A stretch of 64,000 nucleotides of DNA from Stylophora pistillata (taxonomy: Eukaryota). Every line of letters starts with the position of its first letter. The first letter of the stretch is position 1. The stretch lies in assembly GCF_002571385.2 (NCBI RefSeq), contig NW_019218275.1, forward strand, positions 26,586-90,585, read 5' to 3'. Shown here piece after piece: positions 1 to 64,000 of the stretch. Both the position numbers and the translations under genes were made by a program. The notes beneath the pieces were generated by a model that saw nothing but the letters and a program-made list of their open reading frames with translations, did no database searches and was not told where the DNA came from.

Positions 1-374
1 TTAAGTTAGTCTTCAGTACGTTTAAACTCAGAAACATGTTCAGTGTGAAAGATTCAGTACCGCTAGGTCTACGTTCGCGTGTCATATATAAATTTTCATG
101 TGCTGGCTGTAATGTCAGTTATATTGGTGAGACCACTCGCCACATTTGTACACGAGTTCGTGAGCACCTCTTGTCGGACAAAACTTCGCATATTTACAAG
201 CACCTGCAATCATCAAGGGCCTGTCTTGACTCTTGTGATACTGAATGTTTCACGATCTTAGATTCTGCCCCTTCAAAATACCAAATTAAGATCAAAGAGG
301 CATTGCATATTAAGTGGGAAAAACCTATCCTTAATCAGCAATTGAAACATCTAGAATTGTCTCTTTCCTTTTAA
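1..374 (+). mobile_element. Penelope-like retroelement, C-terminal GIY-YIG endonuclease domain (5'-truncated by window edge)
   Basis: ORF reads VIYKFSCAGCNVSYIGETTRHICTRVREH...IKEALHIKWEKPILNQQ: GIY-YIG motif (VIY..YIG) with intervening CxxC, plus the conserved R..EH, E and N residues typical of PLE endonucleases; stop at 372-374. Confidence 0.92.
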
Positions 375-580
375 TGATGTTGTTCCTTGGTCTTTTAATT
401 TATTTTTATTATTATTACATTTATTTATTTATTTTTTATTTATCTATTTATTTTTTGATCTAGTCAAGCGCGCGCTATTTACATCTTTCGCGTTTTTAAC
501 ATTCAAATGTAACGTAAGCACTGACACGTAGTTTGTAACGTACCCTAATTTAAATTCAAATGTACAACAGTTAAATGCTC

Positions 581-628
581 ATTTGCAACTGAAGATGACA
601 TGAGAATGTCGAAACATGTCTTGTAAAT
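581..628 (+). ncRNA. Minimal type I hammerhead ribozyme in the 3' (pseudo-LTR) region of the Penelope-like element
   Basis: Stem I ATTTGCAA(581-588)/TTGTAAAT(621-628); core CTGAAGA(589-595) plus extra T596; stem II GACAT/ATGTC closed by GAGA tetraloop; GAAA(611-614); palindromic stem III ACATGT(614-619); GUC cleavage triplet ending at 620. Confidence 0.85.
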
Positions 629-1557
629 TTAAACTCAAAGTTGTTGTTTCTTTAAGAGTTATTGTCTCCCTACTATCTATAAGTATATTACGTCATGAGG
701 TGTCCATCATTCCATCTCAGTCCCTCTCGACCGAGGTGGTTTTGGTGGATGGAATCTAATGCTGACCTTTTGAAAGCTTAGTTATCCCCCAACATGGCGG
801 CCGCGTATGACGTAGCGAATTTCTGTCATGTGGTTGAAAACAAAGAATTCTTTACAAATCCCTTGAATTTGGACATTTCTACCGTAAATTTCCCATCAGA
901 AACCGGAAGAATTTGATGAATAAAATTCGCATTAAATTCCCTTTTCTAGCTGGAAAGAGTCTCACTGACTTCTGCTTTTTAGTCGAAAAAAGACAGATTT
1001 ACACGCACCATTGCAGAAAACGAACAAGCAGACAACTCAAAAACATACATTTGCAATCACTTACAATTTGACTTTCCGTGACATTTTAAAAAGGAAGAGG
1101 CAAGTCTTCGAAGATTAATCGTCATTGGAAATAAACAAAACTTTCCGTAGGATCTCTGAGTGTTTCTTTTCCTTTTTTTTTTCTTTTTTTTTTTTTTACG
1201 AGAAGATCGTCACATTGTCATTTAACTCGTGTGTGTTTGTCACACCGGTTCTGTTGTTTATTCAAAAGCGTACGCTTTTTTTCTTCTTCAATCGACGGGT
1301 GTCACATGGTGACAGTTACTTGTCAAACAATGTTTCAAAGTGTGCTCGGAAGCCTTTTCAGTTACATTGACAAATGAAACATATTTCGGTGAAAGCTTTC
1401 TCTACAATTTGAATAACGTCTGTATTCTTTATCATCCACTCGCTAACAAATTGTTAAGTTTATGGAGGATTTTCCCGTAATTAAACTCGTAATTGTAGCC
1501 CTACATCATTTGGGTTCTTTTGGCAATCATTTTGTTATATGTTAGAAAAAAATAAAA

Positions 1558-1704
1558 ATGTTATTCACCTGCATAGGTCGGTATGTATTGGGAAAGACTG
1601 TGCCCGAGGTCTTGGATAACGCCCGAGGCCGTAGGCCTCGAGCGTTACTCAAGACAGAGGGCATAGTTTTTCCCAATACTGACCTCCCGGCTGGTGAATA
1701 ACAT
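1558..1704. mobile_element. Palindromic (foldback) MITE-like element
   Basis: Ends ATGTTATTCACC...GGTGAATAACAT; inner GTATTGGGAAA/TTTCCCAATAC; centre CGAGGCC-GTA-GGCCTCG; the whole ~147 bp folds as an imperfect hairpin. Confidence 0.75.
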
Positions 1705-2250
1705 ATATGTATGTGCTATGTATTTTTATCGGCTGATGAATTGATCGTGTTTAAATAAAGATTACATTATATTACATCCAGTGTATGGGGGTTTTATTAA
1801 GAAGCCTTAATGGATCAAAGCTTTCATTTGACGGCCGAAGTAGAGAATGATCAAATGATAGATATCCTCTGTAAATCAACGGAGATCCCGTAAAGTGGCA
1901 AATGGTAACCCATCCCACTTCCCTCACCGGTGCCATGAAAGTAAAGCCTGTCCAGATTTCTTAAGAAGCTTGCCGCGATTTTTAGTGTAAAAAAATAGGA
2001 TTTTTTTTCCATTGGGTAATACTTGGAGTTGGATTAAAACTAAAATATGTTTTAATGGTAAAATGTGAAGTAAATATCCTTGAGAGCTCTTTATTTCGTC
2101 GGTCAAAAAAGACCATATATCTATATAATAAAGTCTGTCTTTTGAGTAGTTAGAAGCTTCAATTTTTATGTTTATAGGGTTATGGTCGACAAAAACAAGC
2201 TTTGAAGAAACGGGTGTTTCGGTGTATTTATCGCTTGATATGTAACTGAG

Positions 2251-2518
2251 AATATAAATAAAATAAATAAATAAATAATTTAGCAATGAAAATTCCACTG
2301 GGTGGCTCTCCTTGTCCACTATTTCAGATCGAAAATGGAATCTAGAATTTAGGCTTTAGGCGGAGGGAGGAAAACCGGAGGATCCGGAGGAAAACCGGAG
2401 GAGCAAGGACAAGAACCAACAACAAACTCAACCCACATGTAACGCCAGGTCCGGGAATCAAACCCGGGCCACAGTGGTGGGAGGCGGTTGCTATCACCAC
2501 TGCACCATCCCCGCTTCC
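2251..2518 (-). mobile_element. tRNA-derived SINE
   Basis: Minus strand begins GGAAGCGGGGATGGTGCAGTGG (A box), has GGTTTGATTCC (B box), body GTGGGTTGAGTTTGTTGTTGGTTCT...CCGGTTTTCCTCC, and ends in a (TTTA)n tail. Confidence 0.8.
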
Positions 2519-3343
2519 TGAATATGTAATGAATCTAAACCCTACTTCTAAATATCAGTTCTTTAAAAGCTCTATTTGAATTAGTGAGAGTAGCTGGAGT
2601 AATTATTTAAAGGCAGTCATGCCAAATGCATTTAATATTCATCAGTGATGAAGTGCTTTTATCATAATGAAAACTCGATTCTAGTAGAATTCATTTAGGG
2701 TTTAATCGCATCAGTCATATTAATACGCCTGAATTTTTTTCTTTTTTTAGATAGGTTGAACAATTTGAAATTCCTCTCGTAACACGCAAAACTCCCCGAA
2801 ATCATACTATTTTTAAAAAATCAAAGGGAAATATGAAATTAGGAGAGGAGATGAGACTATTTAAGATTGAAGAGTATCGACACAGACTGTAAGGGACTAA
2901 CTTGGCTAAAGTTACAAGGAGCGCAAACCGAGATGAAGCTCTCTTTGCGTGATAAAATTGAATCATATTACGTTTCTTTCAGCCAACCAACGTAGAGGAT
3001 TTGACACATTTTCATCACCCCCTTTCATTGAAAGACCAGTGGACTATTTACAGAGCGCTGCCGAGGAGTTGAACTAGGAGCAACCGAGAACAAATCCAGT
3101 GAGTGGCAGGGTAGAGGACACCGGAATAGTGAATAATGAATAGTGCCGCGTCAAGCAACAATGTGGCCTTTTATTATCCAAGCTGATCTTTTACGTGAAT
3201 TGTTATGGCGCATTTCAAACACCCGTTTTCATGGCTGATGATTTTGCAAACGACGAAGCCTTAATCGAGAAATTTAATCGAGAATTAAGGCGCTTTACAG
3301 ACACAACAACTCTTGAAACTCGATCAACAAGGTGAGTAACGAG

Positions 3344-5090
3344 AATACAATACAATACTTTATTATTAATTCTCCCCATGGGGTTTTTCAGAATTAATTT
3401 ACAATGTGTATATATAATGTAAATAAAACCAATGGTATAAATACAACAACTTACATGTACTTGATATAGAAATAACCTAAAATTAGTACTAAAAGTAACA
3501 ATCATAACAACTAACACTATGAAATATTCTATAGTTATATATTAAGATACCAGTACCCTATTTCTTCGCTAATTCTGCCTTTGCATGCTTTTTAAATGAT
3601 CTTAGTGATTGAGCAGTTCTAGTTTTGTTACTGAGGCTATTCCACGCTTTTGCTGCTCTATAAAAGAAACCACGCTGGGCAGCCGCTGTTCGGCAGTTTG
3701 GCAAGTTTAGATCTTCACTATTGCGGAGATTGTAAGCGTGCAAAGTTGATCGCTTCCCTATTTTACAGCTAATATATGCCAGCACTAAATTGTTAACACA
3801 TTTGTACATCATTGTCACGTCACGCAGTTGGAGTTGCTCCTCTATAGTTAGCCAGCCAAAAGCTTTCAAGGCCAGTGTAATCTGATCGTATTTCCTTGTG
3901 TAGGTTAGTATACGGGCGGCAAAATTCTGCATAAGTTGTAGTTTATGGATATTCTGTTTGTAAGTACCAGACCATACAGTAGAACAATAGAATAGCTGAC
4001 TAAACACGATAGAGTTAATCATTATATAAAGAACTTCTTTGGAGAACAGGTGGCGAACCCTACTTATTTTACACAAACTAGATAGCAAAGATGACGATAA
4101 TGATGAGATGTGATTAGTGAATGTTAAGCCAGAGTCCAGGGAAACACCCAGGTCTTAAGCGGAAGAGACAGAGTATAGTTGCTGTCCAAGAAAGGGTACA
4201 GTGACGTCAGGTAGCTTTAATACAAGCTGCCGCGTTCTTAAGAGCACAAGTTTAGTTTTATCCGGGTTTATATGCAGGTAATTTGCGCAACACCAGCCAG
4301 CAATACTTTCAAGATCCTCAGCGAATTGTTTTAGATAAGAGTGGATATCTTTAGACGCACACGATAAGTAGATCTTAGTGTCGTCCACATAGGATTCGAT
4401 GTTACTGAACTTAGTTACCGTTGGAAGGTCATTCACATAGAGTGTAAACAGCATCCGGCCTAAGATGGACCCTTAAGGTACCCCATGAGTTATCGTGAGG
4501 GGATCCGACAATGATGTTTCAATTCGAGTACACTGCCGTCTATCTGACAGGTAGCTCTTGAACCAGTGGAGTGCATTCCCTGAGGTGCCGAGCAGTTGGA
4601 GTTTGCTGAGCAGGGTAGAATGAGAGAGACTATCGAAAGCTTTACTCAAGTCTATTAGAACCGTTGCAGTTATTTGCTTGCTATCCATCGCTCTGAGGAT
4701 GTCGTCCGTCACTAATAAGCTCAGCGTTTCCGTTTCAACTTTGATGTGTGGTCAATCGATTATGCAATGCCAAGTAATCATTGAGCTGACGCATGGCAAC
4801 TCTCTCCGCTACCTTAGAGAGGACTGGCAGTAGCGAGATGGGACGGTTGTTACTCGCCACCTCATGATCACCCTCTTTTGGGTGTGGGACTACTTCACCC
4901 TTTTTCCACGCTAACGGAAATACGGAACTTGAGAAAGAGTAGTTTATTAGGTCAGTCAGCGTTGGAAGAATGTGTTCGAGGCAGTCCTTAACCACCGAAA
5001 TGGGAACTTTATCGAAGCCCGGTGCCTTATTGGTAGGCATGTCTAAGACGACTTTTCGCACATCGTCAGGCGTGACTGACTGGAGGAAAC
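3344..5090 (-). mobile_element. 5'-truncated, frameshifted CR1/L2-clade non-LTR retrotransposon (RT domain and 3' UTR)
   Basis: Consecutive broken ORFs give KAPGFD, NRPISLLPVLSKVAE, LIDLSKAFDSL, GVP, LFTLYVNDL, YVDDT, INPDKTK, LFYCSTVW, LQLMQNFAARI, FFYRAAKAWNSL; 3' end AATAAAG(TATTG)n at about 3344-3365. Confidence 0.93.
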
Positions 5091-8000
5091 TGACTGAAAC
5101 ACAGAAGTGAAAGACCAGAGAAGCAGATGGCGAAAGCGTCAACCACGCAGCGATAAGGCGGAGCTTGCAGTTTGTTGCCTTCAAAAAGGTCGCAAATTGA
5201 AAAGCGCACAAGGAACCCAAGGAAATAAAAAACAAATATTTCCAGCCAAATTCGTAGATAAAGCAGAAAGACTTCATCATGGCGCTAGTGTGCAAGATTC
5301 CCACAGGACAAAGTTCTGATGACCTAAGAGCGACAAGTCGTTGTCGTTATGCCCATCCATGGTGGTGGAGAGACACTCTTCAATATATTTGTACCAAGTG
5401 CACACGGTATAACGAGCAAGCTTGCAAAGATCGAAGAAACCATGAAATGTATGTTTGGAACTAAGGCCCCTACTACACGGAGTACAGGACAATCTGGAAA
5501 GACACACAATAATGAAAATACCTTTCTACTAAACACTCTGTTCAAGACAGACCACGAAATATCGAGATATCTCCATCAGTGCAGCTAGAAGAAATCTGGC
5601 TCGTGGATCTCGCTGAACTGGAGGAAGTGTCAATTACGCCTTGGTGCGAGGGAACTCGGGCTTACAAGAACCCCCAGAGTTACGATTGCACTCTCATCTT
5701 ATTAGAGTCGTCTATTATGTACAGAAGTTAAGGACATTAAATTTGACTCTTGATTCGCGTATATAATTGCTTAAATTCGTAAGAATCGACAATTCTAATC
5801 AAATCAAAAAATCTCGTGTTCAACTTGCCAAAGCTTTTATCGTTAGTAGTATATCAGGACCAGATTATTGCCTTATCTAAATTGCCGGCTGTGCTGGAAT
5901 TCTTACCCCAATCATTTATTGGGAAATACTATGATTCTCCGACATTTTACGCTGTTCAAGTAGAGAATGTTTAACTTACAATCTGATATTGACTCATCTT
6001 TCCTGTTCAGTGGTTAATTTTGACATATTTGAGCTGAGTATGCGCAGCATAGCACCTTAGGCAAGACAACATGGTAACCTATATAGTTGAGAAAATCTTG
6101 TTGTGACCTACGTGCGTACTTCGCCCTCTGCGTTTGCACTGATTCAGAACTGGGAAACAGTTTGCATCCGCATACATACGCAAGCCGAGGAAAGAGTTGC
6201 CTTAAGCAAGCTCCGGGTCAATAGAGTCAAGCGATAAGAGGTTTGCTGTAGCGATGAGAATCGTAGATAGTACTGTGAGTGACTTCAACTGAATGACAGA
6301 CACAAGGAGGTCAGTACATTAGGACGCTTAAAAAAACACATAAAGACGCTTTAACGGGCAATGGATACCCTGATTGAACCATACACAACCTGAAATCAAG
6401 GCTGGAAAGCAGATGACTAGACGAAACTGTCCGATTCACACGAGAAGGAGGTCGCCACTTCAACAAAAAATGAACCAAGGATGAGTATAACGTAGTTATT
6501 CACTCCTTGCATTAGGGACACTCAGAGAAATTCAAAATTACCAACATGTGGAAGCAAATACCTCATTCAGTCAAAGGATGATTTAAAGGAGGATAGTTTC
6601 GCACGGTCCGTCTACAACATCATTTAAGTTGACTGACGCAGGTTACGCGGACGAAATAGAGAGAGCGATGAGAAGCAGATCGATGAAATATAAGAGGGAG
6701 AGTTCTCTTAATTGGGAGGTTTCTAAAGGCATCCATAAGATAAAAAAAAAAATCACTCAGTTATCCTGAGTGAACCAAAGATGTTGTTGAATGTCTAAAA
6801 GAGGCGTTTAAGAGGCCATTCTACAATACCACCGCCTGTGAAGAATAGTCTCAATGGTCAGCTGTTTTCGACTTAGGACTGGACAAAATCCAGCGGAAAA
6901 AACTTGGTCGAGAACGTTGAAGAACAAGGTCACTTTGACGTTGACGGCTACGTGAACGAGTCCAAAAATGTTCTTCCTGAGAGATGATATGCTTGTAGAG
7001 CGACTTGCTTCCGTCAAACATTTGAAAGGAAGAGTGCAACACACGATACCCGTTACACCTAAGTTGACTAGCCATAAATTATCATAGCAACAAACGGAAG
7101 GCAGTGAGTGAAACATCATATCCCTTACTATGACAAATGCTTTTTCAAATATTGCTCATGTTCAGACAAAAGAGTCAGTTTCAAGATTAATTTTCACAAC
7201 TGCATCAAATGATTTGGACACTGATAAGGAGAACGTTCACTTTGTACCATTAAACTTGCATTTAAACCCCAAAACATCTCAGTGCCTTCAACATTTTTTT
7301 TCTCCACAAGGAGACCGATGTTAATTTTCTAATCTTTCGATCATCTTTTGTAGTTCTCCCTTGCTGTCAAACCACAAAGAAAAAAGAAAGGAAACATAAT
7401 GCAGACGAAAAAATGTCGAGAAAAGAAAGGCATTTGTTTTTTGATAATTTTTTCGGAAAACGACTTTCAAATTTACATAAATCACAAGAGGTATTATGAT
7501 AGCGTTATTTTCAAAGTGTTCACACCTTATAAGATAAACATCTTTTCATTTACAGCCAGTTGCAATTATAATTCTTTGTTACTTTAGCAGTGCAAATGTT
7601 CCCTCTGTCAATAGCAAGTTGCTATGTACGCGTAACCTTAGAAACACGACTCTTTCTTTCCTTTACAATGAGTTACGTTACAATCAACTGCCAATAAGTT
7701 GAAGAAAAAACCGTCTACTCTTCAGATTTGGCTTTCAAAGGTGGTATTGGCGGACCTCGAGCAAAATCAACTTAACATAGGAAAGACATTGAGCTGATTT
7801 TTTATTTTCATTTCTTGTCACAAGTAAACAATTAATCCTCCGACCATCATTTAAAATTGATCGCAAATTTCCATAAGGCAGTTGTTTTGAAAGCTACGGC
7901 CGTGTCAGCCATGTTGGATACATACGCTATTTGCAACAAGGGGTTTAAAATTCTATTTGAACGATTAGTATGATCAAAATTTATTAAAAACGACTTCTTC

Positions 8001-8882
8001 TACTCGCGAATCAAGAACAGAAAAAAAGGGCAAAACTTAAAAAGGTAAGTTTGTCTGAAAAATTTCTCATAATGTAGGGTTGAATTTCATCTTCACCGAA
8101 TCAGTACAACATTTCAGCTGTCCTTCGAAACGTACACTTATAAAATAAAAAAAATTCAACATTTCAGGACATAATTCAAAATCGCTTTTACAGAATTTAG
8201 TCGGGATGGCTCTCTAATTCAGCCGCGACAGGGGCGAACCTTGAACACTTTTGTGTATCAAATAAGCAGCATTACTGAACGAAGAAGCGAAAATCCAAGA
8301 AATTTACTTTGGGTGAAATTAAAAATTGCACGATGTTTACAAGTCAAGAAGGACATCGAATCGAATTTGCGTGAAAATAATTGAGTCGTATGCTTTCTTG
8401 AGTTCTTAAGTCTTTCTTTCTTGATTTATGATCTGATATAAAGTTTCGCTGTCTTATTTTCATAAAAAAAATTGGGCAGCATACTTGAATATTGATGCTC
8501 TGCCTCCGAAAAGGGTGGCCTATCAGTTTGACGTTTACTGAGAATTGATGTTCGAACCGCTTCGTCAATTGATGCACTTAGCAGAACGAAGGTCATTTCG
8601 ATTAGCGTATCGCCAAGGAACATTACACCTCCATCAGGAATTCAAAACTTTTACATGGCCGTATGGTAATTCACTTGTTTTTGTATACAGATTTTATTTG
8701 ATTGACGCAAGGAAATCTCAAAACACCAGTTGACAAGGGAGAACAAAAGCTCAGCGCCTCTCAGTCGCAAAAGGTAAGATTGTGTGGTCACATTCTGCTA
8801 ATTATAGACAAGTAAGCTTTTATAATCGCAAAAAGAACCGCTTAGGTTGCCGCTTATACGGACGTGTAACCATAGTTGCTCC

Positions 8883-9162
8883 AGTGAAAAATAATATATT
8901 TCATCGTTTAGCAAGTAAACACCTTTTTCTACTCGTTATTGCTGTCAGGATTTTTCTAATATAAATCTAAAAAAACACCGAAAGCATAGGCACCTGATGA
9001 CGGAATGTTTGACTCCATAGTGGGTCTAGTGGAAAATAATATCCATTTCATCGTTTAGCAAGTCAACAAATTCACATTTATCTACTCGTTATTGCTATCG
9101 GGGTTTTTCCATTTATAAATCTAAAAAAACACACTGAAAGCATAGGCACTTGATGACAGAAT
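8883..9162. repeat. Local tandem duplication (~125-135 bp x2)
   Basis: 8883-9006 and 9028-9162 share ATTTCATCGTTTAGCAAGT, CTACTCGTTATTGCT, TATAAATCTAAAAAAACAC and GAAAGCATAGGCAC.TGATGAC.GAAT. Confidence 0.85.
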
Positions 9163-9793
9163 CTAGCTCATGTTTGATTAGTTGTTTCTGGAACCATCTG
9201 CTGTTTGCACCCCTCTCGCTTTCTCAAAAGTATTGGAAATTTGCGACATCAGCAAAGTTAGACACGCAAAACCTTACATAGGGTAAGCCCTTATTTGAAA
9301 ATGTCCTATGCTCCTAGAGGTAAATAAAAATCACTGCCAGATTAAAATGTTTCACGAAATTGAGACGAAAGTAGGGTTACATTTTCAAACTCTTTCGCTT
9401 TGTTTTGTTCTGGTTGAACTTTACTTGGAGATCAAGGAACGTAAAAATATTGACCTTACGGCAGCCGCATAGTAGTTGTCAATCACGTTGACAAAGCTGG
9501 ATTAATCTCAACAACATTATGACATGTTCTGTCATCAAAAAAAGTATAAACGCTGAAAAATGCAAATTACACGCAAGAAAACACAGCAAATTTGCTCAGA
9601 TAAAATCCCTAAATATTTATCAGCTTATTTAATAAACTTAACTGCCCTCTGAACCAAATAAATAATATTCAGATACCATGGAATAGTGTAGGCCGGTTAT
9701 ATCTTCTTGTACCATTGTACTCACTGCTCATAGTTCACTGTAGGCTTAAGGACGTACCCTTTGCCCGATGAGCTTTCTCCAATTGTTTTTCCT

Positions 9794-9993
9794 TTAAACC
9801 TTTGCGTGACTAGCATTTACTTTCTTCTAACCAATTACTAAAGAGATGAGAATAAGGTAGTGTGAATAAAGGAGATGATCACCAACTATAAAAGCTCTTG
9901 TAAAACAAATTCTCTTTGTCAGCATCTCAGGAAATGTATCGAGAACAGTAAAGAGAATATGTGTAGTGATGCTGTAAGGCTGTAAAGGGTTAA
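9794..9993. mobile_element. ~200 bp TTAA-bounded MITE (copy 1 of family also at 55764 and 57131)
   Basis: Ends TTAAACCTTT...AAAGGGTTAA; internal GATCACCAACT..AAGCTCTTG..AAACAAATTCTC..GGAAATGTAT.GAGAACAGT shared with the other copies. Confidence 0.7.
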
Positions 9994-10030
9994 AAACTGT
10001 TGTTGAAACTATTCTTGATAGGCACCCAGA

Positions 10031-11782
10031 ATGGCGGCAACAGCGTGGTCGTTGAGTCCAACAGTGACCGTCAAAGTCTATAAGAATGGTAACCCCAACT
10101 TTCTTGGGAAGACACTTGTTATCAACAGACGCCACATACGCAATATGGAGGCTCTGTATGACGAGGTAACGATGCACATTTCGGCATTTAACGCCGTGCG
10201 AAAAATATGTACACCGATCGGCGGGCGTCCGGTTCAGAGCTTGGAGAATATTAAAAACAAGAGCGTTTACGTGGCTGCTGGGAGGGAGTGTTTTAAAAAA
10301 CTGAACTATGCAGATCTGGGCATAAGAAAGCCTCGCCCTCCGCGAAAGGCGAACAATTCGCCCAAGAAAGCAATCATCGTGGCTGAGGGGAGACACAAGA
10401 TGGATTATGAGTGGGCGAAAAGAGACCTAAAGATCATCCACGTGTTTTGTAATGGGGACGTGTTCAAACCGAGCGTCAAGATTGTTCTTCAAAAACGCCT
10501 TCAGCAAAGCATGGAACAAATTTTAGGAATTGTGCAAGAACACGTTTTCCTAGCGGCTGCAATTGTATTGTACACAATAGATGGTAAGCTGATTTTTACT
10601 CCTTCCCAGTTGATCAGTGGACAAAATTACGTGGCTGTTGAACGAGGGAGGATGTTTAAACGAGTGAATTACGGTGCTGCTTCCTCTTTACTCGCTAAAA
10701 GTCCGCGTGGGCCTTTCTTGCCTATGATCGGCAACGGACAACTAACCAACCCAATAGGACGATCGTATAAAAAGATTTCAAAACGAAAACCGCAGGTCAC
10801 AAAAACCAACGCGCAAAGCAAATCAATTGAACACTCAAGAGGCAATCAGTCAAGTGTCACCACTATGATCGTGGAGTCACCGCGTGACGTCATCTCAAAC
10901 GTGTCCCCAGATCTCCCAGTGGCCACTTCATTACTACGTGCATCACAAGACATCCAAGATAGTTTCACCATCTCTGCTTCACCACCTGCACAACTCGAAG
11001 GCGATACTCCCGTTCAAGAGTACACTGCTCGGGTGATAAAACAAACTGACAACGATGATAGTTTAGTAGCTGACAGCGTGTTCAAAGCGAGTGGTTTGCA
11101 GCAAGAAAAAGCAGCTGAAATAAGGGATAGCCATCAAACGAAGGAAGAAAAGCCATTAGACCTACTTCCGGCGGAAGAGGTCCTAGAGGAAGTGCTCCAG
11201 GAGGTAAAAGACACAAAGACTTCCATCGAGAATTCTCACGTTTCAAACAAGGATGAGGCCCACGTCAAAGAAATTGAAGATGATGTTGAAGTTATAGAGG
11301 ATGATTCCAATTTGAGTCAAGTAGCGGACAAAACACCTCAGTTTCAGGCGCAAGCTTGGCAGTATGAAGAGTCGCAATTAAGCATCAAAAACTCCGATGA
11401 AGAGATAAAAAATTCTCGTCTCCCAGCAAAAGAGGATCGCGAGAATCCTTCACCCTCGGCTAAAGATCGAGATGAAACGTCTTCTGTTGACGACATTCCA
11501 ATACAAAGAGACATGAAAGAAGGTAAAATACGGTCGGATTCATCGCCTAAGCAAAAACCTGCGAACTTCACGGACGAAGAAGAGGAACAAAATTCATCTC
11601 CAGCCTCGGAAACGGACAAATCTGAAAATGAAGATTCTGATAAAAGTGTGGAGGAAAATGAAGATGATGATGAAAAGGAAAACCAAATGGCCAACAACGA
11701 ATTAGAATCAAGTAATCCTCGGAAATTTTCAAAACCAGACAAGACTTTGAATGGCATTGATAAAACCAACTATATTTCTTAG
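10031..11782 (+). CDS. DCDC2: Doublecortin domain-containing protein 2-like (two DCX domains, acidic disordered C-terminus); CDS in a single exon
   Basis: 583-aa ORF. DCX1 VKVYKNGNPNFLG...AVRKICTPIGG...YVAAGRECFKKLNYADLG; DCX2 IHVFCNGDVF...LYTIDGK...GQNYVAVERG..FKRVNY; DCDC2-type C-terminal motif VFKASG...AAEIRDS..TKEEKPLDLLPAEEVLEE. A splice acceptor (ttcttgatag) just upstream of the ATG implies 5'UTR exon(s). Confidence 0.88.
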   Translation: MAATAWSLSPTVTVKVYKNGNPNFLGKTLVINRRHIRNMEALYDEVTMHISAFNAVRKICTPIGGRPVQSLENIKNKSVYVAAGRECFKKLNYADLGIRKPRPPRKANNSPKKAIIVAEGRHKMDYEWAKRDLKIIHVFCNGDVFKPSVKIVLQKRLQQSMEQILGIVQEHVFLAAAIVLYTIDGKLIFTPSQLISGQNYVAVERGRMFKRVNYGAASSLLAKSPRGPFLPMIGNGQLTNPIGRSYKKISKRKPQVTKTNAQSKSIEHSRGNQSSVTTMIVESPRDVISNVSPDLPVATSLLRASQDIQDSFTISASPPAQLEGDTPVQEYTARVIKQTDNDDSLVADSVFKASGLQQEKAAEIRDSHQTKEEKPLDLLPAEEVLEEVLQEVKDTKTSIENSHVSNKDEAHVKEIEDDVEVIEDDSNLSQVADKTPQFQAQAWQYEESQLSIKNSDEEIKNSRLPAKEDRENPSPSAKDRDETSSVDDIPIQRDMKEGKIRSDSSPKQKPANFTDEEEEQNSSPASETDKSENEDSDKSVEENEDDDEKENQMANNELESSNPRKFSKPDKTLNGIDKTNYIS

Positions 11783-12470
11783 CCTCTGGACTCTCTTCTT
11801 CTTATCACAAAAATAAAACATAACTCAACGTCCACTATGTGATGAGAATGAATAAATTCTTACTCCCGAGCTTTTATCTCGATATAACATCAAATTCTCT
11901 TAGCAACTTGGAGGGGAAATGGACAGTAGGAATAGGGGACAATTACGCATCTAATACTACATTTTATTACAAACCTAAGCTCTTAACAAATACTTGAGAA
12001 CGAGCTGAACCGTGAGGGCGCACAAATCTTGAGGAGTTGGGCAGCGGTGTTCTGCCGATGGAATCACTGAACGTTTTATAATACGTTAACAAAACGATCA
12101 ATGAGAAGTTAGCCCAACGACCGAAGACGTTACTAAACTGGTCGTTAGCGAAACGACTCGTGTGCGAAATCACCGATTATCCTTCACAGAAGTTGTTTGC
12201 TGTAAATAAGAGTATCGATGTCATTTGATTTCGTCACTTACGTGTCCTTAAATTGACAAGTTATTCATTCAGTCGTAAGTTATACTTGTATTATACAAGG
12301 TTAAGCTAGATTAAATCTTGTAAACTCTATATTTATCTGCCCAGCGCAGCGTTGACTCACGTTCGCTTGGGTTTTTATTCTCGGATTCATAATGGCTTCT
12401 CCCCTCTGTAAGTCGGTGCAATGTTGATTCGTAATAAACCCATATATTCAAATTCATTGATTCATAATAA

Positions 12471-12625
12471 TCAGCTCGCAGTTGACTTGTTAGCTCAGTT
12501 GGTCGAGTACTGCACCAGTATCGCAGAGGTCATGGGTTCAAATCCCTTACGGGCCTGAATTTTTTTCAGGCCTTAATTCCACTACTACATAAGTGTGTTC
12601 ATTACTGCGAGGATTGCTTTCATAC
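12471..12625 (+). mobile_element. tRNA-derived SINE-like repeat
   Basis: A box TAGCTCAGTTGG (12491), B box GGTTCAAATCC (12535), followed by GGCCTGAA-TTTTT-TTCAGGCC hairpin; a 3' fragment of the same element recurs at 40654-40720. Confidence 0.75.
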
Positions 12626-14041
12626 GTTCCTTCTGAGATTTTCAGTTCTCGCTTGTTTTATAATATTTTGAACACTGATCAACTACGCGATCTGCCGCAG
12701 GCTAGAACAACTTTGCTGCCAAGCTCATCTACTTTCCGCTTGTTAAGCTTAGATGATTTTCCCTTTTGCTGAGCTTACAACTTTTCGCGTCTATTTTCCG
12801 GGCAAATCGGCAGGTGTATTTCTGCATTCACGGTTCCAATGTTCTGCACAAATATTATCAGAATACTAGTTTACAACAGAAATCCGAAGAATTCTGGTGT
12901 AAGAAGCGTGTATTTCAGGGTCCCGCGGCAAACCATAATACTTGAACGGTTGTCCGTTTGCTATGCTCGTTCTGAAAGCTATTTTCACGGAAGGCTGAGT
13001 AGCAAAACTACTTGACTATGGTGATCCTAGCTTTTCAACACCACTTTGTTTACGTGCCCGCCATGTTTGTTGAGCTGCCCCTACAAGGCTCTGAACTAGA
13101 ACCAAGACCTCCCAGTGTGAACGTTCCTAATGGGGAGAGGGTACTTAATTTGAAATGTTTGTCACAGTTCCCTCTTGCTCGAAAAGAAGGGAAGATGAGA
13201 GACCCTGGAACGAAGTCGGAGAAAACTAGCTCGTTAGCGGGCTCTTACTATAAGCGCTTTGGCACGAGTGTTTCTTCGCTTGGGGGAAAATATGTATAAG
13301 GCCTTGAGCAAAGTGAGCCGAATAAAGGTCTGCAAGAGGATTAACACTGATAATGCCAGGCCCCAGGTAATTGTTTCCCCGACTCGTCTCTAATCTTCCC
13401 ACGGGCGGAGAAACAAGCTTCCAGCTAATGACAGCTTGGTCGCTGGACCGAAATCAAGCTTCACTAAGAGCCTAAACCGAAGAAGCTCATAGTATTTGAG
13501 CAACGTTCACCTAAACGACGAACTGAGAATCTTATTCACTTACCTTAACATTCTTGTTAGTTAACATTTATTAAGACTGTCTGAAATTTATTACGAATTG
13601 AAATAAAAAATAGCCGTTTCTGTTGTTTCATTGACGTAAAACTAAAATAGGTGAAGGATTATTAATTAAAATTAAACAAAATTGTATTTACAACATGAAA
13701 ACGAATTATTTTATTGAGTAAACTCAAAACAAAGTCTAGACTTTTATGGCTTGAATGATTACATTTTGTGGAAAGCGAGGCACAAAAAAATATCTTTTAA
13801 GTTTCCTGTTTTGTTCATAAATCACGGATTTAAATTTTGTTTTGTTCAGTTGAAACAAAAAAAAAAAAACAGCTGCCTTTGTTAGGGAGGGTTTTGAAGT
13901 ACCATTCAAACACATTATGATTGTTTCGGTGTATTTATGTGCCCATTAACTTTGACTTTAATTGCATTTGCCGGAACGAAAATTATATCATTGATGCATC
14001 ATAAACAAAACTCTTATTTGAAACTTCTCCCATTAAAGAAA

Positions 14042-17000
14042 ATGTCTTTGTCAACGGTAACTACCGTGCAGATAACAAAGTTAAATGAAAGTCGCTTTAG
14101 AGAAGAGGCTGTCGATATATTTAGAGTTAAAAAAGCAGCCAAACGCTCTTTTTTGTGTAAGGATCGCCGTGAGTTTGGTTCGCTGCAGTTTACGATAGGA
14201 AATCTGCAAAAAACCAGCGAGAACAACATCAAAGAATATGAAGATAACAAGCGTAATCTACAGTGGTTTTTGTACAATCTTCAGCTACAGAGAACAGGTA
14301 AAATTTACCGCCAGAGTAAATCGCGTACTCAAATTAGATCATTCACGAGTTACTCTGAGCATTTAATTATATTCGAAGGTACTTTTTGGGAACACCACTT
14401 GTGAATTAAACTAGCCTTTAAGTGTCTTTTGCGTCGCTTCCCAGCCTTAATTCTAGATTGCCCTAAAACTCATCCCAAAAAACACCACTTAATTTTGATT
14501 CGTAAAGCACCTTTACCAAAATAGTTAATCCTTTATAACAATTTGCATAACTAAATTAATCACTTATATTCAATCAAAAACATGGTTTCATTAACAAGGG
14601 TTTTCACAGTGAAAACGGAACGGTTTAAAGCCCCTTTTCCAATGTTCCGGTCTCCCGTGTGATTGTCACCAAATGCTGCAGGGAGGGGGGTGTACTACTG
14701 TAGTGCGACTTAATTTAGTTACTTATTCCCACCGATTAACTACAACAGAACAGCCGTTTGATGAGTTTTTGCACTAAGATTGCCGCTTTTATAGAAGATC
14801 ACGCAATGGTAGCCACTCATTTTAAAGTAATTTCGAGACTTTAAGACTCCGGTTTTAAGTTTCCCTATTAAAAAGCTTAGGTTTTTCCTACCAAAAAATA
14901 CACGTTGTTGAAGGTATCCACCAAGCCTGAGTTTTAGGTGAAGATAAAAATCGATTAGTTATGCAAAGTTGTTCAAAGTTTGCCCTGAACTCTCTCCAAC
15001 CCTCCCCATGCGACAAGACTCCGTATGGAAGCGGTTAAACTAATGCTTTAGGATGATGAAATATTTTTTTAAGTGCCATACAGTCATTCCTTCGTTTTCA
15101 TTGCACATCTTAGCTGTACAGCTTTTTGACGCTTTACTAACGCGGGCACATTTTGATCAAAAGACGGATTCGGACAATGCGTGTGGTTACAAGCTTGAGA
15201 TTTGATCCAGATCATGGAATCATTCTGATCCTGCAGGAAACTGCAATTCTGAATTTGTCATACGCGGTTGAAAGCATAAGATTTTCAAATCATTTTCAGA
15301 TCATCAGATCACCCTGGACATAATCTTTTAATCATCATCACAAAATGGAAACTTTTTTCTTTGTGATCGCCTTGAATTGTCACCTTCCGCAGAACGAATA
15401 GAAAGCAGTGTACGGTTTATTGAAGACTTTTGAAGTTAGCAACAACCTTGCTTCTGTACACTGAATGTAAACAAACTGATTTACGATATCCCGGATTAGG
15501 GGTGATGACGTTATGAGAAACTCTCGCTTAAGAAAGGGCGATGGTGCGGGACAACTTTTAACACAGTCTAAAAATTCATGGCTGTTTCGCAAAGAATATT
15601 GCGAGAAGACATTTTGAGATTTTTCTCACTAAATGTCTTACTGATACACAACAAATAAGTCTCGACAGTTGTCAGTCTGCAATTACAAATTAGCCTTAAC
15701 TTAAACGTGATCAATGATGAAATTCAAATTGCAACTCAGGAAAGTTATTACTGCCATGCTATTGGTTCTGTTGAAGTAATTGGAACCACAACATTAGGCA
15801 AGATAAAAATTTTTAATGGCCTTTCTTTAAGAAAGCTTTTAAATTTTTTGGTCTCAGTAATACCGTATGAACATCTAAACAAGCAATTTACCTACTAATA
15901 ATTTTGAAAACACAAATGATTATGCACTCACCTTTGTGTCTCACCGATATCGCTATTAACAGATTAACACTAAAAACTTTTAAGTGTTATTTTTTGCGTT
16001 ACAAGCGGAATCTCATGGTTATTTAATCTGCGAGAATGGATTTTTTAAGGAGATGTGCGAAGCCTGGCGCGAAGCGTTTAACCATAAAAATAATTTGCGA
16101 GAGGCATAGTCGATATTTCCGACTGTTTCTGTTTCAGTCTGTAACTTTTTATACCTGTTTTTATTTTTAATCATTATTTTTATCTAAACTGCGTAAGTCA
16201 CTTTGACAAAAAAAATCTAATTTTTGTTAATAGTACCGTGTCTTCTAGCTTAGAAGGGAAATAACAAACTAATTGCTCGTATTATTATTAAGTCTATGAG
16301 GTGTAAAGAAAAACACATTCGCGGTACGATTTGCATCTGCGTAAGGGTTCGGGTGCTAATTTCAGTGTACGTATTTACGAAAAACCGGTGATTTGGCTCC
16401 CAGAGACGGCCAGACAAACAAACCCCTTCATTTTTTGTATAAAATAATGCTACTTAAGAAAAAGGATGCACATCTCTACAATTCACTGCGTGCTAAATTT
16501 ATGAAAGATTCACGCCTTGCATAATAGATATGCCGAGAGTAATCTTACAGGAAAACCATTCGCAAATGTATTTCGATGTGAAACACAGCAGTTTGCTCGT
16601 TTATACGGGTGCAAAATATTTAAAAACAGATCAAGACAGGCTGTCGAGGTCGCCCCTTTGTCAGGAATATGTTTTGGATGGCGCAAATCTTGCCAACTCA
16701 ACGAAAAGAGTGTGTTATCGGAGACTTCGTAAAGAAAGAGTTTCGTTGCTAAAGGAAACGAAGGTGTTGCAAGGAGAGGTGGAAGTAATTTTAAGAAGAC
16801 ATAGGGAAGAAAAAAGTAACTTGGAACAAATTGTACATCATTTGAATTTTCAAAAAGAAGGTGAGGACGTCCAAAAGGGTTTACTTTCAATTGAATATTC
16901 AAACGATCTAATGGCGACATGGAAGTAGCTTTTCGTGGAATAGTGATGCATTAGAAACAGAAAAAAATCAAAACGTCGTTAGCTCTTGTATAGGAGATGA

Positions 17001-19502
17001 TATCTTTTGCAAGTTTTCTGGCCAATGTTCGTAGTTTTCTTGTGGATTGAAAAATCGTTTGCGGTGTCTAAATGAGTATTGGCGTGGGCTCGCCAAACTC
17101 GGTTGGTTCGTAGGAAGAAAAGAATCAATGAGTTTGTAAAAGTAAAAATATGCTGTAAAAAACAAGACCTATACTCTATACTCGTTATCATCCCTAGTTG
17201 TGAAAAAATAACCGCCTTTACTTATCAACCTCTCACAGGTGCGACACCTCTTGGAAGTGTTATAAGTGGCAATGCGAGTGGTCTCGTGTCTCTACGCGGG
17301 ATGCAGGCGCAAAGTGATTGTCGGCTCATCAAGAGTATTCGCCGGCCTCTGGCACCGGAAGCTACGCGAGATCACGGAAACAGGCTGATAAATTTCCAGT
17401 CTGATCTCACCTCCAAGGAGGGCTCCATTATTCCACGGGCTATAGAACGCGAAATTCTGAGAAGGCGAAATAAGCGCTTGAATGCTATAAGACAAGAGCA
17501 ATTAGAAGGTGTAAAACAAAGAGAAAGGCAACTGGCAGACACCGTGGGCGTGTACACAAGGATAAACATGACCAAGGGAAGTTTGAACTACAAAGGAAAG
17601 CCGAAATACAGGTACAGGAAGTCTGAACAAAGATTCCGTGCTGTCGGTGGATAAAAAGCACACAGTGGTGACAAACACGACAAAGACTCGCACATCGCAA
17701 AAAATTTGATATCGTGTGCTGATATTATGCGTAAACTTACTTGAAAAACAAACAAATACATCGTATTATCTTCATTTAGACATTCATAGCCTGGTGATGG
17801 CAGGTCTATGAGCTGAGATACTCCCAGTTGTAATATTCCTACGCCCAAATCGTACAGAGAACTTATCTTTTTTCTTTGCCGTGTTAGGCTAGGTTCTCAA
17901 AGAATTGTGCGGACACCATTTGGCAAAGTTTGATGATAGAAAAAACATCCAGCTCAGGTTGTATCCCGAGCTGATCTAAATTAAAACTGAATTTCATTGT
18001 TTATTGAAAGACAGGGGAATAGGGTTAGAAGGGTCTGGTACACAATCTCACCCAAACTTACTTTGAGTAACACCCCGGATACATGGTAGACTACGAGGAC
18101 AACAATCAGTCACTGCTTTTCGGCGAAGTCCGTCGCGTGAGTCATAAAAAATCAGTGCAACGAAAAAACGATTGGAATTGGAGCCTACGAAAAGTAGGTG
18201 GAGTTACACGTGGCGCGCCAACAGGATTTTTTTTGCCTCTGATTTTCTTTGACTAGCGCCACAGAATAGAAAAGGAAAAAGGAGGAGCTACTTGTAGTCT
18301 AGATGCATGGCTGAAAATCAATCATGCACGTTTAAAAGTTAACGTCGCTCAATACTTCTCTCCCCCTTTCTTTTTTTCTATTCATTTGCAGGAAAGATAA
18401 AAGAAGGACAAGCGACTCTCGTGCAACCTTACCAACTTCAGTCAAATGTCACTACGATTTACCATTAATAGAACTCGACCAGACAGTCAGCTTGTGTTCT
18501 AAGGAATCTATTGAAAAGAAAAAGTTCCATAGCAAGTATGAAGAACTTCTACCAGATGCGGAAAGGATGGAACTTATCTTTCCTGTACAAGATAGTCCAA
18601 AAGATAAAATCTGCAGTTTGGTTTCAAAACAAACAAGAAAAGAATTCAAACGAAAGAAAGAAATAATTCGAGGGAAGAACATGGCCGCTAACCTTCAAAA
18701 AGATGATCATAAAAGCATTCAACAGGAAAGCTTTTCTAAGGACACTGAAAGATGTAAGCAACCCGGAGACCATATGGTTTTTCTACGTAAAGATCAAAGT
18801 GAAAATCAAAAAGACATTTTTGATGAAGAGATTCCCGTCGATTCTGTCGCGGTCGAAGAAACTTCTTCAGCCCTGCATAATACCAAGACGAAAAGAGATC
18901 CTCAGAGAAAGGTAGACCTGATTTCCGAAGAAAGAGAAGGAATAATCTCGAAGAAAAATAACAGCACAAAGATGGTTCGCACCGTCAGCAACAAAATCAT
19001 TCCCCTTCTGAAATTTCAACGGCAAAGGAAGCCAGCAATTAGTAAGGATCAACATGATTTCTACATCGAGAGTGTCATGAAAGAGAATAACGTTATTAAA
19101 AAACAAGCAATCACCGAGTTAAGCGAAGTGCCACATGAAGGTGATGGGGACAAATCCCATATTCCTTTAAGCACTAAGAAGCTACAACAACTTATCCGTG
19201 AAAAAGTGCTCAGCCAATCACAGAAGAGCGACGAGAGAGCCAATAAGAAAACAGCATTGCTCACCGACTACGTCCGCACTCTACAAAAGCACATGGGGAT
19301 TAAAGACTCAGAACCGGAAATTGCCAGCAACTCGCCTGACTTTAGTGCAACACCATTCATAGCTGCAGGAAAAACTGGAAGTGATGACAAACAAGGTGAA
19401 AAACCAAGTCTCTTAGAAAAAAGGTTGAAAATGTTGCAAAAGCAAATAATAAGACTACCTACTACATTCACATTGATAGATGGAGACTTGATAGCTGACT
19501 AA
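14042..19502 (+). CDS. Uncharacterised multi-exon protein (predicted 690 aa) with two paralogous helical/coiled-coil modules and a charged low-complexity C-terminus
   Basis: Exons 14042-14297 (phase-1 donor ag|gtaaaa), 16528-16860 (tag| acceptor, ag|gtgagg), 17239-17611 (cag|, ag|gtacag), 18392-19502 (strong polypyrimidine ttgcag|); total 2073 nt, in frame with no internal stop. An alternative start at ATG 16530 gives a 604-aa 3-exon model. No family recognised. Confidence 0.65.
18087..18301. mobile_element. Small MITE in intron
   Basis: Terminal inverted repeats TAGACTACGAG / CTTGTAGTCTA. Confidence 0.55.
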
Positions 19503-22500
19503 GAAGACAGGAAGTCCAAATCTCTCTTGTCTCAAGTGTCAAATGTCTCTGGTCTCCTCGCCCCACTTTACACAAGGGTCGCCGAGGGAATTGGGCGAGG
19601 AGATAGCTGAAAAAACTAAAATCTCCGTACTGTGGCAAAACGTTGTACCATAACTTGAAGAAAGTAGAAACAAAAGACTTAACTATTCAGTCATTAGCAC
19701 TGATAAGATAGAGATTTTACGCTGATATCTATTAAAGCTTGTCTTATCATATAAATGTTACACCGTGAGTTTCGATTTACAAGGCGATAGAGTAGAAAAA
19801 ATGTCTTAGAACTCTCTCTTGGGATCAACGATAGATTTGAAGCCACATTTATTTTATGAAGAAAAGCTACCTTTCACAATAAGTTCGAACGCTTCTACGT
19901 TGCTGCTCTTGTATATGGCTGAAACACAAAAAGCAAAACTGAAGTTTAATTGTTGTGAATCATCTGTGAAACATCAAGCTCAGCATCATCCTCAGCTCTG
20001 TGACGAAATACTCGGTAAAAAAGATAGAAGTTTGCTCAGTTGTCTCCCGTTCTTTAAAAAAAAGGTAATGTATCACACTGTTGGTAGGAATTGAAACAGT
20101 GACTGAGAAACATCGGCTGCTTGGTGATATAAGCCCAGAGTCTCCAGGTTGAAATTTCGTGTTTTATGATGATGAACATCAATGTACTGCGGGCAGCCGT
20201 CGATGAAGATTAAATCTTTAAGCATCTTTTCTAAGCGATTAGCCCAGATATAAAATTTGCCATCAATATTATGATTATTTTGCCTAGGTTGTTTATTTGA
20301 AATCTTACCGATTTAAAAATAAAATGTTATTTCAGTTTTCTCGTTGCTTGGAGGCACTTAGCAGGGGTTTATAATCATGAATAGTTGACATGGAAGATGT
20401 TTACGACCTGTTAGAATGTTCCAGATGAAAGGTTTACGTGATCAGTGACCTAGTATGATAACAATCCAAGAAAGCGCAGTAGGTTCTCAGATCAAGAATA
20501 ACTTCTAGAAGAAAGGTCTTAAAACCGATTTAACGGGTACGAATTTTAGAGGTCAGATCGGAAAATGACATTTTTTATTATTTTGTTGTTATCGAAACTA
20601 GGGACCTCTACAATCCTCCTATTCCAAGAGATGCATGGAAAAATCGTGCAAGGCAGAATAGCCAATTAAATGCCTAATTATTCATCTGCACGCGTGCCTC
20701 TAATATTTCATTAAGGTTATCAGGTCTGTTGATACCACAGCAGCCATAAACATCATTACGACACGCTGGCTCGCTCGGGAGGGGAAACGACGCCCCGTGG
20801 CGCATAACTCCTTGATTGTCGACGTAAATTGAATATCCTTCAAAAGCATTATTTCAGTCTAGAAAAACAAGTTTATGATATTCACTCCAAAGAACTCTTA
20901 ACTCTGCCCCTGAACTTTTATGTTAGCGGCACTCCAAGCAAGAAAGCACGGAAACTCCATTTTTTTTTTTTTTTTTGGTAATGATCTCTTTTATACACTG
21001 TTATACATTGTTTTCCTGTCTGTGGTACTCGAAGTTAGCAGAGGTGCCGCAAAAATATAAAGAATTATTTCAAGTGGAAGAGCTTCGCCGTCAAAATCCT
21101 TGATTTGATATATATATTGTTTCTATGATGATATTACTTGCAAATTTCAAACGCTTTGTGAGTGCATGTTTTTCTTTTGTTGTATCAGCATAACCGTAAG
21201 CCTTTGACTCCTAGAAAGAAGAATTTGCAGGTTGCTTAAGATTAAGATATAACTGGACGACAAAGGTTTTTCCATTCCAGTCTCCTTTCCACACCGTGAT
21301 ACCCATATATTTGATGCAAAAATAGGGTAAAAAACACTGAACCTTCCATGATTTCCTGTGTGGCACTGCAAAAATATTTATCATATGTTTTTGTCCAAGG
21401 AAAAAACCGAATTAGTCGCCAGGTGGATATGATTTACTTCCTCCTAAAGGTGCAACATTTAGATATGATTTCCTACTTAACATGAGGAAGCCTTAAGAGA
21501 CTAAGAGAACTGTTTTAAAAAGATTCATTTGCTATATTGGCCCGAAAGTGGCTTTCGCTGACGTTGTGGCAAGATACAAAACGGCTCTTCTCTCGCTTCT
21601 TCGCCACTCTTGACCCACCGCTAATAAGAATCTGTCGCTGACAATTTGTTGTAGACATCCAATAGCCGTTTTAGACTCCAGAATATTGCAAATTTACCAT
21701 TGCGCCCATCATTAAATATTCAGTCTCTCTAAGATCCAAGCGGGGCTCCCAGTGCTAAATGCTTTCTAATTAAACCTCGGCGTCTGCTCATTTTCGATAT
21801 CGGTCAATAAAACCGCAGTCCATAATGGTGGCATTGATTACCAATTCATCGGAAGAAAAATACTTGATGAATTCTCCAAAAAGACGCCAAAATTCAAATC
21901 GATATATTTTATATTTTATATTCAAAAATTTATATTTTATATTTTATATTCAAAAATAAAGGCTTTCTTCACATCGGACGAATTCTATTTGACAGGGGTT
22001 ATTTTTAAAATGCACACCCAACCCTACAAACATCTGTAATTAAAAACTAAAATGATCTCGACAGCTGTGCTAGCTTGCCTTGTTATCTGAGCACAATGTG
22101 GTTTGCAAAAACTGAAGACTGTTGGGATGAGTGAGACGTCATCTTCGATTCCGACCCACTCTGGTTGACCTTGCTTATAGAAAGACACGATTTTGGGGCG
22201 CTGGTGAGAATTTCACTTTCCGTTGACGATTTGGATACCGCTATATTGGTAAACGGCGAACTGGCAGTCAAAATGAAAAGTACAAAGATGTTCCATTATT
22301 TATATCCTGAAAAATATAATATGAGTTTTTTTATTACAATTTCTGTATTATTTTCTTTTGCACAAAAAGAGTACAATATCCTTCCTCCTATTTTAACGTC
22401 CATACAATATCGTTTCTTGTCAAGGATCAGGACGGGTGTCGCTTAAAATATTTATGCTATTTTCCAGCTGGGTAAAAAACTGCCATTTTCCAGCTGTGTA

Positions 22501-25500
22501 AAAAAATTGAGTCTGCTTCTATGGTATGATTCGTCCTCATCATTTTGGATCGTTTGTCTTCTGTTCTTGATTTTGTCCACGTTTTTATCAACAATCTCAG
22601 TTCAAAACAGCTTATATTCGACTAAGTTAGCATGGCACTTGAGGAGATAAACATACCCTTTCGTGATATTGTTATGTTTACTCGCCACCTTAAAATAGCT
22701 GGGACATAACCATGCACTGACTCGAGTTCTCCGCGCGTGGGCTATAAACTAGATAAAAAGAAGTTTGAAATTCCTTTCAAGATGCAGTCCAAAGGTGATC
22801 CAACAACAACAGAAAAATGCAGTTGTATTGTGTCTTTTCGAGTCAAATACCATTGAATGTGCCGAAAAAATACATTTCCGGAATTCTTGACCTTGAATTA
22901 GTGTTACTTTGCGAAAGGAGCTATATCACGAAATATTTTCAAAGCCTATGACATAATCATCGATTAAAAAAGAAAAAGGAAAGTTCACTATGGTAGACCA
23001 AAAAGATAGGACCAAATCGAAAATTTAGATTAACAGGAATGGCTGCAGATGGTCAAGATAAACACACTCCCTATATGCAGAATTTTTTTTGGCGCTTTCA
23101 AAATTAATAAACAAATTAAAGAAATCAATTGAGAAATTGCTTTCTCGATTCATTATCTTTAGTTTTATTGAATCCCTATTTGAAGGCGATATTGCTAAGT
23201 CAGTTAAGGGAATAGAAGGCTATAATCACGCACACAAAGAATCCCGGGCGCAATGAAATTCGTTCGAATCAATTACTGGTTGACGACTGTCGCTAATTAC
23301 TGCTGCTCTGCTGTGAGATAAATTCCTTATCAGATGCCTGGCGTCTTCATTTCATTCTATCGAGTTAAGGAGCACGGAAACCCAAAGTGTAAAGTTAAAC
23401 GATATGCCTACGTCACTATTCTAATGGTGGATTAAAAACCTCTTATCATGGCCTAAATTTAACTGTTGTGTTAATGGCATTAGATTTAGGCACGGCATGT
23501 TCAACTGAGAAGTCACAGCTGTGATAACTTCCATTTTCTCTCCGGATAAGTGGTGGAAACCCACTCAAATTTATGGTAAAACACTCCCAATAAACGCTTT
23601 TCTTTCAGAACGGCCGTGGAGATTCAAGACCACTTTTAACTGTCTTTCAGCGTGAAAATATTGGGAGGAGGGATATTTTCTGGTCCTTTCTTAATGGGAT
23701 TAGAGGGAAAGTAAGCGAAATCAAAGATGTAATTTTAGAATTTGCGTGTATTGTAGTGCTAAATCTATCTTTTACATTTTTACATGCAAAACTTAGCGTC
23801 TCTCGTAGTCTGGTAACTCTTAGCCCCTTTCTTCCGGCCCTCTACGGTCAGCAGCTTCAGGAAGAAACTCGTGATCGTGTGGTAACACTACACTGCTTGA
23901 TGCGGATAAGACACGATGGTTGAAATTTTCATTTTTCCTTTTATTCTAATTCTCGAGTACTTAAAGACCTTCTAGAATACGTATCCACAATTTTCTTGTT
24001 TCCGGTATTCAGTAACAATTTCTTCACCACAAAATTTGTTACTTTTAGTTCCATCTATTCAATTCAAGAAGTAAAGTTTCCAGAGGAGGATCTCGTTGTT
24101 TTCTTAGACACTTTCAGGGCAAATGATAAATTTAGCTAGTGTACAGAGTTTATATACAAGGATTAGTTCTCAACCTGGAGTATGCGCGCGCTCGTCTCGT
24201 ATCAGTAGACGCTTACATCTCAAGAAGCCTGCTTGTACTCGGCATTCTCGTTTCACGGGCCCTTACTGGATCCGTGCGAGGCATGCAGCCAACCCCAGCC
24301 CAGTAATTTCCGCCACAGTTACCACAGTTTGCTTGATGTTGGCCATGACTTTCATGAATCGACTCGAAACTGCTAATGGGAATACACAAAAGTAACGTCG
24401 TTCATTTGATTAATGTGACTCGTATAACATAGTTTCTAATTAAAAGAAGAATCTGCATTATGGTTTTCTGTTTTCTTCCTTCTTTGTTTTGCCATGTTTA
24501 ACCCATCTTCGATCGGAAGTTACCTTAGAAGGAAGGTCAAATAAGGAAGAAGTTATAATCAATTAAGTAGAAATAAGATTGGGTTAGGATGAGAACATTT
24601 TCAAGGGCGGTGATTTTAAGGTGTGCAAACGTCTGGTGCCGACCCACGTAAACCTAAAACAAAACAAACGGATCCTCACATCTCACTTAGCACCATCTGT
24701 CATGTTTATTTTAGGTCCATTAGACACAGGTACGGCGGTCTGCCGACTTCTGGAATTGTTTATTCAATGTGATGCTTCAAAGAGCTAACATTTTAAAAAA
24801 ATGTTAACTCTTCTAAAAGATCAAAGCACCGACATATCCTCCATAACCGTTTGGACCGTCAGTTCTTAAAAGACTTTGTCGCCTCTTAAGAGTTTTACCG
24901 CTCTCATGAATTTTTTTAGGGGGTGGTGCTTTCAACTCGCAGAGGTCAGGTCAAACAAATTAAACTTGTTTCGCTTTTTCACTGAGACAGAAAAACAGCT
25001 AATGAAAATTGGTTTCACTTTCTTGATCTTTGAGGAATTTTGATTTTTGGGAGCAGGTTGCGAAAGCCCCCAGGCGTGGTGGGTCTGTTGGTGGGAATGA
25101 AGATAATGATGATGGGGAGACAAGGAAAGAGGCGGACAGCGAAATGCCAACGGAAATAGAGTTTGTGGGGAAACTTCCCTGTCGCACAGCTAAACTTCAT
25201 TAATTTTTATTCAAAAATTTGATACTAAATCGGTTGAAGATTTTGAAAAAAAGATTGTGATAATTAAAAAATGAACACAATGAGTACTGTGAGAGATTGA
25301 AGGAAAAGCCAGAATCACACGTGCATCACGCAGAACATGCGCGCGTGCAGTCATATTCGACGTGGTAAATGCGTGCGCGGATGTGCGACAGGAGTGAATC
25401 ACGGGAAGTTTTCATACCCTGGAGGCCAGATTTCTTTGTGCATGCTAACACAGAAATTTATTCGTCGCTTGGGCTGACGACGCTTACGTTGACAAAAGTG

Positions 25501-25593
25501 TCCTTTCCTTTTCCAGAACAGTAATCATCGGATCAAAAATGGCTCTTTAGAAAAGGCTGTAGAGGTGGCACTAGCCGCGTCTGATTCGAGAAA

Positions 25594-28500
25594 ATGGCTT
25601 TTGTTGCCAAGGGAGGATTAATTTTAGCCTATCTTGTGTTCAACTCGTTTGCCTTGAAGCTGCAACGAAGAAATGAAGATGTTTATGGAAACACATGGGT
25701 GGTCTATGTCGAAAGGGAAAAGAGATTTGTCGACGAGTTGGCAGAGAAAAATGGTTTTGTAAACAGAGGAGAGATTTCAGGCTTTCCTGGACATTTCTTA
25801 TTTGAACACAAAACACTCGGAAAGCGGCGAGTTCGCAGAGGTGCACCGCAACACACGAACAGTCTGTTACGTGAACCTTTTGTGAAATTTGCTCGCCAGC
25901 AGAAAGTTTTGAGAAGGACTAAACGAGGATATTTTTTAGACCCTTATTATAAAGATCAGTGGTATTTGAACAACTCAGGTAAGTACAACATTTGCATGTA
26001 TAGATCCACGATGAATTTAAAATCTCCTCTCCCTGTAATGTAACGTGTCGAAAATGTGTCTGTGCTAGTGGTAAGCAAGAGCTAGCTTTAGTTATGGCTC
26101 GTTGAAGCGGAATTATGTAGATGATGGTTGGGGAAGTTGTTGTCCAATGGAAGCTTTTCTGCCTTGATTCTGTTCGGTGGATTTATGAGATGACTTATCT
26201 GTGTGTGAATTTCGAGTTTGGACAGAAATATTTTACATTTATGGTATCTCTATTTTGCATGACTGCCCAAGACATTTTGCCTACTGTAAAATTAAGTTGT
26301 CGATGACGCTAAGAGTTAGAATTCAGTTCAATCAGCCTATCGGGCAGGAAAAATTTGATTGAATTTGATCAAGTCAGTGGAATAATGCATGGTGTTTCCT
26401 TGTTTACAATTTTAAGTCATGAGTGTGTTTGATTCCCTATCTTCATGATCGAAAACACCTCAAGAAAGCTAGGCCATGAAAAATTCCTCGTGAGTATTCC
26501 TTAACTTCCTGTGTACCTAATACAGTTAAGAGTTTGAAACTAAACACACTTATTGGCCCTGTAAAACGGTCATGAACTATATTGTACTCTGACAGATTGA
26601 ACGTACCAAATGATTCTCTAAACGAATTGGATCGATTCGAGCGATTTCTTTCTATCCCGTAAATGCGTTTTGCATGCGTTTTGCCTGTGGATTTAAATTT
26701 CAAACTTCAATCCCTTTATCTTATCATAGCTGCTCAGCTACGGCATGGACGTTGGATTTAGCTGGTATCTATTTTTGCAAGGGACTTCATTGACAGAACC
26801 TCTCGAAACACAAAGGGAATCGTTAGCATTCAATTATCGACCCATATTTGACATCTTCGATTTGTTTGTTAAATTTTCGTCAACTTTGCTGTTGTGCCGA
26901 AGACCTAGACGGGTAACGAAAGGACATTAATATGGCCGATTTGTTTAGGAATGTTTTGTTTAGCAAAATAAAGTATATTGCCTTATACTTGGTGAATATT
27001 TTCGACATTGACGAAAGCCTTTGTAATCGGGTGTTCGTCAATCATAGGTGTTCAGAAAGCAAAATCACAAGACTTTTGCTCTAATTGATATAAAGATCTC
27101 ATTGTGGTTAACATCAGAAGCAGTTGCTAACTTGAAAAAAGCTCTTGCTCAGTTTGAAATTGGCTGGAAGAGAAAGAACTATGGCTGTGTTGAAAAGCCT
27201 CACAGCTTTGCAGGATAGGTTGGCCTTGTGGGGGCTCCCCGAATCCAAAAGTTCACATATGCAAATCAAGTATGCGGAATGTATTTCCTATCCAGCCTAC
27301 CCCTAATTACACTGTTCATTAGATTAGTCACCCCCTGGCCTCAGAAGATATAGATCATTTCCCATTGATAAGACTTCAAAATAACATGTTCACTAATTTT
27401 TGTCTGGCTGGTATTTTTGACAGGCATTCTTTTCCAATGAGCAGATGGTTAAGAGCTCTTTTTGGAGATAACAGGACTCTGTGTGACAAATTTGTCATCT
27501 TACATCAGTGTTAAAGAAGCTTAAAATGTATACTTTGAATCTAAGAACTGCACTATGAACTGTTTGAATATTTAATCCTTTCCAGACTCTTTAGCCTCTG
27601 CTTAAATTGACTAAATTAAATTCACTAAAGTGTGACATGACTGCATTTCCCTCAGGAAGAAGTCAATTTTAGAGGATCCAGAAAAAATTGATGCATATGC
27701 CCTACAGCATTAAAAAAAGCTCATATTTCTATTTTTCCATCACAACATTTAGAGATACCAATAGGTAGGGGGCTTTATGACTGAAGAAAACAATCAGGAA
27801 AACCCTTTCAAGGTATTTTTGAGAAATTATCCTTGAAGTCAACATGCAAGGCAACTTCCCAGTTCTAACTCTGTTTGATGTGAATTACAGCAAGTACATG
27901 TACATTAATTAGTTGTAGAAAAAAGGAAATTTTTTAATTAAATAAGCAGGCATTGTCTAATTGCATTTCGCTGGATGTCGCATACGTGAATTTATGTATG
28001 TTTCATGTTTTGCATCTAAAATCGATGATGGTTTTTGAAATTTGGCACCAGTGTCCAATTACCAACTAAACTGACCAAAGATTGATACATATACTATGTG
28101 GCTTCTTAGCAGGAGGGATTTCTTGAACCTTTGGCCCTATTGTTAACCTCAGAGAGATACTAACTAAATGGGATTGTAAACTGGCCAAATTTAGGTTGAA
28201 CACTCAGCTGTAATGTTCAGAAAAACAGACGGTCAAGTTTACTTAAATTCTGTACATCTGCCGTTGAAGTTGAATTTTTGTCTCTCCGATACTTGTGCAA
28301 CGCAAGAACGACGATGCATGTATTGCCACATTGTTCTGTCAGCTTAATGAACTGTTCTAAGCTTAGCTTAATCTTTTGTATCAATACTTACAGCTTGTTT
28401 CTGATAGTTGAAATACTCCTTTTGTTGGGACATCCATTTTTTTTTCTCTGCTCTTTGTCAACTTTTGTGGCCTCTTGAATACTCCTTGATTTAAACATGC

Positions 28501-31500
28501 AAGTCCAAGATGTTTACAGTTCAAACTTTTTTAAAAAGCTTAAAATTTTTTCTGCTCGTGTTCAGCTTGAAAGTAGAGTGCACTTACTAATGACATTAAT
28601 TTAGGCATGTGGCAAAAATGTGGCCTGCAGGAAAATATCATTCAATACAGTCACAAAATTTCTCTCTTTCGCAAATTTGTATGAAACCTTTTTTTGTTCA
28701 TGGTCAAAGAAGTCATAGATCCAAATCCTGTGTTTTCTTGTACTAGGCAAGTCTTTTCTCCCAAGAATTTACCTTGTTTTGTTTATCCCTTACTATGATA
28801 AATAGTTCTTTTAATATAGCATATGCCACCCTGTCTATATAGGATGTAGTGTGATCTTTTAAGACCCTTTTCACTACAGCTTTGCATACCTGCATGTACA
28901 CAGTACAGTGTGTGGTGCTCTTAAGAATGAACTGCCCAATACAGTTAGCAATGGGAGAGCATTAGTGCCTTTATTTGGAATACAATGTTGAGAAACATAC
29001 ATATCATTTATCTAATTAAATATATAGTACTGATGCTGCAAGCCCTGATAAACAATGCTGCTGCTTTGATCAGCCTTAATATCCTATTAATCTTTTGAAA
29101 TGTAAACTTTTGCTAGTTAACAGCTTCTTTGTGGGTTATTTTTTTTTATTTACTACAGTGACTTTCTCACCTAATAAACAATTGCCTAATGTAATTGGGG
29201 CTTCTTGACTTTTGCTACCTTTTCAACTCATCCACTCTGATTTTCAGAATATGGGCTAGAAGGTATGCTACAAGTCAAATAGGATTATAAGATTAATATT
29301 CTACTATCATTCCACTTTGGTTTCAACAACATATTTTGCACAAATTCCTTATGATAAATTTTGCAGTAAGTAAAACTGTTTGAGCAAATTTGGTGTTGCT
29401 TAAAATATAAGTTTGAAGAAAGCTTGCATTTGTGTAATCAGAAACTACTGGAAATTTAACTTAATGGATGTTTTTGTTGTCAAACTTTTCTTTGGTATGA
29501 AAGTGAAATCACATGCATGAACTTTTTGTGAGTTCTACAAGTGTTGTTTCCATTAGATAAGCATTCTATGTAAGGGATACATTTGTTTATACATTTGTAT
29601 ACACATTTGTTTTCATTTATAAAAAGTAAACAAACTTGTGAAACAGTACTGAACTAGATAAAATTGAAAGAAAATGGGTAAATTTAGATCTTGGTCTTGA
29701 AATTCTTATTGGATTAATTGAGCATGGGGCAAGGTGAGGTCTCAATTTTTTTCATGTGCTTGTGTCAAGACTAATAACATCTTAATTTAGTGCAGAATTG
29801 TAAGTGACAGACAGGTACTTCAAAAGTGTGTTCAAACATCTTGAATAACATTGTCTTATCAATATTCCACAGGACAAACCGTAGGACCACGGGGATTTGA
29901 CATCAATGTGGGACCAGTATGGCGAAGAAATATCACAGGTCACGGTGTGGTTGTTACAATTTTGGATGATGGTATTGAGTACACTCATCCTGATCTTAAA
30001 GACAATTATGAAGCAAAGGCTAGTTGGGACTTTAATAGTCATGATAGTGATCCAATGCCTCGTTATAGCAGAGACAACATCAATAAACATGGCACAAGGT
30101 ACCTTTTCTTCCTTTTTTTGGTCAGAATTGGCTGGTGTCCCGACAGATCCTTGAATTGCTGGAGACACTGTCAAGTCACTCTGTTTTCTTTGAAAATATA
30201 ATGTTCTTTTGTTTTTCTTAATTCATTCATTGTCTAGTTCTGATATTTCTGATAACTAAAATTGATATGTGTTCTTATGCTTTACCACATTTTGTACTGG
30301 TTCCTTTTGGAATATATTCATTTGTTTTTATTAGCTGGGGTTATTTATCTGTTTTGGTTTTACTAGAGTTTTTTCTCTATAGATATGGCATGTTAGACAG
30401 GGCAGCAGAACTTATCTATAAACAGTGTTATTTCCAATTAATTTTCAGATGTGCAGGGGAAGTAGCCGCTGGTGTAAATAACAACAAGTGTGGAGTAGGT
30501 GTGGCTTACAATTCACGCATTGGAGGTGTGAGAATGCTTGATGGGGATGTAACAGATGCCATCGAGGCCTGGTCACTAGGTCTAAATAAAGACTTCATTG
30601 ATATCTACAGCAGCAGCTGGGGCCCAGATGATGATGGAAGAACTGTGGATGGCCCAGGTCCTATGGCCAAGAAAGCATTCAGAGAAGGTATTTTGTTGTA
30701 ACAGTCATTAAAACATGAAGCGTGCAATACTAGAATGTGGGTGCACAAAGGGAAGCAAGGGGGTCATCATCTTGACCAAGCTGCAAATCACTTCCAAGCA
30801 ACTGTCAACATCACTGATAAGCAGAGATGTGGGGTGAATATTTACTGAAAGGGTGGTAGGTACAAGAAGAAAGGGAAGGAAACAAATCCAGCAAAGTTGT
30901 CAGGCAAATTGATATGAAACATGTGGCGATGCGCTAGGTGAAACTGATGCATTGACTTGTAAATTTGCCAAAATTACTTTTAGCCTCAATTTAGTTTTAA
31001 GTTAGTAGTTTTGTTATGAAGTTAATTGAAACAGCTGACTAAGTCAGTTTTTAGCTGTATATGCACACAACTGACACTACATTTTGCTATAGGGATCAGA
31101 AAAGGACGTGGTGGTCTGGGAGCCATCTTTGTCTGGGCCACAGGTAATGGTGGACACTACAATGACTACTGCAACTGCGATGGCTACATTACAAGCATTT
31201 TCACTGTGTCTATTGGCGCTGTCAATGATCGTGGCAAGTCACCGTGGTATGCAGAACCATGTCCATCAACTCTTGCTGTAACCTACAGCAGTGGTGAAAC
31301 TAGAGGGGCAGACAAGCAGATTGTTACAACTGATTTGCATCATCAGTGCACAAAAAGCCACACAGGCACATCAGCTGCTGCTCCTCTGGCTGCAGGTTTG
31401 TTTGTTTGTTACTTTTACTGATGTACCATGCTCCCCATTGTGCACTGATGTGTACAAGATCTCACTTAATATGTCAAGTTGAGAATAAGTAGTACATGAA

Positions 31501-34500
31501 GTAATCTCAGTCATGCATACAACATTCTTAACCAGCTGTGTTGTGCTAAGAATATGATAAATGTTTATGAAAAATTGCCTGATTTGTTTGGACCACCTTA
31601 ATTTTTTTGTCATGACAAAAATTTTTTTGGGCTGAAAAAGTGTAATGGAGATTGAAAGACATCGTGTGAGCAATCCCCTTCTAAGATTTCAATAACAAAT
31701 TAACTCCTTTTTGTAAGAGGTTGATCATTATTTCAATGTTACCTAGGGTGTACCTGTATTTCTTAGTTATTGGTAGAACTGTAATTTCCGGCCGTTTACC
31801 CACTGGTAATCTGTTTCCATAAACATGTGTCACTGCGGGAGGTGTGGGTTATGTGACAATTTTGAAATCTACTGGTAGTTGAATTAAAAAAAAATTCTCA
31901 CCTTCCTGTATTTCCACCTCTCAAATGAATTTTATTGTATTAAGAGTGCCACGAAGCAGCACGAAAACATGATGCCTACTCAAGTTTATTTCACACACAA
32001 TTAGTTGCGCGGTGAACAAATTTTATTGGCACGCATGTAAACAAACCTTGATGTTGACAGAAATAATCCAAGGGTATCCAGCACATCTAACAAATTTCAA
32101 GTTAACACTAGCTTGAGCCGAAGAGAATTTTCCCGTTTTAAGAAACTTGTTAAGCCCAGTAGAACTGGAGATATCAATTTTGTTGAGAAATCAACAATTC
32201 AGCATGGCATTGATTATGATCGCTCGCACAAAGTGTGGCCACGAATTCGCATTCTGTTGAGTAGGAAATGTTGTGAATTCTACAGCCATTTTGCACAAAT
32301 TTTCTTTGCTTTCAAGGTGTAGGTAATCTGTTGACTTTTTTTTTGCCATATGCAATAATCAGCTGGTGCGGGTAATCAGCTGTGCGAGTAAATGGCCGTT
32401 AATTATAGTAACTAAGCTTGGATCTGAATGTCTGCACCTATTAGTAGACTTGGTTATTTTGTTCTGTTTGGCTAATATTCTAAACTCTATTAGTTTGACA
32501 GCTATTCTTTGGATTATAAATAATAATTTATCACCTGTATATGGTCATACTTTCATTTAATGGTCAGTCTGCTCAAGAAACCCTGACAACATCAAAGTGT
32601 TTCCAATATCAAATGTTTTATAAAGTACCTGTTTAAAGAAAAATTTTATCATCAAACAATATTATTCTATATTATTATTGTGGCCTTTGTAAGGCTGGTA
32701 GATGATAATTGGCATACCAACCTGGCAGCAACTGAGACATATTTGATTTCTTTATTGTTATTGATATCTACAGCTGCCACTGCAAAATAAGTAAATGAAG
32801 TGTTTGTCATACCAGATATTAAAATGCCATGAAATATTGATTTTCATGACACTTGTTTGAATACTATTGGTATCATAGTTTACAATATATTCAGATGGTT
32901 GTATTATGTTTGAGATCATTATTACTTTTGCTTCTACATTATAAGTTTTGCTTTTTGAACTTAAAGCCTTCATTATAGAGATGTTTGATCTTGTTAAAGT
33001 TCAAATAACGGATTTTTACAATTACAATCATCATTTTGCATCAGATTCACCTGTGTTTTATGCAAAACAAAAAATTATGGAATCATTCTGGAATTTGTTT
33101 GTCTAAAGTTTCTTTTGTGTTTCTACCAAAGTACCACAAAAGCCCATGGATAAGCCACACTTTTTTTCAAAAATTGTGACTAGAAATTGGGGGTGCAGCT
33201 AATTTGTGGAAACATTTGATAAAGGTGTTGTGAATGTCCATTGTGTCCGATCTAATGCCTGGTTACTAAGCTTCGAACGTTCTGCTCACATTCTTGTTGT
33301 AATGTAAAAGTCTATACAAAAATTGTGTTGAATAAAGAAATTCCTGTTGACAAAGACCAGAAAAAGACCAATCATATGTCCAAGTTGGTAGAAACTAGAA
33401 ATGATGCTAATTATTTTAAAATGCTAAAATTGCGGGTAACACTTTGAAGTATTTTCTATTGCAATGTTAATGATGAGTTTTTGTTTGATGAACAGTGGAT
33501 GAAGAAGACTTCTCAAGACTCAACTTTGGATTTCTTTTGATTTCTATCAAAAAACTTTTTTTTCAAATTTGAGCTCCTAAATTTGGGTTGCAGCTTATCT
33601 GCGGGCTTTTATGGCATCACTTTGTGGGATTGAAAAGTTGACTAGCTTGATTTAATTGTGATCATAATACAGATGTTTGTGAATCTTTTTGGAGTTTTTT
33701 GTTTTCTTTTTATTATTAGGCGGATTTTTTTTTCAAAAAGTGTTGCTTAATAAAGATTTCATTTATTTTAATCAGAATACATTTTTCTATGGTAGGTATA
33801 TTTGCTTTGGTGTTAGAGGCAAATCCGAAATTAAGCTGGAGAGATTTGCAGCATCTTGTTGTTGAGACTTCCAAAGTAACTGATCGGCTGGACAAAGGCT
33901 GGCAGAAAAATGGTGCTAGATATCGTGTGAATCACAAGTATGGGTTTGGAGTGTTAGACACAGATGCTCTTGTGACAGCAGCCACCTCTCCTACCTGGAG
34001 ACCTGCTCCTGAGCAACACATGTGCCGAGAACAGGATCACATGGATAACAAGAAGATCCCAGCCAAAGGGACTCTCACATCAACAATTCTAAGTTCTGGC
34101 TGCTCAAGAAAGATAAACTGTGTTATGAAACTAGAACATGTACGAGTGTACATAACACTGAGTCATAAATCAAGAGGCTCGTTAAGAATTGTTTTAACTT
34201 CACCTGCTGGTACTAAATCCGAGCTTTTAGCCCCAAGAGACAGAGATTATTCTAGTCATGGTTTTCAAAACTGGCCATTTATGACTGTGTTTAGTTGGGG
34301 TGAGAATCCTGCAGGCCTCTGGAAGTTAGAGGTTACTGATACTAAGGGTTTTGAGGGAGAGTTCAAAAAGTGGTCCATTAGACTTTATGGCACATGTGAA
34401 GATCATCTGAACATCACACCAAATGATTCTAAAATGTGCAGCAAAGTTTGTAGGAAAGGATGTGAGGAACCCTTCAACACTTTGTGTCCCAACTGTTCAA

Positions 34501-34913
34501 TGCTGTGCCATTGTGATTTAGGAGAGTGCCTGCCCCTGTGTAATGCCGATGATGATGTCGATCAAGAACGAAAAGAATGCCATAAGAGTGCATTGGGCGG
34601 TGGACTCAGGATTGACGATGAAGATGATGAGCAGGATGTTACCAAGACTCCAACCATCAATATGCTGCATGATCAGGGAATATCAACGTTTATGAAGTTA
34701 CTTATCATTTTTATTCTTGTAGCTGTTATTTTAACAGCTGTGCTCATCATGTGGCACTTCAAAGTCAGTCAGAAAGGTTGTTGGGCTATCCCAGATAAAA
34801 TAACCAATCAGAACCGTGCCATCTCCCAAACAAATGTGGGATATTGGCCTGTCTCTGTTACACCTGAGGTGAACAGTCAGAACCTTAAAGGACTAGGTAA
34901 CTTAAAGATGTAG
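25594..34913 (+). CDS. Furin/kexin-like proprotein convertase (peptidase S8B), type I membrane protein, 756 aa
   Basis: Exons 25594-25978, 29873-30098, 30449-30687, 31093-31395, 33796-34913 (2271 nt, phases compatible). Signal peptide; prodomain ending RRTKR; catalytic D (ILDDG), H (HGTRC), oxyanion N (ATGNGG), S (GTSAAAP); P domain ([34 protein letters not shown]); short Cys-rich stretch; [21 protein letters not shown]. Confidence 0.95.
31778..32410. mobile_element. Tc1/mariner-type MITE (same family as 50042-50533)
   Basis: Ends ACTGTAATTTCCGGCCGTTTACC ... GAGTAAATGGCCGTTAATTATAGTA; shares internal sequence (AATCTACTGGTAGTTGAATT) in inverse orientation with the 50 kb copy. Confidence 0.65.
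33132..33616. mobile_element. Degenerate pogo/Tigger-like MITE
   Basis: TIR-like ends TACCACAAAAGCCCATGGATAAGCCACAC / TTGCAGCTTATCTGCGGGCTTTTATGGCA; mismatches are mostly CpG-type transitions. Confidence 0.6.
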
Positions 34914-37900
34914 GTTATTACACATTTCTTTTCTCAAGTTTCTGTATTATACTGTGTCCATGTGGGGTAAGTGTTACCCTACCATGGTCAGAATTCTTTA
35001 TTCTTTTGAAAATCACAATCATTTTATTTGTTAATTCATTTTGATAAAGACGACAGTCTAGACTTGTTATTTGACAAATATTTTACTCTGGGTGTGAAAG
35101 TGCATAACCAGTTCATGGTAGGGTTTTGGTTCCAAATAACCACAAATTTATCTGACTAAAGGAAAACTGTTACCTCCTTTAGCACTACTAGAGAGCTTTC
35201 CTTGATCCTATCCATCTAGTATGGTATCCTTAGCACTTAAGTTTAATATTTTTTGTAGCACTTGCTGGCAAGAAATACACAAACTATACTGGCCATTATT
35301 TCTTTGATCAGTGTTTCAAACAAGAAAGAACTTTTGTACTTTTAATTGTAAAATGCTGTACATAGAGTACATTAGATTGATTTTTTATAATTGATTTGAC
35401 AAAAACTGTTTTCTATTGTATAAACAAATTTGAAAACACTGTAGGTGAATGTCATGAAATAATGCCCAATACATTAGTACATTTTTTTTACTTTTAAATA
35501 AGCTTGTTTTGATTTTAAAACAAAAAGGCAGCTGCATCAGCTTCCTTTGGTCATGTTTCTCTTTCTTTAATTACATTTTTTCACAAATTTCAAGTATACA
35601 TTAAGGTGGAATGAATACCACTACAAATTGTTCTTGAACTTTTCTGCTAAATGAACATATAAACATATTTGTGAAGAGTTTACCTCTCAAATAATGATAC
35701 AGTATCAATAAAATTGCTTTCATTTTGAATACAATGGATTGCCTGATTAGTAGAATTAATTTTGTGCAGAGTACCACTTGTGCCAACTCTTTCAGATTAT
35801 CAGTCTCCTGTGTACAGAATAAGTCCCCCTTGCTTCCTGCACTTCAAAGATTAACAGAAATTTGGATATATCCTCACCAGTGAAGGGAAAATTAATTACA
35901 TTGATTTATGGCCTAAGTTTGCCAAGTGAGGCCCCTGTGTGGTTGGTTCCTCGGGATTTTCTCCTGTTTTGTCTTGTGAAACAATGGCGCAAACTAAAAG
36001 ATGTTATTCCCATTCCAATTGTTTGAGTTTCTGGATTCTTCTCTTCTATGTTAGAATGTGGTTGTGAATTTTCCCCCATTTTTCATTGATTTGTATGTGG
36101 AGGGACTTAAGTGTGGAGAGGGACTGGGCCATTTAGTCAGGAATACACTGAGTGGGTAGGGTTGGCAAGTGAATCAAGATTATACATTACTAGATTTCAG
36201 TTCCTAGGGGCTTACTAAATTTCAGTTTCCATGGGGCTCAAAGGGGCAGAGAAAGAAGAGGCAAATAATCAAATGTCTGCGTATAATTTCATGAAACTAC
36301 AGAATGAGAAAGATACATGTATTATTCAGCCACAAGAAGGTTTTGTGACCTTGACTGGCTTTTTTGGTGTGACTAATAAATTGCCCTGCCTCATAATTTA
36401 TTAATGTAAATATTATGTGGCTGTCTGTGTGGTGTGCATGATAAAGTTATGACAGATATAGAAAGCTAGAATGTTTTTGATTTGAAATGAACTTGCATTC
36501 TATCAACTGATAATAACTATGCTTCTGGTTGCTTCATGGTAAAGAAACCAGAATAAGCTTGGCACAGATGGACCACTTGGCTCAAGTGTAGACTAAAGTA
36601 CTCTTTGCAGTAAATAAAAGGTGATTATGCATAGCAATAGTTTTAAGACAGTTTTTGTCTAGGACAGTTGACCATTGGCTATCTGTTTTTTGTCTGCCTT
36701 GTCAATACTTGATTTGTCAAAAAATGGGTTGAATTGCCTGGGACTAGACAAAAGGAGTAGGGATGTCAGAGGCTTCACTCCTTGCAAGGGTCCAGAATTT
36801 CTTCCTTGTACCGTGCTTGTGGCAAGACAAAAACATCCCACTTTGTTTCTTAGACTCTAGAACAAATTTTCTGCAAGCCTTAGTCAGCAGTGTTATCTAT
36901 CTGGTGGGTTTCATAGTTTTGGGGTATAAAATTTAAAATTTCATTCTCTTCCACTTCTTAAACTCCCTTGCAAGTGTGTGTGAGGGTGGCAAAAGGTTTA
37001 TATTTGACAAGTGTTAAAGTCCAAAATTTGTATGTGATGCATGGATTTTTACAGAAGGGTAAAGTAAGATGAGATTTGAAGTTTTCCCTTTTAAATTTGT
37101 GATGCCTAAAGTACTGTTTGCACTACATGATGCATGAAAGTTTTCTAAAATTTGTACATGAGTAGTGAATCAGGACTCACTCCCTTTTCAAGTTAGTTCT
37201 ATAGGAAGAGAAGTTGAACCAAACCCCAACACATTCCTTGATTGTTTCCCATCTGTTCAATGACATAACTGGAGTCTACTTTTGATGAGTTGCACCTGTG
37301 GATAGGATGGTATGTTTATTTCTTGGTGCATTCTCCAATTCAGAGCAACAAGAACTATGGCTATGAAGTAACTATAAATTATTAAAATTAGATAACTGCT
37401 GTCATACTAGAAAAAAATATTAAGGCACTGGTAACCACAGTTAAAAAATAGCTGACTAGTTTAATTGATTCTTTAGATGTAGATCAAAAAGACCCTTTTG
37501 TGTTTATGAGTGATATTTCTTTATTCAGTGGATTAAAAGCAGCCCCTCCTTTTTGGCAAAGTATATTTGTGAGTCAGAAAAAAATAGTGGAGAAAAAGTT
37601 TTCATGTTCGTACACAGTGCAGAACTTTAGGAGTGAGGCCTATTTTCTGTGCACCTCAGTCCCAGAGTTTTGCACAGCAAGCTAGCATCAATTTCTGCTT
37701 TCAATGAATTTTTCTTTTACTCACATGACAGACTTTGCAATGTAGCTGGGAATGCTCTTGGTCAAATTTTGTATTGATTTGTGAATATGTTTCACCCTTA
37801 TATTGGCTTTACCCACCTGAGCTTTGTTGGGTAGGAGAAGTCTTTCCAAAGAAACTGTGTCCATCAGGAGATGCACTAAAGCAGAACATAATTTACTTGA

Positions 37901-38512
37901 AATGTAAGGCTTTGAAATTTGGATCTTTATTTCTCCAAAATGCTGCATAAAACTAAAAAAGGGAACAGGGAAATGTGCTTCAAGCCTTGGGCAAGTAACT
38001 GAGTAAAAAATGTTTCTTGAGAATATTACAATCAAACAATCTCTTACAGCCCCTCAGTTAAACTTGGTAAAATACACAGTTAAAAGATGCCACAAGTTAA
38101 CATCACGAGTTTCAAGTACATTTTAAGTTCACAATATCCAGGATCCCGATCATTAGGTCATTTGAATCTGCTTGAATATGTTGAATGAAATAAAATGGTT
38201 AAAGAGGTGCAGACTACACAACGTTTTAGAAGACTCAGGGTATCTACGAACTTTCTCTGCAAGGTGGCAACCCTACCATGCCTATCAAATAGTCAAGACA
38301 CAAAGAAAATCTTAATAGACCATGGCATCTACTTTAATTTCAAAGTGTTATAATACATGTTTCTTTCGTGAGTTCGCTGCAATGTTTGAAACAATCATAA
38401 CTTTAAAAGACTCTGCTGTATTGATTACAAAACTAATCTTCGAATTGAAAAACTCCGTATAAAGTTTGAAATTAGCTTGCTGAACCCTGCTTAATCTGTA
38501 CATGCTGCAACT

Positions 38513-39019
38513 CTAGAAATTCTTGAGGAATTCTTCTGCACAAATACGCGCCCTGGCGTTAACAGCTAACTTCATTTCACTGATCTCCTTGTCTATCTCC
38601 TCCATAAACTGAATTACAAAATCAACAAGCTTGTGCTTAAACATTTGCTCCGTATGAAAGTTGGTGATGAGGAAGCTTATGTCGTATCCCTCAACTGGTT
38701 TCCTTCGAAGGATAAAGAAGTTTTCGGCCCGCATCATCATAAAACGCATGAACTTCTTGCACAGGATCTTTTCAATCTCGTCAGCTTGTTTTACGGCAAT
38801 GCTGATTCTCAGAGAGTTAATGGAACCTTCAATGAGCACCTTTTCTTTTTCATTTCGGCTGATGACCACTGGAGTTAGAAGCAATTCCTTGCTGCTTCGG
38901 ACTTCCACTTCGGGTTTGTTATGCCTTTCCACCACCTGGGAATCGAAATTTTCCAAACACATGGACGCAGTGAGAGTCGCACGGACGGCATTCAGGTAAG
39001 GACGTAGGGTAGCAGCCAT
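38513..39019 (-). CDS. ARPC4: Actin-related protein 2/3 complex subunit 4 (p20), 168 aa, intronless CDS
   Basis: [48 protein letters not shown]...[24 protein letters not shown], near-identical to known ARPC4; true ATG at 39019. Confidence 0.98.
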
Positions 39020-39413
39020 TTTTTTCACAAAAAGAAGACAAAATTTGTGGAAGTTCCCAAAGAAATTGTCGGATAGCGGAAACTAGCTACCCTCCCTCCT
39101 CCAAGTGCGCATACTCCAAAAGAATACATGCCGCTGGTCGTTTTTTGCAGTAGCACAAAACAAAACAGGAAATCGAACGGAACTGTGGGATATCATCGTG
39201 TTCAGCGGCCATTTTCGTTTTGTATTTATCTGCCCAACACTTTTACTGATAGCTGAGCCCTTTTTTATGGTAGTAACGAGAACGATCCTATTATGATGAC
39301 GTTTAGCGTTTCTTTCTCTAAGACATGGAAAATATGACAGTGTTATTATTGTAAATGTGGAGACCAGAGGATAAATTTATTAGGTGTGTTTTGGAGGGTG
39401 GTGTGACAAAAAA
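39020..39413. promoter_or_regulatory. Bidirectional promoter/5'UTR region shared by ARPC4 and CNOT1
   Basis: Start codons are 394 bp apart and divergent; locally CpG-rich; ETS-like GCGGAAA (39076), NRF1-like GTGCGCAT (39105), YY1-like CGGCCATTTT (39206). Confidence 0.65.
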
Positions 39414-63400: not shown

Positions 63401-63605
63401 GTTATATCCACACGACACCTGCTTATAACTTGTTGTTGCTAATCCTTGACAGGTTGGTGGAGTGAACGCCAGTCAAACAGCTGTGTATGAAGAGTTTGCA
63501 CGAAGTATCCCTGGATTCCAACCTCCTACTGCAGGCGAAGCTATCTCCACTCCACCTCTGCCAAAACCTGTCCAGTACGAACACGGAATACTCGGCAATG
63601 CTGAG
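39414..63605 (+). CDS. CNOT1: CCR4-NOT transcription complex subunit 1, 5' part (continues beyond window)
   Basis: 39 in-frame exons: 39414-39521, 40788-40895, 42959-43126, 44348-44402, 44537-44593, 45019-45165, 45693-45768, 46195-46231, 46819-46874, 47660-47736, 47960-48009, 48294-48410, 48650-48817, 48900-49027, 49505-49637, 50834-50941, 51114-51230, 51494-51616, 52288-52436, 52557-52710, 52798-53260, 53447-53634, 53727-53851, 53941-54051, 54535-54670, 55261-55486, 56035-56201, 56924-57103, 57429-57545, 58005-58055, 58408-58545, 59030-59086, 60493-60580, 61257-61408, 61941-62081, 62181-62336, 62678-62818, 63126-63230, 63453-63605. Diagnostic peptides [80 protein letters not shown]. Confidence 0.97.
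41370..42384. mobile_element. pogo/Tigger-like MITE in CNOT1 intron 2, interrupted by a SINE
   Basis: TIRs TACTATATTATCTTGGTCATAAGATGCAC / GTGTGCCTGATAACCAAGAAAATACGGTA; internal repeats of TATAAGAYGCAC. Confidence 0.7.
41645..42019 (+). mobile_element. tRNA-derived SINE with (TATTG)n tail
   Basis: A box TAGCTCAATGG (41661), B box GAGTTCGAGCC (41704), body CCGGACCAACACTCGGGGTCTTAAAATAA, tail AATAAAGAACATTG(TATTG)n; possible ATGCC target-site duplication. Confidence 0.82.
44714..44785. repeat. Imperfect (TAGA)n microsatellite
   Basis: gatagatgaatagataggtagattgatagatagatac... in CNOT1 intron 5. Confidence 0.7.
45215..45461. mobile_element. MITE with 16-bp TIRs
   Basis: AGGTTTTGCCCCATTG ... 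CAATGGGGCAAAACCT perfect inverted repeat; internal TTTGCCCC/GGGGCAAA subterminal repeats. Confidence 0.72.
50042..50533. mobile_element. Tc1/mariner-type MITE with nested palindromic element (50274-50362)
   Basis: TIRs TACGGTAATTTCTGGCCATTTACCC / GGGTAAATGGCTGGAAATTACAGTA (22/25 match), TA ends; nested hairpin TACTGGAAGAATATCAGCC/GGCCGATATTCTCCCAGTA. Confidence 0.75.
52008..52155. repeat. Degenerate palindromic element related to 60688-60881
   Basis: Arms ATTTGGTTTATCAAGT..CCATAAAGAGTTT..AAGCTGA / TCAGCTT..AAACTCTTTATGG..ACTTGATAAAACCAAAT; centre GGGGCTAACTCTC resembles AGGGCTAACGCTC. Confidence 0.6.
55764..55975. mobile_element. TTAA-bounded MITE (copy 2)
   Basis: TGAACCCTTT...AAAGGGTTAA; reverse-complement homolog of 57131-57332. 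Confidence 0.75.
56481..56554. repeat. 74-bp near-perfect palindrome inserted in an older interspersed repeat (~56420-56740)
   Basis: CATCCTCGGAGACCCGGGGACTGTGAGTCGATTTCA-AG-TGAAATCGACTTACAGCCCCTGGGTCTCCGAGGATG. Confidence 0.85.
57131..57332. mobile_element. TTAA-bounded MITE (copy 3)
   Basis: TTAACCCTT...AAGGGGTTAA; ACATCAGTATGCATATTCTCCATACT body; an end fragment also lies at about 45940-45971. Confidence 0.78.
59181..59485. repeat. 13-bp tandem repeat (TTACTCTACCCCA)n, ~23 copies visible, running into an assembly gap
   Basis: Direct reading; two early units carry the TCGACC variant. Confidence 0.97.
59486..59980. other. Assembly gap (495 N)
   Basis: Run of n within CNOT1 intron 32. Confidence 0.99.
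60688..60881. repeat. 90-bp-arm inverted repeat carrying hammerhead-like cores
   Basis: Arms 60688-60777 and 60792-60881 are reverse complements with 3 mismatches; 14-nt spacer; each arm contains GACGA-AGGGCTAACGCTC-GAAAYGTCAG read outward. Confidence 0.88.
61598..61660 (-). mobile_element. 3' tail fragment of an L2-like LINE/SINE
   Basis: Minus strand reads GCTAAGTACATTGACACTTGAATAAAGTTTTCATTCATTCATTC: AATAAA plus a (CATT)n tail. Confidence 0.5.
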
Positions 63606-64000
63606 GTGAGTTAGAAACTTTTGATTGCACTGAGACATTTTAATTGAATTTAATAAAGATGATTTCAAAGTCATGTGGAGCAATTCTACAATCTTAATGT
63701 TGATGGTACTCACGCATTGGCAATTGGGTAATTTTATGGAGTTGTTAAGAAAACCCCAATATTGCCAGGGGCTAATTTTCTAGAATTGAAATGACGAGCT
63801 TAAACAACACAAAGTCACCGCTGTCGAGACTGAAAATTTTTCTGTGAAACTATCGATTACTCCCAAACTGCGTTACGGTAGGTTCTTTGCACTCTCGAGA
63901 GGATTCTGAAGCGGCTTTGTAGCAGTTGTTTTACTGGCTTCTCGAGCGCTTTGGTAGCTATTGATCAAAACCTCCCTCCCTTTATTCTCGTTGTCCACCA

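Follow-up and report, generated by a model that had tools for sequence, protein, structure and literature searches.

A stony-coral gene with two homologous, probably alternative first exons encoding predicted N-terminal helices

The locus and its genes

The stretch of DNA analyzed here, referred to as the window, comprises 64,000 nucleotides of contig NW_019218275.1 from the stony coral Stylophora pistillata. Its main feature is a gene whose coding parts are designated exons A, B, C and D (Table 1). Exons A and B each end in one copy of a module, the only two matches to that module within the 64-kb window, and both stop at phase-1 donors (AG/GTAAAA at 14297 and AG/GTGAGG at 16860, respectively). 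The reading frame is open when exon A is joined to C and D (579 aa) and when exon B is joined to C and D (592 aa), and the two products have approximately 494 residues in common. A third frame, in which A is joined to B from position 16528 and then to C and D, is also open (690 aa). An alternative donor for exon C at 17508 was considered and rejected, as it breaks the frame. Exon C gave a single match in a search of the coral’s own genome, and a search of the same kind for further copies of A, B, three distantly related modules and exon C yielded, among the few candidates scored, a best match outside the locus of E 0.17.

The nearest upstream neighbor is a separate gene encoding a doublecortin (DCX) domain. 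Contigs assembled from RNA libraries run past its stop codon to about 12450 and also cover 12869-13630; at 12440-12625, where these contigs show fold-back joints and numerous loose ends, lies a repeat that is likely a small inverted-repeat element. On the other side lie exons of a subtilase gene and of CNOT1, with an uninterrupted ARPC4 reading frame, possibly a retrocopy, between them. The broken frames on the reverse strand near the start of the window resemble a LINE reverse transcriptase.

Table 1. Coordinates of features in the window, numbered from its first nucleotide.
Feature	Position	Strand	Remarks
GIY-YIG-like fragment	3-371	+	Broken frame; below Pfam cut-off
Broken frames	3561-5346	-	No Pfam match for one piece scanned
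DCX-domain (doublecortin) gene	10022..11782	+	Uninterrupted 586-codon frame; Pfam DCX E 5.5e-24
Short conserved non-coding blocks upstream of A	13750..13970	+	Alignment with L012, L014 and L016; candidate promoter or 5' UTR
Exon A, coding part	14042..14297	+	Probable alternative first coding exon; 85 codons plus one base; phase-1 donor
Module copy A	14108..14297	+	63 codons; predicted single helix
Exon B, coding part	16566..16860	+	Probable alternative first coding exon from conserved ATG; 98 codons plus one base; phase-1 donor
Module copy B	16671..16860	+	63 codons; faster-evolving copy
Exon C, shared	17239..17611	+	Phase 1 to 2; basic; second predicted long helix
Exon D, shared last coding exon	18392..19502	+	Mostly predicted disordered; conserved short helices near C-terminus
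Subtilase (proprotein convertase-like) gene exons	25585-30198	+	Pfam scan
ARPC4 reading frame	38516-39082	-	Uninterrupted; Pfam E 2.3e-84
CNOT1 exons	about 40000-64000	+	Pfam scan
Tandem repeat array	about 59130-60000		Runs into 496-base assembly gap

Annotated models and RNA

A search among proteins of 312-994 aa, in which only 7,995 candidates were scored, found nine relatives; at this scope the lack of an A+B model is suggestive rather than conclusive. The B+C+D product of the window is identical (592/592) to the S. pistillata hypothetical protein PFX17171.1 in GenBank, the model for which is without exon A, and Pocillopora meandrina CAH3031859.1 has the same B+C+D composition. In Oculina patagonica, RefSeq annotates two isoforms of LOC144651219: X1 (XP_078367257.1) consists of B+C+D, and X2 (XP_078367258.1) of A+C+D. 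The GenBank model for this coral, ACROYT_G011553, likewise joins A to C. Identity to Oculina amounts to 62/85 residues for exon A, 53/97 for B, 87/124 for C and 162/360 for D. The original prediction of separate A-only and B-only products on the common exons C and D is thus borne out by annotation, with the X2 and X1 isoforms and PFX17171.1 as the respective examples. Alternative isoforms in RefSeq are generally based on aligned transcripts. Both the A-C and the B-C junction are known from annotation, and the A-C junction from that of another coral.

Contigs from RNA libraries (four runs, low depth) contained no joints; exon A was uncovered and exon B little covered, and one contig spans 18891-20261 in the region of exon D. 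Several pieces cross splice sites or sit within introns, a sign that these libraries contain DNA or pre-mRNA.

Conservation across corals

A scan of metagenome contigs recovered eight loci (L010-L017), all of which hold exon B; four also hold exon A, seven hold exon C, and three extend to the DCX neighbor. Exon A lies upstream of B at all four loci that have it, and the order DCX-A-B-C-D is preserved in each of the three long loci, which places the DCX gene upstream of A wherever the sequence reaches that far (conserved synteny). The splice sites are similarly stable: the phase-1 GT donor of B is kept at 8/8 loci, that of A is found at the same place in three of four and one codon further on in the fourth, and the acceptor of exon C is kept at 7/7 loci holding it. 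For both A and B, dN/dS was below 1 in all informative pairs, ranging from 0.12 to 0.34 for exon A (85 codons), from 0.06 to 0.19 for the A module, and from 0.15 to 0.69 for the last 52 codons of B, where some pairs reached 0.5-0.69.

A search among short proteins returned 41 relatives, of which 26 were A-type and 15 B-type. One A-type cluster includes records from Porites, and A- and B-type proteins come from equally long contigs (17,779 and 43,218 nt). On these two grounds, both copies appear to be present in both major clades of stony corals.

The metagenome loci display several further peculiarities. Exon D is shortened by a stop or frameshift at three of six loci (L010, L014 and L016, with 105, 279 and 310 codons relative to 367-373 elsewhere), which may reflect assembly error or relaxed selection. 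At L013, exon B (297-545) is followed by no exon C match within 3.9 kb downstream, and represents either an exon before a long intron or a detached copy. Near position 7331 of L012, exon C is fused to D without an intron, exactly at the splice junction, and L010, the B sequence of which is identical to that of L012, retains a 685-nt C-D intron; the L012 join could be an allele that has lost the intron precisely, or it could derive from cDNA. In the lineage of L010-L017, the start codon homologous to 16566 has been lost, and B instead starts with a Met located 71-73 codons ahead of the donor, with the codons upstream decaying. CCAAT and TATAAA-like words are conserved upstream of B in most of the aligned loci.

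The 5' ends of exons A and B

Exon B was originally described as a 333-nt symmetric exon (phase 1-1) with an ATG at its third base. That frame is readable in the sequence, with the ATG at 16530, but its 5' boundary at 16528 is unsupported by comparison: the AG at 16526-27 is without counterpart in 6/6 aligned relatives, and the in-frame ATG at 16530 is unconserved. The annotated B forms of Stylophora, Pocillopora and Oculina (PFX17171.1, CAH3031859.1 and XP_078367257.1) all start at ATG 16566 or its homologue, and exon B possesses a Met of its own in all nine DNA copies examined. The putative acceptor at 16528 has 10/20 pyrimidines, equal to the median of 169 intronic AGs, although the true acceptors of exon C have 10-15, so that this measure discriminates weakly. 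Directly before the ATG of exon A there is likewise no conserved AG. Because each exon carries its own Met and lacks a conserved acceptor, we infer that A and B have separate promoters and are mutually exclusive. Of the two systems envisaged at the outset, a cassette or a pair of alternative first exons, the comparison thus points to the latter and speaks against the former.

The most durable competing possibility is that B also serves as a cassette exon, in which case a third protein, A+B+C+D, would carry two tandem helices. Its frame is the open 690-aa one, each of the nine DNA copies has at least one in-frame (phase-1) AG upstream of module B that keeps B open, and minor transcripts that contain both duplicated exons are known for other genes, such as TPM1, according to the accessible text of PMC8373072. 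Against this, the two modules occur together in none of the five annotated full-length models (0/5), and the 16528 acceptor has the conservation record described above. The candidate AGs also vary in place, from 195 to 333 nt before the donor; the one AG common to the eight loci is downstream of B’s Met and absent from the window, and in L011 and L012 a stop codon interrupts the frame 82 codons ahead of the B donor. In addition, the stretch 16301-16609, which includes 16527/16528, is covered without a break by one RNA-library contig, although this may derive from DNA or pre-mRNA. The original prediction of an A+B product is therefore probably wrong and regular use of B as a cassette improbable, although a minor A+B form may exist, given the in-frame AGs before B at every locus.

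Somewhat less probable still is an arrangement in which one shared non-coding first exon is followed by either A or B as the second exon, never both, with splicing rather than promoter choice selecting the module. The window does have an AG three bases before the ATG of A, preceded by a tract with 13/20 pyrimidines, and there are the AGs before B; the AG before A, however, is missing in 3/3 relatives, and what lies directly upstream of A is the set of conserved non-coding blocks listed in Table 1. Moreover, the A-B intron measures 1.9-2.3 kb, which leaves no steric ground for exclusion.

That exon A is instead a short or single-exon gene of its own, arisen by partial duplication, with only B belonging to C and D, is very unlikely. 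Annotations of Porites harrisoni and P. evermanni give A as a stand-alone protein of 103 aa, one of them marked partial, the GenBank models of Stylophora and Pocillopora take B only, and splicing of A to 15237 would bring a stop after 11 further residues. Yet two independent Oculina annotations connect A to C, and the donor of A and its phase are conserved, whereas the read-through tail beyond that donor is not (2-35 aa). The A-B intron of the window, including 15237, matches no relatives by blastn, and P0097, a distant relative, consists of one module followed by exon-C-like sequence. Alternative first exons thus remain the preferred reading of A and B.

Homology of the two modules

The last 63 codons of A and B had been reported to align without gaps, and they do so with 15 identities, or 16 when the split Gly is counted, up to their phase-1 GT donors. 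Anchored at this end, the alignment has a BLOSUM62 score of 43, which was reached by none of 20,000 shuffles that preserve the heptad pattern (mean -26, sd 16); the proposed shuffle test thereby came out in favor of homology. In other pairwise measures, 16 identities were reached in 5/20,000 heptad-preserving shuffles, the best local score of 50 was matched by 5/5,000 full shuffles, and DNA identity between A and B is 78/190.

Profile methods provide further evidence. Using hhalign, an A profile (21 sequences) was matched to a B profile (16 sequences) over 68 columns with a probability of 92.8 and E 3.9e-7. A profile built from B sequences alone found module A of the window at E 4.2e-7, with the best non-module match at E 0.059 among 3,571 six-frame segments. 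The reciprocal A-only profile found the window’s B weakly (E 0.012 and 12.7 bits, as compared with 12.2 bits for the top-scoring single segment of an unrelated TPR-like repeat) and other copies of B at E values as low as 1.8e-8. Mean identity is 70% within A, 54% within B and 24% between the two types (14-30%), and in a tree of 26 modules, A (99/98) and B (100/98) form separate groups, with weak deeper forks. Together, the hhalign result, the match of the B profile to A and the separate groups in the tree uphold the proposal of an ancient exon duplication. Generic coiled-coil convergence without duplication, to which the low cross identity and weak matches to unrelated coiled coils (E 0.07-10) might be ascribed, is extremely unlikely and has been largely refuted by the gap-free register, the identical position and phase of the donor, the shuffles and hhalign value given above, and six distant proteins that have the same pattern and end at the same Gly.

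Fold, domain status and distant relatives of the module

AlphaFold models module A as a single helix at residues 26-84 (59 residues), with block pLDDT values of 89-98 over residues 41-85. In the model of the full-length Oculina orthologue, 410/585 residues have pLDDT < 50, and helices are placed in the module, in exon C (151-197) and in the vicinity of the C-terminus. Hydrophobic columns recur at a spacing of 3-4, the middle third of the module is polar, and an Arg and a Leu position are each invariant across 29/29 module rows. The module is consequently predicted to form a long amphipathic helix of coiled-coil type with heptad spacing, and these models agree with the variable, helical N-terminal domain that had been suggested. 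A homodimer prediction for two copies of module A (residues 16-85), run on the sequence alone, scored 0.00, a value that speaks neither for nor against dimerization.

Database searches are consistent with the earlier impression of an unrecognized family. Scans of 5, 28 and 11 proteins against Pfam brought no family up to its curated threshold, whichever part of the gene was considered, and searching the PDB by sequence gave nothing significant (best E 0.072). With the module model as the query, Foldseek returned zero matches and VIA-align only generic helices (a maximum Z of 6.7, with 717 chains at Z >= 5 and none at 8); the ESM Atlas gave no match at 0.9 or more. In layout the protein resembles CCDC190 (Pfam CC190, PF15768), in which an N-terminal coiled-coil helix precedes a long low-complexity tail; the same Pfam scans matched CC190 to none of the modules or full-length proteins, and a search of the genome for CC190 was empty, as was its control.

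Relatives were nevertheless found by profile. A full HMMER search with the A+B profile over 1.84 billion representatives produced 28 matches, namely seven A modules, 13 B modules, six distant modules and two repeat-driven matches (P0094 and P0099), which were set aside. The six distant modules are 13-36% identical to A or B and have the same terminal Gly; P0097 is one of them, and one group of them is placed beside B in the tree, weakly (89/74). Three of the distant modules were compared with the coral’s own genome and matched it significantly at this locus only, which suggests that the six likely come from more distant animals. A profile of the six, all members of which were found with the A+B profile, detects the window’s A at E 1.6e-13 and its B at E 0.0012, a preference that, on the evidence of sequence, fits with A being the ancestral-like copy. 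The module apparently constitutes an undescribed domain of about 60 residues.

Interpretation

Taken as a whole, the evidence favors a gene in which A and B are homologous alternative first exons, likely with separate promoters, each spliced to C and D, so that a predicted helix, a likely coiled-coil docking segment, is swapped (probability roughly 0.75). Considered by itself, the architecture, an N-terminal duplicated-exon swap onto shared exons C and D, is likely. Transcription from each of two putative promoters would begin with the first coding exon that belongs to it, and that exon would be spliced at its phase-1 donor to exon C, a junction that is annotated in Oculina and in frame in the window. 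The two resulting proteins would differ only in their predicted N-terminal helix. A may be the slow, ancestral-like copy and B a faster, respecialized one.

The biochemical role is more speculative. The protein could be an extended adaptor or scaffold, in which the swap would alter the binding partner or the cell type of expression. The conserved spacing of hydrophobic positions, together with the invariant Arg, hints at one mode of binding common to A and B, and their diverged surfaces hint at different partners; the odds that the protein is a partner-swapping coiled-coil adaptor are about even. A ciliary or sperm role is hinted at by the neighboring gene and is doubtful. Scans for X-box and forkhead motifs upstream of A and B detected no full X-box in 11 regions and only scattered short sites, and a ciliary promoter is on these grounds unsupported.

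It is tempting, if unlikely to be right in full, to regard the module as an undescribed anthozoan interaction domain that was duplicated before the stony corals arose, its two copies being retained ever since as a binary promoter switch that sends a disordered scaffold to two partners or cell types, possibly ciliated cells and sperm given the conserved DCX neighbor. Were this true, the six distant modules would represent these two exons as they occur in other anthozoans.

Apart from such functional proposals, swapping of homologous first exons at this locus would provide a clean non-bilaterian case of duplicated exons, kept across stony corals in a gene without a described family. It also defines a new 60-residue domain, from which a family model can now be built, and sets right the gene models in which exon A is omitted or split off. 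It overturns no view of gene regulation.

Comparison with known systems

The Oculina (LOC144651219), Stylophora (PFX17171.1) and Pocillopora (CAH3031859.1) entries represent the same gene or its orthologues, and all are uncharacterized. Searches of the openly available main text of papers found none on the gene’s identifiers and, at the same coverage, only unrelated work for alternative first exons or exon duplication in corals. The design of the gene is already known in other animals, and the protein itself appears to be undescribed.

The closest counterpart is the N-terminal substitution of tandemly duplicated exons. As in that class, the coral exons are homologous, lie in tandem upstream of shared exons, have the same donor phase, are each joined alone to C in annotated isoforms, and have both been long conserved; a conserved acceptor at the 5' end of B, as a cassette exon would have, was found in 0/6 aligned relatives. 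In the accessible text of two studies of the human genome, 39-40 of 236 substitutions derived from tandem exon duplication are N-terminal (UHP events) and are attributed to alternative promoters (PMC8373072, PMC9741552). The same text describes duplicated-exon substitutions as rare, yet ranks them, for humans, with the splice events that are best conserved and carry most functional weight; the N-terminal ones are old and conserved, and terminal ones often involve exposed helices, coiled coils or disordered segments (PMC8373072, PMC9741552). The coral gene resembles the human UHP events, as far as these are described there, in that duplicated 5' coding exons yield homologous, swapped N-termini. 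It differs from them in belonging to stony corals and to no described family or domain, in having copies that are only ~24% identical, and in that its use of promoters is deduced from the 5' ends of the exons.

A broader likeness is to the clustered protocadherins, UGT1-type loci and the 5' cassettes of chelicerate sDscam, in which, in the text available, homologous variable 5' units are combined with constant 3' exons and each unit has its own promoter (PMC4835542, PMC8373072). The protocadherin and sDscam cassettes, as portrayed in the available text of PMC4835542, realize the same design in arrays. Unlike these systems, the coral gene has two units only, with no array and with no Ig, cadherin or enzyme domain.
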